DNA of 64,000 bases from Macrostomum hystrix (Eukaryota; Animalia; Platyhelminthes): positions 1,426,001-1,490,000 of the forward strand of contig CATNEN010000012.1 in NCBI GenBank assembly GCA_950097015.1, given 5' to 3'. This document shows positions 1-64,000 of this stretch, piece after piece (position 1 is the first letter of the stretch; every line of letters begins with the position of its first letter). Made by a program: the position numbers and the translations under genes. Under the pieces are notes generated by a model. It was not told the origin of the DNA and searched no databases. It saw only the letters and a program-made list of their open reading frames with translations.

Positions 1-129
1 AAATGAGACGAAATGATGGCTTGGGTGGGCGCGGATGTCATGAAAGTAAGAAGCAAACTGACAACTCGTTTGCGTCACGTGACACGCACAAAATTGTGAT
101 ATGTACCGTCACAGTCTTTAAGATTCTGC

Positions 130-345
130 GCGCAAATTGCTTATTAGAAAGTCACGTGACTATAAATTTCAAAATTCTGTGCACAAATTGCAGATTGGAA
201 AGTCACGTGACCAATTCCAAGATTCTGTACGCACATTGCCGATTAGAAAGTCACGTGACCGATTCCAAGGTTCTGTACACACGTTGCAGACTAGAAAGGC
301 ACGTGACCAATTTCAAGGTTCTGTACACACGTTGCAGATCAGAAA
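130..345. repeat. 48-51 bp tandem repeat (about 4.5 copies), each unit carrying the palindrome GTCACGTGAC or a near copy
   Basis: GTCACGTGAC at 151, 202 and 250, and GGCACGTGAC at 298 (spacings 51/48/48). An isolated extra copy lies at 74-83. Confidence 0.85.
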
Positions 346-1460
346 GGGGGGCTAAATTGCTAGTTTAGATACTAAAGTTCGCAGAGGGCAGATCTTAGCA
401 AGACGCCGCCACACAAGCCTTTTCATTCGCCGCCTTAAAGTACGTCTAGTAAAAGTACAACTGGATATTTGTACTCGGATTTCTCCCACATCGCTCCCGA
501 GCTTCCCAGCCACCGGCCCGAAGTCATCAATTATCATTCTGGAAATCCGATACCCACCTGTCAAAAATTATGTCAATCAAGAAGTTATTTGTTTGCTTGA
601 TTCTCTTTTTCGTTGTGTTACTTAAAATGTTGCTAATCTCTGTGATTTGTTTTCTACCGTGCAGTGATAAGCAGTTTTGTTTTTTTATATTAATTTAATT
701 ACGCATAATTATGCATTGAAAATATTGCTTTTCAATTCGCTGTAAGGAGTAAGGTAAAAAGCATGCGCCAATCATACTACTCGTGATCAACCGCGTATTT
801 AGAGCATTTTTGTCTAACTTAACAGTACATGTGTTGAGCTTGAATAAGACATTTTTGTTTAGGCAGGAAAAAACCAGTGCATACTCAATAAAATACACCG
901 GGTAGTCTTCGAAACGTACGAATCTTAACCTTAGTTGAACAATTTGATATTCAACCTTTTTATACTTGAAGGCTTTGAAGTGGCAGATCATGCTACTGAA
1001 CTGCAGTAGTCTGTGCCGCGCAACAGAAGTAAAAGTATTTTTGTTTAATTAACATCACAAAAATATGTTTCGCAATCCGGATAAGCACGATGGTTAAAAA
1101 ACACCATCGAATAGCTCTACTGGTCTGTGAGTAGTGCAGTTATAATTTCTCTTCGAAGTAAAATGCTAGTAAAAAGTTAACAAATCTAATATTCCTGAAT
1201 TAATTTATAGCGGATGGCAAAGAATAGAGACAGAAAAAAGACTTCAACACATGAAAGAGACAGGAACAAAGACTTGACACATAGAATAAAGACATGAACA
1301 AAGAATCAACACATGTAATAGAGACGGCAACAGAGACTCAACGCAGGATAGTGACAGGAACAAAGACCACATAGAATAGAGACGGGAATAGAATAGAGAG
1401 AACAAAGAATCAGTACACTTAATAGAGAGAGAAGACAGAACAAAGACACGCGCTCCTAGG

Positions 1461-4400
1461 CTAGGAGAGGGTCTCGGCCGCGGTCGCCCAAAGATCCCTG
1501 ACGGCTAGCAGAGCCCAGAGCAGGCAGAGGCGGCAGCGAAGACGCAGCCAGTCGCGCCAGTCGGCGGAGGCCCAACTGTCCGTGGCGAGTGTCCGCAGAC
1601 AGGCCTGAGTGAGCAGGGTGAAAGACAGGCCGGGCCCAAATCTCTGCCGGCCAGTGAGGCGGTGTTCGATGCCACGCAGGAGGTCGTTGGCTTTGAATAG
1701 GAGCAGCATCTGGCGTGGCACCGACTCCAGCACCTGCGTCATCTGCGGCAGGTGACGCCCGGCGTCCGATTGAATCGACTGGTGGGTAATTGGTCATAGG
1801 AGGGCTTTACATTTTGCAAGACCAAAACTACTTTTGATCAGTAGTATATCGAAGACTGAATTAAATGTACGAGCGTAGGTGAGAATTTGGCGACTCAAAC
1901 TACATGGGATGAGAATTTGGCGACTCAAACTACCTGGGGATGAGATTTTGGCGACTCAAACTACCTAGGGATGAGATTTTGGCGACTTAAACTACATGGG
2001 ATGAGATTTTGGCGACTCAAACTACCTGGGGATGAGATTTTGGCGACTCAAACTACATGGGATGAGATTTTGGCGACTCAAACTACCTGGGGATGAGATT
2101 TTGGCGACTCAAACTACCTGTAATGAGATTTTGGCCACTCAAACTACCTGGAATGAGAATTTGGCGACTCAAACTACCTGGGGATGAGATTTTGGCGACT
2201 CAAACTACCTGGGTGAGATTTTGGCGACTCAAACTACCTGGGGTGAGATTTTGGCGACTCAAACTACCTGGGTGAGATTTTGGCGACTCAAACTACCTGG
2301 GTGAGATTTTGGCGACTTAAACTACCTGGGGATGAGATTTTGTCGACTCAAACTACCTAGGGATGAGATTTTGGCGACTCAAACTACATGGGATGAGAAT
2401 TTGGCGACTCAAACTACCTGGGGTGAGATTTTTTGCGACTCAAACTACCTGGGGTGAGATTTTTTGCGACTCAAATTACTTGGGGTGAGATTATGGGGAC
2501 TCAACCTACCTGGGGTGAGATTTTGGCGACTCAAACTACCTGGGGTGAGATTTTTTGCGACTCAAATTACTTGGGGTGAGATTTTGGCGACTCAAACTAC
2601 CTGGGGTGAGATTTTTTGCGACTCAAATTACTTGGGGTGAGATTATGGCGACTCAAACTACCTGGGGTGAGATTTTTTGCGACTCAAATTACTTGGGGTG
2701 AGATTATGGCGACTCAAACTACCTGGGGTGAGATTTTGGCGACTCAAATTGCCTGGCAAAGGGGTCGCACTAATTTACCTGCTCCTCCTCAGCTGAGAAC
2801 TCGCTCTTGCTGACTCCGGCAGACACGGCCGACCAGGAGCGGCCGCTCACCATGCATGCAAAGAGGCCGTACAGCCGGCCGCAGCCGAGGCTGCTAGCGC
2901 TGGCCTGAATGCCCGCCAGATCGCCGTCGATAATTGCGCGCCAAAGGCGGCAGTAGGACAGGCGGAAGTCCGGAGTCAGGCGGCTGTACAGGCCATGATC
3001 TAGCAGTACTAGGCGGACACCTGACCGAATGGATGTGTGAGATGGAGGATTCTGAGCGATACTTATATAGATGTGCTTGGGAATGCTTTGGGAATAGGAT
3101 AGTTCAATGTGTGCTACTGGGTGAATTTCTAATGGGATATTCTTAGAAGGGGCAAAATGCATATTTTAAAGAAGTAAGGTAAGATAGAAAAAATGTCATG
3201 TAAGGATATAAAAGGAAATTTTTATCGCGATCTGGTGAAAAAATATCTCAATGGGTATTTCAAGGAATTTGTAAAAGGAAAATTTCAGGAAAATTTTAAA
3301 AGGGATATTTTTAAGAATAGTAAAAAATAGGTATTTCTAGGAATGGTCAGAGGGATATTTTTGGGAATTTTTAAATAGTGATATTTCTAGTAATAGTAAA
3401 ATGTGATATTTTAAGGAATAGTAAAAGGGCTATTCCTAGAAATAGTAAAATGGGTATTTCTAGGAATAGTAAAATGGGTATTTCTAGGAATAGTAAAATG
3501 GGTATTTCTAGGAATAGTAAAATGGGTATTTCTAGGAATAGTAAAAATGGGTATTTCTAGGAATAGTAAGAGTTATTCCTAGAAATAGTAAAATGGGTAT
3601 TTCTAGGAATAGTAAGAGTCTAGGAACGCATGAACATGTTTCGAGTAATGCAAGATTGACTACTTCAAGCAAAGCCATACGCGGGCATATTCTAAGTAGT
3701 GCTAATTAAATACTTGAAAGTAACTCTAAGGGAAAGTTGCACAGTATTTATGAACGTTATGGGATAATTACTGTCACCAACAGCGGGATAATTATCTAAA
3801 CTGGTTTTGATATTTCTCAAGGTGAAAGTTACACTGGAAACTCACCAGACGGAAGTGCCGGGTCGGGCCGAACCAGCAGATTGCCGGGATGGGGATCGCT
3901 GTGTACAAAGCCGCTGGAGAACATCATGCAGCTATAAAGCTCATTCACCTGCTTAACTATCTGCCATTTGTCAAGCCTGTGAGCTTGAATATAGGCCAAG
4001 TCGTCAATTTGGCCGCCAACGCACATTTCCATGACCAGCACTCGCCTACTGACCAGGCCAGCGATTGGCCGGGGGATCTCCAGCCAGGGAAAGCGGGCGC
4101 AGTACAGGCTCCTAGCCAGCTCCATGTTGCCGGCCTCGGCTGCGAAATCTAGCTCGCGCGGCAGGTTCCGCCTGGTCTCCTCGACTAGCCAGCGGAAGTG
4201 AAAGTCTGAGAATAGGCGGGACACAATGCTAACTAGCCAGTCCATTGTGGCCATGTCTGCCTGGGACCTGGCCAGCACATCCGGGTGCTGCACCTTCACT
4301 GCTACGGCTGTGCCGTCCAGGAGCTGCGCCCGGTGCACCTGCGCCAGAGAGGCAGCGCCGCAGGGCGTGGGTTCGATGCTGAGGAAGATGCTGTCAAACT

Positions 4401-6246
4401 GGATTTACGAGTAGATGGGAGGATAAATTGTGGTTAGATTAGACAAGAGAGGATAATAATAACGTAATTTAGTGCCACAGCCAGCTTCTGTTAAATGGAA
4501 CTTTCCACCCTTTCAAATGGAATTCTCCACTATTTTAAGTTGAAACTTCCACTCTTATAAATGAAAGTTTCCACTCTTTTAAATGGAATTCTCCACTATT
4601 TTAAGTTGAAACTTCCACTCTTATAAATGAAAGTTTCCACTCTTTCAAATGGAATTCTCCACTATTTTAAGTTGAAACTTCCACTCTTATAAATGAAAGT
4701 TTCCACTCTTTTAAATGGAATTCTCCACTATTTTAAGTTGAAACTTCCACTCTTATAAATGAAAGTTTCCACTCTTTTAAATGGAATTCTCCACTATTTT
4801 AAGTTGAAACTTCCACTCTTATAAATGAAAGTTTCCACTCTTTTAAATGGAAGTTTCCACCCTTTTAAATGGAAGTTTCCACCCTTTTAAATGAAACTTT
4901 CCACCCTTTTAAATGAAACTTTCCACTCTTATAAATGAAACTTTCCACTCTTATAAATGAAACTTTCCACTCTTATAAATGGAAGTTTCCACTCTTTTAA
5001 ATGAAACTTTCCACTCTTATAAATGAAACTTTCCACTCTTATAAATGAAACTTTCCACTCTTATAAATGGAAGTTTCCACTCTTATAAATGAAACTTTCC
5101 ACTCTTATAAATGAAACTTTCCACTCTTTTAAATGGAAGTTTCCACTCTTATAAAAGGAAGTTTCCACTATTTTCATAGCAGCTTTCCAATATATTTTAA
5201 AGAAATTACTTTTACTCCTACTCTCTTTCAATGGAACTTTTCGCTCATTGCTTATGGAATTTTCCTCTAGTTTCTGATAGAATTTTCTACGTTTTTACTT
5301 AAATTTACACTATTTTCTATTCGAATTTCGTTCGATTCCTTTGCAATATTAAAACTGCAGGAGGGCTGTAAATCAGGGGGTGGGTGGCAGAGCGGTTGCC
5401 TCTCGCACCAAGGTCCCTAAGTTCGATTCGACGGCGAGGCCACATTTATTTGGGGCGCAGCCGCGGAGAGAAGGCTTGGGGGCTTGTCGTGCAATTTACA
5501 CCCTTGAGGGCCAACCTCCAAGGCACAGTTAAATGTACAAGGCAGATGTACACACCTGTGTGAGCGTGTGCCTGCGTACAGTATCTGTGTGCTCAGGAGT
5601 CATCGAAATGAGCAGAATTGCCTCCTAGCTGGCTGCGGGTCCAGTGTCACTCAATAATGTGCCATTGCCCGCAGCCCTCCAGCAATTATTATTATTATTA
5701 GTAGTAGTAGTAGTAGTATTAGGGCTGTAAATCCGCAAGACGTTGACCTTGAGAGCAATACACAGACAAAGTGCGCGGGATGAGGTGACAGTTGATCAGA
5801 TCGAGTTCGACACTCACTGGCCTGCCAAAGTCCTCCCCGATGACCTGGCGCACCTCGTCAACGGTGGAGGCGGGGGCGTCGCTATGCAGGCGGCCCAGCA
5901 CGCGGGTGTAAGGCTCGGGCAGCAGGTAGTTGAGCGCAGCCAGGTGCTGGCCGACCTTGACAAAGCAGCCGCGGTTCAGGCAGCAGAGCCGGTGCAGCCG
6001 GTTGGCGGAGCGCTCGTGAACCGCGGCGATGACGGCAGCGTAGTCCGGCGAGTCCGCCTGCAGCCCGGCCAGGCTCCATTTGTAGTCGGCGGCGATGCGA
6101 GCCACCGTCAGGCCGGCCCGGCCGAATCGGAGAGCGCCGGCACCCGAGTCAACCAGCTGCTGGCCGGCTTCGGTATTTGACGCAGCGAGGGCCGCGGCAC
6201 CGGCGAATGCGGCACCTGCTGCAAGTAATTTTGTCGGTCGCCGATA
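1461..6246 (-). CDS. ADCK1: aarF-domain (ABC1/UbiB family) atypical kinase 1, about 514 aa, 4 coding exons
   Basis: Exons 6246-5818, 4398-3846, 3020-2779, 1778-1461, all GT-AG and phase-consistent. Motifs: LCCLNRGCFVKVGQHL, AASLAQVHRA, VAVKVQHP, LPRELDF, FVHSDPHPGNLLV, LVLLDHGLY, VPRQMLLLFKANDLLRGIE. No in-frame ATG at the start of the first exon (see findings). Confidence 0.9.
1881..2756. repeat. 31-32 bp minisatellite filling ADCK1 intron 3
   Basis: Unit GATGAGATTTTGGCGACTCAAACTACCTGGG repeated throughout. Confidence 0.95.
3300..3620. repeat. 24 bp minisatellite in ADCK1 intron 2
   Basis: Unit AATAGTAAAATGGGTATTTCTAGG; clean from about 3440, degenerate to the left. Confidence 0.85.
4495..5170. 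repeat. 22 bp minisatellite with a 66 bp higher-order block, ADCK1 intron 1
   Basis: Unit TTCCACTCTTATAAATGAAACT. Three variant 22-mers recur with period 66 (AAATGGAATT at 4515, 4581, ...). Confidence 0.95.
5375..5720 (+). mobile_element. tRNA-derived SINE (family A), near full length, with 13 bp TSD
   Basis: A box GTGGCAGAGCGG, B box GTTCGATTC, body shared with other copies in the window, (ATT)n/(AGT)n tail. TSD AGGGCTGTAAATC at 5362-5374 and 5721-5733. Confidence 0.9.
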
Positions 6247-6267
6247 CTGCAAAATTGATAATTAAAA
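6247..6267 (-). other. 3' splice acceptor at the 5' end of ADCK1 (candidate SL trans-splice site)
   Basis: Minus strand TTTTAATTATCAATTTTGCAG|TAT CGG CGA; phase 0 with the ADCK1 ORF. Confidence 0.6.
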
Positions 6268-6514
6268 CAGAATAAGGATTTTCTTTCGAATCAGTCTATT
6301 CTGTCAGTCACCGTATCTTCAATATTATAGGCGTTGAACATTTGATAACCATTGCTGCGCTGATGTACAGGGAAGCCACTGTCATCTAGTTTTTAGATCT
6401 AGTAATCTAGATCTGTAGTCATCTGGTATTTGGTATCTGGTATTTGGCAGTATATCTGTATTTGGCATCTGGTATCTGTAGTCAGTAGTTAAATCATTTA
6501 GCGCCAGCTCGCAG

Positions 6515-6790
6515 TCTGCACCCACCCCACTCCGCACCCACCTCACTCCACAGTCCGCACTCACCCACTCCGCAGTCCACACCCACCCCACTCCGCAGTC
6601 CGCACCCACCCCACTCCGCATAACGCACCCACCCCAATCCGCAGTCCGCACTCACCGCACTCCGCAGTCCGCACTCACCCACTCCGCAGTCCACACCCAC
6701 CCCACTCTGCAGTCCACACCCACCCCACTCCGCAGTCCGCACCCACCCCACTCCGCATAACGCACCCACCCCAATCCGCAAAGTCATCCG
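6515..6790. repeat. C-rich (G-rich on minus strand) about 23 bp minisatellite upstream of ADCK1
   Basis: Unit CGCACCCACCCCACTCCGCAGTC with length variants. Confidence 0.9.
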
Positions 6791-7578
6791 CATAGATGAC
6801 TAGAACTTAATGCCTATATACTGCCCACCCTGTTTTCTTTACTAACAGCACCCCCGCGCCAGCGGTCGCCTACACACGCCGACCACTTGTTTAAGAGTTT
6901 GGCCTTCGTTACAAGTAAATAAAAAGAAGCTAGAACAACAGAATTTTGCATAAAAAGATTCTGGATAGGTATAATTATGATAAATAGATACTTTGGACCT
7001 ATTCACTTTTTATTGTGTAGCAGGCAGAATACACAGAAGCCATTTTGCACAAAATACGTCAGTCCAGGGCCAAAGTTTCGAGAATATATTACCTCGCAGT
7101 AGTAATAAGAAACTCACAATGAAAGATCAAAACACATGAATTTACAGCCCTATAAATACGAGAGTAATTTCAGTTTTTATAACTCGGATAATTACAAAGA
7201 TAGAGATCAGATGTGAATTAATTACGAAATTCTTCATTTTAGCCACAATATAATGTTGATCAAAGGCCATGAATAAGTTAATAAAAAGTTACTAAATTAA
7301 CATTCGATCAAAAAGTCGTACATATAAAGTAATGCACAGTTTTGGCTGAAAATGTCCTTAACAGATATACACGTGGCACACGCATAAATATGACTGACAT
7401 GCAGGCTACTCGAGATTGTTGTAACTTTTATTTACTTCCGGGATCCACAAAATCAAAGGAAACTGATTGAAGCAACCTATTAAATCACGAGCAAGAAGTT
7501 TTAGAGCAGGAACTTGAGTCGATTATCATTTTTTAGTTTTTTATCCAAATATACTCGAAAAATTAACTAGCACCTACC

Positions 7579-7920
7579 GCTACATATCGGATTAGTTCTG
7601 ATCATCTAGCATCGCTACATATCGGATTAGCTCTGATCATCTAGCATCGTTACATATCGGATTAGCTCTGATCATCTAGCATCGCTATATATCGGATTAG
7701 CTCTGATCATCTAGCATCGCTACATATCGGATTAGCTCTGATCATCTAGCATCGCTATATATCGGATTAGCTCTGATCATCTAGCATCGCTACATATCGG
7801 ATTAGCTCTGATCATCTAGCATCGCTACATATCGGATTAGCTCTGATCATCTAGCATCGCTACATATCGGATTAGCTCTGATCATCTAGCATCGCTACAT
7901 ATCGGATTAGCTCTGATCAT
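7579..7920. repeat. 35 bp minisatellite (about 10 copies) between TMEM192-like and ADCK1
   Basis: Unit GCTACATATCGGATTAGCTCTGATCATCTAGCATC. Confidence 0.95.
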
Positions 7921-8107
7921 CATGCATTACTGCATATTGGGCTAAGAATATAATAGCAAAGATTTAAATGTTTGACGCTAAAAGACCAAAGACAGGCCAG
8001 TGATGCGTGATCCTCATTGTACAGGCAAGTGCTGATATTGGTGCATATGGTTTGATAAGAGCCCTTGTCCCTACAACAGGAACCCTGGAGTCGCTAAGCG
8101 AAACAGT

Positions 8108-10847
8108 TCAAGCAACAGGGTGTTGCTCCAGCAGCTCTCTTTGCCTATGCATAAGTTCTTGTTCGACTCGATAAACTCGTCTTGTAAGGCGACTATTGCG
8201 CAATCTCAGGTAGCCAATCAGAGAAGCCTGTTTAGCCAGGAGCTCGTCCATTGGATGCTGCTGCTGTTGCTGACCGGGCTGAGATAACTGACGACTTAAC
8301 CGTCTAGAACTAGACTGTCGATCATTGAAGGAGCCGATGTCTGCTACATTGAGTCTACCAGAGTTGGCCAAGTGTTCGAAGCCAGCAAACTCATCGGACT
8401 GCTGAGCATCCGGCTCGGATTCTTGTTCGACAGCAGCTGCCGAATTCGACTGGCCCTCCGAGTAGGCGTCGGGAGCGGGTGAGGCGGCCACCGCCGATCT
8501 CAGACGCCGCAGTAGCAGCCACAACAGCAGGCCGGTATAGGCGACTGACTCGCAGGCGATAATCAGCATTGCCAGGTGCTGCGGATGCAGCGGGCCGAGG
8601 CAAGCGCCGCCGCCGTCGACATTAGCGACTTCGTCCGGGCAGAGCGATGCGCATAGGCTGAGAACCGCTGACAGACAGGCTGTGACTGGAATTCGGAGTT
8701 GTACATAACTGAAGGTGAGAGAGGCACAGAACTGAAGGTGAGAGGCACAGAACTGAAGGTGAGAGAGGCACAGAACTGAAAGTGAGAGAGGTACAGAACT
8801 GAAGGTGAGAGAGGCACAGAACTGAAGGTGAGAGAGGCACAGAACTGAAGGTGAGAGAGGCACAGAACTGAAGGTGAGAGAGGCACAGAACTGAAAGTGA
8901 GAGAGGCACAGAACTGAAGGTGAGAGAGGTACATAACTGAAGGTGAGAGAGGCACATAACTGAAGGTGAGAGAGGTACATAACTGAAGGTGAGAGAGGTA
9001 CATAACTGAAGGTGAGAGAGGCACAGAACTGAAGGTGAGAGAGGTACAGAACTGAAGGTGAGAGAGGCACATAACTGAAGGTGAGAGAGGTACATAACTG
9101 AAGGTGAGAGAGGCACAGAACTGAAGGTGAGAGAGGCACGGAACTGAAGGTGAGAGAGGTACATAACTGAAGGTGAGAGAGGTACATAACTGAAGGTGAG
9201 AGAGGCACAGAACTGAAGGTGAGAGAGGTACAGAACTGAAGGTGAGAGAGGTACATAACTGAAGGTGAGAGAGGCACAGAACTGAAGGTGAGAGAGGCAC
9301 GGAACTGAAGGTGAGAGAGGTACATAACTGAAGGTGAGAGAGGCACAGAACTGAAGGTGAGAGAGGCACAGAACTGAAGGTGAGAGAGGCACAGAACTGA
9401 AGGTGAGAGAGGCACAGAACTGAAAGTGAGAGAGGCACAGAACTGAAGGTGAGAGAGGTACATAACTGAAGGTGAGAGAGGCACATAACTGAAGGTGAGA
9501 GAGGCACAGAACTGAAGGTGAGAGAGGCACAGAACTGAAAGTGAGAGAGACACAGAACTGAAGGTGAGAGAGGCACAGAATTGTGTCGGACTCACAGCAG
9601 GCGCAGGCGATAAACGGAGCCCGAGCCCAGGGCAGGCAGCGCTGGGCCACTCGCAGATAGCCAGTAAGGGTCATCCTGCGGCAGAACCACAACAAGCAGC
9701 GCTGGCAGGTCAGAGCCAGGCAGAACTGCAGACAGTGAACGCAGGCCACGTACGCCAGTTGAAGACGCCAGGCGCAAAGCGGCTCCTCGCTGTAAGGCGA
9801 AACGTCTGCAGTGGTGTTGACGAGTCGCCGCAGCCAGGCGGCTATGGCGCCGCAGCTGTAGGGCAGCCAGAAGTGAAATGAGGCCAGCAGGAGCTGCGGG
9901 TTGCAATTAGTGCTGTTACAATGGGCGTTTGGAGCTTCTTTGATGAGCCGCCGCCAAAACCTAACCCCGAAATGGGTTCTTTGATGAGCCGCCGCCAATA
10001 CCCCCCGAGATGGGTTCTTTGATGAGCCGCCGCCAATACCCCCCGAGATGGGTTCTTTGATGAGCCGCCGCCAATACCCCCCGAGATGGGTTCTTTGATG
10101 AGCCGCCGCCAATACCCCCCGAGATGGGTTCTTTGATGAGCCGCCGCCAATACCCCCCCCGAGATGGGTTCTTTGATGAGCCGCCGCCAATACCCCCCGG
10201 AGTGGGTTCTTTGATGAGCCGCCGCCAATACCTACCAAGATAGGTTCTTTGATGAGCCGCCGCCAATACCTACTGAGATGGGTTCTTTGATGAACCGCCG
10301 CCAATACCCTCCCGAGATAGGTTCTTTGATGAGCCGCCGCCAATACTCCCCACAATGGTTCTTTGATAAGCAACCGCCAATCCTAACGACAAAGCTCTTT
10401 GATGAGCCACCGCAAAAAATGGCTACTTACATAAAGTACCAATGATGCAAGGCAGAAGCAGATGCAGAACAGGTCAGGCCGCCGTTTTCTAAACTGTCTG
10501 CAGCAACAGCAGCAGCGGCTGCAATAGTGTTGATTTGACTCATCTTCGGCATCGTCATCAGCTAGAAAGCGGCGTTCGCGATGGCCAGGACTGAAGCGGA
10601 TGCGATAAGTTCGGGCCTGACCTGGTGGCAGCAACGGAGCATTTGCCGCAGTCGCATTGTCGCCCTCCTCGCCGTAGCCGCCAGCGCTAGTCGAACTGAA
10701 AAAGTCGATATCGTCGCCATTAGCGACGTTGCTTATAGGAAGCGTTGGCGGCTGCCGCTGCTGCTGCGGCAACATCGGCGGAGAACTGTCGCCAGATCCC
10801 GCAGCGGCTGCCGCTTTTAGCGAAGACTGAAAATTTATATGCGACAT
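8108..10847 (-). CDS. TMEM192: TMEM192-like multi-pass (lysosomal-type) membrane protein, about 430 aa, 3 coding exons
   Basis: Exons 10847-10431, 9893-9596, 8685-8108, GT-AG and phase-consistent, encoding about four hydrophobic segments. ...TGYLRV..., ...SPAPDA... and the C-terminal ELLAKQASLIGYLRLRNSRLTRRV resemble the TMEM192 C-terminal coiled coil (EKQxDxIEYLKRHNxLLSKRL), by recalled similarity only. Confidence 0.62.
8708..9580. repeat. 23 bp minisatellite filling TMEM192-like intron 2
   Basis: Unit ACTGAAGGTGAGAGAGGCACAGA. Confidence 0.97.
9935..10410. repeat. 38 bp minisatellite filling TMEM192-like intron 1
   Basis: Unit GGGTTCTTTGATGAGCCGCCGCCAATACCCCCCGAGAT (period 38 at 9974, 10012, 10050). 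Confidence 0.95.
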
Positions 10848-10853
10848 TCTTGA

Positions 10854-10866
10854 CTGATTGAATGCG
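10854..10866 (-). other. 3' splice acceptor 6 nt upstream of the TMEM192-like ATG (candidate SL site)
   Basis: Minus strand GCATTCAATCAG|TCAAGAATG. Confidence 0.4.
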
Positions 10867-10965
10867 ATTACATGAAATAATGTCCAAGCACCTGTTCTTC
10901 AATAGGTAGTGCCTAAATATTATATAAAAAACGTGCTACTTCTTACTGAAACCCAGATACCACAT

Positions 10966-11345
10966 TTACCTTGGAAATGAGCGATTCCTGACAAAGTTAC
11001 CTTGGAAATGAGCGATTCCTGACAAAGTTATCTTGGAAATGGGCGATTACTGACAAAGTTACCTTGGAAATGAGCGATTCCTGACAAAGTTACCTTGGAA
11101 ATGTGTGATTCCTGACAAAGTAACATAGGAAATGAGCGATTCCTGACAAAGTTACCTTGGAAATGAGCGATTCCTGACAAAGTTACCTTGGAAATGAGCG
11201 ATTCCTGACAAAGTTACCTTGGAAATGAGCGATTCCTGACAAAGTTACCTTGGAAATGTGCGATTCCTGACAAAGTAACATAGGAAATGAGCGATTCCTG
11301 ACAAATTTACCTTGGAAATGAGCGATTCCTGACAAAGTAACATGG
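10966..11345. repeat. 31 bp minisatellite upstream of TMEM192-like
   Basis: Unit TTACCTTGGAAATGAGCGATTCCTGACAAAG. Confidence 0.95.
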
Positions 11346-12149
11346 GAAAAAAGCTAGCAAAAAGGAAGACCGATGCTTCTAAAAAATAACAAGGCATTTT
11401 ATTTGACTTAAACAAATAGGGAGCGAATTCAGGGGACACTGGGTTTGCATTCTCGCATACGAAGATAATACAGTAATTACTAGTTAAAAATGACAAACAT
11501 GTTTATTTGATCTTATAAGAAAATAGGGAAAGTTTGATTAAAAGTTAGCAATAATTTTGCTAAACCGACATAAATTCCAACCGAATGCGATTGGACAGAA
11601 ACGGGGGACTGGATGGGTTACCAGTGACGAGAAAGCTTTCAATATATTTATTAAACTGCGAAGCTGGATATTAAAAAAGCTAGCTAAAACTGACTTTAAG
11701 ACTGCCATGCCTAAAGAAAATATGTTAAAACGCTAGCCATACTACTACCAAGCAGCAGAGATACTAAAATTTAACAGCACACTATTAATAGGTGCATAAT
11801 TTATAAAACGCAGATCAACTACAGAATGATAAGACGAAATTAGTCGGACAACTAAATCATATTAAACAAGAAAGCTTTTCTAATCCTGCGCCAGAGGTTG
11901 GTCTGCACCGAGAAACAATGTTACGATAACATTAGAAAAAACCGGATAAAGCACGACATATCAAACATGAAAAGTAAGCAGAACTTATAATTCTTTAAGT
12001 AAGCAGAACATACGAATATAATTGTTTGAGTCTATGCTATGCACCAGCTGCCTGAACGGAACGCTCAGTGTTGGACGCTTTTATGTCTGAAATTTATTAT
12101 GATCATTGCTTGTGAAAAGAATTGATGGATAAGACATACCCTGCACAGA

Positions 12150-12672
12150 CAATACGGTTGCCAGCCAACCCAGAACCTATAGTTGCCACCCTACCCAGAC
12201 CCTACAGTTGCCACCCTACCCAGACCCTACGGTTGCCAGCCAACCCAGACCCTATGGTTGCCACCATACCCAGACACTACGGTTGCCACCCTACCCAGAC
12301 CCTACGGTTGCCACCCTACCCAGACCCTACGGTTGCCACCCTACCCAGACCCTACGGTTGCCACCCTACCCAGACCCTACGGTTGCCACCCTACCCAGAC
12401 CCTACGGTTGCCACCCTACCCAGACCCTACAGTTGCCACCCTACCCAGACCCTACGGTTGCCACCCTACCCAGACCCTACGGTTGCCACCCTACCCAGAC
12501 CCTACGGTTGCCACCATACCCAGACCCTACGGTTGCCACCCTACCCAGACCCTACGGTTGCCAGCCTACCCAGACCCTACGGTTGCCACCCTACCCAGAC
12601 CCTACGGTTGCCACCCTACCCAGACCCTACGGTTGCCACCATACCCAGACCCTACGGTTGCCACCCTACCCT
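12150..12672. repeat. 25 bp minisatellite immediately 3' of the EDC4 stop codon
   Basis: Unit CCCTACCCAGACCCTACGGTTGCCA, about 20 copies. Confidence 0.97.
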
Positions 12673-12708
12673 GATCCACTGACTGGCAGTGCAGGTGCTG
12701 AGGTGTGC

Positions 12709-15700
12709 TCAGGCCCAGTGCTCGCTGATAAATCCAAAAGCTAGGGTGCGAATTCGGCGCACAGTTCTATAGGCGAATTCGTCAGACGAGTCGCTGTTTA
12801 ATTCGTCGATGCGTTTAACCAGATGCTGCAGGACGCGCTTTCCGTGCTCGCGAACTACGGACTCGTCTGGGCGCAGGTAGTCGAATGACTCCTATGTAGT
12901 AGTGGATTGAGTTTCGGGTTCTTAGTTCTTAGATGCAGAAATGGATAACTCTAGTCTAAATCCACCCTAAAATTTCTCCCCAGCTAATGTTGTTCAGTGG
13001 AGGGTCGGTGGCAGAGCGGTTAACGAGTTTGCCTCTCGCACCAAGGTCCCTGAGCTCGATACCACGGCGAGGCCACATTTATTTAGAGCGCAGCGGCGGA
13101 GAGAAGGCATGGGGGCTTGTCGTGCAATTTACACCCTTGAAAGCCAACCTCCAAGGCACAGTGAAGTGTACACTGCCTGACGATGAGAAAGTCAGGGCAG
13201 ATGTACACACCTGTGTGAGCGTATGCCTGCGTACAGTATCTGTGTGCGTGTGTGCTCAGGAGTCAGCGAAAATGGGCAGAATTGCCTCCTCGCTGGCTGC
13301 GGGTCTAGTGTCACTAAATGATGTGGCATTCCCGCAGCCCTCCTGCAATTATTATAATATTATTATTATGTTGTTCAGTGATTGCTAAAGGACACAAGTT
13401 GCGAATCCTCGACCTTCAAAACGTGAGTCCGACGCTCTAACCACTAGGCAACAACCCCTGCTCTCCAGTTTGCTGATATCTTAAATACCCACAAAGACTC
13501 CATATTTCATATTCGCGCCATTCCCTGGACCAAGAGTCAGAGGCAAAATGACTCACTTGAAGAAAGTCGCATTTGAGTTTGGTACGCTCGAGCAGATTCC
13601 GGCCCAGCTGCTGTATAAGGGATAGGATCACCTGCTGCTCCAAATTTGGCGATCGGAACAGATCAGACGGCTTGACCCGGCTGCACAGGTCCAAGACAAG
13701 CTCCAGTCTGGTGGATGACAGCGCCTCTTTGAATGCCCGATTATAGTCGCGCACTGTCAGGGCCGCGTTGACAGCCTCCCGGTAGTCTTCCAGACGCTTC
13801 TCCGGCTGCTTCTGCGGCACAGGCGTCACCAGAGTGGAACGGAGGGCCAAGCGCTGCTGCTGCTGCTGCTGCTCTTGTTGCTGTTGCTGTTGCTGTTGCT
13901 GATGCTGCTGCTGCTGCTGAAACAGCTGCTGCATCTGTTGCTGCATCTGCTGCTGGAATAGCTGCTGCTGCTCGTGCATCAGGCGCTGATGCTGTTCAAG
14001 GAACTGGCGCTGCTGCTGCTGCTGCTGATCAGCCAGCCTGGCTAGAGACGCGTCCACCTGTTCCCAACGCGATGCGTTTGAAATCATTGTGCATTATTCA
14101 TTTTATAAGCAATAATTATGTGTTAATAAATATTCAAATGAATATAAGATATATAATATATATATCCAAAAAATCGACCTACTTATCAATCGAAATAACC
14201 AACCCACTTATCAATCCAAAAAATCAACCCACTTATCAATCAAATAATCTACCTACTTATAAATCCAAAAAATCAACCCACTTATCAATCAAATAATCAA
14301 CCTACTTATCAATCAAATAATCAACCTACTTATCAATCGAAATAACCAACCCACTTATCAATCCAAATAATCAACCTACTTATCAATCCAAATAATCAAC
14401 CTACTTATCAATCCAAATAATCAACCTACTTATCAATCCAAATAATCAACCTACTTATCAATCCAAATAATCAACCTACTTATCAATTAAATAATCAACC
14501 TACTTATCAATCCAAATAATCAACCCACTTATCAATCCAAATAATCAACCTACTTATCAATCAAATAATCTACCTACTTATCAATCCAAATAATCAACCT
14601 ACTTATCAATTAAATAATCAACCTACTTATCAATCAAATAATCAACCTACTTATCAATCCAAATAATCAACCTACTTATCAATCAAATAATCAACCTACT
14701 TATCAATCAAATAATCAACCTACTTATCAGTCCAAATAATCAACCTACTTATCAATTAAACAATCAACTTACTAATCAATCAAGTATTTTACCTACTTAT
14801 CGATCAAACTACAATCGGACCTCTGAATCAAGCAATCAACCTACTCAAAAATAAACAAACTATAAATTGGTCAACCTGCCTATTAATCGAATGAACTAAT
14901 TTTTCAATCAGTGATCAAAATCAATAAATCAACCAATCTATCAATCAATCAATCGTCAAACGGTTCTCTCACCTCTCGCCGAATAGAGTCGGCAGTGCTG
15001 CGCAGATCAGTTTTAACATCGGTGCAGGCCGCTTTCAAACTGCTGATCTCTTTATTCTTAACAAGAGTCTGCTCCCTGGCTATGGCCTCGGTCTCTTCGC
15101 GCACTTTGGCTAGCAGTTCGTGCAGGCCGGCGCTAAAAGCGCTATTTAGCTGCACAAACAGCTGCTGGCTCATCTGCTCCATGCGGGGAAATAGCAGGCT
15201 GCCGCACATCTCCTTGTAGGCGTTCACCAGTGGGCCCTGATAGTGTAGATACAGTAGCAGTGTAGTGACAGAATTTCTGTCGATCTGTGCCTGTCTGTCT
15301 GTCAATCAGTGTCTGCCTGTCTTTCTGTCAATCAGTGTCTGTCTGTCTATCGACAATCAGTGTCTGTCTGTCTATCGTCAATCAGTGTCTGTCTGTCTAT
15401 CGACAATCAGTGTCTGTCTGTCTATCGTCAATCAGAGTCTGTCTGTCTATCGTCAATCAGTGTCTGTCTGTCTATCGTCAATCAGAGTCTGTCTGTCTAT
15501 CGTCAATCAGAGTCTGTCTGTCTATCGTCAATCAGAGTCTGTCTGTCTATCGACAATCAGTGTCTGTCTGTCTATCGTCAATCAGAGTCTGTCTGTCTAT
15601 CGTCAATCAGTGTCTGTCTGTCTATCGTCAATCAGAGTCTGTCTGTCTATCGTCAATCAGTGTCTGTCTGTCTATCGTCAATCAGAGTCTGTCTGTCTAT

Positions 15701-18700
15701 CGTCAATCAGACTCTGTCTGTCTATCGTCAATCAGAGTCTGTCTGTCTATCGTCAATCAGAGTCTGTCTGTCTATCGTCAATCAGAGTCTGTCTGTCTAT
15801 CGTCAATCAGAGTCTGTCTGTCTATCGTCAATCAGAGTCTGTCTGTCTATCGTCAATCAGAGTCTGTCTGTCTATCGTCAATCAGTGTCTGTCTGTCTAT
15901 CGTCAATCAGTGTCTGTCTGTCTATCGTCAATCAGAGTCTGTCTGTCTATCGTCAATCAGAGTCTGTCTATCTATCGTCAATCAGAGTCTGTCTGTCTAT
16001 CGTTTGTTTGTCTTAAAAAAGCAAAGCAGTGAGAGTTTCCTAACATGCGGTTAATTTCAAACTGTGATTTGTTATACCAGATGTAAAGAGGAAACAAAAG
16101 CCGTACGAACCTGAACACACTGCGCAGTGGTCTTGCCAATAGTATCCACAGTGGCTCGCGATCGGATAAACTTTGTAATATTCTCCTGTACGGCGGCATT
16201 CGTGGCGGCCAGCTCGCGGCGCACCTCATCGCGCACCTCCTGCTGCAGCCGGTCCAGCGCAGTCAGGGCAGCCTGACGCACGCCGGCCAGCGTCTCCTGC
16301 TGATCGGCCCGCAGCTGCCGCTCAGCCTGGCAGTGCTGATCTGCCAGCTGGGCGAGCTGGGCGGTCTGGGCAGCTAGTTGGCGCTGCAGCTCGCCCATCT
16401 GATGCGATTGGACGCGAACTGTTTCGGACAGTTGGCGCAGATCGCCAACAGCCGTGCCGACTGCTGTGCTGACAGCCGTCGCGGTGGTGTTAGCAACTGC
16501 CGAAGCGATTGCAGCGGAGACGGCATCGGCGGAATTGGATGTTGAAGACGACCCGCCGACTGGATGATCACTGACGCCGGCGTCAACAGCGGCCAGACTG
16601 GCCACGGCCGCGGCGCGCTCGTCGTCCTCCTCGACGCATCCGTCCTCCTCAGTCTCGTCATCTTCCTCCTCTTCTCCTCGATCCTCATTCAGGCGCTCGT
16701 CGTGATCGTCGTGATCCAGAGTCGGGCTATCCGGCAGGATTAGAAGATCGTCCCGTGGCGGAGCGGTGTCGGGCACCTCTTCACTGCCGGCGGCCTCCTG
16801 CTCGTCGCCGTCATCATCGTCATCTTCTTCGTCCTCGTCCGGCTCGATGGCATGGCCGTCGTCTTCGTCGTCGCCGTTGGTTGGCGGAGGCGGCACATCA
16901 ATAGCGTCAGCTGCGGCGGAGTCGTCATTAATGTTGCCTCCGCGCGACATCAGCCGCGACACTTCAGCGTCGTCATCGGCCGGCTCAGCTTCGGCGTCGG
17001 CAGATGCAGCTGAGGCTGCGACGGCTAGCGACGTTTGATCGCGGCTGGCAGCCATGGCAATGGAACTGCCCATTGGAGACGCTAACCCGGTTACTATGGT
17101 AACGGTGGAACTATCCACAGCCGAGCCACCAGCTCCGCAGCTGCCGCCAGATGCCAGTAGCAGGTCGATATCGGTGGAGTTTCCGCCCAGACTGCGAGGC
17201 GTAGCCACTGTGGAGCCGGACGCCGAGATGGCGCCCAGCGGGGAAGCCGGCGTTGCGCCGGACGCGGAATCCCGGCTCGTCCACGGGGCGAAGGTGATGA
17301 AGTGATTCTGCAGCGCCCTGGGACCCACCTGAGTAGTAATGCGATGAATAAGACAATAGTTGAACAAAAGTAAATTACCAAATAAATACTTGAGTTTTAT
17401 TATTAGAAGCATCGAAGTCCGCTACTTTTCTCTGCTATAATGCATTGAAGTCCGCTACTTTTCTCTGCTATAATGCATTGAAGTCCGCTACTTTTCTCTG
17501 CTATAATGCATTGAAGTCCGTTACTTTTCTCTGCTATAATGCATTGAAGTCCGTTACTTTTCTCTGCTATAATGCATTGAAGTCCGCTACTTTTCTCTGC
17601 TATAATGCATTGAAGTCCGCTACTTTTTTCGGCAAATGACTTATATGCATACCGTCTGCAGATGCAGCGTCTGGGCCTGATCTCCGATCATCCCAGTGGA
17701 GGCCAGCCCCGGCTTAGCGGCTTTAAGCGAAGCGACAGCAAAGTCGATGCACGGATCGGCGATGACAAACTCGGTTAGGCAGACCAGAGCCGGACCAGCG
17801 GCGGAGGCGCCATCATCGCTACCAGAGCTGGCATTGAATTCGGCAATGTAGAACACAAACCTGGTGATGTCTGTTAGCACAACATATCGCCCGCTGGCAT
17901 CGCAGGCCACCTTCAATTCCGGCTTTCTTTCGCCAGACGGAGCAAGAAAATGCAGAGTCTGAACACAGCTGAAACTATCCAGGCGCCAGAGCTTCACCTC
18001 GCGATTAGATTCGCCGCATGTAATTGCGTGACAGCAGAATTTTACACTGCGTGAATTGGGAGTTAAAGCGATAGTACAGGTAAATTTGAAATAGATACAG
18101 GACTAGGACTAGCTGTGTGAGAGTGAAAAACACTGGCTTAGCTTGTAGCCTATTAGTTCGAGCTTTGGACTTCTGACTGAGACGTCGGGGGTTCGAATCT
18201 CAGCTCGTGTCTCAGATACAGGACTAGGACTGGCTGTGTGTGAGTGAAAAACACTGGCTTAGCTTGTAGTCTATTGGTTCGAGCTTTGGACTTCTGACTG
18301 AGACGTCGGGGGTTCGAATCTCAGCTCGTGTCTCAGATACAGGACTAGGACTGGCTGTGTGTGAGTGAAAAACACTGGCTTAGCTTGTAGTCTATTGGTT
18401 CGAGCTTTGGGCTTCTAAATGAGAGGTCGGAGGTTCGAATCTGAAATTCCACCGGCTTACTCTTTCTTGATTCCGCGCACATCGTCCAGGAATAGAACTC
18501 GATACACCGGCCTGCCCTCGTGAGGCTTCCAAGGGTCCGGCATTTGGCTGTAGTGTCAGTAAATTTATATAAATAAAAAATATAACGATATAATGTACAC
18601 AATGTTTAATTAAAAGTTATTTTGCTCTCACGTAGCCTGCAGAGTTCCGTCGTCCCATTCGACCTGATAGAAAACAACGGCGCCGTCTAAGCCGCTAGTG

Positions 18701-21648
18701 GCAACTAATCCACCCTCTGGACTGATGGCCAGGTCCATGATTGGCTGCGGAAGGTTTGACCAATAGCAATGAGACAATAGATTGATGAGACAAAAAGGAA
18801 GCTATGACCCCATTCCCTGTAATCCTAAGCAGCTATGACCCCATTCCCTGTTATCCTAAGCAGCTATGACCCCATTCCCTGTAATCCTAAGCAGCTATGA
18901 CCCCATTCCCTGTTAATCCTAAGCAGCTATGACCCCATTCCCTGTAATCCTAAGCAGCTATGACCCCATTCCCTGTAATCCTAAGCAGCTATGACCCCAT
19001 TCCCTGTAATCCTAAGCAGCTATGACCCCATTCCCTGTTATCCTAAGCAGCTATGACCCGGATAAACCCATTCCCTGTTATCCTAAGCAGCTATGACCCG
19101 GATAAACCCATTCCCTGTAATCCTAAGCAGCTATGACCCCATTCCCTGTTATCCTAAGCAGCTATGACCCCATTCCCTGTAATCCTAAGCAGCTATGACC
19201 CCATTCCCTGTAATCCTTAGCAGCTATGACCCCATTCCCTGTAATCCTTAGCAGCTATGACCCCATTCCCTGTAATCCTTAGCAGCTATGACCCCATTCC
19301 CTGTTATCCTAAGCAGCTATGACCCCATTCCCTGTAATCCTAAGCAGCTATGACCCCATTCCCTGTTATCCTAAGCAGCTGTGACCCGGATAAACCCATT
19401 CCCTGTTATCCTAAGCGGCTATGACCCCACATCCCGTGTTACCTCTGACCCGCACATCACTCACCTGACTGTGAACCTCAAACTTGACAAAGTCTTCGGA
19501 CAGATCTCCGGCATTGATTGGCACAATGCCACTAGAATCGCCAGATCCATTCTGAGCGCCGTAGACAGACACCAGCCTGCTCACGTCCAACAGGTTGAGC
19601 TCGTTATCGTGCGTAGCGGCTAATAGCTTAGCTTTGGCGTCTCTATGACATGAGCCGTTGGCGCCGTCCTCGTCGTCCTCGCCTTCGTCGTCGGCAATGT
19701 AGGGACACCAGGCCAGGCGGTGATACTCGGAGTATTGTGGGTTGGCACTGCGAATTATGGTTAGCAGGCGACAGGTGAACAGGGTCTCGGAGCCCTGCTG
19801 GGTCTCGCGGATGAGGTCGACGTGCACGGTGCCGTGACCGTCAACCGAGGCCAGGGTGGGCGCGTCGTCATTGTGAGCGAATGCAATGTCTACGACCCGA
19901 CTGGCGTAGCCCTGGATGGTGTGAGTAGGTTAGGGATAGTCAATAGAAGGACGTACAAGGGGTTAGGGAGAACAGCTAGAATCAGAGAGGATAATGAGGA
20001 TTCAGAGAGGATAATGAGGATTCAGAGAGGATAATGAGGATTCAGAGAGGATAATGAGGATTCAGAGAGGATAATGAGGATTCAGAGAGGATAATGAGGA
20101 TTCAGAGAGGATAATGAGGAATCAGAGAGCATAATGAGGATTCAGAGAGGATGAGAATTCAGAGAGGAAAATGAGGATTCAGAGTGGATAATGAGGATTC
20201 AGAGAGGATAATGAGGATTTAGAGAGGATAATGAGGATTCAGAGAGGATAATAAGGATTCAGAGAGGATAATGAGGATTCAGAGAGGATAATGAGGAATC
20301 AGAGAGCATAATGAGGATTCAGAGAGGATGAGAATTCAGAGAGGAAAATGAGGATTCAGAGTGGATAATGAGGATTCAGAGAGGATAATGAGGATTTAGA
20401 GAGGATAATGAGGATTTAGAGAGGATAATGAGGATTCAGAGAGGATAATGAGGATTTAGAGAGGATAATGAGGATTCAGAGAGGATAATGAGGATTCAGA
20501 GAGGATAATGAGGATTCAGAGAGGATAATGAGGATTCAGAGAGGATAATGAGGATTCAGAAAGGATAATGAGGATAATGAGAGGATAATGAGCATTTAGG
20601 GAGTAAAATGAGGATTCAGAGAGGATAATGAGGATTTAGGGAGTAAAAAAAGGATTCACAGAGGATAATGAGAATTTAGGGAGTAAAATTAGGATTCAGA
20701 GATGATTATAAGGAATCAGAGGGTCAAAGGTTCAAAGATAATAACCATGAATAAAAGGGGATAATGAGGATTCATAGAGAATAATCAGGAATCAGAGTGA
20801 TAATGAGAATTCAGAGAGGATAATGAGGATTTAAAGATGATAATCATGAATCAGAAGGGATAATTGGGATTTAAAGATAAAAACACTAATCAGGATTCAG
20901 AGAGGATAATGAGGATTCAGAGAGGATAATGAGGAATCCCAGGGGACAACGAGAATTTGGAGGGGATAGTGAGGAGCAGATACTGATGAGTCAGATATTT
21001 GAGGACTTCAAAGTCGGGAGAAGTTGGGGACAATGGGCAGCCAAATACCTTGATGAGTGCCTTGGCGGCAGTTTTGCTATTAAAAACGCGAACAACGCCT
21101 TCGTCGTGCGACGATCTGACTGCTTTGAGTGTGTAGGCAACCAGCGGCAGGCTGTGATGAGAGGCCACCAGGTGGCCGTGATAAAACTGCTGGGTCCAGG
21201 CGAATTTGATGGTCGGCACAACCCGTATGCGGCCGTCGGCCTGGCGCTGCTCAGCTCGGCTTGCGGTGACGTGGACTCGGCCGGGCCGCAGGCTGAAGGA
21301 ACTGCTGGAGTCCGACTGACCCGAGCAGATGCTGCGAATGTGTTCGAGACGGTGAGCGTTCGCTTAGGGACAGTCGCTACAGACTGTGCAATCTTACCTA
21401 TTAGTACAGTACAGACTGTGCAATCTTACCTATTAGTACAGTACAGACTGTGCAATCTTACCTATTAGTACAGTACAGACTGTGCAATCTTACCTATTAG
21501 TACAGTACAGACTGTGCAATCTTACCTATTAGTACAGTACAGACTGTGCAATCTCACAAACTATGATAATCATTTTATTCAACTGTAGCAATCAACAAAT
21601 TATGGAAATAAGCAAATTAAAACTGACTTACATTTCTTGAACTGACAT
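12709..21648 (-). CDS. EDC4: Enhancer of mRNA-decapping protein 4 (Ge-1), about 1168 aa, 10 coding exons
   Basis: Exons 21648-21632, 21331-21049, 19911-19465, 18744-18632, 18547-18461, 18046-17653, 17328-16111, 15236-14973, 14057-13557, 12891-12709, all GT-AG and phase-consistent (3507 nt). WD40 motifs [54 protein letters not shown]; C-terminal [11 protein letters not shown]...[13 protein letters not shown]. The 17-nt first exon is less certain. Confidence 0.92.
13000..13367 (+). mobile_element. tRNA-derived SINE (family A), full length, with 13 bp TSD, in EDC4 intron 9
   Basis: Head GGTCGGTGGCAGAGCGGTTAACG...GAGCTCGATACC and ATT-rich tail. TSD ATGTTGTTCAGTG at 12987-12999 and 13368-13380. 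Confidence 0.92.
13381..13450 (-). mobile_element. Head of tRNA-derived SINE family B, interrupted by the family A copy
   Basis: Reverse complement CCTAGTGGTTAGAGCGTCGGACTCACGTTTTGAAGGTCGAGGATTCGC matches the head at 63335-63390. Confidence 0.7.
14175..14830. repeat. 24-25 bp AT-rich minisatellite, EDC4 intron 8
   Basis: Unit ATCAATCCAAATAATCAACCTACTT. Confidence 0.95.
15280..16003. repeat. 25 bp minisatellite (with 29 bp variants), EDC4 intron 7
   Basis: Unit TCTGTCTGTCTATCGTCAATCAGAG. Confidence 0.97.
17415..17628. repeat. 33 bp minisatellite (about 6.5 copies), EDC4 intron 6
   Basis: Unit GAAGTCCGCTACTTTTCTCTGCTATAATGCATT. Confidence 0.97.
18093..18445. repeat. 121 bp tandem repeat (about 3 copies) containing a tRNA/SINE-like head, EDC4 intron 5
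   Basis: AGATACAGGACTAGG at 18093, 18214 and 18335. Each unit has TTGTAGYCTATTRGTTCGAGC and GGGGGTTCGAATCTC (B-box-like; third copy more diverged). Confidence 0.9.
18801..19430. repeat. 31 bp minisatellite, EDC4 intron 3
   Basis: Unit GCTATGACCCCATTCCCTGTAATCCTAAGCA; three copies carry a GGATAAAC-type insert. Confidence 0.97.
19978..20940. repeat. 20 bp purine-rich minisatellite, EDC4 intron 2
   Basis: Unit AGAGGATAATGAGGATTCAG, decaying toward the right. Confidence 0.95.
21379..21555. repeat. 32 bp minisatellite (about 5.5 copies), EDC4 intron 1
   Basis: Unit ACAGACTGTGCAATCTTACCTATTAGTACAGT. Confidence 0.95.
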
Positions 21649-21675
21649 TTATTTTCAGCGGCGCAAGTTAGATGT

Positions 21676-21691
21676 CTGGAAAGTAGAAAAT
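21676..21691 (-). other. Strong 3' splice acceptor 27 nt upstream of the EDC4 ATG (candidate SL site)
   Basis: Minus strand TTTTCTACTTTCCAG|ACATCTAAC...ATG. Confidence 0.45.
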
Positions 21692-22534
21692 TTGTGGCAA
21701 ATAGTACTACAAATTTTCAAAACACGTGACTAGCTTTTATCACGAAAAAGTGAAGACCTAATTACCAATGAAATACCCCTTTCATTGATTCATTGTTTCA
21801 CCTCAAGTTATTTATAGATTAGTAAAATACATTTTAATTTGAGACTGTGATATAAACTTTCTAAAACTTATTCCTAAATGTGTAGCAAAAAAGTAAATAA
21901 ATAATATCGAGACAGACACAATATCTGCACTGCTACAAATAGTAGTACACAGTAAAACAATGCACTTTTATATTTACATTGACATAAGGTTTCAAACGCA
22001 AGATGTTCTAGAAAACTGACACGCAAGCTAAGACATAACTGTTAGATTTAGATGACAGAGTGACTTACAGTAGTAAGAAGCGATCATATTGTTCCTCTTT
22101 TGTTTAATGCATTTATTAGGGCAGAGTAAAAACTTGGTATAAAATACTCGACTGTATCTAGCTAAGTGCAGAGACAACTTACAGAATAAATTACTTGTGA
22201 TATAACAAGCTTAATTGTATTCTTATTATTGATCATTTCTATTTTTTTCTAGATTCTAGATTCTTTCGAATATTCCTTCTTTCTATCAACCTTTGTATCC
22301 AGTTATGCATATGATTTGTACCACAATATTTAGGCGTACGACAAAGCACTTAATCAGCTACAGTTTTGATACATTTTTTAAGAGTTGTTTTACATTTCAT
22401 CAGTCCCTTTAGTGAATCATTGAAAGATAGAGAAACATAGAGAAAGAAGATAGGTATCCGATTTGGAATAACTGCAAATATTAAAAAACAGTAAATTTCC
22501 TAGTTTAAAAACTCGATTGTAACTGCCGCCTCTC

Positions 22535-25500
22535 TCAGCGGCCAGACGATGAAGACGACGATGATCGACGACGCCGGCGACGGCCTCCGCCTGTGGCCTC
22601 CTCACCCGAGGAGCTTGAACTATCATCGCGTGAAGCCGCAGCCTCAGCGACACCAGCGGAGGCGGCGGTGGAAGCCGGAGCAGCGTTGGTTGTGCGCTGA
22701 ATGAACTCATTGACGCGCTGCTCATAATCTTTCATTGAGAGCTCTGGCAGCGGCTGCTGCTGCGGCTGCGGCTGCTGCTGATACTGAAGCTGCTGCATGT
22801 ACTGCTGCTGCTGCTGAGGATAGCCGTACATGGGATGCTGCTGGCCAGGCATCATGTACTGCTGACCGTACATCATAGCGTATGGATTAGCAGCGGCCGC
22901 GTATTGATAGCCGTAAGCTGCTGTGTATTGCTGGTACGGCTGCTGCTGCTGGGAGGCTTGCTCAGGCTGGCCCACAGCTGCTGAGCCGAACTGCTTCAAA
23001 TAGTCCTGATAGCTGCCATTAATGAATGTCTCCTTGCCGACTCCCTGGAAGTTGCTGCTGACGTTGGCGCCATTGCCGTTGCCAGCGTTGCTGCGATCGC
23101 GATTGCGGCTGCCGCTGCGGCGACGATCGCGACCCGCGCTGCCGTGCCGGTCGCCGCCTCTGCCTCTGTGACCAGCTGGACTGCGAGATCGTCGGCGACT
23201 GCTCGAGCGGCGGCCGCTAGACCGGCGACGATGCCTGGACGACGACGACGATGATGGCGCCGGCTCCCGATGATCGCGATGATCGCGACGACGATCCCGT
23301 TCCCGATCACGCTCGCGATCGCGGTGACGATCGCGGGAAGACGCACGCTGCTGCTGCTGATGATGATGCAGTGGAATATTCGGGGGCGGCACCTGCTGAT
23401 GATACTGCTGTTGCTGATCCAACTGCATAAATTGCTGCGGCGGTGGGACCACATGCCCTGGTGGCATCTGCGGCAACATGGGCGGAGGCTGCTGCTGATA
23501 ATGATGCTGCGGATTTTGATGCTGCGGCGGCCCAGACGGCACGTTGATGCGTCGTCGCGATCTGGTGCGCTCAACCAGCCGGTTGAGATCGCACTCCGGA
23601 TCGACGTGAAACAGTCGGCAGAGAGCCTCGCCAACGCCAGGCTCAATCTCCTGACCATCGCGGCCAATCTTAACCGGTTTGAATTCGTTCCAAGCGTTGA
23701 GCAGGTGGCCAGTCTTGCCGAAGCGCAACTCGCGCCGGCTAATCCAATCGATGCGGAAGGTGCCGCTCAGTGCGCGATGACTCAGGCCAGGCGGTAGGAC
23801 CCAGTTGACCCGGTCCCGACTGCCGGTTTTCTCCGATGGGCCGGCTAGCCTGGCATAGCCCTGGCGATTTTGGGGGAGACGGACGGGTGGGCTGGGGTTT
23901 AAAGCAATGTTCCCATGTTCATTAGCCTCAGTAAAACTATTCAGCTTGTTACCTCCTGAATGCATTTTTTAGAGTTCGCAATTCGATGTCAGGATTATAT
24001 TATAATAAGCGAGATCTTTGGCATCTCACAAGTGACCCTAGCACAGGTAACATAATTTCACAACGCTGAACAGCAATTAGAAGATATAATTATTTTGCTA
24101 TCTCAATTTAATTAGGCCATTCAGCGGATGTGAACTAACGACATTGGTCTACAAAAGTTCCTAGTTGCACGAATATTCGTTGTAATTCAGAAGTCGTAGC
24201 TCTAGATCAGAGATTATCAGAGAGAAGAGACAGTGTGGATAGATAAGACAAAGGAGAGATGAGATACAGTCAAGTAGGTATTGGCCAAGAAGTCAGGAAA
24301 CTTGGAGCCGCCCGCGGGCCGGAGAGGGTTGCCAAACTCTGCAGTGTAATTGGTAATAGTTTTACTAACTTACCTGTTACATATATATTTAATCATCTAT
24401 AAGACAAGACAGCATCAGCAAAGTCTGTTTATAATTAACTTACCCATACTAAAATATTAATGTTAAGTCGATATCTATGAACAACCCCATCAAGGAATTA
24501 CAAAAAAAACAAGTTAAAAATTTCCACTCGTTTGTGCCATACTTACTCGGAGCTTATTAGAGCGGAAAATGAATAGAATACAAGTACCAAGAACTGTTAG
24601 CGCAAAGAAACTTTTAACAACAAAAATGAGCTATTTGAATGCTAGAACTGAGCATGAGTTCTCAAGCAATGAGCTGAAACCTAACATTCTGATCAGTTTA
24701 TAAATACATACGGCACCCACAAATGACTAGTTATAAAAGTCAAAAGGCGCCACTAAATTGCAGTCACAAATATGCCGAATGTATAGAAATATATTGCATA
24801 TATATATTTACACGGGTAAATATAAAATGCTAATGCTTTGCAAGGATAAATGAAAGACTTTGTGCTGTTCTGGCAAGTTTCAGCATATTTAAAGTCACTT
24901 TAAATTAATAAGCAATTAACCAACCCCGCGCATTGATATTTGAAAGTTATGAGTTCAATAAATAGGCCCCAAAGTGTGTCTTATTGATTCAGATGTGAAA
25001 AGGAGACAGTTAATTTCATATCCAATTCATTAGATCAGACATCAGCGATGCTCAGCTATTCTGTGTCTCTCTACCTGAAATCGGCCGCTCTCCTTCACCG
25101 AGAATATTAGATAGACTGAGCGCGAATTGTGATAGGCCCCATTCAGCCGGTGCTCATTTGGCGGCGGCGTGGCCCAAACGCCTTTAACCTTGGCTAGGGA
25201 GACATTCTCATAGTTGGAGCTTTTCACCATGAAGTAGCGGGCGTCGCGGAACAGGTCGGCCAGCTGCTCCGGCTGGTCGGGCACGGGCGAGCCCGGAGTC
25301 ACCGTTGGCACCTGCTGGTCCTCAGCAATGCCCAGTTCCAGCTCTCCGTCAGCGTTGGCGCCAGTCTCCACCTGATCGGCGCCATTGTCTTCTGTTGCCA
25401 TTCTGTTGTCTTCTGTCGGCATTCGAATCGGCGAAATAGCCGGCTTGACTGGCTTCCCCAAGTCATCATTGGCGACGGCTTCGGTAGCTTCGGCGCCGCT

Positions 25501-25554
25501 ACTGGCGTCCATGACGGGTGGTTGATCGTTGAATGCAGCAGAATCGACGCTCAT
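22535..25554 (-). CDS. YTHDC1: YTH domain-containing protein 1 (nuclear m6A reader, YT521-B), about 601 aa, 2 coding exons
   Basis: Exons 25554-25075 and 23860-22535. YTH motifs [39 protein letters not shown]|[36 protein letters not shown]; RS/RD-rich tail and a [18 protein letters not shown] motif as in YTHDC1. Confidence 0.92.
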
Positions 25555-25567
25555 TGTTGAAAAATAG

Positions 25568-25580
25568 CTGCGGGTTATGC
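25568..25580 (-). other. 3' splice acceptor 13 nt upstream of the YTHDC1 ATG
   Basis: Minus strand GCATAACCCGCAG|CTATTTTTCAACAATG. It could be cis-spliced from a donor such as CAGCG|GTAAAT at 28932, or trans-spliced. Confidence 0.45.
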
Positions 25581-27705
25581 AATGACAGTCTTATAATATG
25601 TATTATGGGAATATTTAAAGTTCACGCGAAGCTTTTGGCTGGACTACTGTTAAGAGCATTAGACTCCTGATTTCCAATTTCAGCCATAGGGAGACAACTT
25701 ATGTCCTTAAGTAAAACACTTAAATTGTTCATTAATTAATTATTAATTGATTCTTGATTAATTAATTGATTCTTGGGCAATATTGCAGTTAGGGTATGCA
25801 ATAATTTTAATTTCAAGAGTTTTGCATTTGTTTTCATTTATTTGAGAATAGCTAACACCAAAGAAAATTAGAATTGCAACAACTTTGGTAAAATCATATC
25901 TTTAGAGTGATAATTAAAGAGAGAAGCACTAGGACAACTTTGGTTACATCATTGAGATAAATACTTTACTAAGAAGTTAGGCCTATGACATGTTCTCTCT
26001 ACATATAAACTTATTACATTTATTAAATAAAAATTGCTATAGTACATGTAGCAAATCCTTGACAAAAATGTCCCACATATTTTTTTAACTGAGTTTAGTT
26101 TAACTGAATCAAACATTTCCATTTTATTCCAGATTTCCATATTATACTAGATTTCACTAAAGCATATACAACACTGTCTGCATTGACCCCTATTAGCTCC
26201 AAAAAGGACTTCTGGGTTGTGGCCATAGTTTGGATCATGTAGTTTACACAGGAAATTTCTGACGTACATTTGTGCAGTTGGTATATATAGGTGTGCACAA
26301 GCCTCCAATTGGCATACTCTACATGCAAACAGGTGCTTCGCATTTATGTTCGCCTCATGTCCACGTCTGCATGCAGTAGAACATGGGAGAATGTCAGAGT
26401 GGAAAAAAATATATGGACAATAAATTGAAATAAAAAAATTGTTGGCTAAAGTCTAACTAAGCTGCTCTAAGCGCTAAAGCTGAAATTTCCCATTTTCATC
26501 TAAAAGCGATTCAAAACTTTCAAAAATTGTGCAGCTTCAAACAAACTCCAAAAAAACATTCAAACAAAGTTCAGCATTTAATTATAAAAAATATATTTCT
26601 TCATGAGCTTCTAAGAGCCAAATTGCCTCAAAAAATTTAAACTCTTATTTAGAACCCAACTTTTACATGAATACTCATTTTAACTTTTGTTTAAATGCCA
26701 TGACATTTATATTGACCAATGGGATGGACTACCATACAAATCGCCACTATCTAGAAATTAGTAGTAAAAATTCTTAGCATACATTGGCATGCAAAAGCAC
26801 TTTTTGGCATGTGTTGGCATGTAAATGAAAATTTACCCTTCTTCATTCCAGCGTACACCCAGCATGATCCAGACTATGGGGTTGTGGTCATATTGTCCTA
26901 TGCCCATTTTGGTATTTGGTAATGGCTACATGCCTGTACACTTAATTGGAGGTGCCCACAAGTGGCAATGCTACAGTTTGTATTGCAATATTAGGTTATT
27001 ATTTTTGCAATAAAAAGTGAACTTAGACTGCCTTAAAAATTGAAAGGGATGTGAACTAGGCCTAATGAGCAATCTAGCAAATAATTGTACCAAAAACATT
27101 GTTAGGTCAGCTAAAGCTGCCACCACAGAAACTCTTTTTAGGTTACTCTCAAATGGTTCCTGGACACTGCCATCAGTTTTTTCCATTATCTTACACTTTT
27201 GTCATTAACATTCCAGATTGGATACCTTGTCATCCAGCCGAGCCAATTGGCGGATCTTATAGACAAAGTTATGTCAGTTCATCAACCATCAATAGAAACT
27301 ACAGTGTTGATTTGATTTATAGTTGCTGATGCATATAGTATATGAAAAACTGAGGACAAACTGTGAGTGTTTCAGTTCTAGGTGATCAAAAATGTTTAAA
27401 TTCATCAAATTTAAATGCATACTATAAAAGAAAAGTGGTTGCTATAATGCCATACAGTTAGTTGGTAGACTTGGAGACATTAATCTAAGGACATCTAAGT
27501 AATCTAAGTAATGAAGTAAGTAACAAAGAAAACTACAAGGCTACTGCTTATTGAGATGGTCAATTTGAAACTAAAATTTCAAAATTTGAAATTTGTGCAA
27601 AGCACAAAGACAACAGTTAAACAACAATAGCTTGGTTGGTTGGACATTCGCACTGCCTTTAATCATGGGCCCCCTAGAGATGACCAACTGTCTATAACCA
27701 ACTGT

Positions 27706-28243
27706 CCCAGGTCATTTCGATGACGACATTTTGGTGAGTCATTTTGGTGACAACTAAAGTCATTTCAGTGACATAATTGGTCAGATTGGTGACAACTATT
27801 TTTGCACCTAAATATGCTAAAAACAGCCTTGACTAGGCCTACTCATTGCCATCTCGTTACCACAGAGTTTGAATGATAGGTCTAAGCTCAATATAGTACT
27901 AATTTATGTCACTAGATGCTATAAGTATTAATAAGAAGCTGCATCGCTCTGATTAAATCTGGGTTTTACTTTAAATGAGTTAAATTATTAAATTATTTAA
28001 TGAGTAGGCCTAGGCCTAGTCAATAGTATAGTTTCAATAGTTATTTGTTCCTAATTAAATGAGTATAATAATCATTTTTCAAGTTTTGGATTGACAAGTC
28101 GAGTGTAGGCTTTAAGTAGCTGCTAGATTGTGGAAGGCTGTTTTCTCAACATATTTAGGTGCAAAAATAGTTGTCAGCGAACTGACCAATTCTGTCACCG
28201 AAATGACTGTCACCAAAATGTCTTGTCACCGAAATGACCTGGG
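27706..28243. mobile_element. Foldback-type MITE with about 110-125 bp terminal inverted repeats
   Basis: CCCAGGTCATTTCG...GCACCTAAATATG...AAAACAGCCTT (27706-27830) mirrors AAGGCTGTTTT...CATATTTAGGTGC...CGAAATGACCTGGG (28134-28243). Internal GTCATTTyGGTGAC subrepeats; no clear TSD. Confidence 0.8.
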
Positions 28244-29089
28244 TCCCTCTGAAGGCATTATTGGGGAATAGGACCAAGCTGAAACCAAAAGACAAAAGCT
28301 TACTCACTAATGCATTAGCTGCAAGCCAATAGGCTCAATACAAAGTGCCATTGTTATTAAATAGCCCACCAACCTTAAAAAAATCTTGTAGCTATTTACA
28401 AAAATGTAAAAATCAATTGTTACATAGTTATAGTTATATACAACATATTGTATATAGACAGTCTTTTGACTTATGCTTAACTTTTAAATTAATGTAAAAA
28501 ACATAGGAGCATATTTATAATTAAATTGAGGAGATAACTGTTCAGACACAGTTCAGACGGAAATAACCGGTGAAATGTTATGATTCATAGACTTTGTCTA
28601 AACATGAAGCAGCTTGATATACCATTTTTGCAGCTCGAGAATGGATTGTAAATTTTCATTTAATTACTCAAAACGATTTGCATATTAATAAAATAAAATG
28701 TTAATATGTAGATGCGAATATAAAATAGCCACTGCATCATATAATTGTACCGTGGCAAAGCCACTTTGTTCTTTCGTAAAATATTTTCTTTGATTTTTCC
28801 TGTTTTCTTTGGTTTTACTGGTATTATTCGTAGAATGTTAGCGGCAGTTTAATCATAAATTTTAAATTCGGAGTTAAGACGTCAAAGCTCAAAGCAGCCC
28901 CTTAATCGCGAATTTTCTTTACTAATATTTACCGCTGCGCTGTCCCCTCTCAAAACAGTATATAGGCAGGTTGCCTCTGTATAATTTTTGGCCCACTCAT
29001 AGTTGCGAACTTTAGCAAAATGCGGGAGAGTAAGAATTCTGATCCTTCTTAGCTTCACCCTTTTTAGCATGACGTACGCACAGCTCTTT

Positions 29090-29400
29090 ATTGGCCTGTA
29101 CAGTATAAACCAAATAAAGTTAGAGTGCGGCCATGGATGGTGAAGTGAGCAATGGGGGCTTGATAAATAATTTTAATCTATTAAAAGATTTCATTCATAA
29201 AACTAATATTCCTATAGCAGTATATTTAGAGTTGCCCATCCTGTCGCAAAGTGATATGATGGCGTAGCGACCAATAAGTGGCTATCAATATTTGCCCGCG
29301 ACGATGGCGACTAAAACCAGTCACATCGCGACGTCGCTTCGACGTACGACCTGGCTTGTGATTGGATGTCGAATATCAAAAAGTCAAAGAGTCAAAGAGG
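29090..29400. promoter_or_regulatory. Candidate promoter region for the minus-strand gene cluster
   Basis: CpG-enriched patch in an AT-rich region, with CCAAT/ATTGG boxes (about 29090, 29270, 29360) and two ATGGCG (YY1-like) motifs (about 29258, 29303). Motif inspection only. Confidence 0.3.
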
Positions 29401-29529
29401 ACGGCGCGCCATGCCAGCATCAGCCAGCAGGCAATCGACGACACGCAGATTTCGGACCTGGCCGCACCGGTAGGGGGCTTCAGCGGCACCTCCTGCTATC
29501 TCAGCAGTAGGTTATCCAGGTAATCCACC

Positions 29530-32390
29530 GGGACAAAAAAAATTCTGGAGGGAGAAGACAGCCAAACTGGTCGTCAACAGCGGCTTGTTGCGCATGCTGC
29601 ATCATGTGGGGGATGGCCCAAAACCCATCAGCAGAGTGTCGTTTCGAAGAAAGCGAACCAGCCCGCGGGAGCCCTTTCACCCAGCCCGCACCAACCTGGA
29701 AAAGACCAACCTCTTCTGTCAGCAGTACAGCGCCATCTCCAGAGTCAAAGGAGGACCCCAGGATGTCCCCATCGACCGGAGCACGAAGACCGCCCTATAC
29801 ACTCTGGGTGTTCCTGCAAGAAAGATCCGTACCGTATCCCGATTCGTGCGCTCAAATCCGGGAAAGCACCAGCCCAAGATGTAGTCAATAACGACATGCT
29901 TAAAAGGCTACCGCCGTCTACGGACCAGAGACTGCTCGTGCTCATCAATCGGTCATATAATAATAATAATAATTGCAGGAAGGCTGCGGGCAGTGGCACA
30001 TCATTAGTGACACTAGACCCAAAGCCAGCGAGGAGGCAATTCTGCCCATTTCGCTGACTCCTGAGCACACACGCACACAGATACTGTACGCAGGCATAAC
30101 ACTCGCACAGGTGAGTATATCTGCCCTGACTTTCTCATCGTCAGGCAGTTGACATTGCACCCCAAATAAATGTGGCCTCGCCGTTGGATCGAACTTCGGG
30201 ACCGTTGTGCGAGAGGCAAACTCGTTAACCGCTCTGCCACCGACCCCCCTATCATCGGTCATCGATGGAAGGATAATGTCCAATGCAATGAAAAAAGTCT
30301 ACCTTGTGCCTATACCGAAGAGAGGGAAAGACCCTAGCAGCCCCGGATCATATCGTCCAGCATCGCAAAGCATGCTGAGAGATGCAAGAATGCTACAAGC
30401 ATCGCCAAGGTGCTCCAACCGCTGCGCTACATCCTCGAGAGCTCCTGCCGCCTCAGCAGCACCCAGGTCGGCTTTCGCCACGGCCGCTCCACCGAGTCGC
30501 GCTTACGACTGGGTCTGGAAGGCCGGCCTGATCCTTAAGCTTAAGAGACTGGGCATCCCTGCCTTCGCTGGATACGGAGCTTCCTCGCCAACCGCCACAC
30601 GATAGTGAAGGTCTAAAACTGACTCAGTGGAGAACTGATCTTCAAGGAAGGCCTCCCCCAAGATGGCGTGCTGGCACCCTGCTTTGGGTCATCTACATCC
30701 TACATATCAACGATCTCTACATACACCAGCGCTGTGGAAAAGGCCACCACGGACTGCAAACTATGCCGAAAACAGCGCGCTCCTGGCAGCCAGCCGGAGT
30801 CTCGAGGCCTGAGCAGACAAATTGCAGACCGCCTTGAAAAGTGGAAGGTGGAGCTCAGCGCTGGTGTGTCTATGGCCTGTCTTGCCTGCATGAGCGCCCG
30901 CCGCAGCCCATTGGCTGCCATGGCCAGCCGAAGCAACTGGGCCGATCAACAGACCCTGCGGGCGCCTACGTCAGTACAGTCCGGGCCGTCGCCGAATTCG
31001 CCTCGAGCATCTGGCTCTGCAGCGCTGCCCGGTCGACCTGCGACTCTATTGAGCGCCAATAGAGCTTCCTCGACCGGGCAGGATCATTACGGGATGCATC
31101 CTCCCGACTGACTCATGCAGCGTCATCCGCCTCACCGAACTGTCACCGGTCTCAGACATCGCCTCGGAGAGAGCTGGCCGCCTCAAGGAGAGTGTCCTCC
31201 GCATGGGCCTGGACCTGCCTGCTTTCAAATCGGCCACCAGAACGACGCGACCTCGACTCAAGAACCGCACCTACGAGGTCGCGCAACGAAGGCAGAGCAC
31301 CGCCGACTAACAGCAGGAAACGCCATACTTGGACTTTCCAACTTTGGCAGGAAACGAGACACCGACTGTCCATTCCGGAACTGCTGACGCCATGCGGCAC
31401 TCGAGATGCCATCTAGCATGGCGGCGGCAACCCTAGCATCGCCCCCTGGGACGCGCACACAGACAACGTCCTACTGTCTAGAGGCCGCAGCCAGGTGCAA
31501 CAGAACCGAACCGCCCGACGTCCGGAACACGGCAGCCATCGACACGCTGTCGGCCCAGCCGGAAGCAGACATTAGCGCCTGGACCGATGGCTCCGTCGTC
31601 AATGGCACTAGACCGGGCGGCAGCGTCGCCATAATCTGCACCAAACTGATCACCAACGTTCGCTAGCTCCCAGCCGGCCGTTACTGCAGCTCCTTTGGTG
31701 CGTAAATCGAGCAATTCAAGCCGCTCTAACCATCATCACCGATCAGGTCGCCCCGGGCGAGTCTCGCATCCGCCTCTGCAGCAATTCCTTATCCTCGCTG
31801 ATGGCCTTCAGACTGGTCCCCTTGGGGATCTTACAGAAAGTGGCCTGGCCTGCTGGCGGCGCCACATGGAGTTGAGCACCCGTCACAATTACATTGACCT
31901 GACCTGGGTCCCCGCCCACTGCGGCGTCCCAGTTAATGGAGCCGCGGACAGAGCCGCCAAGGCAGCTATTCGTCGGGATGATGACGCACTCCCGCGCCGG
32001 CATGGCAGACTTTCGCAGCCAGGAACCGCGCTGAGCACACCGCGGTCTGCCAGCTCCGCGCCGGCGCCTCAATGCTGGCCACAGATGTCCCCCCACTGCT
32101 TCGGACAAGCTGATGCACCGAACTGCCAGGACTGCAGTGCGGTCGACACCTCCTGGCACACCATGTCTTCAGCTGCCCGCGAGGGGACGCGCACCGAATG
32201 CGCGTGTTCGGCTCAGACGTCGAGCGCCTCCTCACCGAGCCGGGCCTGGCACTCCTCGCTTCTCCAGAGCATGGAGCGTTGGCAAAATCCTCGCTAGCAA
32301 GCTTCGGCTAGCAAAATCCTCGCCAGCAAGCTTCGGCTAGCAAAATCCTCGCTATAGCAAGCTTCGGCAAGCATATTTCCGCTAGCAAAA
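29530..32390 (+). mobile_element. Decayed non-LTR retrotransposon (I/Ingi/Nimb-like) with RT, RNase H and C-terminal Zn-finger remnants
   Basis: Fragments EKTNLFCQQYSAISR, GKAPAQDVVNNDMLKRLP, LVPIPKRGKDPSSPGSYRP, TQVGFRHGRSTE, FKEGLPQDGVLAP, AWTDGS, LTWVPAHCGVPVNGAADRAAKAA, QLRAG...CQDC. Many frameshifts and stops; ends in about 29 bp tandem AAAATCCTCGCTAGCAAGCTTCGGCTAGC repeats. Confidence 0.85.
29957..30249 (-). mobile_element. SINE family A copy (internally deleted) inserted in the non-LTR RT region
   Basis: Reverse head GGGGGTCGGTGGCAGAGCGGTTAACG and (TAT)n tail. Flanked by ATCAATCGGTCAT / ATCATCGGTCAT (TSD with a 1-nt indel); the RT reading frame resumes across it. Confidence 0.88.
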
Positions 32391-35300
32391 TTCATAGACC
32401 CCGGATATCACAAACTCATTGGGATGGTTGGGATACCTATATCACAACCATCCCAACAATCAGCAGTTGCCTGGCAGCCAACGGACCTTCTGTCGTTCAC
32501 CTCTTTCAGGAAAATCCTTAAACGACTAAAACGTACACAACAGCTGGGAGTCTGCTCTTGGAACAACACTCAGAGAAATTCAGTTAGCTGCCGAGGTCGA
32601 ATCGTCGCCGTTAGATTTCATTTTTAATGCGGATCAAACCCCATTACCACCGTTCACAGAGGAGCTTATTCGGCCAAAAAAAGTGCACCAGGCGGGACAA
32701 GCGTTTCGTAAATCAGTCCTACGCGCCGCAAACCACAAAATTCCTAGAGGCCGCTAATTAAATCCAGCTGAAGCTAGCATAGATATTTCATCGCTGAAAG
32801 AAATGCTCGCCGCGCTGCTAATACAGATTGACCCTCTATCCTATCCTAAACGCTGCAGTCAACGTCACTTTGCACAACTACAAACAAGAGAGATGACGAC
32901 GTTTACCTCGAGTGCTCGACATCCCCCGAAAGCTTCGACAAAATCAAGTTCGACTCTATACCGACAAAATCCAACGTAGAGTCAGCCAACCGCTTCAATT
33001 ACAGTACTTACTGTTCACCAGACCACGTGGGCACAAGAACTAAAGAGAACTTGTGGACCAGACCTCATGGACCCGGCCATCATCAGTCACGACAACAATT
33101 GTACATGTCTAGATACAGCGGCATGATCGCATCAACCAGTTGCTACGGTACCTGATTGCAATATGCCGCGAATCGAACACATTTAGAAGGTCAATAAAAC
33201 GTTGATCCGACTGAATTGGTGGGGCGCGCCACTCAGCTCGTTACGAAAAATTCCAGCACTTCGACCAGAACCTCGAATTGCACCAACCCCGTTTAAGATT
33301 TGAGGCGGCAACCTGGTTAGTGTTACTGCTAAGACCTTTTTAATTGTGAAATGTGGCTCCTCAATGGTCCCAACAAAAGAACCAGCTCGGCCAGCTAGGC
33401 AACAGCAGGCATCTGAGAGCGGCACGGGCCCGCTCCAGATGCTCTTGCGTTGCCGTTGTTTGGTACAGTTAGATATTCCGAAAACTTTACACAGTGCGAA
33501 AGTATAAGTGCGCAAGTGCTGACAGCTTAGGGTTAGCAATACTAATCAGCAATATTTTTGTAGTACGTTTAGCTCAAGACTCTACTCCTCGTGGCCCTTG
33601 GTTTAGATCTGCTGCAATACATTGATAAATTATAACTATCAAATTCAAGTTCTATTATTAAAAGAAGACGTTTGAAGTATAATGCCACTGCCAATAGGAA
33701 AGCATGCTGTAAGACAAAGAAAGCTTTTGTTATACGTCAAATGATTCCGGAATTTTAACGCAAAAACACGTGCGCGCAATTGTCGATAATTTTGTGCAAA
33801 AGTTAGGCCCTACAGTAATAATTAAAAAATAATTTCAGGGCCTCAGGACTTGCTTTATCCTGAATCCTGAATCCTGAATCCTGAATTACCTGTATCAATA
33901 TTTCGTCAAACAAATTATTGAAATCAACTATTGCACTCAATAAGAATTTAACTGCTAAAACACAATCCATTTAGCTAGGCCTACTCTTAATGCTTTAATG
34001 GGCCTTTATTTGGATTTGTGTTACCTGGCTTTCGAGGCCCGTGGGAGACTTAGCATAAAAGTTTTAGGCTTATCCTGCACGGCGATTAGACATCTACAAG
34101 TTACATTGTTTCTTAAAGTCTAAGGAAAAACACTGTCATAGAATCAATATACATCCCTAGGCATATTGGAAAAAGTTGACAACCCACAGATGGCGTCCAG
34201 TGCGCTTTTCGGATTTTTCGAAAGCATGCACGCTTGTCCTACTTAACTGCAACTCGAAAAGACTTGAGCAGCCAGCAGAAAGAGGCATGGCTAAAGCGCA
34301 CCTTTCTCAATCCTTTTTAATTCTCAAGCGTGCATCCACAGGTTTTCAACATTTTTTCCAATTCGGATATACATAGGCCATAGACCTGGCTTAGCAAAAT
34401 CAAATGTAATCGTTTTCAGCAGCTGAATCATTTTCTAAAGTAGGTAGGCCTATTAGATTATAAGTAATCAGGCATTGTTCTTAAGAAATTTTGGCTGCTA
34501 CAGTTGCTCACCTCTTCTCAGTTGTCAACCAATCTGACAGACAAATATTTACATAGGCCTAGCTAGTTATTGAAGCTTGGTCTATCTTATTCTTAGCTAG
34601 GCCCCTAGCTTCACTGGCTATTTTATGACTATTCTTGAACCTTGCTAGTTAGCTCATTGTAGGCCTACTCACTGCATTATGACCTAAACTAAAACTGCAG
34701 GTTGACTACTAACTTGTGTAGACAAAAGTAGATAGGCCTATAGCTTTATTATATGCCTAGCTAATATATTCTGCCTCAAATGGCTCAATATAGCAATATT
34801 GTGTAGGGCCTAATGCCTTTTATTTTAAGTCATGGAACTTATATTCATGGCAATTGGCAGGTATCCCAGGCCAAATGAATGTGGCTTTGCCATTGGAATC
34901 TAACAGGTTCTAGTCTTTTTGTATTTCATTTTCTTTTCTGCCAACAGACAAGTTGTCTTAGTAGGCAAATGAAATTCATAAGCAGTATAAATAATTTCCA
35001 AACAGCATTTGATTTGATGGCTATGAGAATGAACCTTTAAAATGAGTCAAATATTGTTCAGATATACTGCAGACTAAAGGGACGCAGTCTTAAATGCATG
35101 TGATCAATATGAACTTTGTGAATGTGCATTGTAGCAGATGACTTTTTTCAATTGTTTCAATTGTAGACAAACTTTAGTACTTAGGGGGTTAGCTAAGGGG
35201 CTGGGACAGGGAGAGTGGACAGAGGCTCATACCACTGTACATCTATATCCCTATTTTCAACCAGGGTCCTATTGGCTATAAGGGTTGTTTGTTAGAATTC

Positions 35301-36611
35301 TTTTCTTAGCCTAACCCAGCTACAAACCTCTCCAATCCCTATAGGCCTGCAACCACTATAGTGTTATATAGTGGTTGCAAAAAGGAAAGGACAGACGGAA
35401 GTTGACTAAAGATTAAGTGTGCAGAATGTGTAGTCAGCAAAATGCCTTTAAGTTGTAATTCTAAATCTATTTCTATTCATCATTGTGGAACCAAGTGGGC
35501 TGAAAAGTGGCTTTAGGAAAGCAACTATTCTGGGCTTAAGATTTCCACTTGGTGCTGCAAAGATAACAAAAAAGGCAAGGCCTTCTGCACTCATCTGTTT
35601 AAAGTCATTTTCATTTGCATAGCAAGGAATCAGTGCTATTCATCAACATGCTGATAGAGCCAAACCCTGCTAGTAGGTCAGCAAAGACAATGACTTTTCT
35701 GCATCATTATTTAATCTTTGTTTCATATAAAATGTTGAGGTTGAGGCACAACATGAACAACAGGCAGTAAATGCACTTTTCTGTTGTTTACATACTAATT
35801 TACTTTTTTAGTGCTAATTCATCTGCCTTTTGCTAAAAATATATCTGTCTCTGTGGCAACTATGTTTGTATGGCAAAGTTTGTATGATGTTTTTTTAAAT
35901 AATTTAATAGTATATGAGATAGTGGCAGACAAAAAGGACAGAAACTGAATTTAGCTCATGGACCTTAGTACTAGAGACATACACATTGTACCACTTAATC
36001 ACTCTGCATTCTATGTGGCAGCTACTATTCCTACAGTTTTTTAGCTATCAGCTACCTAAAAGTACTAAATTATATTTAGTTACTTTTTGTAAATGTCATT
36101 AATACTTTGTTAATAACTTCTAATGAATTAGAACTAGAATTATAATATTAAATTTGTAACAGTTACAGTAACAGAGCTTTATATACTGTTTGTTTTATCT
36201 AGGCATGTACAAATGATAGTGCTAGTAGGCTGTTAACTGCTATCTGTTATATTACTAATTAGAGCATTGTCCAAGAGCATTAGACTAAGTTGTTAAAGTA
36301 TTTATTAAAGAAGTCTACATATCAAGCAACTGTTTAATGTTTTATATAATATAATAATAACAATTGGCTTAACTTTATAAGCTGAACCTGAACCTACATA
36401 TTTTTGTCAGGACAGTGGTTTAAAGGTTTCAATGTCAATTTGTCTACTTTTTTAAATTGTGAAAGAATCAGCAAGATAGCAAACATTAAAATAGGCTAAT
36501 TTGTAGGTTAAGTTACTATGAAGGTAATGAAATCTAAGATATTTTGTAACAAAAATATGTGTTTATATTATATTATATGAGAAGTATTGTTTTATCTAAT
36601 ACATAAAATAA

Positions 36612-36623
36612 CAATATTTTCAG
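36612..36623 (+). other. 3' splice acceptor 23 nt upstream of the first MDN1 ATG (candidate SL site)
   Basis: CAATATTTTCAG|AGAAGCAAGTAAAACAAATACAAATG. Confidence 0.45.
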
Positions 36624-36646
36624 AGAAGCAAGTAAAACAAATACAA

Positions 36647-39600
36647 ATGCTGCAACAGCAGCCTCAGGCACAGTTTTGGCCTACCAAATGTGTTAAGAAA
36701 TGTGCCAGCCTAGTGCATCTGTGCGAACCTGACCAGCCGCTACTGGTCCAGGGCCCCGTGGGCAGTGGCAAAACCTCCCTAGTTGAACTTCTAGCCAGAG
36801 AAGCTGGCTCCAGACTGTCCAAACTGCAGCTTGGCGATCAGACTGATAGCAAGACGCTGATTGGCTGTTACTGCTGTACACCTGTTCCTGGCCAGTTCGT
36901 ATGGAAGCCAGGGCCTCTGCTATCTGCTGTACAGTCCGGCAATTGGCTTCTGTTAGAAGACATTGACAGCGCACCGCCTGACCTTCTGAGCACACTACAG
37001 CCGCTGCTTGAGCACAAGTCCATGTATGTGTCGCACTATGGCGAAAGTGTTTCTCCAGTCAGCGGGTTTCGTCTAGTTGTTACTAGGCGACTCTACCGCA
37101 GCCTTGACGGCTACTCGTGCGCTCACAACAGCTTTTTAGCTGCCGGTCACTGGCTCAATCTGCGCATGGATCCCATCGGTGACGAAGATTTGACTGAGGT
37201 CAGTCAGCGCTTTTTTAAGCTGATCGTTTAATGTCGTTTCCATAGCAACATCTGGTCTGTCGATGCCTTACGCACAGGAATATGTAGTTTTTTGTCACTT
37301 TCCTTAGCAACCGCTTGGCGCTATTGTATTGATAGTAAAAATAGCAGGAAAATAAATGAAATTATCAACATGGATTGTTTGTTTCATAATGAATTCCCAC
37401 CCGTATATACTGAACATAGAGATCTGGTTTCTGGTTTTTAATCTCCATAAGATTCGAGTATATTAAGCATAAAGTCAATCCTACATCGTGCAACCTTACC
37501 TCAATAACTAAAAATAGAGTTTAAAAGTACATCGCCTTTTTATTATTCAGATCATCCGACTGAACTATCCACACGCGGCGCCTCTGACGGCCAAGATTCT
37601 GGAGATCTACAACCTGTTTCAGGCGGCAGATCGAGACGCCGCACCGTCGCGTCAGCGCCGTCTTGTCACCACTCGCGACCTGTTGAAATTCTGCGCCAGA
37701 TTGGAAGCCGCCGCCGTCGGGGTGTCAACGCCGGACGGTCCCGTTGAGTACAATGCCCGGGTTGTGTTCCACGAAGCGCTGGACTGCTTCGTGGCCGCCG
37801 CTGTCGACCAGGACGAGCGTCGCGCCGGCGCGTTACGGTTGGCTCAGGCTGTCAGCCTAACTCGCGAGGAGGCCCTAGAAAGATTGAAAGGCCTAGCACT
37901 GGATGTTGCTGAGACGCCGGGCAGTTTGACCATCGGCCGGGCCAAGCTGGCTCGCCTGGACAGCCGTGCCAGGCTGCAGGGCGGCGGCCTGGCGTTGAAT
38001 CGCGGCACAGCCGGACTGCTTGAACGGCTGGCTGTCTGCGCAAGGCGAGTTTCACTTTGAACTTGTGTTTACGTAAAGGTCGGCGAACAGGTTGGAGGTT
38101 GGAGATGATGCAGGCACATACGGGTGACGTGCTCATTAATTTTAAAGGCCTGGCAAGGCCGCACTGAAGCGCAGTGCAAATTCGTGTATAAGTGGTATAA
38201 AATACAGTAGCTCTTTTGGGGGAAAACCTGACCTCAACGGACAAAGCCGTTTAATATCTCGACGATCTGAAGGGCTGGCGACTTGATTCTTCTGTTAGAA
38301 GATGCGCAACAAAAATTTGGCCCGTGTTCTTGAGTTTCGTGTGCTTGTGTTTCTCCGGTTCTGGTTCAGCACAAATAATTGTCAGCGGGGAATTTCCCTT
38401 CGTATACTTAATGACCGATTTTTTTTAAACTTCACCATATAGATAAAAATTTCCACAATTTACGTACCATCGTATTCAGAATCGTCGACATATTCAGCGA
38501 TTCGGAGACCGTGGTGACAAGGACAACTAACATTGTTCTGTATAAACCATATTGGTTAAAAAATGAAATAATTAACGATCATTAAAAGTCAACAATAATA
38601 AGCCAGCATGGCTACATGATGCATTTTTGTGAGCAGAAAAATTATGCCCATTTTGGTGGTTGTTGCCACCGGACATCCAGACGAGAATCGTTGTATATCT
38701 CGACGATGCCGATGTTTTGTAATTCTGTGGGTTGTTTATCGGATCTGCATTTTCATGGCGGTTGGTTGAATATTTTAGGAAATAAAGGGGAAAGAAAAAT
38801 GTGGATATTTCTACTGTTAAGTAGTTAGAATCGCAAAGTTGTAAGTTCTGTCTGAAATTTTCTTTTCGAAATTTGAACTGTCGATGCTACACATAAGAAG
38901 TGGATCTCGTTTCCATCTCCAATTCTATCTAATCCTCACTCACCTGTAATAACAGGCAGGGCGAACCGGCGCTTCTAGTTGGCGAGACCGGATGCGGCAA
39001 GTCGGCCTGTGTGCAATACCTAGCCAATAGGCTGGGCCGGAGTCTGCGCGTTATTAACCTGAGCCAGCAAACAGATCCGGCCGATCTGATTGGCGGCTAT
39101 AAGCCCTTGCAGCTGCGTCTCATTGTTAAACCAGTGCGGGAACAATTTGAACTGCTATTTAGCCGACTGTTCAATGCCGACGGTAGCAATGAGAAGTTTC
39201 TCACCTACGTACAGCTGTGCTATCACAGCGCCAGATGGTCCGATCTGTTGCAGCTAATGGAGCGACCATTGGCTAGCGCTCTGCGACGGTTACCAGGCAA
39301 CGTGGATTGGTTGACCCTGCGCGATAGGCTGGCCCAGCTTAGGGCTCAGCTGGTCGCCTGGTAAGCTTTGGGCTCGCTAATTTAGTAAAATGATAATTAT
39401 TGACGTCTGGGGCTCGAATCGGAGACCAAGGGGAAATATCGCGTCCGTGTGAGTTAAAGGAATATAATAGATTCAAAATGGCACTTAACTTAATTGGGCA
39501 AGATGTTACAGCTACAGACGAGACTGAGACTGAGATCAGATGATACGGGAGAGAGAGGGGAGACAAGGGAGAGATGAGACTCTATCTCTAGATGTCGGAA

Positions 39601-42600
39601 GTGGCAACGGACCGGATTTGGGAGCTTCGAGGGCCGCATCTGGCCCTTACTTTATCGACAGTTAATAAACTGATTATTAAAATAACTTAAACAGCGAGGG
39701 CGCTAACCAGGCCACGTCGTTCAGCTTCATTGAGGGCGCCCTAGTTGAAGCTATTCGCTCCGGCCAATGGGTGCTGCTAGACGAAGTTAATCTAGCCACG
39801 CCGGAGACTCTGGAGTGTCTGTCCGGCTTGCTGGACAGGCCAGACGGCTCGCTGGTGCTGTCCGAGAGAGGCGACACTCAAGCGGTGCCGCGTCATCCTG
39901 ATTTCAGACTGTTCGCCTGTATGAACCCGGCCACGGATGCCGGGAAGCACAATCTGCCAATTGGTTGGTGCTTTTGTGATCTGAGATGATCCTACTATCG
40001 CTTTTATCGTCATACGAGTATCTTTCCGAAATCCTCAGGTTTGGGGTTGGCACCTGTTTCTCAGATTCTCATGTTTAGATTAGGCACCTGTTTCTCAGAT
40101 TCTCATGTTTAGATTAGGCACCTGTTTCTCAGATTCTCATGTTTACGTCGTAGATTAGGCACCTGTTTCTCAGATCCTCATGTTTAGATTAGGCACCTGT
40201 TTCTCAGATTCTCATGTTTAGATTAGGCACCTGTTTCTCAGATTCTCATGTTTACGTCGTAGATTAGGCACCTGTTTCTCAGATCCTCATGTTTAGATTA
40301 GGCACCTGTTTCTCAGATCCTCATGTTTAGATAGGCACCTGTTTCTCAGATCCTCATGTTTAGATTAGGCACCTGTTTCTCAGATTCTTAGGATTAGATT
40401 AGGCACCTGTTTCTCAGATCCTCATGTTTAGATTAGGCACCTGTTTCTCAGATTCTCATGTTGAGATTAGGCACCTGTTTCTCAGATTCTTAGGATTAGA
40501 TTAGGCGCCTGTTTCTCAGATCCTCAGGTTTGGGATTGGCACCTGTTTCCCAAATCCTCAGATTCAGTTTTGGCATCTGTTTCCCAGATCCTCAGATTTA
40601 AGATTAGAACCTGTTTCCCAGATGGTCAAGTTTGACTGTTTACAATATCCTTTCGACACCTGTTCTAGATATCCAAGTAATAGACCCCATCTAGCCTGTT
40701 AATCTAGATGTTAAATGGCTTACCTAAATCTTCAGGCGTGCGCAATCGCTTCACCGAGTTGGCCTTCGCCGAGCCAGACGACGACACCGACCTAGCCTAC
40801 CTGGTCAGCCACTACCTGGCCTCGCTGAGTCCCAGCGCCAATCAGGTGTCCGGCATTGTTCGCTTCTACCGCCGGGTGCGAGCCGCCTCGGATGCGGCCC
40901 TGTGCGACGCCTCCGGGCTGCGGCCGCACTTCAGTCTACGCACCCTCTGCCGGGCTTTGCGCGAAGCCGGCCGTGATGTCTACCGGAGCGCGCCTAGGTC
41001 TCTGTACGAAGGCTTCGCGTTCGCCTTCTTGGCCCAGTTGGATAAACAGTCGGCTTCCAATGTTGAACGAATGATTGCCGAGGACATCCTTTCCTGCAAG
41101 CAGGTGCCGACTTTCCAGGTTGGTGATGATTCTCACTCTTCCTTATCTTCAGCCGTATTTCATTTCCTTTTTCCTTACCTTTCTCTCTTTTCCTCTCTTC
41201 CTTCTTTCTTTCCTGCTTCTCCCCCTCCCTTCTGCTAATTCTTCAATATATTCTGCCTCCTCAAGACATGCCCGCTGCCTCCCTGTCGCTTTCCTTTCCC
41301 CCCTCTTCCTCAGCCTCACTCTTCCTCCTCTTCTTCCTACCCCTCTTCCTCCTCCCCCTTCCTCTTTCCCATTTCCCCCTTCCTCTTCCTCCTCCCCTTC
41401 TTCCTCCTATCTCTCTTTATCCTCTTCCCTCTCTTCTCCCTTCCTCTCTCCTCCTCCCTTATTCATCCGCCACTCCTCCTCTTCTCATTATCTCTCCCTT
41501 CTCCTCCTCCCCCTCTTCCTCCTCCCCCTCTTCCTCCTCCCCCTCTTGCTCCTCCCCCTCTTCCTCCTTCTCTTCCTCCTCCCCCTCTTCCTCCTCCTTC
41601 TCTTCCTCCTACCCCTCTTCCTTCAACCCAGTTTCTCATCTCATCTCATATTTCTCCTCTGTCCTCCCCCTTTTCCTCCTCCCCGTCTTCAGTCTCCTCC
41701 CTCTTCCTCCCCCCTATTCATCTGTCTTGCTATTTTACAGTCTGACTTAACAGAATTCTGACTATTTACTATTGTTTTCAGCTGAAGTTAGTCCTCCATG
41801 CAATATTTATGTCCTCCGTATCTTACCTCCCTGCTAACAATAGTTTAATTAAAGAAATTGAACAAAAAAATATTATTTGCCATTTCGCAGACGTCGCCCA
41901 GGCCCATAGACGACAGCGGCTCAGGAGATGACAGCCGGTACATCCTAGTCGAAAACTATTGGATTAGGCGCGGACCGCGCGAACCGGTTACCCAGCCGCG
42001 CTACGTCCTGACGCCATCAATCAAGGAGAATCTGAGATGCCTAGCTAGAATAGTATCGGCTGGCAGTCTGCCTGTACTCATTCAGGGCGAGACCTCAGTT
42101 GGCAAAACTTCTCTGATTCGCTACCTGGCCGAGTTAACTGGCAACGAATGCCTGAGGGTTAATAATCATGAGCACACCGAGATCGCCGAGTACGTTGGGA
42201 ACTATGCATCGGATAGGGACGGCCGGCTTGTCTTTCAGGTTCGTGGTTCATGTTCAGAACGTCCTGGAACTGATGGGTGGAATGAAGCCTGACAATGAGA
42301 CTGACTGGAATGGGATAAAACCTGACATCGGTGTTGTATCTCTACGAGATAACCGGCTTAGCGTAATAATCCGCTCAGTCGCGGTGGCCGTCTTCAGTAT
42401 ATTTGCATACGGTTGCAGGCACGCGTATAATTGTCTATGGCCAAAGCCACACAACTAAGGCTGGGGATACACCAATCGGGACTGACTAGAATGGGATAAA
42501 GGCTAACAATGAGACTGACTAGAATGTGATGACTGACAATGAGACTAACTAGAATGGGATGACTGACAATGAGACTAACTAGAATGTGATGACTGACAAT

Positions 42601-45600
42601 GAGACTAACTAGAATGTGATGACTGACAATGAGACTAACTAGAATGGGATGACTGACAATGAGACTAACTAGAATTGCATGACTGAGAATGAGACTAACT
42701 AAAATGGGATGACTGACAATGAGACTAACTAAAATGGGATGACTGACAATGAGACTAACTAGAATGGCATGACTGACAATGAGACTAACTAAAATGGGAT
42801 GACTGACAATGAGACTAACTAGAATGGCATGACTGACAATGAGACTAACTAGAATGGGATGACTGAGAATGAGACTAACTAAAATGGGATGACTGACAAT
42901 GAGACTAACTAGAATGGCATGACTGACAATGAGACTAACTAAAATGGGATGAAGCCTGACAAGGGGTCTGACAAAAATGGCCAGGATAAAGTTTGGCAAT
43001 CTAATTGGCCAAATTGAGGGTGAAGTCTGACCATGATGTGACCAGCACGTGCCGCACCGCTCATCCAGGAGGGTCCTCTTGTCCAAGCCATGCGTCGCGG
43101 CTCGTGGATCATTCTGGACGAGCTAAATCTGGCCGCTAGCGACGTTCTCGAAGCTCTCAATCGCGTCCTAGACGACAATCGCGAATTATTCGTAGTTGAA
43201 ACTCAGGAGACGATTCGGGCGCACCCGCATTTTATGCTATTCGCCACGCAGAACCCGCCCGGCCTCTATGGTGGCCGGAAGCGACTGTCGAGAGCGTTGC
43301 GCAATCGTTTCGTAGAATTGCACTTTCAACCAATTCCCAGGCCTGAGCTGGAGTTAATAATGCAACGCCGCTGCGATCTACCTCTGTCCAGGTGTGCCAA
43401 GTTAGTGGAGGCTATGCACCAGCTGCAGGCTAGGCGGAAACGGACCGGCATCTTTCAGGGCAAGGACGGATTTGTGACGCTACGAGATCTGTTCCGATGG
43501 GCTGAAAGGCATCGGCTGTTTAGTCCGCCTGGTGAGTAAATTCGACTTGCAACTGGAAATTAACTTGGACTCAACTTAGTCTAGCTGCCCAGTAAGGCTT
43601 TCGGTGTGCTCAAAGTCGTAAAAGTCTGTTTCAGTTTGAGTACTCATTGTTTAGTTAGAGTGCTCATTGAGCAGTTGGAGTGATCTATGCTCATCAGCCT
43701 AGTTACAGTGCTCATTGTCTAGTAGTCAGAGTGCTCATTGAAAAGTAGTTATATTGCTCATTGACCAGTTGTTATAGTGCTCATTGACTAGTTGTTAGAG
43801 AGCTCATTGACTAGTTGTTAGAGAGCTCATTGACTAGTTGTTAGAGAGCTCATTGACTAGTTGTTAGAGAGCTCATTGACTAGTTGTTAGAGAGCTCATT
43901 GGCCAGTTGTTATAGTGCTCATTGACCAGTTGTTATAGTGCTCATTGAGCTCGTTGAGTAGCTAGGGTGCTCATTGTTTAGTTAGATTGCTCATTGAGTA
44001 GCTAGGGTGCTCATCGTTTACGAGCCGAGGCCGTAAAATAGAATCGCATGCATTTTCGCAGACTCCAAGCAGAGCCTTTTCGACTGGGACCAGTTTCTAG
44101 CCGAGCAGGGCTACCTATTGCTAGCCGGACGAGCTCGCGAGCCAGCCGACACAGCCGATGTTCATTCGGTGCTAGAATCGGTGTTTCGCAGGCGCCTATC
44201 CGAGTCACAACTGTTCGATTTGAATGAGCACACTTCGCCTGTTAGCAGAGAGATTCTAACAGCCTGCTACAGTGAGCTGGTTGGCGAGGATGGCACAGAT
44301 GAGAAATCCAATGAGCAGCAGCTGGCTTGGACCAGAGAGCTACGAAGGCTTTGCGTCCTACTAGGCAATTGTCAGAAGTACGGCGAGCCGGCACTGTTAG
44401 TTGGACCAACCGGTGTTGGCAAGACAACTGTCTGTCAGGCCCTGGCCAAATTGCGGCGCCAGGAGCTGCTCACTCTGAACTGTCACATGAATACGGAGGC
44501 TGCTGATTTCCTGGGCAGCCTGCGGCCTGTGAGGGACCGACGGCCGACTGAGGCTGAAGGTAGGATTTTGCTAAATTAGTTTTAATTTCGCTCTTGCCTC
44601 TACCGCTTAATCTCTTCTCTTGGGTGAGAAGGGTACCTATCCTGAACCTAAGTCCCTGAGCTCGATTCCGCTGCGTGGCCACATTATTTTGGCTCCCAGG
44701 TGAGAAAGTCGGGGCAGATGTACACACCTATGCGAGTTTGTGACTGCGTAACATATTGACAGTAATACTACATAGGGGGGAATTCCACCCAGACAATTTT
44801 TTGTGCTGCACCCGAACGGAGCAACGCAAGCTCACGAAACTCAAGAATACGGGCCAACTTTTTGTTGCGCATCTTCTGAAACAAGAATCAAGTCGCCAGC
44901 TCTTCAGTCCGTCGATATATTCAATGTTTCTGCCCGAGGGCCTGATTTTTCCCATAAGCGTTAGTGTATTTCATTCGCCCATATACACGAATTAGCACTG
45001 TGCCTCAGTGCGGCCTTGCCAGGCCTTCAAAATTGATCAGCATGTCACCCGAATGTGCCTGCATCATCTGCGTCCTCGGTGGGCACCTACCTTTATCTAG
45101 ACGGACTGCTGGACCTTCAAGGGCTACAACAGGTGAAACTAGGCCACTATGGACACCCTGACGCGAATTTCTCCAATTCCACTGATCAAGCCTAAATACT
45201 GGGCGCAGCTCAACCACAGGATACTATCGCCTAGTCTGTCAACCAATCAGTCACCACCCAACGCTGTTAGCATTCAGGCGCTGCCAAAAAAATTTTCAGG
45301 CCAGGGAGAATCCCCCTCTTGGTGTAAAGAACGGGTGGCAAATGGCTTGTTAGTCCTACTGTTATTGCGCCCGTACCCCTGAGAATAATATCATTATTTT
45401 TATTTCTCTCGTTCGTTGATAGAACCAGCTCCACAGCAGCAGCAGCAGCAGCAGTCCACACCGCCAGTGCCAATGTTCGAATGGGTAGACGGCGTCCTAG
45501 TTCAAGCCATGCGTCGCGGCGCCGACCTTCTAGTTGACGAAATCTCCTTAGCCGACGACTCCGTCCTGGAGCGGCTCAACAGTGTCCTGGAGCCCGAGCG

Positions 45601-48600
45601 TGAGCTGGTGCTGGCGGAACGGTCCCGCACAGGGCAGGACAGAAATGTTGAAATACTGCGCGCTAAACTAGAATTTCGCCTAGTGGCCACAATGAATCCG
45701 GGTGGAGATTTCGGCAAGAAGGAGCTTTCTCCAGCGTTGCGCAATCGATTCACCGAGATCTGGTGCCCGCCTCCGGCCACCCTGCTGCCAATTATCGAGC
45801 GTAACCTTGGCAACCAGCTAGCCCACCTGGCTCAACCGATGGCCGACCTGCTCGGCGGCGCCGCGGACGCTTCGCCAACCGACGACGTTCGGCTGACTGT
45901 CAGCGCCCGCACAGCTTTGGTCTGGGTGGCCTTTGTGCGCTGCCGTCGGCTGCCCGAGCGTCTGCCCGCTGAGCTGGCATTCCTGCATGGTTACCAGATG
46001 ACCTGCCTGGATCCGCTTAGCGACGGTGAGGGCTTGCCGGGGCGCGGAGCTTGTAGCCTATTAGTTAGAGCGGTATTTGGAATCTCTACCTAGGGGAGAC
46101 AAGGCACTGAATTCTCCAGTGCTGTGAATTATACGATGGGAAGTCGGTGGCTGAGCGGTTAACGCGTTCGCCTCTCGCACCAAGGTCCCTGAGCTCGATT
46201 CCGCGGCGAGGCCAGATTCATTTGAGGCGCAGCCGCGGAGAGAAGGCTTGTGGGTTTGTCGTGCAATTTACGCCCTTAAGGGCCAACCTCCAAGGCACAG
46301 TGAGAGTGTACACTGCCTGACGATGAGGAATTCAGGGCAGATGTACATACATCTGTGTAAGCTTGTGCCTGCGTACAGTATCTGTGTGCGTGTGTGCTCT
46401 GGGGTCAGCGAAATGTGCATAATTGCCTCCTCGCTGGCGTTGGGTCTAGTGTCACCAAATGATGTGCCTTGCCTGAAATTAATATTATTATTATTCGATG
46501 TCTCCCATCAATTTTCCAGTGATTGACAAGTCGCTAACTAGCAGACTGCTATCCGAGGCCGTGTCACGCCTCCGTTCTAGCTGCCTATCCAGCGGCCTGT
46601 ACACAGCCGAGTCATTTGAAGCTTTGGTTGTTCGTCCGTTTGTTGATTCGATTATGCCCGATTCCGTTTCTCAACTATTGACCAGTTCGACTCTGGAGTC
46701 CAATCTATTTGGCATTGATCCGTTCTATATTGATATGGGTGAGTTATGAAATATGAAAACAACAGATTTTTTGGGATTTTGATGTACCCATTGACCTTTT
46801 TTGATGCACTTAGTAGATGTTTATTTGTTGGCTTTGATAATTTGTTGATTTGGTGTACATGTTACATTAAACAGGTTTGTACTACCTGTTGGTTTACCTG
46901 AATTAATGTTATGTGTCTGGTATCGGTACAGTATGCCACAGAGATATTTTAACCCGTGGTTAGAGCTTTAGACTTACCACTGAGTGGTCTGGAGTTCGAA
47001 TCTTAGCCATGTGACACTTAATTTCCCATAGCTTCACACAGGTCTAAAATGGTTACCATTAGTTTGGGTGGCCCCCAGTCCACAGACTGAGCGACTGTAC
47101 GTAACCTCTGTCCCGCCGCCCTCGCCTCACAGGCCCGAGTCCGCAGTCGACGCCGGAGTTCAGCCTGTCCGCTCCTACTCCCAACGCCAACTGTCGACGT
47201 TTGTTGCGCGCCCTTCAACTGCCCGGCAGCCGGCCAGTGCTGCTAGAGGGCTCGCCGGGTGTCGGCAAGACCAGCCTGGTGGCCGCCCTGGCCAAGGCTA
47301 GCGGGCACCGGCTTGTGCGAATCAATCTATCCGAGCACACCGATGTCGCCGATCTGTTTGGCAGCGATCTTCCCACCGAGGGCGAGCTAGGCTTCGCCTG
47401 GCACAGCGGTCCGCTGCTGCGCGCCCTGCAACTCGGTCACTGGGTGGTGCTGGACGAGATGAACTTGGCTAGCCAATCTGTGCTGGAAGGCTTGAACTCC
47501 TGTCTAGATCATCGCGGCGAAGTGTTTGTACCGGAGCTAAACCGGGCATTCGCTGTGCAGCCTGGCCGGACAAGAATATTCGCCTGCCAGAATCCGGCTC
47601 GCGAGGGCGGCGGTAGAAAATGTCTGCCTCGATCCTTTGTGAACCGGTTCGTACAGGTTCACCTAAGGACGCTGGAGCTGCCCGATCAGCTGGCAATTGT
47701 TGAAGCCGTGTACGGTGACCTGCCTCTGCCGCCTGGAGTTCTGGAGGGCATGAATCGATTCAACTGTCTGGTAGGCGTCATTAATTTACTAGATTTAGCT
47801 TGTCAGCGTCACGAGTGTCTCCTTTAATTTATGTGCAGTTATATTTTCTCTACATGCGTATTTTCAATGACACTGATGCAAATCCCGAATGCGAGTTATA
47901 TTCAGGATATTTCTCCTCCGAATGAGGAGTTCCGCCCGTTTTTGTATCCCTAAGTTTAAAAAGCTATCAGTTATAAGTGGTCTTTGGTGCCATCGCCCTG
48001 TTTGACGGGCTTGCTTGGCCCACCTATGCAACTGACCATCGTTAATTAACAATTCCAGTTGCAGCAGCGAATAATGCAGGAGCGAGCGTTTGGCCACGCC
48101 GGCTCGCCCTGGGAGTTCAATCTGCGCGACGTGTTTCGCTGGTGCGAAGCCCTTCGTCTCCATGGCAACGTAGGCGGCCAGCTGCGGCGCTGCCACCCGG
48201 GCCTATTCCTGCGTCTAGTTTACTCGGGTCGAATGCGCTGTAGAACTGACCGACGCCGAGTTGTCAACCTCTATAGGGAAGTGTTCCCAGACGAAGCTGC
48301 AAATCCTATTTATTCTTGGCCAACGGCGATTCACGTTACCAACACTCACGTCACTGTGGGCGCCGCTCGGGTTGCTAGGCAACACTACGCCATTAGCGAT
48401 GCCAATCTAGCATCCGTTGGCGGCGAAGCCTTCCTCCTGCGGCATCAGCTAGGCAGCCTGGAGTCGCTGCTGCACTGCGTGAAATTCGCCTGGCCGGCAG
48501 CTCTGGTCGGACCGGAGTCGGCCGGCAAGACCCGGCTAGTTCGCCTGCTGGCCGGCCTGTGCGGTAGGCGACTCCGCGTGATGCCACTCAGCGCTGGCAT

Positions 48601-51600
48601 GGACACCGGCGACTTAGTTGGCGGCTACGAGCAGACTGAGCCGCTCAGGGAGCACAGGCAGTTGGCCCGGCGAGCGCGTCTATTAGCGCGAGATGCGGCG
48701 CGCGCTTTGAGTAAGGCGCGCAATGTCGACGGTAAAGCGGCGCTAATGAGGGCGCGAAAAGCGCTCGGCGAGGAGGCTTACAACGGCGATGATAAGGTGA
48801 GGCCTCATTGATTAAGTCTGCGTACGGCTGTTCAGTCCATGGACTGGGAAAGACGCTAATTTCACACTCAATTAACCCAGCTAATGCTGAATGCTGAACA
48901 CAGCAAGTTTGTGTTTAGTGTCTCGCCGAAGGACACAAATTGTTTCAGGGAGGCAGGTGTCAAACCCCCGACCTTCAGGTCGTGAGTCCGACGCGCTAAT
49001 TATGGGCGACGACACCTAAAGTAAAATTTTGCTACATATTTAGATAATCGAACCCAGGACCTCACCTAGCATGGGACTGTTTTCGATTTAATGTATTTTT
49101 ACTTCTAGTCTCAAAAGCCACACTTAAGGCTTCCCCTAAAATTAGTGAATTCCCCAAATTGTAATATTTTTCTTTTTTCAATCAGGTTGTCTCAAAAGAC
49201 ACCGAGCATATCCGCCTGCTGGCCGACCTCCTGGCTGTCCTGGACGTCCACTGTCCGACCGAGTTGCGCGGCCGTCTAGACGCTGTCCAGAGACAGTGGC
49301 GCGAACTCAGTGTAGCTGCGGGGGCCGATGGCGTCAGATTTCGTTGGCGCGACAGTCAATTGGTTCGCGCCCTACGCGAAGGCGATTGGCTACTATTGGA
49401 CACGGCCAATCACTGCGGAGTGGCCGTTCTAGACCGACTCAATTCCCTGCTGGAACCAGACGGTCGGCTCTACCTGACTGAGCGCGGCGGCGACTGCGGC
49501 GGCAAAGTTGCCGATCCGTCGCTAACTGAGGTGGCGCCGCATCCGGAGTTTCGCCTATTTCTCGCCTTAGATTCGCGATTCGGCGAATTGTCCCGCGCTA
49601 TGCGCAATCGTTGCGTAGAGATCAGCGTCGATCCGCTGCCGGCGGACGGTGCAGCCGACCTAGTCGACGGTCTGGGCCGTGGACAGGCCACCGAGGCGGC
49701 GCTTCGCTTGCACTGCGGCCTACTATCGGCGCAGCAGCATCTGCAGCCGACGCCGCCACCGCCGCCGCCTCTGACAGATCTGCTGATGTCGTGTCGTCTA
49801 CTTCTAGCGACAACCGTCAATGAGTCATCAATGACGAGGCGCAGAAAGCGACGAAGACAGCAACTGCAGCTGTTAGCCGATGGCGACTATCAGTCAGTCC
49901 AAAGCCAGCTGCGCCTTGTGCTGGAAGGTGTCTACGCAGACCGGCAAATGTCGGATGGTGTGAAGCGCGCAGTGTGCTCAGCCATCGCCGGCATTGTGGA
50001 TGGCTACTCGACGCTACCCATTCCGCCTTCGCCTCCAGCGCCGCCGATTCGCCTAACGGAACTGCTCGCCAACCCGGCTGCCTGCCTTACAGAGGCCAGC
50101 CTGCGCCTTATCTTGAGCCTTGCTGGGCCGCTTCAATTGTTGCCTTGCAACGCTGGTTGCTTGGCAACGGCTGAACTCTTGTTGGAATGGTCATCCATTC
50201 GAGATATTCCACTACGATTGGACGTTCTGGCAAAGGCCTACTCTAACTACGATCAGAGCGTTGTTAAATTGTTTCCAGCCGCAGACATTCGCAGACTGCT
50301 GACATCCGCACCATCCTCGCCAACTGTCGCCGACTATCTTCGCCGACACGATCTTGTAGATCTGGCCGATCCGGTTGATGTCCGCGTTCTGCCAGCCGTC
50401 CTGGCCGATGCCGTTGCCAATGCCGCCGACGCTGTGGCCTGTTTCGCCGCTCTGGATCGTCACCAGCTGGGTGTCCGGACTCTACTAGCCATGGCTGAGG
50501 CTGAAGTCCGACTGTACATGATGATGAAATCTGTCTGTTCGGACGAATATCAGAACCCTACAACTGCTCCGTCCGTGATGGCATTGAAATCTCGCCTAGG
50601 CGGCAGCGAAGGTCGCGACAGCGGTCGCAGCGGTCTGACCCGTCGCGAATGCGCCGCCCTGGAGCCGGCAATGTCTGGCGCTGATGCTTTTCTGCGATGC
50701 CTACGCGACCTGCTAACTGGAGCTGGCGCTTTTGAAGGCCTGGCTGATCAGATTGGATCTAGCTTAAAGCCGGTTGAGAACTTACCAGCTGTTGTGTTTG
50801 AGGTGAGGGCTTTGCTGTTCGGTAAGAGTAGTCCAGACAATTACTTAGTGTTCTGCTTTGTTGTAGTAGTATAGCTAGAGTTATCTAACAGTATAATACT
50901 TTCGCTTCTGTGCAGGTGAAGCGCGCCCTGCATCCGTTGTACAGCTTGCCCGTGTCCGGCGTCAGCCAATGCCAGCGCTGCCTGGCCCAGTCGTTGGCCA
51001 GCCTGCGTAATCGTGTGCTACCGACCCTTCTATCGCCAGACAGTGACGATGATAATCTTCGTCGTGAGCAAATAGCCGATGTGGATCGCCGCATCTGTGC
51101 CAGTCTGTCCGGTGCATTGGTGTTCTGCAATTTGTCTGCCAGTCTGTCATCAACTGCCTGGGACTGGGAGCGAGTGTACGCACTGCTCGATGCGCCAGTT
51201 TTAACCGGTTCTATGGCCGATTATCGTCAGCTTCGCCGTGCTATGCGCGTCGGCGAGCTGGTTCGATGCGTTCGACTGCCGAGTCGGCGAGCTGTCGGTC
51301 TGGCCGCCGGTCCGCTACTGCTTAGACTGGCCGAGGACGACCGGCTGCTAGGAACCGGCGATGTCGGTCTAGACAATGCCGTCGATGATGATGATAACGC
51401 CGACGCTATGGCTCTAGTCTCTAGTTCTGCATCTGCCGACGACTCCGCGGCGTCCGCAGCTGCTCGGGATCTGCTCCGCCTGCTGCCTATTCGGGCGCGC
51501 TTCCGTAGCCGCGACTGTCAGGCCGACCGGCTGCTGCTGGCGCTGCCGGCTGCTCTGGCCCTGCGCAGATTTGGCCAGCCCGGCCGACCGTCTGTGGACT

Positions 51601-54600
51601 TCGAGGTCAGTGCCTGTCTGTTGTACTGAGCACCATGGAACAAAGAATCGAAAATTACACAATTCATTGGGCCTGTGGTACAGCCGCGGCTATTGCGGGC
51701 GCTTCCAAATGTTTTGAATATAGAGCTTTCACCTCAGCTAATCCTGGGTTGAGTGGCAGAGCCGTCTAGCACGTTTGCCTCTCGCACCAATTGGCGGAAC
51801 CCTGAGCTCGATTCCGCGGCGAGGCCACTTTCATTTGGGGCGCTGCAGCAGAGAGAAGGCTTGGGGGCTTGTCGTGCAGTTTACGCCCTTGAGGGCCAAC
51901 CTCCAAGGCACAGTGACGATGAAAATGTCAGAGCAGATGTTCAGTGTTCACACCTGTGTGAGTGTGTGCTCAGGAGTCAGCGAAATGGGCAGAATTGCCT
52001 TCTTGCTGGCTGCGGGTCTAGTGTCACCAAGTGATCTGCCGTCGCCTGCAGCTCTCCAGAAATTAGTTTTAATAATGCTGCAGGAAGCAATCGGTGAATT
52101 ATGGATACGATTATATTTTTGGAGTGAATCAGGGCTGCGAATCGAACCCCCGACCTCTAAGTTTAAACCCCGAAGTCAGAAGCACAAGTCACTGCCAACA
52201 CTATCTATCTGCCTGTCCATAGGCTGCCCATATTCTAATCTGAATTCCTCACTCCCGCAGTCCGGTCGCGAGCTGATCATCGACCAGTTGCTAAGCCAGC
52301 ACACCGCCGATTGGTGCTGGCAGTCGGCACTGATCCGCTGCGAATACGGAGATACGGCTAGCGGCGATGACGGAGACGTCTGCATGGACATGTCTTCGGC
52401 CTGTTTGTCAGATTTCAATCCGGGTTTTAGTCGAGCCTAATTACTCTTTGTCGGCCATGCTTCTCTGTTACCATGGCGACAGGCGCGTCAGCTGTCAGCT
52501 GGCTCGATTAGACGATCGGCGGCACCAGTTGAACTGGCTGACCAACTATCTGACTTCTGCTTCTGGCGTTATTCTCGACTGCGACAGAAGCCAGTCGCTG
52601 GATTCGCCGCTTCTGAATGCCCTACGCTTGCGCGCCAACCGATTGATTGACAGCTGTCGGGATGGAATTCCGGCTGATGCGATGGTAGGCTTATTAACAT
52701 ATTATAAATAGTTTTATAGCCAATTTCATCTCAACAATTGTGTTATTCCTATTGTTATTTCTAGGAAATAATCGGCTCCGACAATGGCCTGTTGCTAAGT
52801 GGCGGCGACAGAGAGAGCTTCGGCGAAGCTTTGGACAATGCGCAGTCAGCTGGCCGCTTGAGGCTGGACCTGGCCAGCGTTCTGCTCGGCTTGGCCCGGC
52901 CTGCGAGCCCGCTAGATCCGCAGCTGCAGCTGGCCAGCCTGGCAACCCAGCTGGCTGGCGAAGCCGCCGACGCCGCCGCCAGGCTACGGCTTCGCCGTCT
53001 CTATCGTCTGCACTCTTGCGGCTACGGCGACAGTTCTGACGGCGACGGCGAAGAATTAGAAAACTATTACGAGGCCGAAGAAGGCGCGTTTGAGCCGCCG
53101 TGGTGGCGTCAGCTATCTGGCCACGCCGAAGCCACGCTGGCCTTTCTAGCCGACTGTCGCTCGCAGCTGTCGCTCCGGCCGGAGTCTTCTAAGCCCTACA
53201 GGCAGCAGGCGGAGTATGAACAGTTGCAGGTTAGTGTCTGGGCTTCGAAACATTCTCAACATTCTACTTGTTAGTAGAGCGATGCGAATTCTACGACTCG
53301 TTTTTTATTTCAGGCTGAAATCAGTCAATTCGCTTCCAACTACTGTCGCCGTAGCCTGCTAATCAGTCTCGCCGGCTTAGATGACGTCAATCACGGCGAG
53401 GGTAAAGCAGACAATAGCTACTATTCTAACACTGTACGGCAGCTGGACAGCTGGGCCGCAGTGGCGGACTCTTTCGCTAATAGACTTCTGACTGCCTACC
53501 CGGCTTTGGTTGATCTGTCCTACAGCTTCCTACTGGGCCTGGCGTTGGCGCGCAGAACAATGGAGATCCGGCTGGCTAGCCTGCGAAAATGTCTGCCAAG
53601 CTTTCAGGTTGGGCCTCTTTTTTAATTTTCTTCGTTAACTAACGGGTTCGGAAAATGATATTCTCTAGCTTTGGGACTTGGTGATCATTGCATCATGAGA
53701 ACACAAAAGAAGTGTCTCGGGCGCGTCCAACTGCGATTGCGACACTGAAGCAGCGCATCGGAATTTAAAACCTGTTTCTTGGAAACAATCAACGTTTCAC
53801 TTTCCTGTGTATCATCAGATAAAAGCATGATAAGAAAAGTATTAAGCAAAGAAGAACTTTCACGGATTGGTCGCTCGTATAAAATATTTTACTAACAACA
53901 AAGCTATCATCATAAACGATTGTACAAGTATGAGTCAGTGAAATCGTAATGTTAATGAAGAAACTTGGCACGCACGCGATTCGCATAAAAATACAAACTA
54001 GCTTTAATGTTCAACGACACGAAGCATGCACTTCGGAATATTTAGATTTTAACTGAAAGAAAACTGGTCATTAGCTTGCGGACATCATAATTTGACTCTT
54101 AACTAAACTAATTAAGCTAAACTAAAATGCTACGTAGGTAAATAGTAATAGATTGTGTTATAACTTCAACGGGACGGCTGGCCTGCATAGCAGGCCATTT
54201 GAAGCATCTGAATTCGTCGGCTCAGTCCCGCAAAATAGTCTATGGCAAAATCAACCCGATTGGCTTATCTCCTCCCGATGGAATTTTTGCTCTCATTTTT
54301 TTCTGATCAAACAAACTACATACTTGTTTTAGCAGTCACTTTAGAGACGGATGGCCTGCATAGCAGGTCATCAACCAATTGGATGCTTCTTCAACTAAGT
54401 TGGAATAAACTTTTATTACACCATTTTAACTCCTATTTTGAACAAAGTCTTGTTCAAAAGAAACAAACAGAACTTTAATTCAAACACTTAGAGAAATATC
54501 AGCGCTTGCGGAAATTCAGTTCAAACAAAGCCCCTTTCTATTTAAACAGAAGAAATTCAATTCAGACTGCCTATGGCCAAAATTGTCTCCGAGTGACGCG

Positions 54601-57600
54601 CACGCGCAAACTTGAAATTCAAAAGAAACAAATTCACATTCTATTTCAACAGACTCAGGAGGTAAAACACAACAAATCGACGAACGTAAGAGTAAAATGA
54701 AAAACAGGTACAAGACAGTGTCAGTTGGTCAACTTCAATGCGACACCTAAACATCAATTGCCTGTCCACCAAGGCAGCGAGGGACGTATGTAAATACATG
54801 GTTAAACCATCCAGTGCACTTGTCCGCAGAGATGCAGCCAATGGTTCTGTCCACCATGTACAGAATGTCTCGCCGATAGGCCGTCATCGACTGATTCCCG
54901 AGCTGCTCAGCTGTCGGAGCGATGAACTTTTGCTGGTCTGCTGCTAGTTCTCTCTTCAGAGCGGCCTTCCAACAGGAGATTGAGTTCTCCACAGGAGTCA
55001 AAAATGGACTGTATGGTGGAAGCGGCTTGACCTGAATGGTGGCCGGAATCTCGAAGTCTTCCTCTTCCTCTTCCTCGGTTTCCTCTAATTCTCCCTGTCC
55101 TGAAAGTCACTGAACGAAATAGTCAATGGTAAGATTCTATGTCCAAAGGTCTATCATGAAGGAAAATATTTTATTGATTTAAAATTACCGTCTGGAGCTG
55201 TGGGAAAATCAACCGCACTTTTCCATAGATAAAGTTTCAGATGTCTCATGGCCTGCAGAGCAGCCATCAGTCCTCAACTGAGAAGGTTAAAATATATTAT
55301 CAGACGTGTATCAGATGTGTATCCTCGGCCACATGGCCATTAAGTGTGGCCGAGGACTTTCTACCATAGAATGCGCATTAAGCTACCGTGATCTTATATG
55401 AAATCCGAATACTGTATTAGGCTTCGTTGAAAAATTTTCTATGGCCTGCTATGCAGGCCATCCGTCCATAACTGAGTCAGCTTATTTTCGCCTGGGCAGG
55501 AAGAGGTTGCGATGATCCAACTGTTAAGTTGCTTCGATTCTAGTCTTCATCCATTGAGTCCTGCCACAGACCTGGAAGTTTTCGAGCCCGCTCGACTCGA
55601 CTAACTTCATTTTCCCGACATGGACCGTCTTCTTTGGCCCTTGGTCTCGCCTTGCACTAGCCTGACAACCTCATAGTTTACTGGCGAAAGTCTTTCTTAT
55701 CGCTTCATATGCCTCTACCAACCGCCCTTCGTGACAAGTCACTAACTGAAATTTGATAGGCCATAAGACAATGAGGAATTACATCCTCCCAGTCTTCCGG
55801 CTCCACCTTCTGGAGGTAAAACCTCAATACACCATGAAAGGTACGTTGGAACCGTTCTACTAAGCCGTCACATTGTGGATGGAATGCCGTTGTACGGGTC
55901 TTTTGGATGTCAAATATTATTATTTTCCACGTTCTTTCCTTAGTCGGAATGCAATGTGTGGCACACCCCATCGACTTATCCAGTTGGTAAACAGTGCGTT
56001 TGCAATCGTCGCTGCTCGCTCATCTGGCAGAGGTACTAACCCCACCCACTTGCTGGAGTAGTCTATAATCGTTAGGAGTTGATCATTTCCGTGATGGGAC
56101 GTCGCGATTTTAACGACATCGATGGCAACTCTGCTGGCATTGCACACGCTCTTTAATGCACATAATCCTGAAACCTCTATCTATCTGAACGTCTTCAGAT
56201 AGAACGTCTTCAGTTGATTTCGGCTAGTAGAAGCGCTTCTTGATAGCTTCGACTGTCTTGGCAACTCTGAAATTACCCTGGGAATGGATCTCCTCGATAA
56301 CCTCACGCCGTTTCTCGGTCGGAAGGACTATCACCGGCTTCGTCTTAACCAAGATGTACATGGCCCATCTGACTCATCGCAATCTGATGTGCGGGCTATT
56401 AACTATAGTTTCCTACGTGATGCTTCTACAGCACTGCATATTGCTTGTTTTATAACATTGTTATTACAAAAGGGCATCCGCATTGGCATGCGCTTTTCAC
56501 GGGCGATCTACAATCTCTAGATCTAACACCTGCAATATCTCTAGCCAGCGTGCTATTTGAAACTTAGTGAGTGAATTGGCGCAGCATGATCAACGCGGAC
56601 TATAAATTCTCTACAAGCTAGATACGCTCGTAAAGTCAGAATTGTTTACAAGATTCGTCTACTGAATCGCATGATTCGTTTAACAATTCCCTCTTACTCG
56701 TAGTTACGAGCGTACACAGTAATTACTTAAGTAGAGCACGACTACTTTAAGAAATTACTTGTCTAAAATAAATTAATTACTTGCATTAGAAGTATCTGGT
56801 AAAGTGCTAGTCGGCGCAATGGCTCTATTGTTGAAAATCTTTGAATAAAAGTGGTCGCCAATGTAATAAAATTAGTTCTGCGTGGTCACCGTTTAAAATT
56901 GGACTTTCAGACAAAGAAAGTACGAGCGTACGAGTAAGACTAACAGATAATTCTGATAACTTAATTAGTTAATAATAGTTTGTTTAGGACTTTATGAAAC
57001 ATTTAAACAAGTTGACAGCTGGCAGCACGCGTCTGGCTATATTCTAACAATAGGAATACTAATACTATAGATGTTAGGATAAGTTCAAAGGATATAATTG
57101 AAGAATATAACTAAAAGAGAGTACAACTAAAGGTGCTAACTACCATTCTACTGTCTTGGCAACTTCTGCTGAAATCCCAAAACCGACGCCCGCTTAAAAC
57201 CGGTTGCTACCAGGGATTAGGATTTGATTGGAGGAACATTGTGATTGGGGATAGGAATCGTTAAGGACTTTAAGATTAAATTCATTTAAATAAAGGATCG
57301 AAATCCTCAAAAACTTTGGGATTTCATTCCTTTCGAATGCGAATCGGAATTTAGGATGGGAAGGCTTTTAATTTTGATCCCCACTCCCCATTATCCCACA
57401 CCTTAATATTTCAGTCTCTAACGCGCCAGATAAGCCACCTGTGCGGCGCATTCCCGCCAACCTGCCTAGATGCCGCTGGCAGTCTTGAGCGCCTACTGGC
57501 AACTAACGGCGCCTGCGCCATCGGAGGCCGGAGTAGCCGCCGCCATCACTTGCCGGCACTGCTGCGTCTCGGTCTCCTAGCAACCGCTGAGCCGGACGCC

Positions 57601-60600
57601 AGCGCTCGTTTGGCCGGCGCTGGACGCGTCCTTCGCGACGATCTGCTACCGGCCTTCGCCGACTGGCAGCGCAGGCGTCGAGAGCAGGAAGCCGAGGCGG
57701 AGAGCCTGTACACCTACAAGTGAGTCGCCTACTGTTTTTTTCTTCTCATTAAGTATAAATATTTCAGCAATGATTTTTTATGCATATTTCTTTCTTAATT
57801 TAAAATGAAGTATCAACTTTCCTCCCGCTACCGACACCCACCCCAATTCTCTGCCTCCGACACCCGACATCCGACATCAGAGAATTGCGACGTACCGTTC
57901 CAATTTCTAACTACTTCTGTGATCCCATTTTTACTAGGGAGCACTGCCGCCTAGAGACGCGCACAGTGGAGGAACAATTTGAAGCCGACCTGCGCCAAGC
58001 TTTTCCCGACTACAACGACTGCTACGAGGATTTACTGACTTCGACGCCTGCAGCGAGATCAACTATGGAGGCCGACTTAGAGAGAAAGTCACGGACTGGC
58101 CAGGAAGATAAAGGAAACGAGGAAGATTTCTCAGATCGCCATCGGCTACTGTTGATGAGCGCACTACAGCAGGCTGCTCACGGCGGCGATGGCGACAATT
58201 TGACGACCAAACTGGCCGACTGCTGCTACAGGCTGGCTGGCGACCTGTGCAATGAGGCTGCTCAGGAGGGTGTCTTTCCTGGTAAGCTTTTGAAACCTTA
58301 TCTGTAATTAAGCCACTATGGGAGTCTCTGCGGGTCTCAGCTGTTGCTGTGCGGGTGTCAGCTGTTGCTGTGCGGGTATCAGCTGTTGCTGTGCGGGTGT
58401 CAGCTGTTGCTTTGCGGGTGTCAGCTGTTGCTGTGCGGGTGTCAGCTGTTGATGTGCGTGTGTCAGCTGTTGCTGTGCGGGTGTCAGCTGTTGCTGTGCG
58501 TGTGTCAGCTGTTGCTGTGCGGGTGTCAGCTGTTGCTGTGCGGGTGTCAGCTGTTGCTATGTGGGTGCTGTTGCTGCCAGCTTTTCTAATTCACGAGTGC
58601 TTTTGGTCGCTCGCATTCGCAGATCCTGAAGCCGATCCGAACCTGCTTGCCGGCCATCTCCGCTCTCTCGCCAGCCTGATCGCGTCCGCTTCATCAGCCG
58701 GAGCCAGTAACGACGCCGACTATCCCGATTGTCTGCTGGCTGCGCCGCTCGATGTCTATCGCGATCCGGCGCCAGACGCTGCCGGCGCCTGCCTGGCGCA
58801 ATTGGCGGGCCTCACTAACCGATTGGATGAGCTCCTGGCCCAGTGGCCCGAGAATGCCACTCTGGTGCAGGTGATCTGCCGTTTTGTGCGATTTCTCCTG
58901 CATCTCTTCCTGCGATTCCTCCTGCATCTCTTCCTGCGATTCCTCCTGCATCTCTTCCTGCGATTCCTCCTGCATCTCTTCCTGCGATTCCTCCTGCATC
59001 TCTTCCTGCGATTCCTCCTGCATCTCTTCCTGTGATTCCTCCTGCATCTCTTCCTGCGATTCCTCCTGCATCTCTTCCTGCGATTCCTCCTGCATCTCTT
59101 CGTGCGATTCATCCTGCGATTTCCCCTGCATCTATCTCTTCCTGCGATTCCTCCTGCATCTCTTCCTGCGATTCCTCCTGCATCTCTTCCTGCGATTCCT
59201 CCTGCATCTCTTCCTGCGATTCCTCCTGCATCTCTTCCTGCGATTCCTCCTGCATCTCTTCCTGCGATTCCTCCTGCATCTCTTCCTGTGATTCCTCCTG
59301 CATCTCTTCCTGCAATTCCTCCTGCATCTCTTCCTGCGATTCCTCCTGCATCTCTTCGTGCGATTCATCCTGCGATTTCCCCTGCATCTATCTCTTCCTG
59401 CGATTCCTCCTGCATCTCTTCGTGCGATTCATCCTGCGATTTCCCCTGCATCTATCTCTTCCTGCGATTCCTCCTGCATCTCTTCGTGCGATTCATCCTG
59501 CGATTCCCCCTGCATCTCTTCCTGCGATTCCCCCTGCATCTATCTCTTCCTGTGATTCCTCCTGCATCTATCTCCTCCTGCGATTCCTCCTGCATCTCTT
59601 CCTGCGATTCCTCTAGTGGTTTTTCTTCGATTTCTTTTGTGGTTCCTTCTACGATTCCTTTTTTATTTTCTACGATTCTTGCTGCGGTTCCTTCTTGGTT
59701 CCTCATTTTTATCTTCTTCTATTTTTGTTTCTGATTCTATCATTATCCTTTTATCATTGCTAAAACTTCAGCTAAAGAAACTTGTCGACCGAGTATTGTC
59801 ATTCAATGTGCGCGATCCTCTAATGAAATTTGTCACCGGAGTCGACCTGATTCTGGCCGAGCTGCAGCGCTGGGAGGCTGTTGCGTCGCACGAGGTCTCG
59901 CTGATGATTGAACTTCGCCAGCTGTCAGCTGTTATCATTGAATGTCGACGAATGGAACTGAAGTAAGGAATTTCAACTGTACAAAGTTAGTTGTTAGTTT
60001 GGCTTAGTGATTGATGACACTGAGATTCAGGGGTGGATGACACTGAGATTCAGGGGTGGACGACACTGAGATTCAGGGGTGGACGACACTGAGATTCAGG
60101 GATAGATGACACTGAGATTCTGGGGTGTATGAGCCTGAGGTTCAGGAGTGTATGAGCCTGAGGTTCAGGAGTGTATGAGCCTGAGTTTCAGGAGTGTATA
60201 AGCCTGAGGTTCAGGAGTGTATGAGCCTGAGGTTCAGGAGTGTATGAGCCTGAGTTTCAGGAGTGTATGAGCCTGAGTTTCAGGAGTGTATGAGCCTGAG
60301 TTTCAGGAGTGTATGAGCCTGCGGTTCAGGAGTGTATGAGCCTGAGGTTCAGGAGTGTATAAGCCTGAGGTTCAGGAGTGTATGAGCCTGAGGTTCAGGA
60401 GTGTATGAGCCTGAGGTTCAGGAGTGTATGAGCCTGAGGTTCAGGAGTGTATGAGCCTGAGGTTCAGGAGTGTATGAGCCTGAGGTTCAGGAGTGTATAA
60501 GCCTGAGGTTCAGGAGTGTATGAGCCTGAGTTTCAGGAGTGTATGAGCCTGCGGTTCAGGAGTGTATGAGCCTGAGGTTCAGGAGTGTATAAGCCTGAGG

Positions 60601-63600
60601 TTCAGGAGTGTATGAGCCTGAGGTTCAGGAGTGTATAAGCCTGAGGTTCAGGAGTGTATGAGCCTGCGGTTCAGGAGTGTATGAGCCTGAGGTTCAGGAG
60701 TGTATAAGCCTGAGGTTCAGGAGTGTATGAGCCTGAGTTTCAGGAGTGTATAAGCCTGAGGTTCAGGAGTGCCAGGGGTTAGCGATATGGGCGGCATCAG
60801 CCGCCTCCTCGCTGCGTCCGTCATGGAGGCTCCCTGCCGCTAAGTCAAGTTAAGTCAAGAGGTTCAGGAGTGTATGAGCCTGCGGTTCAGGAGTGTATGT
60901 TCAGGTGGACACAGCTGGCTCAGGGGCGGATTCATTTTACATCAAGTTCAGATAGAGTTACTGTTAAGGCTGGAGCTGGGGCTGGGGCTGGGGCATCGCG
61001 TCCCTAACCCAAACCGTCAATCTATCCCCATCTGCAGCAGTTGGAAGGCCTGCCTAGACCACTGCCAGTGGCGCTTCCGCCAGTCCGCCTCTCGCTGGCT
61101 CCTACCCTTAGCCGGCATCCTCGCCGACTGTTCGACCGGCGAGGGCGACGTCAACGCTAAGCCAACTTGCGACGCTAGCCAGCTGTGCCAGGCACTGTGC
61201 CAGTACCTGGACCGGGCCACCATTGGCGACTACCCGGCCAGGCTAGAATGCGTTCAACTGCTTGGCCAATTGTCGCTTGACTGGCGCCTAGATCAACAGT
61301 GCCGCTATGTGCTGGCCAACACTCGCTCCTACTATGCCCAGTATCTGCCGGCTGTGCTGGCCGCCACGAGAGAGCGTCGGGCCGGAGTCGAGTCTCAATT
61401 GAAGGTCGGTAGATATGGCTATTAATATTAGTCCTCAAATCCAACTACTAAAACTTGCTTTTGATGGATAAATAGGATCAGAATCGAACTCTTGACCTGC
61501 CGCTCATAAGTATCCAATGCTTTAACCACTGAACTACAACCTGTCTTAGCTACAGTTACATAAATGCAGAATGGATAAAGTTTGCAAGAACAGTAGCAAT
61601 ACAAATAAAATTAGTACTTCTCGCCCCGGCCTCTAAAACTCAGGACTTCATCAAAATAGTGAAATGGAGCGACCTGAACTTCTGGTCGGTGCGTGCCTCA
61701 GTCGATCGCTCCCATCGGGCCGTATTGAAAGCCGTCAAACAGCTGGAGGATCTGCTGCGCGAGTCGGCCCAGTCGGCTGGCTGTTTCGCTCTGCCAGCGC
61801 CTACTAAGGCTATCGGCGATATCGACCTTGAAGGTGTCGACGTAGGCGACGATCTCGAGGGCGAGAGAATCGCCGACGAAGCAGACAGCGTGGCGTCCCA
61901 GCTGACAGCCAAGCTGCCAAAGTCCAATCCGTCAGCATCAGATGCTGATCTGTCAGTGTTCGACGCCGAATTCCTGCCCCGCAGTCCCCAGCTGGCCGAA
62001 CGAATTCGGCGACTGTCGACGACGGCAACAAAGAGTTCTCTAGCGTCTGTGTCGGCGTTGAACAGCTTAGCTGAACTCTGCCAGCGAATTGTGGAATCGA
62101 GCCGACAGTTGCGCGACATGAAACCCGAGGCGGTGAGTTCATGTGTTTGCGAATGATTAGCCTCTCATTTGGCTACCTGATTAGCCTCTCATTTGGCTAC
62201 CTGATTAGCCTCTCATTTGGCTACCTGATTAGCCTCTCATTTGGCTACCTGATTAGCCTCTCATTTGCCTACCTGATTAGCCTCTCATTTGGCTGCCTGA
62301 TTAGCCTCTCATTTGGCTACATGATTTTTTATTAGCTTCTTATTTAGCTACGTGCCAATGCCGATTGTCCTTCTGTCTCCGCAGACTGATAACAAAGAGC
62401 GCTACGATCGTCAGGTCAGTCAAATTCAACGCCTGAAGCGCAAGGCCCTGTCCGATCTGTTCAAAGCGCTGCTAAAATCCGGCCTGTCTTATCGCAAAGG
62501 CCGCACCGGAGCTGCCGCAGCAGCAGCCATGGCTAGTGTGGACGAGCACCGAGGCCAGCTGTTCAGCTTTGCCACGTTTGACGGCCGCGAAAGGTTCGTT
62601 TCTAATTAATTTTAGGGGCCTTATTGACCCTATCCAATCGGACCATTCAGAAGCCGGGGTTTGAGGACTGGAGTGAACACCAATCAGAAACCGGGGTTTG
62701 AGGACTGGAGTGAAGACCAATCAGAAGCCTGGATTTGAGGACTGGAGTGAAATACCAATCAGTAGCCTGGGTTTGAAGACTGGAGTGAAAGACCAATCAG
62801 AAGCCTGGGTTTGACGTTAGGGTTGGAAAAGATGGAGTATCTGGATTTCTGATAGGGTGCTATTGATTGCAGCCTGGCTGGCCAACATCTGCTCCGTGCG
62901 ATGCATCGTCGACTAGCGATGACGTCAACCTTGACTAGCGGCTCCTGCACCAAGGAGCTGGGACCCGACGGTATTGAACGATGCGACGGCTTCTCATTGC
63001 ATCTGCAGCGTCTCCTAGCTGACCATTGCAGCCTGCTGGCTGGTCACTTCGCCAGTTTTGGTCGTCTGGTCAGCGCCGCCAAAGTCGCCGCCACGGCCAT
63101 CCAAGAAGATGGCAGCCCCGCAGTGCCGGCTACCCCGCGACGTCAGCTGGCGCTGCGACGTCTTGGCGCCGCCTGCGACACCGTGGTGCGCCAGTGGGCC
63201 GCCTTCTTTGACGACCTGCCGCCTACGCTGGACGAGCAGGTGAAGAGCTTTTCAAATCTATCAAGCGATAATGCTAAGCGGGATCCCTTTATCCCTAACC
63301 TGACAACTTGTTACTATCTCAAAATGGGATTGTAGCCTAGTGGTTAGAGCGTCGGACTCACGACTTGAAGGTCGGGGGTTCGTTTCCCGACTCCACTGGA
63401 ACAGTTTCTGTCCATTTACAAAGTAGCAAGACACTTAGCTCTGCATTGCTTCAGTTCACCCAGCTGTTAAATGGGTACGAGCATTAGCTGGAGTAATTGA
63501 TCAATTATGAGGGTGGGTGTGGCGTCCTCCCAGTCCATGGACTGAACAGCCGTACGCAGCCTTCAGATGCGCCGAGCAAAAGCTGCGGCTGTGCTGTCGG

Positions 63601-64000
63601 CTGCACATCTGACCTAATTGGGCTAGATGTAATATATTTTTTTTATTAATATCTGAATTTTTATTTAGGATAACAACTGCGCCATACCCAGGGACTTTTT
63701 GTTAAAAATCCCAATTTAGATGAAAACTTACTATGAATTCTATACGCTCTAAAATGTAAACATTCCAGGCCTGTCCTGCCTATGTCAAGCCGTCCGCCGC
63801 TGCCGACCTTCTTCGTGCACCGACCGCTGCTGCAACGGACGCCAGCAACTGCGCCCCTGATTGGCTGCCTGGCGCACTTCGTCAGCTGGCCGACTTGCAC
63901 CGCCGTCAGGACGGTCGAATGCTGGCAAATCCCTTCAACCAGCTGGCTGAATCCATTGAGGCTGCCAGGCTGTCGGGCTCAGCTTTGCCCGACTCTGCGG
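36647..64000 (+). CDS. MDN1: Midasin (dynein-related AAA+ ATPase for 60S maturation), 3' end beyond the window; at least 26 exons, about 3950 codons in window
   Basis: Exons 36647-37198, 37551-38044, 38956-39360, 39695-39963, 40736-41118, 41891-42238, 43069-43531, 44062-44559, 45423-46025, 46520-46738, 47133-47770, 48059-48796, 49186-50802, 50916-51605, 52261-52684, 52765-53229, 53314-53607, 57415-57719, 57938-58281, 58623-58870, 59772-59962, 61038-61404, 61644-62132, 62385-62593, 62873-63239, 63769-64000+. Six Walker A motifs (GPVGSGKT, GETGCGKS, GETSVGKT, GPTGVGKT, GSPGVGKT, GPESAGKT) plus LLDEVNLA, NNHEHT, SRALRNRF, LSPALRNRF, WEFNLRDVFRWC, SRAMRNRCVE, FIKIVKWSDLNFWS. One apparent 1-nt frameshift near 52425; true start uncertain. 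Confidence 0.96.
38100..38410 (+). repeat. About 310 bp dispersed repeat (copy 1), MDN1 intron 2
   Basis: Aligns in reverse with 44770-45072 (shared AGATGATGCAGGCACAT, GGCCTGGCAAGGCCGCACTGA, GCTGGCGACTTGATTCTT, AGAAGATGCGCAACAAAAA, TTCTTGAGTTTCGTG). Confidence 0.8.
40030..40640. repeat. 34 bp minisatellite, MDN1 intron 4
   Basis: Unit GATTAGGCACCTGTTTCTCAGATTCTCATGTTTA. Confidence 0.95.
41140..41730 (+). repeat. About 600 bp C/T-rich low-complexity tract, MDN1 intron 5
   Basis: Overwhelmingly pyrimidine (CTC/CTT/CCC) on the plus strand. Confidence 0.9.
42485..42955. repeat. 30 bp minisatellite, MDN1 intron 6
   Basis: Unit GACTAACTAGAATGGGATGACTGACAATGA. Confidence 0.96.
43630..44012. repeat. 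23 bp degenerate minisatellite, MDN1 intron 7
   Basis: Unit GCTCATTGACTAGTTGTTAGAGA. Confidence 0.85.
44648..44752 (+). mobile_element. Truncated, deleted SINE family A fragment
   Basis: GTCCCTGAGCTCGATTCCGCTGCGTGGCCACATT and TGAGAAAGTCGGGGCAGATGTACACACCT match family A. Confidence 0.65.
44770..45072 (-). repeat. About 300 bp dispersed repeat (copy 2, inverted relative to 38100-38410), MDN1 intron 8
   Basis: Reverse complement aligns along its length with 38100-38410. Confidence 0.8.
46139..46489 (+). mobile_element. SINE family A, near full length, MDN1 intron 9
   Basis: Head GTCGGTGGCTGAGCGGTTAACG, B box GAGCTCGATTCC, ATT tail. Probable TSD ATTATACGATG (46128-46138) / ATTATTCGATG (46490-46500). 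Confidence 0.88.
48870..49005 (-). mobile_element. SINE family B fragment
   Basis: Reverse complement GCGTCGGACTCACGACCTGAAGGTCGGGGGTT...GTGTCCTTCGGCGAGACACT...CATTAGCTGG matches 63345-63495. Confidence 0.7.
51745..52075 (+). mobile_element. SINE family A, more diverged copy, MDN1 intron 14
   Basis: GTGGCAGAGCCG, GCCTCTCGCACCAA, CCCTGAGCTCGATTCCGCGGCGAGGCCAC and body GGAGTCAGCGAAATGGGCAGAATTGCC. Confidence 0.85.
54173..55468 (-). mobile_element. Tc1/IS630-like DNA transposon derivative with 26 bp TIRs and a transposase C-terminal remnant
   Basis: TIR GACGGATGGCCTGCATAGCAGGYCAT at 54346-54371 (second copy 54173-54198), inverse at 55441-55466 (25/26 matches). Minus-strand ORF contains LPPYSPFLTPVENSISCWK...ISADKCTGWFNHVFTYVPRCL, typical of the region around the third catalytic residue of IS630/Tc1-type DDE transposases. 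Confidence 0.75.
55640..56450 (-). mobile_element. Ty3/Gypsy LTR retrotransposon integrase relic
   Basis: Broken frames encode VLPTEKRREVIEEIHSQGNFRVAKTVEAIKKRFY (H2C2 region), LLTIIDYSSKWVGLVPLPDERAATIANALFTNWISRWGVP and TTAFHPQCDGLVERFQRT (core). Confidence 0.85.
58330..58580. repeat. 21 bp minisatellite, MDN1 intron 19
   Basis: Unit CAGCTGTTGCTGTGCGGGTGT. Confidence 0.96.
58885..59625. repeat. 24 bp pyrimidine-rich minisatellite, MDN1 intron 20
   Basis: Unit TTCCTGCGATTCCTCCTGCATCTC with recurring longer variants. Confidence 0.96.
60013..60905. repeat. 23 bp minisatellite (two related unit types), MDN1 intron 21
   Basis: GATGACACTGAGATTCAGGGGTG (60013-60125), then GTGTATGAGCCTGAGGTTCAGGA; interrupted at 60771-60858. 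Confidence 0.95.
62153..62335. repeat. 24 bp minisatellite, MDN1 intron 23
   Basis: Unit TGATTAGCCTCTCATTTGGCTACC. Confidence 0.95.
62630..62815. repeat. 37 bp minisatellite (about 5 copies), MDN1 intron 24
   Basis: Unit CCAATCAGAAACCGGGGTTTGAGGACTGGAGTGAAGA (period 37 at 62680, 62717). Confidence 0.88.
63327..63497 (+). mobile_element. tRNA-derived SINE family B with a CORE-like central domain, MDN1 intron 25
   Basis: A box TAGTGGTTAGAGC, B-box-like GGGGGTTCG, then GCAAGACACTTAGCTCTGCATTGCTTCAGTTCACCCAGCTGTTAAATGGGT, which resembles the MIR/CORE consensus. Confidence 0.72.

What the first reader, a model, noticed from the sequence alone, without database searches (positions are those of the whole stretch)
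5818..6267. ADCK1 appears to have no start codon of its own: candidate SL-donated initiator AUG
Seen: the first ADCK1 exon starts at a good acceptor (TTTTGCAG|, 6247) and reads in phase 0 as YRRPTKLLAAGAAFAGAAALAAS..., with no in-frame ATG in this exon. The four exons already give about 514 codons, near full ADCK1 length. Known: flatworm spliced leaders end in a conserved AUG that can serve as the initiator Met. Inference: SL trans-splicing gives M-YRRPTKLLAAG..., a basic, non-acidic N-terminus suited to mitochondrial import, so translation would depend on trans-splicing. Alternative seen: a weak cis exon ATG...ACG|GTGACT (6341-6312, MFNAYNIEDT) with a 65-nt intron, shorter than any other host-gene intron here (80 nt or more) and with a non-consensus +5 base.
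Basis: partly seen in the sequence, partly recalled or inferred. Interest (0 to 1): 0.75.

Follow-up and report, generated by a model that had tools for sequence, protein, structure and literature searches.

The report
Spliced leader supplies ADCK1 start codon
In this Macrostomum flatworm the mitochondrial-kinase-like gene ADCK1 has no start codon in its own DNA, and assembled transcripts show the trans-spliced leader, which ends in AUG, joined exactly in front of codon 2; this mechanism is already known in flatworms, so this is one more confirmed case.

Summary
The window belongs to the Macrostomum hystrix assembly (220,453,370 bp, 42 contigs). A four-exon ADCK1 gene lies on the minus strand (6246..1461, 513 codons plus stop). 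It begins at the acceptor TTGCAG|TATCGG. An in-frame TAA lies 18 nt upstream, and there is no in-frame ATG before codon 192, which is past the KxGQ motif and the VAVK lysine.

The genome carries the exact 35-nt M. lignano spliced leader, which ends in ATG and sits in canonical SL RNA genes. One spliced transcript contig from a public run joins the leader to base 6246, giving AUG-UAU-CGG (M-Y-R-R-P-T-K-L). That Met falls where mite and whale ADCK1 start (MLRRATKL, MARRALKL).

All five M. lignano copies keep the homologous acceptor (TTGCAG|CATCAC), phase 0, with no ATG. GenBank lists two as "partial" and three as truncated at an internal Met.

A second contig uses an acceptor 28 nt downstream, where the leader AUG is out of frame (37-codon ORF). 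The proposed cis mini-exon has no transcript support.

Translation itself is inferred, not shown. The mechanism has been known since Cheng et al. 2006, and this scan has flagged similar candidates for other genes of this genome, one confirmed in follow-up. It is a new member of a known kind, of modest interest.

The parts
6247..6252 (-). Trans-splice acceptor TTGCAG (AG at 6248-6247); the leader is joined to base 6246
   Evidence: Sequence. It fits the M. lignano trans-acceptor motif [T/C]TNCAG (PMC8629364). The X2 contig carries the SL 3' end directly upstream of 6246. It is homologous to TTGCAG|CATC in M. lignano.
5818..6246 (-). ADCK1 coding exon 1 (143 codons, codons 2-144 of the protein once the leader AUG is added); contains the KVGQ (KxGQ) motif; no Met
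   Evidence: It is 77-80% identical to the M. lignano orthologue. Contigs of X2, X3 and X4 join 5818 to 4398.
6262..6264 (-). In-frame TAA upstream of the acceptor, which closes the frame in genomic DNA
6219..6224 (-). Alternative trans-splice acceptor TTGCAG inside exon 1. The leader is joined to 6218, the leader AUG is out of frame (+1), and the ORF is 37 codons
   Evidence: X3 contig; frame and ORF computed
3846..4398 (-). ADCK1 exon 2 (ABC1 domain, SLAQVH, VAVKVQHP lysine, first internal Met at residue 192)
   Evidence: the junction with exon 1 is seen in three contigs
2779..3020 (-). ADCK1 exon 3 (end of the ABC1 domain, LLDHG)
1461..1778 (-). ADCK1 exon 4 with stop TAG at 1463-1461
6312..6341 (-). 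Candidate cis mini-exon (ATG...ACG|GTGACT, MFNAYNIEDT) proposed as an alternative; not supported by transcripts
   Evidence: No contig depth anywhere in 6248-6540. An in-phase ATG..GT[AG]A combination occurs in 40% of shuffled upstream regions.
8108..8686 (-). Last coding exon of the upstream same-strand neighbour, a TMEM192-like gene (possible operon partner)
   Evidence: Pfam TMEM192, E 5.1e-07. It is 59% identical to the TMEM192 part of M. lignano A0A1I8HDE2. The gene order is the same in M. lignano loci.

Best explanation
ADCK1 of this Macrostomum hystrix genome is made translatable by spliced-leader trans-splicing. The pre-mRNA has no initiator codon. The spliceosome removes the outron upstream of the TTGCAG acceptor at 6252-6247 and joins the SL exon (...AAUUUAUUGCAUG) to base 6246. 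The last three leader bases become codon 1, so the protein starts M-Y-R-R-P-T-K-L-L-A-A-G. That gives a short basic stretch and then an Ala/Gly-rich hydrophobic segment, as in other ADCK1 proteins. Shown here: the genomic anatomy, the SL RNA genes, the SL-exon junction in RNA-derived contigs, conservation of the acceptor and its phase in M. lignano, and the match of the leader Met to the start of other animals' ADCK1. Inferred: that ribosomes start at this AUG (shown for Schistosoma SL mRNAs by Cheng et al. 2006, as cited in PMC9851317 and PMC12582326), and that the gene may be the downstream member of a TMEM192-ADCK1 operon.
For: 1. No genomic start: in-frame TAA at 6264-6262, no Met in exon 1, and the first Met at residue 192, after KVGQ (97), SLAQVH (160) and VAVKVQHP (175).
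2. The leader exists and ends in ATG. There are 23 exact copies of the published 35-nt M. lignano SL. Some lie in ~11.6-kb tandem arrays and are followed by GTAAGA, an Sm-like AUAUUUUUAG and hairpins.
3. The X2 contig reads ...CTGCGAAGACTCAATTTATTGCATG|TATCGGCGACC, which is an exact SL-to-6246 junction. The same contigs skip intron 1 (5818 joined to 4398), so they derive from RNA.
4. The acceptor fits the trans-acceptor motif [T/C]TNCAG.
5. All five M. lignano copies have ccttgcag|CATCAC in phase 0, an in-frame stop 24-36 nt upstream, and no ATG. GenBank PAA53755.1 begins HHRR... exactly at the acceptor and is flagged 'partial'.
6. In alignment A1, mite MLRRATKL and whale MARRALKL place their Met exactly where the leader AUG sits before YRRPTKL. 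The paralogue on contig C33 has its own ATG within 3 residues of that point.
Against: Only one contig (X2) shows the in-frame junction. A contig from another run of the same study (X3) shows the leader at 6218, out of frame, so acceptor choice is not uniform and the productive fraction is unknown. Contigs drop rare variants, so a minor cis-spliced isoform cannot be excluded. The runs are not on record as RNA; their RNA origin is inferred from splicing. No ribosome-profiling or proteomic evidence was available. The leader AUG has U at -3, which is a weak context by vertebrate rules.
Confidence: 0.85

Rival explanations
1. A cis-spliced mini-exon (6341-6312, MFNAYNIEDT, 65-nt intron) supplies the start codon, at least in a share of transcripts. 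The SL-joined form would then be one of two isoforms.
For: The ATG, open frame, phase-0 GTGACT donor and 65-nt spacing exist. M. lignano has an analogous in-phase ATG..GTAACG combination 62 nt upstream of its acceptor. The similar spacing in two species is somewhat more than expected by chance.
Against: No contig depth anywhere in 6248-6540, and the X2 contig runs from exon 1 straight into the leader. The two species' mini-exon peptides are unrelated (MFNAYNIEDT vs MRSPGSGKGHTRPNQ). In the alignment the M. hystrix ATG faces AGG in M. lignano. Both donors deviate from GT[G/A]AG at +5. 40-46% of shuffled upstream regions give such a combination. A 10-15 residue extension would break the exact match to the M-x-R-R start of other ADCK1 proteins. 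The M. lignano gene model starts at the acceptor.
Confidence: 0.07
2. The gene model is incomplete: a more distant upstream exon, or read-through from the TMEM192-like neighbour, provides the real N-terminus, as in the fused 815-aa UniProt model of M. lignano.
For: UniProt A0A1I8HDE2 (P0159) fuses TMEM192 and ABC1 domains. The neighbour is on the same strand, 1.86 kb upstream.
Against: The TMEM192-like ORF ends in TGA at 8110-8108. The SL junction at 6246 shows a separate mature mRNA. The N-terminus aligns end-to-end with complete ADCK1 proteins of 503-531 aa. The newer GenBank annotation of M. lignano keeps the two genes apart.
Confidence: 0.03
3. The leader AUG is not used. Translation starts at the first internal AUG (codon 192), as three GenBank models of M. 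lignano assume (324-aa proteins), or the locus gives little or no protein.
For: P0152 (PAA54999.1 and others) is annotated from MATMDWL.... One contig shows an out-of-frame leader junction.
Against: A product starting at Met192 would lack the conserved KxGQ region, SLAQVH and the VAVK lysine. Exon 1 is 77-80% identical in protein between the two species with the frame intact, which indicates it is translated.
Confidence: 0.03

Closest known systems
Schistosoma mansoni mRNAs that need the SL 3'-terminal AUG as initiator (Cheng, Cohen, Ndegwa & Davis 2006, J Biol Chem 281:733; cited in PMC9851317, PMC12582326, PMC5832876)
   Same: The flatworm SL ends in AUG. The leader is spliced in frame directly before the ORF, and the recipient has no usable start of its own. 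PMC9851317 reports that the leader AUG is in frame in 28% of trans-spliced S. mansoni transcripts and that more than 40 cDNAs require it.
   Different: A free-living macrostomorph rather than a parasitic trematode, with a different SL sequence. Here translation is inferred, not assayed. An out-of-frame alternative acceptor 28 nt downstream is also used.
M. lignano ADCK1 orthologues PAA53755.1 / PAA74449.1 ('partial') and PAA54999.1 (324 aa)
   Same: Homologous TTGCAG|YATC acceptor, phase 0, no genomic ATG, TMEM192-like gene upstream, ~80% identity in exon 1.
   Different: The residues right after the acceptor have diverged (HHRRAVAVAVTAAAA vs YRRPTKLLAAGAAF). I did not see M. lignano SL junction reads; I infer them from the gene model starting at the acceptor.
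slORFs (ORFs created by SL addition; slORFfinder, PMC9851317)
   Same: The start codon is supplied by the leader.
   Different: Here the leader AUG opens the conserved, canonical ORF of an ancient gene, not a novel or alternative ORF. The out-of-frame 37-codon ORF from the 6218 acceptor is the slORF-like by-product.
POLR3K of the same genome
   Same: Same genome, same leader, and the same conclusion from assembled transcripts.
   Different: A different gene. I did not re-test that case.

Membership tests
Flatworm mRNAs dependent on the SL 3'-terminal AUG (Cheng et al. 2006 class) | The organism has an SL RNA whose exon ends in AUG followed by a GU donor | tested here: met
   Exact 35-nt SL ...TTGCATG|GTAAGA, an Sm-like site and hairpins, in tandem arrays. 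The sequence is as published for M. lignano.
Flatworm mRNAs dependent on the SL 3'-terminal AUG (Cheng et al. 2006 class) | The SL is found joined to this mRNA at the proposed acceptor | tested here: met
   X2 contig: 24 loose SL letters plus a shared G, then 6246 onward. The contig is spliced at intron 1. This rests on one contig only.
Flatworm mRNAs dependent on the SL 3'-terminal AUG (Cheng et al. 2006 class) | The SL AUG is in frame with the conserved ORF, with no stop between | tested here: met
   AUG-UAU-CGG..., 144 codons open to the end of exon 1. The phase is conserved in five M. lignano copies.
Flatworm mRNAs dependent on the SL 3'-terminal AUG (Cheng et al. 2006 class) | No alternative in-frame AUG that could give a functional protein | tested here: met
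   The first Met is at residue 192, after the KxGQ and VAVK motifs. There is an in-frame TAA upstream.
Flatworm mRNAs dependent on the SL 3'-terminal AUG (Cheng et al. 2006 class) | Translation demonstrably initiates at the SL AUG | not testable with these tools
   No ribosome profiling or proteomics is available. Indirect support only: the homologues' Met aligns to that position.
ADCK1 (UbiB/ABC1 atypical kinase-like family) | ABC1 domain (PF03109) with the N-terminal KxGQ motif and the conserved lysine | tested here: met
   PF03109, E 4.8e-57. KVGQ at residue 97 and VAVKVQHP at 175.
ADCK1 (UbiB/ABC1 atypical kinase-like family) | Closest named relatives are ADCK1 rather than other ADCK paralogues | tested here: met
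   The M. lignano orthologue's best named hits are 'aarF domain-containing protein kinase 1' at 44-51% identity across Metazoa. The second ABC1 gene of this genome is only 36-37% identical.
Downstream gene of an SL-resolved operon (criterion of PMC8629364: same strand, repeat-adjusted gap under 1 kb) | Same-strand upstream gene at a repeat-adjusted distance below 1 kb | tested here: inconclusive
   The TMEM192-like gene ends at 8108 and the gap is 1861 nt. Subtracting 621 nt of tandem repeats leaves ~1.24 kb here, against ~0.98 kb in M. lignano L014. The 3'UTR end is unknown and no pre-mRNA evidence is available.

The most novel reading that the evidence does not exclude
Because the leader carries the only usable AUG, the choice between two TTGCAG trans-acceptors 28 nt apart would act as an on/off switch for ADCK1 protein. 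The acceptor at 6246 is in frame. The one at 6218 is out of frame and gives a 37-codon dead-end ORF. The switch would be used differently between samples (X2 vs X3) and may be mirrored in M. lignano, where one gene model starts 16-18 nt inside the exon.
Probability: 0.1. Interest if true: 0.55.

Novelty: new member of a known kind. Interest (0 to 1): 0.3.

Why it matters
This case gives transcript-level confirmation that a conserved gene for a mitochondrial kinase-like protein depends entirely on trans-splicing for its start codon in a free-living, early-branching flatworm. The arrangement is conserved between two Macrostomum species.

The practical consequence is for annotation. Pipelines that trim the leader or demand a genomic ATG produce 'partial' entries (PAA53755.1, PAA74449.1), entries truncated by 190 residues (PAA54999.1), or fusions with the upstream gene (A0A1I8HDE2). 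The M. hystrix genome paper itself notes that the terminal ATG complicates annotation (PMC10468722).

It also bears on transgene and knock-in design in Macrostomum models. It adds no new mechanism.

Tried and rejected
- **Word search with exon 1.** It returned only one unrelated eukaryotic fragment from a metagenome (P0001). The length window excludes full-length relatives, so the blank is uninformative.
- **Word search with the M. lignano orthologue.** It confirmed ADCK1 orthology but returned no transcriptome-derived Macrostomum proteins. A wider cross-species test of the N-terminus was therefore not possible.
- **Pfam on exons 1 and 4.** No hit.
- **Rfam on the SL RNA loci.** No SL family hit, only U1.
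- **The look-up of sequencing runs.** No run is on record as RNA. I inferred RNA origin from intron-less, SL-bearing contigs. Only contigs were available, not raw reads, so isoform ratios, read counts and true 5' ends could not be measured. The single read-laying run was limited to 5735-6540 to avoid the long tandem repeats, so the other introns were not checked with transcripts.
- **Operon reading.** Considered but left open.
- **Cis mini-exon.** Considered in detail and judged unlikely.
- **Mitochondrial targeting of the N-terminus.** Not tested beyond a hydropathy scan.

Full report
**What is in the sequence**

On the minus strand, a four-exon gene runs from 6246 to 1461. The exons are 6246-5818, 4398-3846, 3020-2779 and 1778-1461. 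All introns have AG acceptors and GTGAGT or GTAAAT donors. The spliced frame is 1542 nt, which is 513 codons plus TAG.

Exons 2 and 3 match Pfam ABC1 (PF03109, E 4.8e-57 and 2.4e-06). The first exon starts right after ttatcaattttgcAG and reads YRRPTKLLAAGAAFAGAAALAAS... The frame is closed by TAA at 6264-6262 with no ATG between.

Exon 1 contains no Met at all. The first Met of the spliced protein is residue 192. That is after KVGQ (97), SLAQVH (160) and VAVKVQHP (175), so a start there would delete conserved parts of the domain.

**Which organism, and does it have an AUG-ending leader**

The window's genome has 220,453,370 bases in 42 contigs. These are exactly the figures given for the Macrostomum hystrix assembly in Table 1 of PMC10468722.

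The 35-nt spliced leader published for M. lignano is CGGTCTCTTACTGCGAAGACTCAATTTATTGCATG (PMC8629364). It occurs here in 23 exact copies, and the reversed control pattern gives none. Many copies lie in tandem arrays with a period of about 11.6 kb on contigs 15, 17 and 42.

In the array unit the leader is followed by GTAAGACACCG, a small hairpin, AUAUUUUUAG (Sm-like) and a further hairpin. The 111-nt RNA folds with z = -3.1. This is the anatomy described for the M. lignano SL RNA gene. [quoted passage not shown]

**Transcript evidence**

I laid the contigs of four of them on 5735-6540.

Three contigs (X2, X3, X4; one organism, one study) end their match at 5818. They continue with 30 letters that are the reverse complement of the first 30 bases of exon 2 at 4398. 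They lack the 1.4-kb intron 1, so they come from RNA.

The X2 contig covers the whole of exon 1. Beyond 6247 it continues with 24 letters whose reverse complement is CTGCGAAGACTCAATTTATTGCAT. The next leader base, G, coincides with the genomic G of the AG. The transcript therefore reads ...TTGCATG|TATCGGCGACCG, and translation from the leader AUG gives MYRRPTKLLAAG..., open through exon 1.

No contig has any depth in 6248-6540, which includes the proposed mini-exon.

There the leader is joined to 6218, behind a second TTGCAG (6224-6219) that lies inside exon 1. The leader AUG is then in the +1 frame and opens a 37-codon ORF that ends in TGA.

Both acceptors fit the trans-acceptor motif [T/C]TNCAG reported for M. 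lignano. Because these are contigs, the relative use of the two sites cannot be measured.

**Comparative evidence**

A full HMMER search with exon 1 found one close relative, P0002 (80% identity, E 2.9e-59). It is GenBank PAA74449.1 of M. lignano, labelled "partial". Its cluster mate PAA53755.1 (P0153, also "partial") begins HHRRAVAVAVT... without Met. A third entry (P0152, 324 aa) starts at the internal MATMDWL.

I fetched the five M. lignano loci. In every one the exon begins behind ccttgcAG|CATCACCGC in phase 0, with an in-frame stop 24-36 nt upstream, no ATG in between, and no Met in the first 140 codons. In L015 the annotated gene starts at the very first base after the AG. This is expected from the annotation pipeline, which set gene boundaries by SL-read peaks (PMC5730564).

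In a DNA alignment the motif TTGCAG|YATC is shared by the two species, while the outron is not alignable with confidence.

At the protein level, complete ADCK1 proteins of a mite (MLRRATKL...) and of whales (MARRALKL...) place their own Met exactly one residue before the position of Y1 of this exon. That is where the leader AUG sits. The second ABC1 gene of this genome (contig 33) has its own ATG within three residues of that point. No N-terminal coding sequence appears to be missing.

**The rival mini-exon**

An in-phase ATG...GT[AG]A combination upstream of the acceptor exists here (donor at -65). Curiously, one also exists in M. lignano (donor at -62). Such a combination arises in 40-46% of shuffled upstream regions, although the similar spacing in the two species is a little more than chance would suggest.

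Several points count against it:
- The two peptides are unrelated.
- Both donors miss the +5 G of the GT[G/A]AG consensus.
- The extension would spoil the exact M-x-R-R start shared with other ADCK1 proteins.
- No contig supports it.

I keep it as a minor possibility (about 7%), perhaps as a rare isoform.

**Mechanism**

The best-supported account has the following steps:
- The ADCK1 pre-mRNA is transcribed from an unknown start, possibly together with the TMEM192-like gene that ends at 8108 on the same strand. The two genes are neighbours in the same order in all M. lignano loci that reach far enough upstream, and they are fused in one UniProt model.
- The outron is removed by SL trans-splicing at 6247|6246.
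- The leader provides the cap, a 32-nt 5'UTR and the initiator AUG.

The junction is shown. Initiation at that AUG is inferred from three things: frame conservation, the alignment to other ADCK1 starts, and the Schistosoma precedent (Cheng et al. 2006, cited).

The operon reading is open. The repeat-adjusted gap is about 1.24 kb here and about 0.98 kb in M. lignano, against the published 1-kb threshold.

**Comparison with what is known, and novelty**

That the flatworm SL's 3'-terminal AUG can serve as initiator Met has been established since 2006. By PMC9851317's account of that work, the leader AUG is in frame in 28% of trans-spliced S. mansoni transcripts and more than 40 cDNAs need it.

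This scan has flagged the same situation for seven other genes of this genome, and one (POLR3K) was confirmed in the same way. I did not re-test those.

The ADCK1 case is therefore a new member of a known kind. Three things go slightly beyond the routine:
- The arrangement is conserved between two Macrostomum species.
- Public annotation is visibly affected ("partial", truncated and fused entries).
- The second acceptor is out of frame. With a leader that carries the only AUG, that turns acceptor choice into a choice between a translatable and an untranslatable mRNA. I rate a regulatory role for this at about 10%.

**Limits**

There is one contig per junction, from one study. There are no raw reads, no counts and no translation data. 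No other flatworm beyond M. lignano could be examined. Mitochondrial targeting of the N-terminus was not tested; the hydropathy scan only shows a basic start followed by an Ala/Gly-rich hydrophobic stretch.

Noticed in passing
G000 contigs 15, 17, 42; locus L005:1425-2000: SL RNA genes lie in tandem arrays of about 11.6 kb period. A complete U1 snRNA gene (Rfam RF00003, 151.7 bits) sits about 300 nt from the SL RNA gene on the same strand of the array unit.
   Followed up: partly
Loci L002, L003, L004 (contigs 3 and 7), around position 1500: Dispersed exact SL copies are followed by unrelated sequence instead of the GTAAGA donor. They still share about 10 nt (GCCGTAAAGA) upstream of the published 35-nt leader with the true SL RNA genes. 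They look like retroposed trans-spliced mRNAs and suggest the real leader is at least ~45 nt long.
   Followed up: partly
window 8108-10847, minus strand: The upstream same-strand neighbour is a TMEM192-like gene (Pfam PF14802; 59% identical to the M. lignano protein). The TMEM192-ADCK1 order is conserved in M. lignano, and the two are fused in UniProt A0A1I8HDE2. This is a candidate operon.
   Followed up: partly
window 6218-6224, minus strand: A second TTGCAG trans-acceptor lies inside exon 1 and is used in one run's contig. It gives an out-of-frame leader AUG and a 37-codon ORF. In M. lignano locus L014 the annotated coding range starts 18 nt inside the exon, which may reflect a similar downstream acceptor.
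   Followed up: partly
window 6205: Contigs of X2 and X3 read A instead of G on the plus strand. This is TTC to TTT, a synonymous Phe change in the ADCK1 frame, and is probably a strain polymorphism.
   Followed up: no
window 4500-5200, 1900-2760, 3300-3650, 6531-6780, 7578-7921: The ADCK1 introns and the upstream intergenic region are largely filled with long tandem arrays. Upstream, the periods are 23 and 35 nt. The intron arrays were seen by eye. M. lignano has a different 16-nt array at the equivalent upstream place.
   Followed up: no
window 5400-5480, minus strand: Intron 1 contains a stretch that looks tRNA-like by eye (ggcctcgccgtcgaatcgaac...). It is possibly a tRNA-derived SINE. It was not examined.
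   Followed up: no
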